A DNA stretch of 32,000 nucleotides, from the NCBI RefSeq assembly GCF_003086415.1, contig NZ_QEFP02000007.1:1-32000 (forward strand), given 5' to 3'. The notes beneath the pieces were generated by a model that did no database searches, was not told where the DNA came from, and saw nothing but the letters and a program-made list of their open reading frames with translations. The DNA is from Candidatus Nanobsidianus stetteri (GTDB lineage Archaea > Nanobdellota > Nanobdellia > Nanobdellales > Nanobdellaceae). The translations under genes and the position numbers were made by a program. Every line of letters starts with the position of its first letter. Position 1 is the first letter of the stretch. Of the stretch, positions 1 to 32,000 are shown piece by piece.

Positions 1-1564
1 AAATTGAAGGCATTACATCATTAGGTGGTAATGATCTTAATAAAACCCAATATAAGTATATATTATTACCCGAGTTTTGTTGTCCTATTGTTATTGGTAA
101 ACTAAATGAGCCAGGTATTGTTGTAGTACTCAATATTTGAGTATAATTTACTAAGAAATATGTATAACTACTAGAAAATCCAATTTCATATATTGTTGGA
201 GCATAATTATATGTTGTACTTCCTACATTAGAAGTCCCTACGTATAAATTAAATTTACCAGTATTTCCTGAATTGGGATATGTAAATGCAGCACCATTAT
301 TATTACCACCAGCTATAAGCCCACCTCCGCCACCAATGAAGTATGTATTTTTATTATTTGCTGCACCTACACCTAAACTTATATAATCCCAACTTGTACC
401 GCTTGTAGTTGGAACAGAAGCATAAATTTGTAATATATTATTTTGTATATTAAAGTTTACTGTTGTAGTAATACCTTCATTACCAGAAGATGAATATGGG
501 ATAATTGTATAATTTGTAGAAAAAGAAACACTATTTTGATTATTATATACATAAGTCCATGGTGAAGGTAATGAACTTAGATTTCCAAAGTTTTGATAAT
601 AATTAAATACTTTTTGTCCATTATCATATTGAGAAGTACCTAAAACTTGTATAGGTGCACCAACATATGGATAATATTGAGAATAGTAATTAGTGCTATT
701 TGGTCCTATATTCATATAAATAGTTATATTTGAATTAGCAGGGATACCTTTTGTTAAATTTATCCACCATACATCACAATAAGTACTTCCATTAATCAAT
801 TGACCTTCATACCATGAATATATGTTTGGATTACTGTTATAAGTTATAGTAAAGTATACATTTTGACCATTTGGATTTATACAATTAAATAACGTTGCAT
901 TATTTATATATGCAAAACTATTACCAATATTTATACTTCCATTACATATTGCTATATCTTGTTGAAATGGGGAAGGAGTTGAAATAGATTGAGTATTATA
1001 TATTACTAAAGGTAAATATGATAATTGACAGGTTGGGGTGGTTGGGGTACTTGATGTAGAGTTTGATGAAGTATTTGAAGTAGATGTTGATATATTAAAG
1101 GTGATTGGTGGTTGAAAATAATTAATTAATGTATTAGAAATATATTTTATATCAAATATTCCAAGTATATCATCCCCCAATCCAACTTCTAATTTATAAT
1201 TTCCATTTTGATCTGGGGGAATTTGAGATAAATTTGCAACAATAATTAATAAACCATTATTATATGGATTTACAATTGATCCATTTGGATTATAAGGATA
1301 AACATTAACCAATCTATTATTTACAATTGCAAATACTTGAGAATAATTAACAGGTTCTGAAGGTTTTACATATGCATATAATGTATTATTTGCTATAAAA
1401 TAATCTAATAATTGGAAATTTAATTCTAAAGATCTTGAAATTTCCTGTCCAGATGGGTTTATTATATTTAAATTTGGAGATATTATATTGTATATTATAA
1501 CAGTAGCAAGAGCACCTGCTATTAATAATATTAATGCTATAAATGTTTCAGATTGTAATCTCAT
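1..1564 (-). CDS. Large surface protein, partial (C-terminus runs off the window). It has an N-terminal pilin-like signal/TM segment, a Ser/Thr-rich linker and a DUF2341-like plus ConA/LamG-lectin-like region.
   Basis: Not in the ORF track because it is open at the window edge. My minus-strand translation from the ATG at 1564-1562 reads MRLQSETFIALILLIAGALATVIIYN... and I saw no stop down to position 1 (>520 codons). It has a linker STSTSNTSSNSTSSTPTTPT (~1030-1095). The motif SWYEGQLINGSTYCDVWWINLTKGIPANSNITIYMNIGP matches my recollection of the DUF2341 consensus (..WVkvp.ipa....iymyyG.), followed by KVFNYYQNFGN..W. It carries many N-x-S/T sequons. No other ORF of 60 aa or more is listed in this 1.5 kb. 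Confidence 0.6.
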   Translation of the reverse strand, partial: MRLQSETFIALILLIAGALATVIIYNIISPNLNIINPSGQEISRSLELNFQLLDYFIANNTLYAYVKPSEPVNYSQVFAIVNNRLVNVYPYNPNGSIVNPYNNGLLIIVANLSQIPPDQNGNYKLEVGLGDDILGIFDIKYISNTLINYFQPPITFNISTSTSNTSSNSTSSTPTTPTCQLSYLPLVIYNTQSISTPSPFQQDIAICNGSINIGNSFAYINNATLFNCINPNGQNVYFTITYNSNPNIYSWYEGQLINGSTYCDVWWINLTKGIPANSNITIYMNIGPNSTNYYSQYYPYVGAPIQVLGTSQYDNGQKVFNYYQNFGNLSSLPSPWTYVYNNQNSVSFSTNYTIIPYSSSGNEGITTTVNFNIQNNILQIYASVPTTSGTSWDYISLGVGAANNKNTYFIGGGGGLIAGGNNNGAAFTYPNSGNTGKFNLYVGTSNVGSTTYNYAPTIYEIGFSSSYTYFLVNYTQILSTTTIPGSFSLPITIGQQNSGNNIYLYWVLLRSLPPNDVMPSI

Positions 1565-1574
1565 ATTATATTAA

Positions 1575-2033
1575 TTAATTAGCGTATATTAAAGTTTGAA
1601 ACTTAACCCCATAACAGGATACCAATATTATATAATTCCATGAATTATTTACTAAATAATTATTACCAAAATATATTGTTGCATTTTCTCCTGGTAATAA
1701 TAGATTTGATGGATATAAATAATTTATAGAATAATTAAATGGAGAAAAATAACCATTAATATATAATTGAAAACAAGATAAATCCAATGCTTTGTTTCCA
1801 TTATTATATATAATCAAATAAGGGTTTGAATAGTTTGTTTGATTATTTAAAAATTCTATATTTTCTCCAATAATATTTTTTATTTGATTATCTATTGAAT
1901 TTGCTGTATAATAAAAGTTTTTATAATAATTATTTAAAATTAAATATAGAACTGATGAAGAAACAATAAAAATAACAAATCCAATAATTGCTCCAATAAT
2001 TGATCCTAGATCAGATCTCATTCTATTGTACAT
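1575..2033 (-). CDS. Small membrane-anchored pilin or archaellum-accessory-like protein with ArlF/ArlG-like architecture. Function unproven.
   Basis: The N-terminus MYNRMRSDLGSIIGAIIGFVIFIV is a short charged head plus one hydrophobic helix. The rest is an Asn/Tyr-rich beta-type body with YLIIYNNGNKALDL..LYINGY..LLLPGENATIYF, a pattern I associate with FlaF/FlaG (ArlF/ArlG) proteins. It overlaps the upstream ORF by 16 nt and lies 10 nt upstream of the large surface-protein ORF, so they look like one operon. Confidence 0.45.
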   Translation of the reverse strand: MYNRMRSDLGSIIGAIIGFVIFIVSSSVLYLILNNYYKNFYYTANSIDNQIKNIIGENIEFLNNQTNYSNPYLIIYNNGNKALDLSCFQLYINGYFSPFNYSINYLYPSNLLLPGENATIYFGNNYLVNNSWNYIILVSCYGVKFQTLIYAN

Positions 2034-2497
2034 GTACCTGATGTTGTATTAACATATATTGTATTCTCTGTATATGCTCCAGTAGATGCTACAATTCTTA
2101 CTTGATAAAAGTTTGTTGTTACAGAAATATTTGCAACAATTGCAATTGTATCATAAGGACCCCATGCAGAGGTGCCAGTATAACTATTTGCAATATAAAT
2201 TTTTGTATTATTTATTAATTCCCCATTGATAAATAATAATGTTAAATTTTGATTTAGTACAACACTTCCTCTATTTGTTACATAGAAATATAATAAATTT
2301 GTAGTACTATTATAAGCACAAGAATCTAATGTAATATAGGTATTTAATTGATTTTCTAATGATTGAGAATTCGCAATTGCGGCATTACTTATTCCATTTA
2401 AATTATTATATGCAGTAGAAACAAATATATAAGCAGCAATACCTGCAACTATAAATAATATAATTTCTACAAGAATTGTTCCAAATTGAGTTTTCAT
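2018..2497 (-). CDS. Small membrane-anchored pilin or archaellum-accessory-like protein with ArlF/ArlG-like architecture. Function unproven.
   Basis: The N-terminus is MKTQFGTILVEIILFIVAGIAAYIFV. It is followed by LLYFYVTNRGSVVLNQNLTLLFINGELI, resembling the ..yvkNtG...l.....v.idG.. pattern. It is the first gene of a three-gene minus-strand operon. Confidence 0.45.
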   Translation of the reverse strand: MKTQFGTILVEIILFIVAGIAAYIFVSTAYNNLNGISNAAIANSQSLENQLNTYITLDSCAYNSTTNLLYFYVTNRGSVVLNQNLTLLFINGELINNTKIYIANSYTGTSAWGPYDTIAIVANISVTTNFYQVRIVASTGAYTENTIYVNTTSGTCTIE

Positions 2498-2528
2498 TAA
2501 GAATTATGATCTATTAAAAAATATAAAT

Positions 2529-3344
2529 CTATTCTATTAGTTCATATCCTTCAATACCCTTTTCATTCATAATCCTTTTCCATTCTAACATTCTTTCTTG
2601 TCTTTTTACTTCTAGTTCACAAACTTTATCTATTATTTTTAAATTCTGTACACCCTTTATTTCAATTTTCTCTCCTCCTTCTATTGATATATTTAAATCT
2701 TGTCTAATAGTTCCCAATCCTCTTTTTACTTTCCCAGTCAATCTTAATATTAATCCAATATATTCAGCTACCTCTTTTACTTCTTTTGGATCCATTAAAT
2801 CTGGACCTGTAGATATTTCTATTAATGGTATTCCCAACCTATCTAATCTATAAATTATATAATCTTCTCCTTCTTCAATTTTTCTTGCAGCGTCTTCTTC
2901 AATACAAATTGTTCCTATACTTATTTTTTTATCTTTATATTTTAATTCTCCATTTAATGATAATAATAATGTTCTTTGAAAACCTGAAGTATTTGATCCA
3001 TCTACAACAATTTTTCTCATAACTTGTAAAACCTTTGGAATATACATATTAAAAAATGTTGAAATTAGTATTCCAAATTTTAATGCTTCAATATTAATTA
3101 AATGTGGTGGTTCTTCATCAAGTTCAACTAGGCAAGAATAATCTTTAGAATATTCATATATATATTTTTTATCCTTCATTGTCTCATATTCAGCAGCAAT
3201 ATCCTTTTTTCCAGTTTCACTTAATGTTGCTCTCAATTTTCTTTCAATTCTATAATCATATTTATCACTTAAATTTGTAGGACAATTACAAAATAGTTTT
3301 TCTTTTGTATCAATTTGTTGATGTATTTCTAATCCAGCAATCAT
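2529..3344 (-). CDS. gatE: Glu-tRNA(Gln) amidotransferase subunit E, N-terminal catalytic (cradle) domain only (271 aa; I recall the full-length protein as about 600+ aa).
   Basis: Contains the GatE/GatB_N hallmarks MIAGLEIHQQIDTKEKLFCNCP, CLVELDEEPPH, MRKIVVDGSNTSGFQRT, IEEDAARKI, YRLDRLGIPLIEISTGP, KRGLGTIRQDLNISI and EIKGVQNL..ELEVKRQ. The ORF stops about 25 aa after the E..RQ motif. Confidence 0.8.
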   Translation of the reverse strand: MIAGLEIHQQIDTKEKLFCNCPTNLSDKYDYRIERKLRATLSETGKKDIAAEYETMKDKKYIYEYSKDYSCLVELDEEPPHLINIEALKFGILISTFFNMYIPKVLQVMRKIVVDGSNTSGFQRTLLLSLNGELKYKDKKISIGTICIEEDAARKIEEGEDYIIYRLDRLGIPLIEISTGPDLMDPKEVKEVAEYIGLILRLTGKVKRGLGTIRQDLNISIEGGEKIEIKGVQNLKIIDKVCELEVKRQERMLEWKRIMNEKGIEGYELIE

Positions 3345-3395
3345 AAGAATAAAAATATTAAAAAAATTAATAAATTATAATTTCAAAATAAAATT

Positions 3396-4274
3396 ATGCA
3401 ATTTATGAAAGCAAAGGGTTTCTATTCATTTGATTCTTCTGATTTACTCTCTCAAATCGAACAATACTTTATGGATAAAAGATATGGACCTGGGTATATT
3501 CCAAAAAACATAAAAAAGGAAAAAAATATAATTTCTGGAATTGTTCCACATGCAAGTTATGAATACCTTTTACCAGTTTCTATAAAATTATATAAAGAAT
3601 TATATGAAAATTTTGATTTTGATACAATAATAATTATTGGTCCAAATCATTATAATGTTGGTCAGAAGATAAATTTGATAATTGATGATTGGTATACACC
3701 TTTTGGTATAATTAAAACAGATGTTGAATTTGCCAGAAAAATATTAAATAATTATGATTCGTATGAAAATCCAATATTACCTAGATATGAATATTCAATT
3801 GAAGTTCAATTACCCATATTAAGATATTTATTTAAAGATAAAGTAAAGATTGTCCCAATAATTGTAAAAGATGTTGAATTAGAAATGATAAAAGATTTTG
3901 TTAAATTATTAAAAGAATTATCTAGAGAATTAAATAGAAAAATAGTATTAATATCTACTGGAAATTTATATCATCATGGAGAATTTTATGGAAATATTAT
4001 ATATAAAGAAAAAATATCTGAAAATGTAAAAAAAGAATCTGAAAAAATAATAGAATATATATTAAATTTAGATTCTGAAAAATTATATAAATTGGAAATA
4101 GATAGTAAAATATTTTGTGGAAAATATCCTTTCTTATTCTTTATAGAATATACAAAATTATATAAGGGAAAAATAGAACTAATAAATCATATTTTATCTT
4201 CTGAAATAAATAAAGATGAAAAGAATGTTGTTGATTATGCATCTTTATTATCTTATAAATCATTAAAGAAATAA
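3396..4274 (+). CDS. MEMO1 / AmmeMemoRadiSam system protein B family protein.
   Basis: AKGFYSFDSSDLLSQIEQYF, GIVPHASYEYLLPVS and IIIIGPNH match the family pattern (aG.FYp.d...L; PHAGy.ySG; vilGpnH). The true start may be the internal Met at codon 4. Confidence 0.75.
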   Translation: MQFMKAKGFYSFDSSDLLSQIEQYFMDKRYGPGYIPKNIKKEKNIISGIVPHASYEYLLPVSIKLYKELYENFDFDTIIIIGPNHYNVGQKINLIIDDWYTPFGIIKTDVEFARKILNNYDSYENPILPRYEYSIEVQLPILRYLFKDKVKIVPIIVKDVELEMIKDFVKLLKELSRELNRKIVLISTGNLYHHGEFYGNIIYKEKISENVKKESEKIIEYILNLDSEKLYKLEIDSKIFCGKYPFLFFIEYTKLYKGKIELINHILSSEINKDEKNVVDYASLLSYKSLKK

Positions 4275-4281
4275 TAATATT

Positions 4282-4725
4282 ATGGATACAGACGACTTTA
4301 ATGACATATATGAAGAAATCAGGAAAGAATTCGCTAGACAGATGAAATTATTGAGAAAAATATTCAATAGAGCCAGAAAAGGATTAAGATTTAACTTTGA
4401 ATATGAAGTACCTGCAGCAGATGTAATAGATAAAGGCGATAAATATTTGATAGAAATAGATCTACCAGGTGTTGATAAGAAGGATATAAATGTTACTTTA
4501 GTAGATCATCATCTAAAAATTGTAGCATCTAAAAAAGTTGAAAAAGAGGAAAAGGATGAGAATTATATATTATCTGAAAGAGTATTTTCGGGATATAAAA
4601 GGATAATTCCATTACCAGAAGATGCAGATGAGAATTCTATAAAGGCAAAATATGAAAATGGAGTATTAAGGATTGAAATAGGAAAAAAGCCAGGCTATGA
4701 AGGAAAGAAAATTAATTTAGAATAA
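4282..4725 (+). CDS. hsp20: Small heat-shock protein, Hsp20/alpha-crystallin family.
   Basis: Alpha-crystallin domain: PAADVIDKGDKYLIEIDLPGVDKKDINVTLVDHHLKIVA ... FSGYKRIIPLPEDADENSIKAKYENGVLRIEIGKK. Confidence 0.9.
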   Translation: MDTDDFNDIYEEIRKEFARQMKLLRKIFNRARKGLRFNFEYEVPAADVIDKGDKYLIEIDLPGVDKKDINVTLVDHHLKIVASKKVEKEEKDENYILSERVFSGYKRIIPLPEDADENSIKAKYENGVLRIEIGKKPGYEGKKINLE

Positions 4726-4755
4726 TTTTTTTAATTTTTTATAATATAAATTTTT

Positions 4756-5709
4756 ATGAAATATAAATTTGTTGAAGAATTATTATCATCCGCATTTAAG
4801 AGAGCAAAAAATAGTGGTAATCAATTTTATGATATAAAAGAAAGAAATATAGTAAAATTACAAACAATATATCAATATATTGATGATAAATTAGAAAAAA
4901 TATATAATGATATAATTTTACCTGAGAACAAATTCTATAAAGAATTATATAAATTATTATTTACGGATATAAATATAAAAAAATTGAAAGAAAGGATAAA
5001 GTATATAAGAAAAATAATAAAGCAAATTTATTTAAAGTATAAGAATGATATAAAGTTAACAAAAGATAAAAAATTAATAGAAAGATATAGAAGAGAATTT
5101 TATGGGAGAATATCTAGTATATTAAGAAGAAATTGGATAATATTTAAATATTATAATATTTATTTAAATAGAAGAAGAAAAATTCCAAATATTAAAAATT
5201 TACCTACAGTTGTTATTTCAGGTTTACCAAATGTTGGAAAAAGTACATTATTAAAAAATTTAACAGGATCTAATGTTAAGATTGAACCATATCCATTTAC
5301 AACAAAAGATTTAATGGTAGGATATATTAAAACACCATATTTTGATATACAGGTAATTGATACACCAGGAATTTTAGATAGATCCATAGAAGAAATGAAT
5401 GAAATTGAGAAAAAATCTATATTAGCATTAAATTATCTTGCAAATTTGATTATATATGTTTTTGATTTAACAGAAACATGTGGATATAGTATTAAAGAAC
5501 AAATAAATTTATTAAATAATATAAAAAAGATATTTAATAAAGAAATAATATTGTATTTTTCTAAGAAAGATTTATTTAAAGAAAAAGAGGAAAAAATTCT
5601 TAATGAATTTATTAAAAATTATAATAATATGAATATTTTTTATGATTATAATGAACTAAAAGAATTTTTAATATCATATATAAAAAATAAAAAGGAATGG
5701 TATATATAA
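4756..5709 (+). CDS. NOG1-family GTP-binding protein (archaeal Nog1/Obg-like GTPase).
   Basis: A helical N-terminal domain is followed by G1 GLPNVGKST, G2 YPFTTK, G3 DTPGILDR and a degenerate G4 SKKD. The architecture is typical of archaeal NOG1 homologues. Confidence 0.8.
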   Translation: MKYKFVEELLSSAFKRAKNSGNQFYDIKERNIVKLQTIYQYIDDKLEKIYNDIILPENKFYKELYKLLFTDINIKKLKERIKYIRKIIKQIYLKYKNDIKLTKDKKLIERYRREFYGRISSILRRNWIIFKYYNIYLNRRRKIPNIKNLPTVVISGLPNVGKSTLLKNLTGSNVKIEPYPFTTKDLMVGYIKTPYFDIQVIDTPGILDRSIEEMNEIEKKSILALNYLANLIIYVFDLTETCGYSIKEQINLLNNIKKIFNKEIILYFSKKDLFKEKEEKILNEFIKNYNNMNIFYDYNELKEFLISYIKNKKEWYI

Positions 5710-5716
5710 ATATATT

Positions 5717-6340
5717 ATGAAGCTAATAGTTTCATCCGATATACATAATGATTTCGGAATGATATATAAAATAATAGAATTATATAAAAAGGAAAGACCA
5801 GATTATATAGTAATTTTAGGAGATATATCTGAATTTGGAGAAATAGAAAAAGGATTGATAAAAAAATTAACAGAATATATAAATCCAAATAAAATTTTAA
5901 TAATACCAGGAAACCATGAAACATCTGAAGATATAGAATTATTAGAAAAAATATATAAAATAAGAAATTTAGATAAAAGATATATAATAAAGGATAATTT
6001 TGTATTGGTTGGATTTGGAGGAGCGGATGTATTATTAAATGTAATTGATGAAAAAGAATTTGAAGAATTTTTAAATGAATTAAAGAAAAAAATTAATGAT
6101 AAATATATTATTTTATTGACCCATATCCCACCAAAGGGTTCTATATCTTCTTTAGATATTTCTGGTAGTTATGCATTGAGAAAATTTATTCAAAATAATG
6201 ATAAGGTTATTTTAAATATACATGGGCATATGCATGAAACAGGAGGTTTGGAGGATATAATAAATAAAGCAAAAATTTTAAATGTTGCCAGGGAAGTAAA
6301 ATTGGTTGAAATATATGATAAAAAGACAAAAATAAAGTAA
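5717..6340 (+). CDS. Calcineurin-like metallophosphoesterase.
   Basis: The metal-binding motifs appear in canonical order: SSDIHND, ILGDISEFG, IPGNHE, THIPP and HGHMHE. Confidence 0.75.
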   Translation: MKLIVSSDIHNDFGMIYKIIELYKKERPDYIVILGDISEFGEIEKGLIKKLTEYINPNKILIIPGNHETSEDIELLEKIYKIRNLDKRYIIKDNFVLVGFGGADVLLNVIDEKEFEEFLNELKKKINDKYIILLTHIPPKGSISSLDISGSYALRKFIQNNDKVILNIHGHMHETGGLEDIINKAKILNVAREVKLVEIYDKKTKIK

Positions 6341-6503
6341 AAATAAGTATTTAGCTAGTAAGAAGGGAAAAATAAAAGAAATAGCACTGGGACAATATAT
6401 TTATAAAGAATATTTATTGATTATCAATGAAATAAATATTTATAACTGTCATTTTTAAATTCATCATAGAAAAGAATTTTAAAATTTTTTATAAAAAATT
6501 TAA

Positions 6504-9290
6504 ATGAGTGATATGGGATTTATAAATAGTTTTTCTCAAGAAAAAAAAGAAAAAGAAGTTGTTTTAGGACAAAAAAATTATAAAATAAAAAAAGTTATTA
6601 AAAGAGATGGAAGAATTGTTGACTTTGATCCAGAAAGAATAAAATATGCTGTGGAGAGAGCAATGAAAGCTGTTGGTCAATATGATAAAGAAAAATTAGA
6701 GAAAGTTGTTGATTATATAATAAGAGTATTAGAGGAAAAATATGATGATATAAAATATCCAACTGTTGAAGAAATTCAAGATATTGTTGAATTATCTTTG
6801 TTGAAATTTGATTTATATGATGTTGCTAAAGCATATATTTCTTATAGGAAAGAAAAAGAAAAAATAAGAGAAGAAAAGAAAAATTTATTGGGAAAATTCT
6901 ATGAAGAAGAAGTTGCAAAAAGATTTTCTGTTAATTCAATTAGATTAATGGTAAATAGATATTTATTAAGAAATGAAAATAAAGAACTAATAGAAGGTCC
7001 AAAGCAAATGTTTGAAAGGGTTGCAGCATTAATTGTAATACCTGATATATTATATGATGAAAGAATATATGATAAAGATGGAAAACAAAAGGTACATCCA
7101 AAAGAGGAATTTGATTTTGTAAAAAACGAAAATAAATATGGATTACCAATAAAAGATCCTAAATTTAGATGGAATAGATATCATTTAGAAAGAATGAAAT
7201 ATTTGTATGATTATTTAAATGAAAGAGGTCATATGAAGGTTTTATGGTCAGAATTTATAAATATGTTAGAAAAAGGAGAATTTGACAAATATTACGAAAA
7301 CTTTTATCAATATTATGATTTAATGGTAAGTAAAAGATTTATGCCAAATTCTCCAACATTATTTAACGCAGGTGCTCCTTTAGGACAATTATCTGCATGT
7401 TTTGTATTAGATATTGATGACGATATGGAATCTATAATGAAATCAGCAACAGAAGCAGCTTTAATATTTAAATCTGGAGGTGGAATTGGAATAAATTATT
7501 CAAAATTAAGACCTGAAGGTGATGTTGTCGCATCTACTGGAGGTGTTGCTTCAGGTCCGGTTTCATTTATGAAAATTATAGATACAGTTACAGATGTAGT
7601 AAAACAAGGAGGAAAGAGAAGAGGAGCAAATATGGGAATTTTGGAATCCTGGCATCCTGAAATATTTAAATTTATACATTTAAAGGAAAAAGATGGTATA
7701 TTAGAAAACTTTAACATATCTGTAATGTATGATCCATCATTTTGGGAACATTTTGAAAATAAAAAAGAGTATCCATTAATTAATCCAAGATTATTGAGGA
7801 AATATAATTTACCTTTCCCAGGCGATCCAAATTTTGATATAAATAAAGTACCAAAAGAGGCAATTACAGGATATGTAAATCCTGAAACAATATTACAAGA
7901 AGCAGCATATGTTGCATGGGAAAAAGGAGATCCAGGATGTTTATTTATGGATAATATAAATAGAAGAAATGTTCAATATAAATATAGAGGACCAATTAGA
8001 GCTACTAACCCTTGCGGAGAACAGCCTCTATATCCATATGAATCATGTAATTTAGGATCAATTAATTTATATGCTTTGGTTGAATTTAAAGATGGAAAAG
8101 CAGAATTTAATTGGAATAAATATATTGAAACAATTAAATGGGCTTATAGATTCTTAGATAATGTAATAGATGTAAATAAATATCCAATAAAGGAAATTGA
8201 GATAGCTTCAAAATCTGTAAGAAGGGTTGGTCTTGGATTTATGGGGTTGGCAGATTTATTCTATGCACTGGGAATTCCATATACATCGGAAGAGGCCTAT
8301 AAATTATTAATGAAAATATCAGAATATTTAACATATTATTCAATGTTAGAATCTGTTGAAAGAGCAAAAACAAGGGGTAAATTTGATAGATATGATCAAA
8401 CAACATATAAAGACGGAGAGTTACCTGTAGAAGGATATTATCATAGAGAATTATGGACATTGGATTGGGAATATTTGAAAGAACAAATAATAAAATATGG
8501 AATAAGAAATGTTGAAGTTACATCGGTTGCTCCTACAGGTTCTATATCAATGATAGCAGATACATCTTCAGGTATTGAACCACAATATTCTTTAGTATAT
8601 GAAAAAAGAGTAACTGCTGGTGTATATTATTATGTAGATCAAGAATTGGAAAGACAATTAAGGGAAAGAGGATTATATAATAATGATATATTAAAGAAAA
8701 TATCTGATAATGGTGGAAGTTTATTGGGAATAAAAGAGATACCAGATGATTTGAAAGCAATATTCTTAACTGCATTAGATATACCATGGTGGGATCATAT
8801 AAGAGCGCAAGCAGTTTCCCAAATGTGGATAACTACATCAATATCAAAGACAATAAATATGCCAAATTGGGTTCAGCCAGATGATGTATATTATTCATAT
8901 TTATTAGCATATAAGATGGGATGTAAAGGAATTACAATATATAGAGATGGATCAAAATCTTCACAAGTATATGTAGCTCCTTCAGAAGCAAGTAAAGCGA
9001 GATTTATGGATTACTTTAGATTAATTAGAGAAGGTAAAATAAATAATAAAACAATTGAAATATTAAATCAATATGGAATAAAGTTACCAAACTGGTATTA
9101 TGAATTAAATAACAATGTTGAAGTACCAAAAGTAAAATTGAATGTAAACATAAATAATACATTAAAAGTTGAAGAAAATGGAAATAATAAAGTTGAAAAA
9201 TGTCCTGTATGTGGATCTACAAGGTTAAAACATGAAGCTGGTTGTGTTGTATGTATTGATTGTGGATGGTCTGAATGTATAATTGCTTAA
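6504..9290 (+). CDS. nrdJ: Adenosylcobalamin-dependent (class II) ribonucleotide reductase with an N-terminal ATP-cone and a C-terminal Cys4 zinc ribbon.
   Basis: ATP-cone: [29 protein letters not shown] core: [17 protein letters not shown] and [16 protein letters not shown]. Class II active-site motif: [23 protein letters not shown]-terminus: [26 protein letters not shown]. The ORF is contiguous and no intein-like insert is evident. Confidence 0.95.
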
Positions 9291-9316
9291 TTTTTTATAA
9301 TTTTTAAAAATAAAGG

Positions 9317-9388
9317 TGGACCCGCCGGGATTTGAACCCGGGATCTCCGGCTTGCAAGGCCGACATCCTACGACTAGACTACGGGCCC
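9317..9388 (-). tRNA. tRNA-Ala (anticodon UGC).
   Basis: The reverse complement folds as GGGCCCG UA GUCU AGUCGUA GGAU G UCGGC CUUGCAA GCCGG AGAUC CCGGG UUCAAAU CCCGG CGGGUCC A. It has the G3:U70 Ala identity pair. There is no intron and CCA is not fully encoded. The D-loop is only 7 nt and has no GG. Confidence 0.9.
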
Positions 9389-9416
9389 AATTATTAAATT
9401 TCTTAATATTTATTTT

Positions 9417-9424
9417 TATATAAA
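9417..9424 (-). promoter_or_regulatory. Candidate TATA box (TTTATATA on the minus strand) for tRNA-Ala.
   Basis: TTTATATA lies with 28 nt between its 3' end and tRNA position +1. With the usual archaeal TATA-to-TSS spacing (centre about -26) this predicts a short 5' leader of a few nt. Confidence 0.35.
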
Positions 9425-9456
9425 TTTGTTTTTTGGAATAATTGAAAAAGCAATTA

Positions 9457-9540
9457 TGCGGCGGAGGGGATTTGAACCCCTGACGGATCTACTCCACTGG
9501 GTCTTGAGCCCAGCCCCTTTGTCCGCTCGGGCACCGCCGC
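9457..9540 (-). tRNA. tRNA-Leu (anticodon CAA), class II with a long variable arm.
   Basis: The reverse complement folds as GCGGCGG UG CCC GAGCGGACAAA GGG G CUGGG CUCAAGA CCCAG UGGAGUAGAUCCGUC AGGGG UUCAAAU CCCCU CCGCCGC A. There is no intron and CCA is not encoded. Confidence 0.95.
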
Positions 9541-9579
9541 TTAATAATTATATTTAGAAATTTTAATAATTTAAATAAT

Positions 9580-10524
9580 ATGGATAAGGGGGTATTTATT
9601 ATATTAGATGGATTAGGTGATAATTTAATTAAAGAGTTAAGATATAAAACACCTTTGGAAGATGCTAAAAAACAAAATATTGATAAATTGGTAAGATATT
9701 CAGAATGTGGATTATTATATATAAAAGAAAGAGGATACATTCCAAAATGTATTGAAGCAAATTTATCATTATTAGGTTATGATTTTAAGTATAATGAATT
9801 AATATTTAAAGCATTGGTATATAAAGAATTAAAAGAAAACCAGTTTTTAGTTGAAATAGAATCAAAAGAAGATCCAAAAATAAAAGATATATACGATATA
9901 ATAAAATATAAAGATAATAATTACATTTTGATTTTTGATAATTATGATAAGGAAATAATTGAAAAATTAAAGAAATATAAGATAAAAAACAAAGCAATAT
10001 ATAAAGGTTTAAATAAAAAAGATTTATTTGAAAAAAAATACAAAGTAAAAGCATTATATTTATCTTCAAGTCCCATTCATTTATCAATTGCAAAATATTT
10101 GAAAATTGATTATGAAAAACCTTTGGGAACTACTGGAAAAAGTAATGAGAATTTATTTTCATTTTCAGAATATGCAATAGCAAATAGGAATAAATATGAT
10201 ATAATATTTATTCATATAAGGGCTCCAGACATATTATCTCACTTAAAAAATCCATTTAAAAAGAAAAAAATAATTGAAGAAATTGATAAATATTTAATAA
10301 AAAGAATAAAGGAATATTTTGATGCAATATTAATTACTGGAGATCATTCTACATCATCAATTAAAGGAAGGCATATTTCAGATCCTGTACCAGTTATGAT
10401 ATATTCAAAATATTCAAGATATGGTTTTGTAAAAAATTTCTCTGAAAGAAAATGTATAAAGGGAACTTTAGGGATATTGAATTCAAAAGATATTATAAAA
10501 ATATTTATTGATAGATTAAAATAA
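9580..10524 (+). CDS. Alkaline-phosphatase-superfamily protein related to archaeal cofactor-independent phosphoglycerate mutase (ApgM). It is shortened and divergent.
   Basis: FIILDGLGDN, YKTPLEDAKKQNIDKLV, NLSLLGYD, FIHIRAPDILSH and ITGDHSTSS..RHISDPVPVMIY match the ApgM pattern as I recall it (DGlgD; kTPLe.A.tPn.D.l; GSD.a.lsllGYdP; H....D..gH; taDHsTP...HsgdPVP). It is only 314 aa, whereas I recall ApgM as about 400 aa. Confidence 0.6.
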   Translation: MDKGVFIILDGLGDNLIKELRYKTPLEDAKKQNIDKLVRYSECGLLYIKERGYIPKCIEANLSLLGYDFKYNELIFKALVYKELKENQFLVEIESKEDPKIKDIYDIIKYKDNNYILIFDNYDKEIIEKLKKYKIKNKAIYKGLNKKDLFEKKYKVKALYLSSSPIHLSIAKYLKIDYEKPLGTTGKSNENLFSFSEYAIANRNKYDIIFIHIRAPDILSHLKNPFKKKKIIEEIDKYLIKRIKEYFDAILITGDHSTSSIKGRHISDPVPVMIYSKYSRYGFVKNFSERKCIKGTLGILNSKDIIKIFIDRLK

Positions 10525-11202
10525 TTATTGTCCTTGTTTAGCTAATTTTTCTAATAGAGAAGGATCTATTTTTTCTAATTCTTCAGGTTTTATTTCTGAT
10601 AGATCCTTTATATTTATTCTATCAGGTAATTTATCTGTTGGTTTTAATATTCTAACCTGAACTCCAATTACTCCAGAAGGTAATTTTGCATGTCTTATAC
10701 TTTTTCCAATTATTTTATTTAATTCTCCCGATTTTTTAATATATCCTTTCTGTTCTCTTATTGTAGATGATCTATCTCCAATTATTTTTCCAGTAACCCT
10801 TACTTCAATACCTAAAGCCCCAGCCTGCATTACTTGTTCCATTACTCTTTGCATAATTCTCCTTATTGCTCTATTTCCATATCTTTCTATTTGAGATGCA
10901 ATTAAATCTGCAACAATTTCAGAATCTAATAATGGATTTTCTACTCCGATAACTTCTATATTTGGATCCTTAACATTTGCAATATTTTCTACAATTTTCT
11001 TAATTTCATCTAAATTTTCATTTGCTCTTCCTAGAACTAATCTTGGTCTTGCACAATATATAATAACTTTTGTACCCATTGAAACCTTGAAATATTCAAC
11101 TTTACTAATTAATTTACCTTTAAATCTTTCTTTTAAAGTTTTATCTAATATTGCCTGTATTTTTTGTTCTCTTAAAAGTTCCTCTATATTTTTTGACGCC
11201 AT
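10525..11202 (-). CDS. rps3: 30S ribosomal protein uS3.
   Basis: Shows the KH-domain uS3 pattern (..KVIIYCARPRLVLGRANENLDEIKKIVE.., GALGIEVRVTGKI.., AKLPSGVIGVQVRI). It lies immediately downstream of uL22 and overlaps it by 19 nt, as in the conserved S10-type cluster. Confidence 0.9.
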   Translation of the reverse strand: MASKNIEELLREQKIQAILDKTLKERFKGKLISKVEYFKVSMGTKVIIYCARPRLVLGRANENLDEIKKIVENIANVKDPNIEVIGVENPLLDSEIVADLIASQIERYGNRAIRRIMQRVMEQVMQAGALGIEVRVTGKIIGDRSSTIREQKGYIKKSGELNKIIGKSIRHAKLPSGVIGVQVRILKPTDKLPDRINIKDLSEIKPEELEKIDPSLLEKLAKQGQ

Positions 11203-11759
11203 TCTTCTAATATTTGTTTAACAATTTGTTTTAAGCCTTTTCTTTTTAGTTTCTTGGAAGTATCTAATGATTCTAAATACAATCCATATATTTTAATGTG
11301 TGATGTTTTCTTATGAACAGTTATTAATGCTCTTCTTATTCCACTAGGACCTGTTTTTATCTTTACAACTCTCAATCTTCCAGGAAACTTATTTCCCTTA
11401 GAAACATTAACAGAAACAATTACAACTTTATTGGGATCTAAACCCATATTTTTTGCATTATTTTCTAAAGAATTTAATAATTTAATAAAATATTTTGAAA
11501 CCTTAACTGGATATCTTCCATATGGAACTTTTCCCATTACATTTTTATGGTGTGCTTGCTTTTTGTGATATCTATAATATGGAACTGCAATCTTTTTTTC
11601 AATAACCATTTCTAAATATTTTTTTGCATATGGTATTGTTAGATATTTAATAAATCTCCCAACCATTTCAGAATCTTTTCTTGATATAGGTAAATTAATA
11701 GATGATACAGTAACAATTTTTTTATTCTCCCTTAATAATGATACCAGTTTTGAATCCAT
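11184..11759 (-). CDS. rpl22: 50S ribosomal protein uL22.
   Basis: It sits upstream of uS3. uL22-like blocks include ISRKDSEMVGRFIK, AVPYYRYHKKQAHHK, AKNMGLDPNKVVIVSVNVSKG and GRLRV. It has a basic C-terminal extension. Confidence 0.85.
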   Translation of the reverse strand: MDSKLVSLLRENKKIVTVSSINLPISRKDSEMVGRFIKYLTIPYAKKYLEMVIEKKIAVPYYRYHKKQAHHKNVMGKVPYGRYPVKVSKYFIKLLNSLENNAKNMGLDPNKVVIVSVNVSKGNKFPGRLRVVKIKTGPSGIRRALITVHKKTSHIKIYGLYLESLDTSKKLKRKGLKQIVKQILEEWRQKI

Positions 11760-11801
11760 TTAGACATCTATATATAAAAATATTTATAAAACATATAATA
11801 T

Positions 11802-12197
11802 ATGCTAGATAGGTTTTTTGAATTATTTGTAATTGTCCTAGTAATATTTTTTATTACTTTATTATTAATGGAGAAAGTTTCTTATATTTATAATATTAAT
11901 GAAAAATATCAAATTATATATAATCAATTTATGGATGGGAGAGTTTTAATTAAAGAAATTACAGAGCAATATACTAATAATATTTGTAATTTGACATCAA
12001 ATAATTTTGATCCAAGTATAATGGATAATTTAGCAAGTTTTCCATATGAAATAATATATGAAAACTTAAGTAATACTAGCCAAGAGTATATTTTTAGTAA
12101 TGATAATATAACAAATATGCAAAATAATTATATAGAATTTAATAGGGTTTGTTATTATGATGGCTCATTATTCTTAGTTAGTGTATTAGTTCAATGA
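11802..12197 (+). CDS. Small pilin-like membrane-anchored protein, hypothetical.
   Basis: MLDRFFELFVIVLVIFFITLLLM is a single N-terminal hydrophobic helix, followed by an Asn-rich body with N-x-S/T sequons. It is the first of three overlapping ORFs; its stop overlaps the next start in ATGA. Confidence 0.4.
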   Translation: MLDRFFELFVIVLVIFFITLLLMEKVSYIYNINEKYQIIYNQFMDGRVLIKEITEQYTNNICNLTSNNFDPSIMDNLASFPYEIIYENLSNTSQEYIFSNDNITNMQNNYIEFNRVCYYDGSLFLVSVLVQ

Positions 12198-12538
12198 GAT
12201 CTTTTAGTATATCAATATTTATTGAATTAGTAGTTGTAATAATTGTTTTATATTTTATTTTAACTTCAACATATTATAGTAGTTTCTATATTAGAGGATA
12301 TAATAAAGAAGATCTATATGCATCATTGATATCAATAAATTATATGGATTTAAACAATACACAACAACTAAATAATAGTTTATATCAAATTGTTACAAAT
12401 ATTTTACCATATTATTATGTTGAAATAAATGGGCAGGTTGCATTTAATAATATAAATTTAAGTGAAGCAGAACAGGGAATTGAAACATTTTATATTATTA
12501 ATGGCTCAGTAGATTATGTAGATATATATTGGAAATGA
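12194..12538 (+). CDS. Small pilin-like membrane-anchored protein, hypothetical.
   Basis: The N-terminus MRSFSISIFIELVVVIIVLYFIL has the same M-R-S head plus hydrophobic helix as the ORFs at 1575-2033 and 12529-12813. It overlaps both neighbours. Confidence 0.4.
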   Translation: MRSFSISIFIELVVVIIVLYFILTSTYYSSFYIRGYNKEDLYASLISINYMDLNNTQQLNNSLYQIVTNILPYYYVEINGQVAFNNINLSEAEQGIETFYIINGSVDYVDIYWK

Positions 12539-12813
12539 GATCTCAATTTATTCTATTATATTTAGTTTTAATATTATTTATAACATTATACTTTATTTCA
12601 AATTTACAAAACAATTTCTATTATCAACCAAATATTGGTAAATATATTGCAGAAGATTTTTATGTTAAATTATTATTATATCCAAATTATTCTTCCACCA
12701 TAAATCAAACATATTATAATATCTGTTTAGAAGAGAATATAATATGCTATGATAATGGAACAAATATAATAGTTATAACTCAAAATTCTGAATATATATT
12801 AAATAACCCATAG
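12529..12813 (+). CDS. Small pilin-like membrane-anchored protein, hypothetical.
   Basis: The N-terminus is MEMRSQFILLYLVLILFITLYFI. It overlaps the upstream ORF by 10 nt. The last base of its TAG stop is nucleotide 1 of tRNA-Glu. Confidence 0.4.
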   Translation: MEMRSQFILLYLVLILFITLYFISNLQNNFYYQPNIGKYIAEDFYVKLLLYPNYSSTINQTYYNICLEENIICYDNGTNIIVITQNSEYILNNP

Positions 12814-12887
12814 CCCCCATCGTCTAGTCCGGTCCAGGATACGGGGTCCTCATCCCCGAGACCCGGGTTCAAATCCCGGTGGGGGCA
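12813..12887 (+). tRNA. tRNA-Glu (anticodon CUC), contiguous with no intron.
   Basis: Folds as GCCCCCA UC GUCU AGUCCGGUCCA GGAU A CGGGG UCCUCAU CCCCG AGAC CCGGG UUCAAAU CCCGG UGGGGGC A. The D-arm and 4-nt variable loop are as in archaeal tRNA-Glu. The anticodon loop reads U32 C33 C34 U35 C36 A37 U38, so position 33 is C rather than the canonical U. CCA is not encoded. Confidence 0.85.
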
Positions 12888-13252
12888 AATTATAATTTTT
12901 AATTGTAAATCTTGTAAAGTATTCAAAAACATAAAAAATTTTAGCTAATTACCCTTTTAGTAATTTTATAATAAAATAGAAGTTAGATATTTGATATCGA
13001 TCAAAGATTATGAATTAATAAGATAAATCATTGATTATAAAAAGATTTTAGATTAAGTGATGACAATTATTCTTGATACTGGAGCAATTTAAAATATAGA
13101 GAATTAAAGTAGTCTAAATTTTGGAACAATGAAAAAATTTAATAAAAAGATAATAAGTATTAAATGTCAGATATTGGTAATTTTTCTTAAGAGTTTGAAA
13201 TAAAATTCTTATAAATCATAAGATTTTAAAAAATTCTTTGAAATAAACTTTT

Positions 13253-14254
13253 ATGGAAAATTCTAATGAAAATATAAAATTCGGCATCTGTCCAGAATGT
13301 AAAGTAAGATATAATGATTCTTCTGAAAAGAAACTTGAACAATGTCCTTATTGTAAAGAATGGTTTTGTGAAAAACATGTAGAACCCAAATTAGTAATAA
13401 CTTGGAGTGCAATAGAAAGAACTAGAGATCGTATTTTAAAAGAAAAACTTTATGAAGAATGGAGAAAGGAGGGCGGTCATCCAGATTCTATTTGGACAAT
13501 GCAATATTTTGAAAGTTTTGAAATAAAAGAAAAAGAAGAAAGAGAAAAATTTTTAAAAGTTTTAGATAAGATAGAAAAAATGAAAAAAATTAATTTATAT
13601 GATAAATCTTCAAAGAAATTTCCTAAAAAAGGAAGGTCCTTTAAATTTCTATCAATAAAAAAATTCTTTAAATCAATATTTGGTTCAGAAAGTATAGATG
13701 GAACAGTTTTATTAGGACTATTTTTATCTCTTTTCTCACTCTTTCTTCCCTGGATTTCTATCTCTTTATATGGATACCCTATAGACATTACATGGGTTAA
13801 CATGTTTCAAGAATATATATTAAAAATTCAGGTGAAAAGTTTATCGAATAATATTGTAACTTCTTATGTTATAACTGTAAATTATCTTCTAATAGCTCTT
13901 CTTATTATTATTGTTTTAGGTTTTATAATTGTAATTTTTGGATTGTTACTTGCTAAAAATTCTATTATTTTTACGGGTTCGTTATTTTTAATTATTTCTG
14001 CATTATCTTTTTTGTATTATTTATCAACTTCTAGCGAGGTAAGCTTAGTTAGCTTTGCTGGAATAGGATTTTGGATTTTTACAATAAGTTCTATACTTAT
14101 AGCTTATGGCTCAGCAAAAAACGTATCAAAAATTGGAATTTTTTCATCTCTATTGATTGCTATTATTGTCTGTGCTTTTTTTCTATCGAATTTAGGGGTG
14201 CCATTTATCACAAAAATAAGTGAACTAATAAGAAGGTTATTCTTATCCATATAA
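13253..14254 (+). CDS. Zinc-finger (AN1-like Cys/His cluster) protein fused to a multi-pass membrane domain, hypothetical.
   Basis: The N-terminus is CPECK-x14-CPYCKEWFCEKH...GGHPD. A Lys/Glu-rich linker follows, then about 6 hydrophobic segments (LLGLFLSLFSLFLPWISI, LLIALLIIIVLGFIIVIFGLLL, FTGSLFLIISALSFLYYL, GIGFWIFTISSILIAYG and SSLLIAIIVCAFFLS). Confidence 0.55.
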   Translation: MENSNENIKFGICPECKVRYNDSSEKKLEQCPYCKEWFCEKHVEPKLVITWSAIERTRDRILKEKLYEEWRKEGGHPDSIWTMQYFESFEIKEKEEREKFLKVLDKIEKMKKINLYDKSSKKFPKKGRSFKFLSIKKFFKSIFGSESIDGTVLLGLFLSLFSLFLPWISISLYGYPIDITWVNMFQEYILKIQVKSLSNNIVTSYVITVNYLLIALLIIIVLGFIIVIFGLLLAKNSIIFTGSLFLIISALSFLYYLSTSSEVSLVSFAGIGFWIFTISSILIAYGSAKNVSKIGIFSSLLIAIIVCAFFLSNLGVPFITKISELIRRLFLSI

Positions 14255-14597
14255 AGAGGTAAAGTCCTTAATAGAAAATAATATAAGATATTACTTGGAG
14301 ACTCTAGATGTTATCGAATGTTTTTATGGTTTTGTTCTCGATTTAAATAAATTGCAAGTCATTTCAATTAATTTGGACCAATTGATAAATATGCTAAAAC
14401 TTTATGCCAATAATTTATCATAAAACTATTCATTTAGAAAATTATTAAGATTTTAAATATTTTGATTGCTGATTTGTAAATAAAATTTTTATTAATCTAT
14501 TACAGATACTAAATTTATGTTCTAGATTTTTATCAAATTTTATGTAATTTTCTTATTAAACCTAATATTTTTATAAAATATAAATTAAGAAAAAATT

Positions 14598-14801
14598 TTA
14601 TTGTCCAGCCCAAACATATTTTCCACCTTGTTCCTTTATCATCCCTTTATTTACGTATCTTGTAATTAATGCTTTTACAACTGCTGGTTTCTTTCCTAAT
14701 TTATTTGCTATTTGTTGTGCTACTTTATCTACTTCATCCTTTGATACACCCTTTTTGAATGCAGCTTCTATTTCTGCTCTTAATTGAGATGGTGTTGCCA
14801 T
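14598..14801 (-). CDS. Small basic protein (67 aa) with a probable winged-helix-like C-terminus. Function unknown; possibly nucleic-acid-binding or ribosome-associated.
   Basis: Sequence: MATPSQLRAEIEAAFKKGVSKDEVDKVAQQIANKLGKKPAVVKALITRYVNKGMIKEQGGKYVWAGQ. It is helical, then has a G.I....g.y.. hairpin reminiscent of wHTH wings (eS25-like). It is rich in Ala, Lys, Val, Gln and Gly, unlike its Asn/Ile-rich neighbours. It has its own upstream TTTATAAAA element. Confidence 0.5.
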   Translation of the reverse strand: MATPSQLRAEIEAAFKKGVSKDEVDKVAQQIANKLGKKPAVVKALITRYVNKGMIKEQGGKYVWAGQ

Positions 14802-14853
14802 AAAGAATATATAGGTGAAATGATTATAAACTTTAAATAAAAAATTTTATAAA

Positions 14854-15324
14854 CTATTTATTTAAAACCTCTTTTTCATTCTTTAATATTCCTAAATCCT
14901 TAAGATAAATTAAAATAGCTCTTTTGCTCTTAAACTCATTACTTTTAGCTCTTTTATATAAATCTCTATATAACTTTTTATCAATTATGCTCTTCTCTTT
15001 TAATTCTCTTAATAAATTCCTTATTGCCCTTATTCTTTTAATCCAGCTTTCTTTCTTGTCCAATCTAGCTTTTCTACCTCCTTTTCTAGATCCTGACCCT
15101 CTTCTCCTTCCTTTTTTCTTCTGTTCTTTAATATAATTTGCCCATGTTCTAGATTGACCTCTAACTTGTTTTACTCTTATTATTCCTTTATCAATTAAAT
15201 CTAAAACATCAGATCTGCTTAAAGCTTTAGATACATCCTGTATTTTATTTGGATCTATCCATATTCTATCTTTTCCAACACCAAGGATTTCAGATGCTAA
15301 TTTCTTTTGTAATGATAGATCCAT
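14854..15324 (-). CDS. rpl19e: 50S ribosomal protein eL19.
   Basis: LQKKLASEILGVGKDRIWIDPNKIQDVSKALSRSDVLDLIDKGIIRVK..RGQSR...KGRRRGSGSRKGGRKARL is the canonical L19e N-terminal pattern. Its ATG overlaps the uL15 stop in TAATG. Confidence 0.9.
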   Translation of the reverse strand: MDLSLQKKLASEILGVGKDRIWIDPNKIQDVSKALSRSDVLDLIDKGIIRVKQVRGQSRTWANYIKEQKKKGRRRGSGSRKGGRKARLDKKESWIKRIRAIRNLLRELKEKSIIDKKLYRDLYKRAKSNEFKSKRAILIYLKDLGILKNEKEVLNK

Positions 15325-15770
15325 TATTTAATTATTACCTCTCCACCAATGTTTTTAACCTTTTCTATTGCCCCTTCTGATGCTTCTCTTACATATATTT
15401 TCATTTTCTTGCTAATTTTTCCAGCACCCAATAATTTATCAACGCCTATTTCATCTAAATCTATTACATAATATTCCCCATCATTTTTTATTATCCCCTC
15501 AGATAATAAATAATCGAAATATTCTTCTATATCTCCTAAATTAATTATGGACTTTTCAATATTATATTTAATACTTGTAAATCCTTTTTTATCCTCAAAT
15601 CTTTCCGGATATTCTTTAATTAACTTAATATATTTCTGTTTCTTAAACCTCCATCCAGAGAAACCTGAACCACCCTTATTACCCTTACCTCTATTTCTAT
15701 CATTATACCCTCTTCTAGCATATCTTTGTCCAAGGTATTTCCTATATTTTCTTTTCCTGTGAGCGACCAT
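15324..15770 (-). CDS. rpl15: 50S ribosomal protein uL15.
   Basis: The Gly/Arg-rich N-terminus HRKRKYRKYLGQRYARRGYNDRNRGKGNKGGSGFSG is followed by LGAGKISKKMKIYVREASEGAIEKVKNIGGEV, the typical uL15 C-terminus. Confidence 0.85.
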   Translation of the reverse strand: MVAHRKRKYRKYLGQRYARRGYNDRNRGKGNKGGSGFSGWRFKKQKYIKLIKEYPERFEDKKGFTSIKYNIEKSIINLGDIEEYFDYLLSEGIIKNDGEYYVIDLDEIGVDKLLGAGKISKKMKIYVREASEGAIEKVKNIGGEVIIK

Positions 15771-15813
15771 AGATAACCAAATATTTTATTAAACAATTTT
15801 TAAATTTAATATA

Positions 15814-17103
15814 ATGTATAATTTACCATCAGGATTAAGAGATTTTCCCACCGAAATAAAAATATTAAGAAATAAAATATTTAGTAAAATAGAAGAAATA
15901 TTTAAAAGATTTGGATTTGATCCAATAGAAACTCCAACAATAGAATATTGGGATACATTAAAAGGGAAATATGGAGAAGAGGCAGAAAATAAATTAATAT
16001 GGAGATTTAAATTACCATATTCTGATAAAGAATATGCATTAAGATATGATCAAACAGTACCTTTAGCAAGATTTTTTTCAAATCATAGACCAGCTTTGCC
16101 ATTTAAGAGATATGTAATAGATAAATCTTATAGATATGAAAATCCACAAAGGGGAAGGTATAGGGAATTTTATCAGGCAGATTTTGATATAATAGGGTCA
16201 AAAAATCCAGAATCTGATGCAGAGATATTAAATATTGTAAATTTTATATTTAAGGAATTCAATTTTTCTAATTATAAGATTATAATAAATGATAGAGAAT
16301 TCTTAAGATTTATTTTTGAAAAAAATTTAAATATAAATGAAGAAAAAATAAAGAAAGTATATACAATAATAGATAAGTTAGATAAAATTGGAATAGAAAA
16401 TGTAAAGAGAGAATTAAATAATGTTGTTGGAGAATTATCTGATAAAATTGTTGAAATAATATCATTAAAGAACCAGGAAGTAATTGATTATTTATCAAAA
16501 TATGAGGAAATATCAAAAGAAATAAATTACTTTAATAACATTTTAGATCTATTAAATGATAAAAGTAAAATAGAAATAAATTTATCTTTAGTAAGAGGTT
16601 TAGATTATTATACAGGTATGATATATGAAGCTATTGTTGAAAAACCAAAAATTGGATCTTTGTCTGGAGGGGGAAGATATGATAATTTATTAAAATTATT
16701 TACAAATGAAGAAATACCTGCTGTTGGAGGAAGTATTGGGGTAGAAAGATTAATTGATGCGGGAATAGAATTGGGAATATTTAAGATTGATAAAAAAACA
16801 TATACAGAAATATGTGTAATATATTTTGAAGATACATTTAAGGATGCATGGAATATATGTAATAAATTGAGAGAAATTGGATTAAACTGTTATATTGATT
16901 TAATGAGAAGAGATTTTAATAAGCAAATAAAATATGCAGTAGATAAAGATATAAGGTTCTTATTAATTGTTGGAAAGAAAGAATTATCGGAGAATAGTGT
17001 TTTACTACAAGATAGGTATACAAAGGAAAGAATCAAAATTTCGATCAATAATTTGGAAGATATCTACAGAATAGTAAAAAATAGGATTGAAAATAGTTAT
17101 TGA
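15814..17103 (+). CDS. hisS: Histidyl-tRNA synthetase.
   Basis: Class II motifs and HisRS signatures are present: GLRDFPTE, FDPIETPTIE, LRYDQTVPLARF, YRYENPQRGRYREFYQADFDIIG, GLDYYTG, GGGRYDNL and GGSIGVERL. A C-terminal anticodon-binding domain follows. Confidence 0.95.
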   Translation: MYNLPSGLRDFPTEIKILRNKIFSKIEEIFKRFGFDPIETPTIEYWDTLKGKYGEEAENKLIWRFKLPYSDKEYALRYDQTVPLARFFSNHRPALPFKRYVIDKSYRYENPQRGRYREFYQADFDIIGSKNPESDAEILNIVNFIFKEFNFSNYKIIINDREFLRFIFEKNLNINEEKIKKVYTIIDKLDKIGIENVKRELNNVVGELSDKIVEIISLKNQEVIDYLSKYEEISKEINYFNNILDLLNDKSKIEINLSLVRGLDYYTGMIYEAIVEKPKIGSLSGGGRYDNLLKLFTNEEIPAVGGSIGVERLIDAGIELGIFKIDKKTYTEICVIYFEDTFKDAWNICNKLREIGLNCYIDLMRRDFNKQIKYAVDKDIRFLLIVGKKELSENSVLLQDRYTKERIKISINNLEDIYRIVKNRIENSY

Positions 17104-17181
17104 TAGGTTATTAATATTATAAATATTTTTTATTAGGATAAAGAAAATCTTAAAAATTCTATTTATAAAATTTATTAAAAA

Positions 17182-17279
17182 TAAAATTTATAAATTTCAA
17201 AAGCGTATATATAAAGCTCATTTTATGCAAAAATAAAAATGGTGGTTATATATTACTACTTTGAAATTTATAAATTTTA
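17182..17279. repeat. Perfect 20-bp inverted repeat with a 58-nt spacer, between the convergent hisS and glycosyltransferase genes.
   Basis: TAAAATTTATAAATTTCAAA (17182-17201) is the exact reverse complement of TTTGAAATTTATAAATTTTA (17260-17279). The 14-nt core AAATTTATAAATTT is itself palindromic. The right arm covers the stop codon of the 17277..18335 gene. Confidence 0.8.
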
Positions 17280-18335
17280 CTTTCCATATACAATACCTTT
17301 TGTAAATACCCAATTAATTATAGCAGCAATAAATATAGCAATAAGTTGTGATATCAAGTAATTTATTCCAAATATATAATAAAATAATAAGGCAGATAAA
17401 TATTGAACAGGTTTTGATAATAAACCTCTTCCTCCAAAAAATAATAAAAATCTTTCTAAAAGTTTTCTCTTTTTAATTTTAAATACAAATAAATCATTTA
17501 AAATGAAATTCCATATAATTGAAATTAAAATTGCTAGGAAAGAGGAAATATAAAAAGGAAAATAAAATATTAATAAATATAAAGATAATAAGTTAATAAC
17601 AATTCCGGATAATCCTACCAAATAAAATTTTATAAATTGAAAAATATCAAATAATAAAAAAACCTGTTTTAAATATGAAAAAATTATCCTTTTACCCAAT
17701 TTAGATTTTCCATGTTTTCTCTCTTTAAAAGTATAAGGAATCTCTATTAATTTATTATAATTTACTTTTACTAATATATCTAATAGAACCTTATAACTAA
17801 ATGGATCAGAAACTTTAAAGTTATTTAATAGATCTCTTTTTATTAAAAAATATCCACTTAATGGATCCTTTACTTTTAATGTTTCTGGTAAAAAAATATA
17901 TGCAATAAAAATTGCTGTTTTTGATATAAATTCCCTTATAATATTCCAATTATCTATTTTTCCTCCCTTAATATATCTTGATGCAATAACCAGATCATAA
18001 CCTTCTAAAGCCTTTTCATACATTTTTTTCAATAATTCTGGAGGATGTTGAAGATCAGCATCCATTAATACAATATATTTTCCATTGGAATGTTTTACCC
18101 CATCTATAAAGGCAGAAGATAAACCTTTTCTATATCCTCTTTCAACAATTTTTATATTTTTATATTTTTCTTTTAGTTTTTCTATTTCTTCAATCGTCCC
18201 ATCATTTGATCCATCATCTACAAAAATTATTTCATATTTTATATCATTTAAACTTTCTCTTATTCTTTTTACTAATTCATTAATATTTTCTTTTTCATTT
18301 AATGTTGGTATTATTATAGATATATCTATGTTCAT
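17277..18335 (-). CDS. GT2-family polyprenyl/dolichyl-phosphate glycosyltransferase (Dpm1-like) fused to a GtrA-like membrane domain.
   Basis: GT2 features: ISIIIPTLNEKENI, EIIFVDDGSNDGT and VLMDADLQHPP (DxD region). A C-terminal four-helix hydrophobic domain resembles GtrA. Confidence 0.85.
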   Translation of the reverse strand: MNIDISIIIPTLNEKENINELVKRIRESLNDIKYEIIFVDDGSNDGTIEEIEKLKEKYKNIKIVERGYRKGLSSAFIDGVKHSNGKYIVLMDADLQHPPELLKKMYEKALEGYDLVIASRYIKGGKIDNWNIIREFISKTAIFIAYIFLPETLKVKDPLSGYFLIKRDLLNNFKVSDPFSYKVLLDILVKVNYNKLIEIPYTFKERKHGKSKLGKRIIFSYLKQVFLLFDIFQFIKFYLVGLSGIVINLLSLYLLIFYFPFYISSFLAILISIIWNFILNDLFVFKIKKRKLLERFLLFFGGRGLLSKPVQYLSALLFYYIFGINYLISQLIAIFIAAIINWVFTKGIVYGK

Positions 18336-18391
18336 TGATTATTTTAAGTCCTTTATTTACTTTAAAAATATTTTCTTTATATTATCATTAA

Positions 18392-18556
18392 ATGACAAGA
18401 TTGGGTGGTACAAATAAAGTAAATCATGTTATATGTAGAAGATGTGGTAGAAAAACATATAATCCTGATAAGGGATATTGTTCACACTGTGGATTTGGAA
18501 GAAGTAGCAAAATAAGGGCCTATGCATGGTCATATAAATTTAAAAGAAAATGGTAG
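18392..18556 (+). CDS. rpl37e: 50S ribosomal protein eL37 (54 aa).
   Basis: Below the ORF-track size cut-off. My translation is MTRLGGTNKVNHVICRRCGRKTYNPDKGYCSHCGFGRSSKIRAYAWSYKFKRKW. The CxxC-x14-CxxC zinc ribbon and flanking basic residues match L37e. Its stop overlaps the uS5 start by 7 nt. Confidence 0.85.
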   Translation: MTRLGGTNKVNHVICRRCGRKTYNPDKGYCSHCGFGRSSKIRAYAWSYKFKRKW

Positions 18557-19308
18557 AAGAACAAAAAGAAGTTGAAGAAGTAAAAAAAGAACAGGAGGCT
18601 TTAGAAAAAATAGGATCACAAAAGTTTAATTTAGAATCTTGGAATCCAAAAACTAATCTTGGTAAATTGGTAAAAGAGGGAAAAATAAATTCAATTGAGC
18701 AAGTATTTAAAAATGGTTATAAAATATTAGAACCAGAAATTGTAGACGCATTAATACCAGATTTAAAATATGAATATATTAGATTATCATTATCTAAAGG
18801 TAAATATAGGAGGCCAAAGTTTGTAAAGATGGTTCAAAGAAAAACTGCTGAAGGTAATAAAACATCATGGGTTTCTGTTGCTGTTGTTGGAAATGAAAAT
18901 GGATATGTTGGGGTTGGAATTGGAAAATCTTCAGATATTGCTTTATGTATGGAGAAGGCATTAAGAAATGCAAAATTAAATATTATACCAATTGCTAGGG
19001 GTTGTGGATCATGGGAATGTGCATTTAAGACTCCACATTCTTTACCATTTAAAGTTGAAGGATCTTATGGTTCTGTAAGAGTTGTATTATTACCAGCTCC
19101 AAGAGGAGTTGGATTGGTAGCACCTGAAGAAATGAAAAAGATATTTAGATTAGCAGGTATAAAAGATCTATGGATGAAATCTTTTGGACAGACTAGGAGG
19201 AGATATAACTTTGCAATGGCAATTTATAATGCATTAAGAAAAACAGTAGAATATAGAATTAAGGAAGAATATGCCAAATATTCTGGATTGAAGATTGGAT
19301 TTGTATAA
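18550..19308 (+). CDS. rps5: 30S ribosomal protein uS5.
   Basis: The dsRBD and S5 C-terminal domain are present: VAVVGNENGYVGVGIGKSSDIALCMEKALRNAKLNIIPI, PHSLPFKVEGSYGSVRVVLLPAPRGVGLVA. Confidence 0.95.
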   Translation: MVEEQKEVEEVKKEQEALEKIGSQKFNLESWNPKTNLGKLVKEGKINSIEQVFKNGYKILEPEIVDALIPDLKYEYIRLSLSKGKYRRPKFVKMVQRKTAEGNKTSWVSVAVVGNENGYVGVGIGKSSDIALCMEKALRNAKLNIIPIARGCGSWECAFKTPHSLPFKVEGSYGSVRVVLLPAPRGVGLVAPEEMKKIFRLAGIKDLWMKSFGQTRRRYNFAMAIYNALRKTVEYRIKEEYAKYSGLKIGFV

Positions 19309-19780
19309 AATGGGATTATTAGCTATTGTAAGAATAAAAGGAACTGTTAAGGCAAATAAAGAAATAAAAGATACATTATATTTGTTAAGATTAAGAAGAA
19401 ATAATTATGCAGTAATAATGAAAGATACAAAAGATATAAGAGGAATGATAAAAAAAGTTGAGCCATGGGTTGCATGGGGAGAAATAGATAAAGAAACATT
19501 AAAGGAATTATTATTAAAGAGAGGAAGATTGGAAGGAAATAAAAGATTAACAGAAGATTATATTAAACAAACGTTAAATATGAATATTGATACATTTGTT
19601 GAAAAATTATTAAATAATGAAATAGATTTAGATTCAATACCAAAAATAAAAAAGGTATTTAGACTAAAACCTCCATCAGGGGGTTATCCAAGAGGAGGTA
19701 TAAAGGTTCCATATAATCAAGGTGGAGCATATGGGTACTATGGAAAAGATATAAATATATTATTAAAGAAAATGATATAA
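19295..19780 (+). CDS. rpl30: 50S ribosomal protein uL30.
   Basis: LLAIVRIKGTVKANKEIKDTLYLLRLRRNNYAVIM is the canonical uL30 N-terminus. It follows uS5 as in the conserved cluster. The Met at 19310 is an alternative start. Confidence 0.9.
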   Translation: MDLYKMGLLAIVRIKGTVKANKEIKDTLYLLRLRRNNYAVIMKDTKDIRGMIKKVEPWVAWGEIDKETLKELLLKRGRLEGNKRLTEDYIKQTLNMNIDTFVEKLLNNEIDLDSIPKIKKVFRLKPPSGGYPRGGIKVPYNQGGAYGYYGKDINILLKKMI

Positions 19781-19781
19781 A

Positions 19782-20339
19782 ATGGCGAAGAGACCCTGGA
19801 GAATATTCAAAGAAATTGAAAGACCTTATACAAGATTTTCATATAGTAAATCGTATAATAAAATCCCAGGTGCTCCAGTATCAAAGCTAAGGATGCAAAT
19901 TATGGGGATAACAAATATACCAAAAGATCAATGGAAATATGTCGGACATCTAATTGCATTACATAATGTTCAGGTATCGGATTATTCTTTAGAATCTGTA
20001 AGAACAAATATATTGAAATACTTAGAAAGTGAAGTAAAAGAATTCCTATTTATTGTAAGAAAATATCCACATCATGTTGTAAGAGAACATGCATTGGTAT
20101 ATGGCGCAGGTGCGGATAGAATTTCACAAGGAATGAGACATGCATTTGGAAGACCTTATACAAGAGCTGCACAGGTATATTATAAAAACATTATTTTATC
20201 AATATATTATAATAAACCAGAATTTACAAATAGAATAAGCTTTTATTTAGATGTAGCAAGAAAAAAATTAGCAGGAAAATATAAGAAATATATAGGAGAA
20301 AACAAACCAGAAGAAGTTATTTTATCATCTGTTGTCTAG
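19782..20339 (+). CDS. rpl10e: 50S ribosomal protein uL16 (L10e).
   Basis: MAKRPWRIFKEIERPYTRFSYSKSYNKIPGAPVSKLRMQIMG matches the L10e N-terminus (RParcyR...rpYTR.ey..g.P..ki..f.mG). GAGADRISQGMRHAFGRP is also present. Confidence 0.9.
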   Translation: MAKRPWRIFKEIERPYTRFSYSKSYNKIPGAPVSKLRMQIMGITNIPKDQWKYVGHLIALHNVQVSDYSLESVRTNILKYLESEVKEFLFIVRKYPHHVVREHALVYGAGADRISQGMRHAFGRPYTRAAQVYYKNIILSIYYNKPEFTNRISFYLDVARKKLAGKYKKYIGENKPEEVILSSVV

Positions 20340-21375
20340 ATATTTCATATTCTAATAATAATAGTTTTTTCAAATCTTTTATATCTTTAGAGATGAATAA
20401 TCTCCCCCTTCCATATTTTACTATTTCTTTCGCAATTTTTTCTCCTTCATTATTTAATTGTATCCCAATTATAGATATATAATAGTATTGACTTAATTCC
20501 TTAGCTAATCTTAAAGTTCTTTCTACTGGATTTTTTCCTTTTGTTGGCAAAGCATCTGTTATTAATATTACATGTCCATTTTCACCTTTATTTAATAAAT
20601 AATTAAATGCCAGAGCAATATCTGTACTTCCATTTGGTATAATCCTTAATATATCTATTATATCTTTTAATCCTCTAACATTATTATATTCTTTAACAAT
20701 TTTATCATTAAATAATATTATATCTAATAGGTTATTATCTTCCAATATCTTTGATGTTAATAATATTAAAGCCTTTTTTGCTTCAAATATTTTTTCTCCA
20801 ATCATACTTCCAGATACATCTAATAGAATTATATATTTACCACCTTTGTTTTCTCTATTAACATTAATAATAAATCTTACAAAATCTTTATTTTTTATAT
20901 AATTTCTTATTGTTTCTTTTATATCAATTTTATTATATTTATCCCCAATACTAAAATATTTTTTATAAAATTCTTCATCATTTCCAATATAATATGATGA
21001 GTATTTTCCATATTCAAATATTCCTTCAATTTCCTTTTCTATATTTCCTATTAAATATTTAGAATATTCCATTAAAGATTTTTCAGTTAATTCTCCATTT
21101 TCATCTATATATCCTTCACTAGTCAATATTTCCTTTATTTTGTTTAAAGATTTCCTAAATTCTTTATTAAACCTATAATCTTTATCCTCTCTTATTCTTT
21201 TTTCATCATATTCAGTTAATTTTGATAATATATCTGAATATTCTTCTCTATTTTCCATAATTTTATCTATATCAAATATTGGATATCCTTCTTTTATCAT
21301 TTTTTCAATTAATTCATTTATATTTTTCTTAATATCTTTTGAACTATATTTAAAAGATTCTCCAGGTCTATTCAA
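20317..21375 (-). CDS. von Willebrand factor type A (vWA) domain protein, partner of the upstream AAA+ ATPase.
   Basis: It has a helical N-terminal half. The vWA domain has the MIDAS motif in KYIILLDVSGSM and later NGSTDIALA and ILITDALPT. It begins 14 nt downstream of the AAA+ gene's stop. Confidence 0.75.
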   Translation of the reverse strand: MNRPGESFKYSSKDIKKNINELIEKMIKEGYPIFDIDKIMENREEYSDILSKLTEYDEKRIREDKDYRFNKEFRKSLNKIKEILTSEGYIDENGELTEKSLMEYSKYLIGNIEKEIEGIFEYGKYSSYYIGNDEEFYKKYFSIGDKYNKIDIKETIRNYIKNKDFVRFIINVNRENKGGKYIILLDVSGSMIGEKIFEAKKALILLTSKILEDNNLLDIILFNDKIVKEYNNVRGLKDIIDILRIIPNGSTDIALAFNYLLNKGENGHVILITDALPTKGKNPVERTLRLAKELSQYYYISIIGIQLNNEGEKIAKEIVKYGRGRLFISKDIKDLKKLLLLEYEISRQQMIK

Positions 21376-21388
21376 TAAATTTTCTGAA

Positions 21389-22429
21389 TCAACTCCGAAA
21401 GTCTTTTCCTATTATAAAAGAATTCCATTGATTTTTTATATATTCTTCTTCATTTATTTCCATTTTATATGATGGTTTTAATCTTATCCTATGTGGTAAT
21501 ATTGATAGTAAGGATTCAAATATATGTTGAATCTCAACACTTTCTTTCTTATCTATTATCGCCAAAGCTTGTGCTTTTTCATAAATACCAATTGTAGATC
21601 TAACAGATGGTTTTCTTTCCAATTTATCATCTTTTCTTAATTTTTGTATAAATTCAATTGTCAATTCCAATAATTTTTCAGGAAAATTAACATCCAAACT
21701 TTTTCCATATTTTAATATAATCTTCTTCTCTTCTTCAATATCTTTTGGATAATCTAAATTTATTATATCAAATCTATCTAATAATACATCAGATATTTTT
21801 TCAGTTCCATAATAACTTTCAGGATTCATTGTAGCAATAAATATTATATCTAATGGTATTTGAAATTCATATGTTCCAATTGTTATTTTCTTTTCTTCTA
21901 ATAATTCTAATAAACTATTTTGAACCTTTGGAGGTGCTCTATTTATTTCATCAAAAAATAATACACCATGATGTGCTCTAAATATTTTTCCAGGTATAAA
22001 AGATTCTAAAGAATGTATCCCATATTTTAATGCTTTTGAAGGATAAATATCTCCAATTAAATCTTCTACTGATAGATCATAAGAACCTTGTATTCTAATA
22101 AATCTATCTTCTCCCCTTATTTTTATAAAAGGACCTTCCTTCCATTTTTTTCTATATTCTTCAGAGACAAAAGGGAATTCTTCATATGCCCATAAAGGAA
22201 TCCCTTCTGGAAAATCAATTTCAGGCAATAATTTTGCTATATTTTTTGCTAAAGTTGTTTTTCCAGTACCTGGAGGTCCTATTATTAATATATTTCTCCC
22301 AGAAATTAATGAAGATAAGATTTGTCTCTTTGCATTTTCTTGTCCAATTATAGAATCAAATGGATCTTTTCCTTCTTTAATATAATTATTAATTAGTATA
22401 TCCTTTATCTGTTCTCTTATTTTGATCAT
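21389..22429 (-). CDS. AAA+ ATPase of the ChlI/MoxR-like type.
   Basis: IIGQENAKRQILSSL, Walker A IIGPPGTGKTTLAK, Walker B and sensor GVLFFDEINRAPPKVQNSLLELLEEKKITIG, IFIATMNPE and LLDRFDII. Confidence 0.8.
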   Translation of the reverse strand: MIKIREQIKDILINNYIKEGKDPFDSIIGQENAKRQILSSLISGRNILIIGPPGTGKTTLAKNIAKLLPEIDFPEGIPLWAYEEFPFVSEEYRKKWKEGPFIKIRGEDRFIRIQGSYDLSVEDLIGDIYPSKALKYGIHSLESFIPGKIFRAHHGVLFFDEINRAPPKVQNSLLELLEEKKITIGTYEFQIPLDIIFIATMNPESYYGTEKISDVLLDRFDIINLDYPKDIEEEKKIILKYGKSLDVNFPEKLLELTIEFIQKLRKDDKLERKPSVRSTIGIYEKAQALAIIDKKESVEIQHIFESLLSILPHRIRLKPSYKMEINEEEYIKNQWNSFIIGKDFRS

Positions 22430-22467
22430 ATTTATTATTTTATATTTTTCTTTAAAATATTATAATT

Positions 22468-23157
22468 ATGGTCATATTTTACAATTTAAAAGGGGTAGCA
22501 ATAGATTTGGATGGTACACTTATAAATAGCTTGAAAGTTTATGATGAGGTTCATAAAAAAATATTGGAAAAATATAACATAAAGTTAGATGGATCATTGG
22601 ACAATTTTGGAATGTCTCCAGAGGAAATAATATATGATATAGTGAATAAATATAATTTAAATATACCAATTGAGGATTTAAAGAGAGAATTTGAAAATAT
22701 AATAATAAATGAATATATGGAAAAGATAAAATTTAATCCGGGAGCAAAACAAATATTAAATTATTTTAAGGATAAAAAATATAAAATGGCAATTTTTACT
22801 TCAAATACTAGAAGATTGACAATAGAGATATTAAAATATTTACATATATATAATTTATTTGATATTATAATAACTTCTGATGATGTAAAACAGACAAAAC
22901 CAGATCCAGAAGGCTATATTAAAATATTAAAAGGATTTTCTGTATTACCAAATGAAATATTGGCAATAGAAGATTCTATATATGGTGTTATTGCTGCAAA
23001 AAGGGCCGGAATAAATGTAATAGGGGTTACTAGTGGTGTAAATAAAAAGAGAGAATTAATTTCTGCCGGTGCTACAATGGTATTTAAAAATTTAAAGGAA
23101 TTATATAATTACCTTATAGAAGAAGATAATAAGAATAATCAAAATAATAATCAATAA
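22468..23157 (+). CDS. HAD-superfamily hydrolase, subfamily IA (phosphatase / beta-phosphoglucomutase-like).
   Basis: HAD motifs: I AIDLDGTLINS, II IFTSNTRR, III KPDPEGY and IV EDSIYGVIAAKRAG. It has a low-complexity Asn/Gln tail. Confidence 0.8.
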   Translation: MVIFYNLKGVAIDLDGTLINSLKVYDEVHKKILEKYNIKLDGSLDNFGMSPEEIIYDIVNKYNLNIPIEDLKREFENIIINEYMEKIKFNPGAKQILNYFKDKKYKMAIFTSNTRRLTIEILKYLHIYNLFDIIITSDDVKQTKPDPEGYIKILKGFSVLPNEILAIEDSIYGVIAAKRAGINVIGVTSGVNKKRELISAGATMVFKNLKELYNYLIEEDNKNNQNNNQ

Positions 23158-23337
23158 AATAATTAATAATATAATTGATAGTTGGTAAGAATTTGATATT
23201 AATATTGGTATTGGACCTATTAATATTAATCCGGCGAATTTTGTATTAGAAGAATTTGATAATGAGTATATAAATAATAAAATAATTGAAATAAATAGAA
23301 AAATAATTGATAGAATCAAAAATATGTTGCTATTCAT
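23101..23337 (-). CDS. Small two-helix membrane protein, possibly DUF131/TIGR00304 family.
   Basis: Two hydrophobic helices flank GLILIGPIPILISNS, which matches my recollection of the DUF131 signature (G.i.iGPiPI..g). It converges on and overlaps the HAD gene's 3' end by 57 nt. Confidence 0.5.
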   Translation of the reverse strand: MNSNIFLILSIIFLFISIILLFIYSLSNSSNTKFAGLILIGPIPILISNSYQLSIILLIILLIIILIILIIFFYKVII

Positions 23338-23602
23338 TTAACTTTAATTTATAAAATTTCGAATGGCCAAAATGAATTATTAAATCAAATCCATATTTAT
23401 CTAAATATATTGGTATATCACATCCACCAAAATCTGATCCAAACCAAATATATATTTCAATATCTTTATATTTTTCCTTTATTTTATCATATATTTCCTT
23501 TGAATATGGTTTTAATCCATCCGGAAATTGTAATAATATTTTTTTATATTTCTTTTTATCTAATGTTTCGAATATTTTATCTAATTCGAAATCTATCTCC
23601 AT
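23330..23602 (-). CDS. dph2: Diphthamide synthesis protein Dph2 (2-(3-amino-3-carboxypropyl)histidine synthase), N-terminal domain only (90 aa; I recall the full-length protein as about 330 aa).
   Basis: KKILLQFPDGLKPYSKEIYDKIKEKY.DIEIYIWFGSDFGGCDIPIYLDKYGFDLIIHFGHS matches the Dph2 domain-1 pattern (v.LQfPeGLk....ia..l......v.i..d..yGaCd.....a...gaDl.vHyGHs), including the first cluster-ligand Cys. The ORF ends 9 codons after GHS. Confidence 0.75.
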   Translation of the reverse strand: MEIDFELDKIFETLDKKKYKKILLQFPDGLKPYSKEIYDKIKEKYKDIEIYIWFGSDFGGCDIPIYLDKYGFDLIIHFGHSKFYKLKLNE

Positions 23603-24348
23603 TTAAATATTTTTAATATATTATCTATAAAGCTATTCCTAACCTTTAATTCCTTTCCAGTCATTTTTTCTGCAATTTTTATTATATCTCTAGAAGCTAT
23701 AGAATTTATATTATAATCTATTAAAGGTACACCTTTATTCATTGAAATTTGTACATTTTCATCATAATGAATTATCCCTATTATTTTCTTTTTAAAAAAT
23801 TTTTCAGCATTTACATAATCTATATCCTTCTTTATCTTATTTAAAACAATCCCTAAGGTTTTTATATCTAAGTTATCTAATACTTTCGTAACCCTATAAG
23901 AATCAAACATTGCAGATTTTTCATAGTTTGTTATAATTATAACCTCTTCAGAAGCTTTTAATGCTTCCAAAGCTTCCTTACCAATTCCAGCAGCAGAATC
24001 TATAATAATATAATCAAAATCATCATATATTTTCATTATTCCATTATGTAATTTTTCAGTAGAAATGTATATTAAATCTTTTATATCTAAACTTCCAGGA
24101 ATTATATAAAAATTTTCTTCATATTCCTTTATACAGTCATTTATGTCAATTTCCCCCCTTAAAAATTTATGTATATTGTTATTTTCATTACCCAATCCGA
24201 GATTTATTGATACATTTGGTGTAGTTAGATTAAAGTCAATTAATAATGTTTTAAAATTTAATAATGAGAGAGCTCTTGATAAATTTATAGAAAAGAAAGT
24301 TTTTCCTACTCCACCTTTCCCAGAAGATATTGTATATACTTTTGCCAT
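23593..24348 (-). CDS. minD: MinD/ParA-family P-loop ATPase.
   Basis: Has the deviant Walker A SSGKGGVGKTFFSINLS, IIIDSAAGIG, and VLNKI. The length and layout are typical of archaeal MinD-like proteins. Its start overlaps the upstream ORF's stop in TAATG. Confidence 0.85.
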   Translation of the reverse strand: MAKVYTISSGKGGVGKTFFSINLSRALSLLNFKTLLIDFNLTTPNVSINLGLGNENNNIHKFLRGEIDINDCIKEYEENFYIIPGSLDIKDLIYISTEKLHNGIMKIYDDFDYIIIDSAAGIGKEALEALKASEEVIIITNYEKSAMFDSYRVTKVLDNLDIKTLGIVLNKIKKDIDYVNAEKFFKKKIIGIIHYDENVQISMNKGVPLIDYNINSIASRDIIKIAEKMTGKELKVRNSFIDNILKIFKWR

Positions 24349-24800
24349 TATATATATTTACTAATAATTGTAGAAAATTTTTTAACGGATTCTGCAATAT
24401 CTTTTAGTATCTTTATATTTATTTCAAATTCTTCTCCACTTAATGTCCTAAATTTTATAACCATACTTTTTCTATATTCATTTATTATCCTTGCATCAGA
24501 ATTTAAAGCAAGCTTTAATAGTTTATAATACTTTAAAGATTCTTCAAGTTCCTTATCCTTTGTAATTTCAATTATTTTTTTATACCTTTTAATTGGACTA
24601 TCTGGAATTTCATCAATCATTTTATTTTCATATAATTTCTTAAAAAATAATTCAATTGCATAGTCATAATATTCAATAACTGCTTTTATAAAGCTTCTAA
24701 CAGTTTCCAATCCCTTATTATTTTTCAATGAAACATTAAATATATGTAAAACCTCTTTATATCTTCTGTTATATTCTAAATTTTCTTCTAAATTAGGCAT
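24348..24800 (-). CDS. Hypothetical all-helical protein (150 aa), translationally coupled to the MinD-like ATPase.
   Basis: The ORF has coding-like composition and no family motif I can name. Its stop overlaps the MinD ATG. Confidence 0.5.
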   Translation of the reverse strand: MPNLEENLEYNRRYKEVLHIFNVSLKNNKGLETVRSFIKAVIEYYDYAIELFFKKLYENKMIDEIPDSPIKRYKKIIEITKDKELEESLKYYKLLKLALNSDARIINEYRKSMVIKFRTLSGEEFEINIKILKDIAESVKKFSTIISKYI

Positions 24801-24946
24801 GATATATAGATATTTGCAATATATACTAAAGCCGCGAAAACAATTATAAATATTATTATTTTATTTCTATTTAATCTTATTTTTGATTTCTCTTTTCCAA
24901 ACTTATATAATCCAAGATATGTAAATATTGGTAATTGGTCGGGCAT
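24788..24946 (-). CDS. Possible small single-pass membrane protein (52 aa). Speculative.
   Basis: My translation is MPDQLPIFTYLGLYKFGKEKSKIRLNRNKIIIFIIVFAALVYIANIYISCLI. Its stop overlaps the start of the 150-aa ORF by 13 nt. The only support is position and one hydrophobic helix. Confidence 0.25.
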   Translation of the reverse strand: MPDQLPIFTYLGLYKFGKEKSKIRLNRNKIIIFIIVFAALVYIANIYISCLI

Positions 24947-24948
24947 AA

Positions 24949-24956
24949 TTTATATA
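24949..24956 (+). promoter_or_regulatory. Candidate TATA box (TTTATATA) for the RNase P RNA gene.
   Basis: A consensus archaeal TATA octamer lies with 22 nt between it and the first base (24979) of the terminal helix of the G+C-rich RNA. This spacing would start transcription at or near the helix. Confidence 0.4.
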
Positions 24957-24978
24957 ATTAGAAGAAATATATAAAAAA

Positions 24979-25208
24979 GTGGCCGTAGGAAGGTCTGCTT
25001 ACCGATAAGCCACCGAGGAATCGGAGGGGGAAACCCCTGGCTACATAATAAGAAATCACGGACATATATCCGATGAAGATGAAGAGTTAATACCCGGAGG
25101 TAACTCTGGGTAAACTCGGAGAGGATATATGCACCTTGAGAAGTATGTCCTGGCGGTACAAGGCCTGTCCGCTTAGAAAAATATATACTAAAAGCAGCTT
25201 ACGGCCAC
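24979..25208 (+). ncRNA. rnpB: RNase P RNA, unusually compact (~230 nt).
   Basis: It is a G+C-rich island in AT-rich DNA. A terminal helix GUGGCCGU/ACGGCCAC closes it. Moving 5' to 3', it matches conserved RNase P elements in the same order as E. coli M1 RNA. AGGAAGGUCUGC resembles CR-I GAGGAAAGUCCGGGC. GAUAAGCCA resembles CAUAGGGCA. AGCCA[CCGAGGAAUCGG][AGGGGGAAACCCCU]UGGCU resembles the P7/P8/P9 cruciform with a GAAA loop (M1: GGGGGGGAAACCCAC). CUGGGUAAACUCGGAG resembles GGUAAACUCCACC. ACUAAAAGCAGCUUAC resembles CR-V ACAGAAcccGGCUUAu. CUGCU and AGCAG can form P4. Confidence 0.75.
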
Positions 25209-25209
25209 A

Positions 25210-26895
25210 CTAATAACTTTTTCCTATATATACATAATATTTTGCATCTTCATTACAAAATATACATTTTTTATTTTTTGCATCTTCAGGTATAATATCA
25301 GTTCCCCTTACATCTAATGAATATCTTTCTTTAATATTCTTTGCGCATTCTTCTCTCATACAGAATGGAACCTTAAATGCTAAATTTTTATTTAAATTAT
25401 TTTCTAGATCTTTTAAATTATCTACTTTTAATATTTTATTTTCAAAATATTTTCTTGACCTTTCTTTTAGATCTTTATCATATTCAATAATTAACCTCTC
25501 TAATTCATTTAATAAATTTTCCAATTTTACTTCGTAATCTTTTGCTTTACTATTATATTGCCTTACAGATATTGTAACTGTATTTTTTTCTAATTCTCTT
25601 TTACCAATAGATATTCTAAATGGTACTCCTAATAATTCATATTGGTTAAATTTCCATCCAGGACTTTTTGTATCATCTTTATCAATTCTTACTCTATACT
25701 TTTCCTTTAATAAATTATATACATTCTCACAATATTCTAATATCTTGTTTTTTTCATCTTCAGAATAATATATTGGTATAATTATTATTTGAACTTTAGA
25801 TATTTCAAAAGGTAATATTAAACCTTTATTATCCCCATGTATTGAAATTACTGCACTTAATGTTCTCATAGATATTCCAAAAGATGTTTGCCATGCAAAT
25901 TTTTTATTAATTAATTTATTTTCATTAAATTTATTTTTAATTATATTATTTATTTTGTTTATTAAATCTTTATTATCTTCAGATATTTCTCCATTAAATT
26001 CTATATTTTCTTCATATGATTTAATTAATTCTCTATTATTATTATATAATCTTATTTTTATTTTATTTTCAACAATTTCTATTTCATATCTATAATTATC
26101 TTCATTAAATGCCTCAAATTTATTTTTATCTATTTTTATAAATGGATGATCATCTTCAAAAATAATATTAAATGCTTTAGAAAAATTCCTTCCTAATAAA
26201 TGTGTAGTTCCAATTTGTAAAAATCTTCCATCTGGTAATATAGTATCTGCAGCAAATGTATAATCTGCTCCGGCAAATTTATCCCAATCAGGTCTCCTTA
26301 CCCATATATGTGGTAATGATAAATGGTCCCAAAAAACTTTAGAATAAATTTCAATAGATTTTTTTATCATCCTTTCAGCATCATCTAAATCTTTATGTAC
26401 GGTATGAGCCTCATTCCATAAAATCTCTCTTCCCCTGATTAATGGTTTTGTTGCTTTTGTTTCATATCTATATACTGTATTTGTCATATAAGTTAACAAA
26501 GGTAAGTCTCTATAAGATCTTATCCATAAAGAAAACATATAATACATTTCAGTTTCAGATGTTGGTCTTAATATATATCTTATATCTTTTTCTTCTTCTA
26601 TTGGTTTTGATGGAGTAACATAAAATACTTCAGATTCGAATCCTTTTATATGTTCACTTTCCCTTTTAAATATTTCATATGGAATTAATATTGGAAACCA
26701 ATATGGTTCAAACCCATTTTTTTCTAATTCACCTTCTAAAATGTTCAATATTTTTCTAATTGCGAAATATCCATTTGGGTAATAAATAGGCATTCCTTTT
26801 ATAGGATATCTATCATCAATAATCTCGGAAACTCTTACTATATTGTTATACCATTCAGAGAAATTGGAATTCTTATCTAAATTACTTTCTCTCAT
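25210..26895 (-). CDS. proS: Prolyl-tRNA synthetase (archaeal/eukaryotic type) with an ~80-aa insertion in the catalytic domain.
   Basis: FSEWYNNIV, YPIKGMPIYYPNGY, LRPTSET, RYETKATKPLIRGREILWNEAHT, LQIGTTHLLGRNFSKAF, WQTSFGIS.R and IHGDNKGLILP are present. A C-terminal Zn-binding domain ends in ..KCIFCNEDAKYYVYIGKSY. It is 561 aa, whereas I recall about 480 aa as typical. Confidence 0.95.
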   Translation of the reverse strand: MRESNLDKNSNFSEWYNNIVRVSEIIDDRYPIKGMPIYYPNGYFAIRKILNILEGELEKNGFEPYWFPILIPYEIFKRESEHIKGFESEVFYVTPSKPIEEEKDIRYILRPTSETEMYYMFSLWIRSYRDLPLLTYMTNTVYRYETKATKPLIRGREILWNEAHTVHKDLDDAERMIKKSIEIYSKVFWDHLSLPHIWVRRPDWDKFAGADYTFAADTILPDGRFLQIGTTHLLGRNFSKAFNIIFEDDHPFIKIDKNKFEAFNEDNYRYEIEIVENKIKIRLYNNNRELIKSYEENIEFNGEISEDNKDLINKINNIIKNKFNENKLINKKFAWQTSFGISMRTLSAVISIHGDNKGLILPFEISKVQIIIIPIYYSEDEKNKILEYCENVYNLLKEKYRVRIDKDDTKSPGWKFNQYELLGVPFRISIGKRELEKNTVTISVRQYNSKAKDYEVKLENLLNELERLIIEYDKDLKERSRKYFENKILKVDNLKDLENNLNKNLAFKVPFCMREECAKNIKERYSLDVRGTDIIPEDAKNKKCIFCNEDAKYYVYIGKSY

Positions 26896-27000
26896 AGTAG
26901 AAGAAATCTAGTGATACATTTTTAAACATTATATTATTTAATATTATGTATATGACCTTCTCTACCTAAGGTAGAGAAGCGAGCCTGATGATAAAGATGA

Positions 27001-27028
27001 GGGGGATGAGAGGGAATATATAGTCTCA
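27001..27028 (+). other. 5' strand of the 23S rRNA processing stem.
   Basis: GAGGGAAUAUAUAGUCUCA (27010-27028) is perfectly complementary to 29941-29959. GGGG (27002-27005) can also pair with CCCC (29962-29965) across an asymmetric internal loop (AUGA opposite GA). Confidence 0.7.
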
Positions 27029-29940
27029 AGAACCCGCCCGGTGGATGCCTGGGCTCGGAAGCCGAAGAAGGGCGCGGTAAGCTGCGAAAAGCTGGAGGGA
27101 GGTGCATGCAACCGTTGATCTCCAGATCCCCGAATGGGATATCCTGCCGAAAGGCATCCCGTAAGGGAGGGGAACGCGGGGAAGGGAAACATCTTAGTAC
27201 CCGCAGGAATAAAAAACAATTTGTGATTTCCTGAGTAGGGGCGACCGAAAGGGAAGGAGCCTAAACCGAATCCTCTAAAGTAATTTAGAGGAGATGTGGG
27301 GTAAAGGAACGGGAGCTTCCCGTTATTATATTCTCAGAACTCCGGTGGAAGTCCGGGGCCGTAGAGGGTGACAGCCCCGTATGGGGATATAATAACGGGA
27401 TTTCCCGTTTCCGGAGTACCGGCGGTTGGATTTCCGTCGGGAATTTGGGGGAAACTAGCCCCCAAGGCTAAATACTCTCCGAGTCCGATAGCGTATTAGT
27501 AGGGCGACCGAAAGGTGAAAAGAACCCTTGGTAGGGGGTGAAAAGAGCCTGAAACCGGGCGGGGATTGTCTGGTAGGGCTAGTTAAGCACCTTATCTGGG
27601 AAAATCTGGTGACAGATGAGTACCAGATAGGGTGCTAGCTAGTTCTACCGTGAGTTTTGAAGAACTTGCGGGGGAGTATACCCGAGTGGCGAGGTTAAGG
27701 TTTATACCGAAGCCATAGGGAAACCGAAAGCCCGCAACCTGGTTTCCAGGTGAGGGGCGCCGTCCCATAAGGGCGGTTTAGTCACTCGGGTATGACCGGA
27801 AACCGGGCGATCTACCCCGGGGCAGGGCGAAGCGGGGTTTCCCGTGGAGGCCCGAAGAGGTGGGGCGTATCTCTCTCATGACCTCGGGGTAGAGGTGAAA
27901 AGCCACTCGGGCCCGGTCATAGCCGGTCCCCGCCGAAACTGACCCCAGCCAGGTCTCGGGTTAGGATCCCTATGGTGTAGAGAGACGGATTCTGTACGGG
28001 TTTCCGTACGGAGTCCAACTCCGAAGCCATAGGGTCCGTAACCCGGGAAACGGGGATTGCGGGAAAGCCGCAATTCCGAGACGGGAACAACCGAGACCGA
28101 GGTTAAGGCCCCAAAGTGCTGGCTGAACGATTTTGAAGGAGTCTGTCCCCTAAGACATCGGGGATGTGGGCCTAATAGTGGCTATCATCTAAGGAGTGTG
28201 TAACAACTCACCCGACGAGGGGATAGGCTCCGAAAACGGACGGGTCTAAGCCAGCCGCCGAGACCTCGGTCCGCTGGTACTGCCAGCGTGAGGTAGGCGG
28301 GCGTCCCGATGGCCTAGAAGGGTTCCTGAAAGGGAGCCTGGAGCCGTCGGGAATGAAGATCCCCGCGGTAGTAAGAATCAGACGGGTGAGAATCCCGTTG
28401 GCCGAAGGGGGAAAGGTTTCCCAGGCAATGAAGATCAGCCTGGGGTTAGTCGATCCTAATCCAGGCTCCGAGTGGAGTCTGGAGAAAGGGAAAGGGGTTA
28501 ATATTCCCCTACCGCTCCGATAGATGCGGTAACGCAACATCCTTTCCCGACCCGGAAGGCTAGGCATACACGGGGGTGGGGTAAAACTCACTTACCGTGC
28601 TAAGGGGGATAGGACCGGGGAGTGCCGTCATGGCGAGAACCGGTCTAAACCCTGATGGGCCCGAAAGGGTTATGCCGAGGCCTTCCGGCAATGAAAAGGG
28701 AAAGGATGCGATTCGGAGCGATCGTACCGAAATCCAGCATAGGTCCCCTGGGTGAGCAGCCTAAGGCCGTGGGGGTCAAGCCGGTCCAGGGAACTTGGCA
28801 AATTGGTCCCGTAACTTCGGGAGAAGGGATGCCTGCGGTGCAGACCGCAGGTCGCAGTGACAAGGGCGGGCGGACTGTTTACCAAAAACATAGCTCCCAG
28901 CAAGCCCGAAAGGGTTTGTACTGGGGGTGACGTCTGCTCAGCACCGGTATCTGAATCCCCCGTTCAAGGGGGGTAAGGACCGGTAAACGGCGGGGGTAAC
29001 TCTGACCCTCTTAAGGTAGCGTAATGCCTTGCCAGTTAAATGCTGGCTCTGCGAACGACGTAACTAGCCCGCCACTGTCCCGGGCCGGCGCCCCCTGAAA
29101 AGCTATCCTGGTGAGAAGGCCAGGGACTTCCGATGGGTAAAAAAGACCCCGTGAAGCTTAACCGCAGCCTGTTGTTGCTCTGAAGAACCTGGTGTGTAGG
29201 GTAGCGGGGAGCAATGAATTCCTGCCGCTAGGTAGGAAGGATGCGACGATGAAACACCCGCCTCCAGGTTCTTCAGGGCTAACCCGAAAGGGGACAGCGG
29301 CAGGTGGGCGGTTTGGCTGGGGCGGCACCTTGCCGAAAAGATATCGGCAGGGTCCATAAGGTCAGCTCAGGCGGGTCAGGAATCCGCCGTAGAGGACAAG
29401 GCCAAAAGCTGGCCTGACTGTGCCCTGACCATCAAGGGGCACAGGGGGGAAACCCGGGCCTAGCGAACCCCGTACTCTCACTAGTGGGGGTACGGGCTGG
29501 CGGAAAAGCTACTCCGGGGGTAACAGCGCCGTCGCGGGCGAGAGCCCCCATTGACCCCGCGGTTTGCGACATCGATGTCGTCTCTCCCCATCCTGGTGGT
29601 GCAGAAGCCGCCAAGGGTGGGGGTGTCCACCCATTAAAGGGGATCGTGAGATGGGTTCAGAACGCCGCGAGGCAGTTCGGTTATAACTGTCGGAAGTGCT
29701 GGCTGCCTGAGGGGAAGGTCCGCCTAGTACGAAAGGAACGGCGGGCCGGGGCCTCTGGTCTACGGGCTGTCCGAGAAGGGCATGCCCGGTAGCTACGCCC
29801 TAGGGGATAAGCCCTGAAAGCATCTAAGGGCGAAGCCCTCCTCAAAAATAGGCAGCCGTTAAGGGGTCGGATAAAAGATCCGACTCAGAGCGGCGGTGTA
29901 AGCTCCGAAAAGGAGTTCAGCCGACCGCTTGAAGTTCCCG
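27029..29940 (+). rRNA. rrl: 23S (LSU) ribosomal RNA, complete and stand-alone. Ends are approximate.
   Basis: The 5' region has CCCGGUGGAUGCCUGGGC. The GTPase-associated centre is at ~28158-28215. The PTC region has GGGGUAACAG...CAUCGAUGUCG...GGGUUCAGAACGCCGCGAGGCAGUUCGGU. The sarcin-ricin loop is at 29726-29739. Length is about 2.9 kb, with no intron-sized insert. It is bracketed by a long complementary stem. All track ORFs inside it are artefacts. Confidence 0.95.
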
Positions 29941-29965
29941 TGAGACTATATATTCCCTCGACCCC
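29941..29965 (+). other. 3' strand of the 23S rRNA processing stem.
   Basis: UGAGACUAUAUAUUCCCUC (29941-29959) plus GA and CCCC pair with 27001-27028. Confidence 0.7.
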
Positions 29966-29971
29966 AAAATT

Positions 29972-31465
29972 TTATTCAATATTATAATATCTCAAAATAT
30001 TTTCTTTATTATAATAATACATTTGTATAATTTTACTGAATGTTTGAAAATCTGAAATATTTAATTCAGATAATCTCTCTAATAATTTTACTCTTCTAAT
30101 GTATTCTTCATATAATTCTTTGTATCTTATTCCATAATCATTTTCAATTAATCTAAACAAATATTTTTTTGGATTTTCCAAATATTCTCTTTTAAAAGGA
30201 TTCCATTTATATGCAATATTAAACCTATTATATTTTATAATTTCATTAATTTCTTTAATTCTCCTCAAATTTGTTCCAAGAAAGTTATCATGTTGCATTA
30301 TTACTACAACATTTAATAATTCAATTAATGATGGGGATAAATTTATTGGTGGTGTTGTTAACCTACTTATTAATGCTTTTGTACTTTCAGCATGCATTGT
30401 TGATAAAGAAGAATGACCAGAGGCCATTCCCTGGAACATTACATATGCTTCTTCTCCCCTTACTTCTCCAACAATTACATAATCTGGTCTTTGTCTAAAA
30501 GACATTCTTAATAATTCAAACATATCAATTTCTCTATTTTTATCGGAAGAATATTTTACTACAGAAGGAATCCAGTTTGGATGATATAACTTTATTTCTC
30601 TTGTATCTTCAATTGAAACAATTCTAGCGCTTGGTGGTATAAACATAGATATTGCATTTAGCATTGTTGTTTTTCCAGAAGCTGTACCTCCAATTATAAT
30701 TATATTTTTTCTAAATTCTACTGCCAACCACAAATATGCAAATATTTCGGGAGTTGCACTTCCCAATCTTATTAATTCTATTGGAGTCCATGGAATTTCC
30801 CTAAACTTTCTTATTGTAAATGTTGGACCATGTGTAGTAATTTCTTGAGAGTATGTTGCATTTATTCTTGATCCATCTGGTAATGTTGCATCCAAAATTG
30901 GTTCTGCATATGATATATGTTTTCCAGCCCTTAAAGCAAATTTTTCAATTAAATCTCTAATTTCTTTATCATTTAAAATTATATTTGTCTTTAAATTTCC
31001 AAAATATCTATGAACAATAAATATTGGATAACCTGGACCAGAACATTCAATATCTTCAATCAATGGATCTCTTAATAAAGAATCTACCTTATTATATCCA
31101 TAAAGATCTCTAAAAATATAATAAAATATTTTTTCATAAGAAGATTGTCCCAATTGTATTCCTAAATCATTTAATACAAAATCATATAATCTTTGTAAAT
31201 AATTTATAGCATCATTTAAATTTCCAATTTCAGATAATTTAATATATAATAATTTTTCAATATAAAAAATTATATTTTTATATATTTTTTCTTCATTTTC
31301 AGTTAATTTTGGCTCTATTATTTCATAAACAAGATCATATGTACTTCTATCAAAATATATATGTGCATAAGAAAAGGGTTCTACTATTGGGTAGGTTATA
31401 TTTGTTTCAAACTTATTTTTAGGTACATTTATTTTTATATCATTAATAAATTTAATGTTTATCAT
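29972..31465 (-). CDS. Type IV filament assembly ATPase of the GspE/VirB11 superfamily (ArlI/FlaI or pilus PilB-like).
   Basis: The N-terminal domain has YPIVEPFSYAHIYFD..YDLVYEIIEPKLTENEEKIY. Also present are Walker A IIGGTASGKTTMLNA, SIEDTREIKL, RQRPDYVIVGEVRGEEA (Walker B / Asp box) and GHSSLSTMHA (His box). I cannot separate ArlI from pilus ATPases by eye. Confidence 0.85.
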   Translation of the reverse strand: MINIKFINDIKINVPKNKFETNITYPIVEPFSYAHIYFDRSTYDLVYEIIEPKLTENEEKIYKNIIFYIEKLLYIKLSEIGNLNDAINYLQRLYDFVLNDLGIQLGQSSYEKIFYYIFRDLYGYNKVDSLLRDPLIEDIECSGPGYPIFIVHRYFGNLKTNIILNDKEIRDLIEKFALRAGKHISYAEPILDATLPDGSRINATYSQEITTHGPTFTIRKFREIPWTPIELIRLGSATPEIFAYLWLAVEFRKNIIIIGGTASGKTTMLNAISMFIPPSARIVSIEDTREIKLYHPNWIPSVVKYSSDKNREIDMFELLRMSFRQRPDYVIVGEVRGEEAYVMFQGMASGHSSLSTMHAESTKALISRLTTPPINLSPSLIELLNVVVIMQHDNFLGTNLRRIKEINEIIKYNRFNIAYKWNPFKREYLENPKKYLFRLIENDYGIRYKELYEEYIRRVKLLERLSELNISDFQTFSKIIQMYYYNKENILRYYNIE

Positions 31466-31507
31466 GATAAAAGATTAATATACTCCAGAATATATAAACT
31501 ATTCATA

Positions 31508-32000
31508 ATGATTAATAAAAATGTTCTAATAAACCTGGAGAGGGATATAGAAGAAATAGAAAGATATATTAATAAATTAAAAAATATTTTAAAGGAAATA
31601 AAGAGGAAGGAAGAAATGAAGAAATATTTTCATAAATTATATTTGGATGGATATTTTGATGAAAAAGAATATAAAAGAAGGTTAACAATAATTGAAAAGA
31701 AAATAAAATATTTAGAAAAATCTAAATACTTAATACTATACGATTTAATTAATTTAATAAATAATAGTCAAAAAATAATAGAATTTTTAAAGAATATAGA
31801 AGGAAAAAGTGAAGAAGAAAATAAAAATATACAATATTATGAAATGAAAATAAATGATACAGTAAATTATATTAGTAAAATCTATCCAGAAATATTTAAG
31901 AAAGAGGAAATAAAGATTGGTAAGAAATTTATTGAAGCATCAAACATATTATTTAGAAAGAAGGAAGAAAAAAAGAAGAAAATAAAAGTTAAATTAAAAT
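31508..32000 (+). CDS. Hypothetical Lys/Glu-rich coiled-coil protein, partial (runs off the window).
   Basis: Not in the ORF track because it is open at the window edge. My translation from the ATG at 31508 reads MINKNVLINLERDIEEIERYINKLKNILKEIKRKEEMKKYFHKLYLDGYFDEKEYKRRL... with no stop to position 32000. It is divergent from the ATPase gene. No family motif recognised. Confidence 0.5.
   Translation, partial: MINKNVLINLERDIEEIERYINKLKNILKEIKRKEEMKKYFHKLYLDGYFDEKEYKRRLTIIEKKIKYLEKSKYLILYDLINLINNSQKIIEFLKNIEGKSEEENKNIQYYEMKINDTVNYISKIYPEIFKKEEIKIGKKFIEASNILFRKKEEKKKKIKVKLK

Follow-up and report, generated by a model that had tools for sequence, protein, structure and literature searches.

The segment at positions 24979-25208 (forward strand) of the window, that is, the whole 32,000-nt stretch of DNA analysed here, encodes with a probability of roughly 0.9 the catalytic RNA subunit of a ribonucleoprotein RNase P, from a hot-spring Nanopusillaceae archaeon close to Nanobsidianus stetteri Nst1. 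The gene, of 230 nt, is assigned from its match to the Rfam family RF00373, its orthologues, its identity to the Nst1 gene, and covariation. Its product is neither a type A, nor a type M, nor a type T RNA, but the reduced Nanopusillaceae form: both strands of P2, as well as P3, P6, and P16/17, have been lost, and P1 is kept as the terminal helix.

The shortened RNA has been known since 2013 and the loss of P2/P3 since 2026, and the finding is thus a rediscovery. In Nst1, the RNA was found with Infernal and described as much smaller than its archaeal counterparts and as impossible to fold into the typical structure; this was read as partial degradation, as opposed to the complete loss in Nanoarchaeum equitans (Podar et al. 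2013, PMC3655853). The idea of an intermediate towards the RNase P-less N. equitans, also raised in the initial annotation of this DNA, had already been put forward for Nst1 in that work. A remodelled catalytic domain was later suggested for the same RNA (Samanta et al. 2016, PMC4919917). The deletion of P3 and P2 within Nanopusillaceae is reported in "Coevolution of RNase P and the ribosome" (PNAS 2026, PMC12974513), where the N. stetteri RNA is modelled and set beside the yeast mitochondrial Rpm1 (SI Fig. S12), P2 is considered important yet not essential, and P4 is treated as a secondary-structure element. What is added here is a covariation test over 31 sequences, the boundaries given by the promoter and by proS, the assignment of a double K-turn and of an A-anchor, and outgroups that keep P2/P3.

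Identity of the RNA

A permissive scan of positions 24900-25280 against all 4227 Rfam families, with E values up to 10, aligned RF00373 (RNaseP_arch) to positions 24975-25212 over model positions 1-288, with a score of 74.3 bits. The curated gathering score of this family is 84 bits, and the window copy is consequently missed by a default Rfam scan of the window, which returned only a 23S rRNA and three tRNAs. Syntenic orthologues from three relatives (L002, L003, and L004), whose prolyl-tRNA synthetases (ProRS) show 71-73% identity, score 85.5-86.6 bits with the same model, above the gathering score. The Nanopusillus and Nanobsidianus copies, at 70-74 bits, fall under it, and for this reason the gene may stay unannotated in new genomes. 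Overlapping matches inside one clan (CL00002) are suppressed in the Rfam scan, and the score of the type T model is therefore hidden.

The sub-threshold score is the one observation in line with a different structured RNA, either SRP RNA or a lineage-specific molecule, that would resemble RNase P RNA by chance. This reading is hardly credible: nothing in the 24900-25280 scan was better than E = 2.5 except RNaseP_arch (E = 6.6e-21), the SRP RNA family gave no match there at E up to 10 among the 4227 families, conserved regions CR-I to CR-V are all present and in order, and covariation in helices P1, P4, P5, and P7-P12 follows the register of the RNase P model. The comparison with SRP and other families suggested along with the initial annotation thus left RNaseP_arch as the sole credible match, and the reading of the segment as RNase P RNA is further borne out by orthologues at the same locus in relatives and by covariation over 31 sequences. 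The RNA also stands out from its surroundings, with a G+C content of 42-47% against 18-27% in the neighbouring DNA, and has a fold energy of -88.7 kcal/mol (z = -6.8 relative to shuffled sequences).

Homologues in Nanopusillaceae and hot-spring metagenomes

Homologues were searched with a pattern that combines CR-I, the K-turn strand, and CR-V. This pattern gave 15 matches in species-representative genomes, including Nanopusillus acidilobi 7A, Nst1, and the cultured strain YN1, and 25 matches in JGI metagenomes. After removal of duplicates and non-homologues, the alignment holds 31 distinct sequences from Nanopusillaceae genomes and hot-spring metagenomes. Two matches from marine sediment (L028 and L045) were discarded as non-homologous: neither gave an RNase P match at a threshold of E <= 1e-4, and the strands that should form P4 lack complementarity.

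With the Nst1 copy (L018, APJZ01000002), the window RNA shares 97.4% identity, or six differences over 234 nt; the identity is 94.0% with the gene of N. acidilobi 7A (L012), both of these being at the same locus, and 65.8% with the most distant of the 31 members. Among the matches listed, the closest ProRS relatives of the window proS belong to Nanopusillaceae, and the ProRS is 95% identical to that of Nst1; a look-up of the exact window ProRS sequence gave nothing. Judged by these identities, the window RNA can be regarded as a sequence variant of the Nst1 gene from another strain or species. At the proS locus of Nanoclepta minutus (L005), no RNase P RNA was found nearby.

Locus, promoter, and gene boundaries

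The gene is preceded by a TATA-type promoter box, TTTATATA, read from the sequence at positions 24949-24956 (forward strand), 22 nt before G24979. All 31 distinct loci have a TT(A/T)TATA box, placed 29-36 nt ahead of the first P1 nucleotide and separated from it by an unconserved spacer made up of A and T only. From the usual archaeal spacing between TATA box and start site, transcription is predicted to begin at G24979 or within a few nucleotides of it. On the other side, a T5 tract at 25218-25222 (forward strand), 9 nt past P1 and inside the end of the convergent proS, may act as an archaeal oligo-T terminator at which transcription would end; this tract is found in most lineages, with the exception of YN1 and KM4331-08.

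The convergent neighbour proS, which encodes the prolyl-tRNA synthetase (25210-26895, reverse strand), carries the Pfam domains tRNA-synt_2b, HGTP_anticodon, and ProRS-C_1, and its stop codon lies 1 nt beyond P1. The opposite flank is occupied by a MinD/ParA ATPase operon, which includes an N-terminal fragment of a diphthamide synthase. The gene order proS, RNase P RNA, 150-aa ORF, and MinD is kept down to 59% ProRS identity. The 150-aa ORF is always divergent from the RNA gene and, among the matches listed, its family is restricted to Nanopusillaceae. Its AlphaFold model is confident (pLDDT 89.4); searches by sequence and by fold gave no significant match and no likeness to RNase P proteins, and the best geometric similarity, to HEPN toxins, is weak (TM 0.56). 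Elsewhere in the window are found an ORF holding only the GatB_N domain, an archaeal flagellin, scattered ribosomal-protein genes, and a lone 23S rRNA.

Secondary structure and covariation

An explicit fold model was written on the window sequence, and the pairs were counted across the 31-sequence alignment. Standard pairs occupy 99.1% of the cells, compared to 31-43% when the partners are slid by one to three columns, and both partners vary in 33 of the 63 pairs, where shuffling gives 9.0 on average; the observed values were attained in 0 of 500 shuffles. Helices P1, P4, P5, and P7-P12 are in register with the RNase P model. Covariation is found in P5, P8, P9, P11, and all four sections of P12, while P10 and the 2-bp stub of P15 are invariant, which leaves covariation silent on both. 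The motifs, the promoter box, and the terminal helix listed in the initial annotation were all found in place when the sequence was re-read, and its matched motifs turned out to be conserved in the homologues, with one exception in their interpretation that concerns P12 (see below).

The terminal helix P1 is formed by GUGGCCGU (24979-24986, forward strand) and ACGGCCAC (25201-25208, forward strand), 8 bp that are 100% paired in the 31 sequences. Three of these pairs have changed on both sides in relatives (U-A to C-G, G-C to C-G, and C-G to U-A; L010 and L014). The 5' strand is followed by AGGAAGGUCUGC, which starts at 24987, one nucleotide past the terminal helix; positions 24987-24998 (forward strand; A GGA AGG-U-CUGC) comprise one linker nucleotide, J1/4, CR-I, and the 5' strand of P4 with its bulged U at 24994. 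The GGAA of CR-I and the bulged U are invariant in the 31 sequences. P4 itself holds 7 bp around this U24994, is 98.6% paired, and shows both-sided changes in 3 of its 7 pairs, with CUGC/GCAG, CCAC/GUGG, and CCGC/GCGG as alternative versions.

Next come the 5' strand of P5 (25000-25003), J5/7, and the 5' strand of P7 (25009-25012), together covering 25000-25012 (forward strand) and assigned by covariation: P5 is 100% paired with one compensatory pair, and all four pairs of P7 have changed on both sides. The P7-P10 cruciform contains a P8 hairpin with a GGAA loop and a P9 hairpin with a GAAA loop (25013-25038, forward strand), likewise assigned by covariation. The P9 hairpin corresponds to GGGGGAAACCCC at 25026-25037. 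Both-sided changes affect 3 of the 5 pairs of P8 and 4 of the 5 pairs of P9, and the loops are of the GNRA type in most relatives. The 5' strands of P10 and P11 and a CR-II-like J11/12 (AAGAAAU) occupy 25039-25059 (forward strand), with both-sided changes in 3 of the 4 pairs of P11; the AGAAAU of this junction is near-invariant and is the counterpart of ACAGAAA in the RF00373 model.

The P12 arm (25060-25135, forward strand) holds an overlapping double K-turn module and ends in a GNRA-capped distal hairpin (25093-25110), and its sections P12a-d covary. In the double K-turn, GAUGAAGAUGAA at 25072-25083 faces GGAGAG at 25118-25123, and the AUGAA..AUGAA and GGAGA of the arm are invariant in the 31 sequences. 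It is here that the initial annotation needs correction, since the element GGGUAAACUCGGAG, which it had listed as a conserved region, is really the 3' side of distal P12 together with the 3' strand of the K-turn module. The KT2/KT3 double K-turn of type A and type M RNAs binds two copies of L7Ae, and P12 is GNRA-capped there (Lai 2017). The motif in the window RNA matches this double K-turn and, by analogy, is a putative L7Ae site.

Downstream of P12, a CR-III-like UUGAGAA is followed by the 3' strands of P11, P10, P7, and P5 (25136-25158, forward strand), whose partners covary. UUGAGAA and AAGAAAU align to CR-III and CR-II of the model and are near-invariant, with UUGA-AA of CR-III invariant; both regions are candidates for the T-loop anchor inside the P7-P12 specificity domain. 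Positions 25159-25170 (forward strand) hold the 3-nt J5/15 linker CAA, a candidate A-anchor in which A25160 and A25161 are invariant, and the stub of P15, formed by GG, a loop of 4-5 nt, and CC. The last segment before P1 (25171-25200, forward strand) consists, according to the RF00373 alignment, of CR-IV GCUUAGAAAAAU, four nucleotides AUAU, and CR-V with the 3' strand of P4, ACUAAAAGCAGCUU. Between CR-IV and CR-V, AUAUAUAC (25181-25188) is invariant in 31 of 31 sequences, down to 66% overall identity, and on the CR-V side ACUAAA-G is invariant or nearly so. Finally, ACUAAAAGCAGCUUAC passes straight into the 3' strand of the terminal helix, which directly abuts the 3' strand of P4 with no nucleotide between them.

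Taken at the sequence level, the retention of a complete S-domain, the P12 double K-turn, CR-I to CR-V, the bulged U, and the A-anchor linker makes a working enzyme likely. The opposite reading is that of a decaying relic, which would mean that, as in N. equitans, RNase P activity has disappeared or passed to another agent and that the RNA is a non-functional remnant. The sister lineage N. equitans is indeed without RNase P, the complex of Nst1 was described as "partially degraded" (Podar et al. 2013, PMC3655853), and the window score lies under the Rfam cut-off. Nevertheless, gene, promoter box, and position persist in lineages with as little as 59% ProRS and 66% RNA identity, Nst1 retains three or four RNase P proteins, and 33 compensatory pairs side by side with invariant catalytic and substrate-contact nucleotides indicate purifying selection on a folded, working RNA, all of which makes a relic very improbable.

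Loss of P2, P3, and other elements

The alignment to RF00373 deletes model positions ~12-35, which include distal P1/P2 and the P3 hairpin, and the 6-nt 3' strand of P2. The distance between P1 and GGAA is a single variable nucleotide in 31 of 31 sequences, and the place of the P2 3' strand between CR-IV and CR-V is taken in all of them by the invariant 4-nt AUAU. Of the P15-17 insert, 37 nt long in the model, a single nucleotide remains, and P15 is left as a 2-bp stub. The proposal made from the sequence alone that the RNA has no P3 therefore holds, supported by the deletion in the alignment, by a covarying P1 that abuts CR-I and CR-V, and by the promoter and the proS stop codon that bracket the gene. 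The accompanying proposal of one fused terminal helix holds in part: there is no room for P2/P3, but the helix is not a fusion of P1 and P2, since P1 is kept and both strands of P2 are deleted along with P3.

The small size of the gene relative to the usual archaeal one could also mean that the mature transcript extends beyond 230 nt and draws its P2 and P3 helices from the flanks. The conserved TATA box and the proS stop codon, which confine the gene closely on both sides, speak strongly against a contribution from the flanks: the box lies 29-36 nt upstream of P1 in 31 of 31 loci with only unconserved A/T between, and on the 3' side the coding end of proS begins with a stop codon 1 nt after P1. 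Moreover, the 3' half of a P2 helix would have to lie inside the gene, between CR-IV and CR-V, and that interval holds just the invariant AUAU. A longer RNA with both helices is accordingly highly unlikely.

With P2 gone, P4 crosses no helix and is therefore no longer a pseudoknot. As P6 is absent too, the whole RNA is without pseudoknots, and P1, P4, and P5 form one continuous nested stack; the unconstrained minimum free energy fold likewise shows P1 and P4 as one nested stack. Outgroup RNase P RNAs of the DPANN type (L044, L015 from "Anstonellales", and L030) keep P2 and a 5-bp P3 hairpin, and among the sequences examined the loss of P2/P3 is restricted to Nanopusillaceae.

Comparison with other reduced RNase P RNAs

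The reduced RNA of Nst1 and other Nanopusillaceae is the same gene at the same locus, with the same loss of P2/P3 as the window RNA. Type A RNAs, in turn, have a P15-P16-P17 arm with L15, the P6 pseudoknot, and P2/P3, whereas in the window RNA the P15-17 insert has gone from 37 nt to 1 nt and P2/P3 are deleted. Type M RNAs are similar to the window RNA in being without P16/17, the P6 pseudoknot, and the L15 loop and in having the double K-turn in P12, but they keep P2/P3 and are typically without P8, while the window RNA has a covarying P8 (3 of 5 pairs) and no P2/P3. Type T RNAs are also strongly miniaturised, and in them, too, the loss of part of the RNA is accompanied by a protein partner that is missing or escapes detection (in their case Rpp21 for the S-domain). 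The reduction is the opposite one, as type T RNAs lose the S-domain and keep P3 and a 3-bp P2, and the window RNA has the whole S-domain and no P2/P3. The outgroup RNAs L044, L015, and L030, of 241-269 nt and from the same Rfam family, have P15-17 collapsed to a short hairpin and, unlike the window RNA, keep P2/P3.

Outside Archaea, Rpm1 from the mitochondria of Saccharomyces cerevisiae and other ascomycetes is also without P2/P3, and its P4 is not a pseudoknot, the shared trait for which the PNAS 2026 SI places it next to the Nst1 RNA. Rpm1 works with Rpm2, a protein unrelated to the archaeal partners. It is an organellar and extremely A+U-rich RNA without most of the S-domain, in contrast to the window RNA, which is cellular and keeps the archaeal S-domain and K-turns.

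Protein partners and proposed mechanism

No RNase P protein genes were found in the 32-kb window, and a search of its unannotated small ORFs for cryptic RNase P proteins with Pfam and NCBIfam at permissive thresholds gave nothing. In Nst1, p21, p29, and a "divergent" p30 are present (Podar et al. 2013, PMC3655853), and POP5 was not found (Samanta et al. 2016, PMC4919917). In the holoenzyme of Methanocaldococcus, Pop5 is seated at the junction of P2 and P3 and clasps CR-IV, while Rpp30 touches the P2-P3 stems of both RNAs and thereby holds the dimer together (Wan 2019). The A-anchor of M. jannaschii is the middle A of the three-nucleotide linker between P5 and P15, which stacks on the first acceptor-stem pair of the tRNA, 1-72 (Wan 2019). 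By analogy, the missing arm of the window RNA would be the Pop5-Rpp30 platform. The absence of an arm that in Methanocaldococcus carries both Pop5 and the Rpp30-mediated dimer contact fits the failure to find Pop5 in Nst1.

The RNA would be transcribed from its own TATA promoter, with a start at or next to the first nucleotide of P1. L7Ae would occupy its K-turns and Rpp21-Rpp29 its S-domain, and a divergent Rpp30 would join them. The particle would then cut short 5' leaders off pre-tRNAs, using the substrate and metal contacts that appear to be kept, namely P4 with the bulged U, CR-I, CR-IV, CR-V, the A-anchor linker, and the specificity domain. The loss of P2-P3 predicts a remodelled, possibly monomeric, holoenzyme. 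A tentative extension of this proposal, and one on the doubtful side, is that the loss of P2-P3 is coupled to a true loss of Pop5 and of the (Pop5-Rpp30)2 dimer, with a monomeric RNase P of three or four proteins in which the AUAU linker and the divergent Rpp30 would stabilise the active site. It is much less likely that the 150-aa protein specific to Nanopusillaceae serves as a replacement subunit.

Regarding the substrates, the RNase P RNA and tRNA-Ala genes share an identical box, TTTATATAA, whose first T precedes them by 30 and 36 nt, respectively, and a TTTAAATT box lies 35 nt before tRNA-Leu; no unambiguous promoter box precedes tRNA-Glu. The short tRNA-Ala leader that had been proposed from TATA spacing comes out at ~6 nt (36 against 30 nt), in agreement, though on weak evidence, with that proposal. 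Taken together, the box spacings weakly suggest tRNA leaders of ~5-6 nt, the genes considered being the three tRNAs of the window and TATA-like strings being frequent in this AT-rich genome. A survey of 33 related loci for tRNA genes yielded three tRNAs only.

Biological significance

The P2/P3 arm is found in archaeal types A, M, and even T, and it is the platform for Pop5 and for the Rpp30 dimer contacts in the only archaeal holoenzyme structure. The window RNA and its relatives represent an RNase P RNA of a cellular genome with a full substrate-recognition domain and without this platform, in which P2 is dispensable and the P4 "pseudoknot" has become an ordinary helix. As N. acidilobi and strain YN1 are in culture, the question of the protein partners is directly testable. 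A coupled loss of Pop5 and P2/P3, if true, would parallel type T, where the S-domain and Rpp21 vanish together, and would make the RNase P of these archaea a natural minimal system for the contribution of Pop5 and P2/P3.

Conserved core and detection of the RNase P RNA

The reduced RNase P RNA carries, between CR-IV and CR-V, the stretch AUAUAUAC (window 25181-25188). None of the 31 homologues departs from it, not even at an overall identity of 66%. Its outer bases are accounted for by the CR-IV and CR-V consensus, but the inner four, AUAU, are not; these 4 nt stand where the 3' strand of the deleted P2 would be.

The Rfam gathering score for RNaseP_arch is 84 bits, and copies of the YN1 type (YN1 is a cultured strain) are caught with 85.5-86.6 bits, whereas those of the Nanopusillus/Nanobsidianus type are missed, scoring 74.3 bits in the window (24975-25212) and 70.3 bits in a related locus (L001 1948-2185). 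With standard annotation, part of the clade will therefore appear to have no such gene.

Three further small RNase P RNAs of archaea, 241-269 nt long, are located at L015 7567-7807 (+), which belongs to an 'Anstonellales' MAG, L030 1069-1327 (-) and L044 6665-6933 (+). All three retain P2/P3, but of P15-17 only a short hairpin is left; additionally, the RNA of L015 is devoid of P9, and that of L030 of P8. Matches to the CR-I/K-turn/CR-V pattern also appeared in two related marine-sediment contigs (L028 88-296 (-) and L045 133-341 (-)). Both were rejected as RNase P RNAs, since they have neither an Rfam RNase P hit nor complementary P4 strands, and they are probably chance matches in conserved, possibly coding, sequence.

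The divergent neighboring gene

Divergent from the RNase P RNA gene lies a 150-aa ORF (24348-24800 (-)), which overlaps the start of the MinD/ParA gene. Its family, found only in Nanopusillaceae (13 clusters), holds an invariant N-terminal block, YN(R/K)(R/K)xKEVLHIxNVSLKNNKGLE, within which there is an R-x5-H spacing. The AlphaFold model of the protein is confident (pLDDT 89.4), and fold comparison with this model returned no significant match, the top similarity being a weak one to HEPN toxins (TM 0.56).

Dispersed and apparently split genes

The 23S rRNA gene (27017-29952 (+)) stands alone, and the rRNA operon is broken up. In relatives, such as the syntenic locus L002 (1-982 and 6944-9875), the 16S 3' end is ~6 kb from the 23S rRNA gene, and the interval holds genes for tRNA-guanine transglycosylase, S19, and archaellum/type IV secretion.

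Two ORFs have the appearance of split protein genes. One, of 90 aa (23330-23602 (-)), matches the diphthamide-synthase profile over its first 58 positions only; the other, of 271 aa (2529-3344 (-)), matches nothing beyond the GatB/GatE N-terminal catalytic domain. A split Dph2 in Nst1 was listed by Podar et al. 2013 (PMC3655853).

tRNA-Glu and its upstream ORFs

A three-ORF string (11802-12813) precedes tRNA-Glu (12813-12887 (+)). Within these coordinates lies a 114-aa ORF (12194-12538 (+)) that resembles the phage DNA mimic Ocr in Pfam, but below threshold (20.3 bits, cut-off 25; E 7.9e-4); an acidic composition is probably all that the match reflects. The string ends with a 94-aa ORF, the last base of whose stop codon is the first base of tRNA-Glu (region 12529-12887 (+) for both). 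No clear-cut promoter box of its own was identified for tRNA-Glu, so this tRNA may be co-transcribed and would then need 5' processing.
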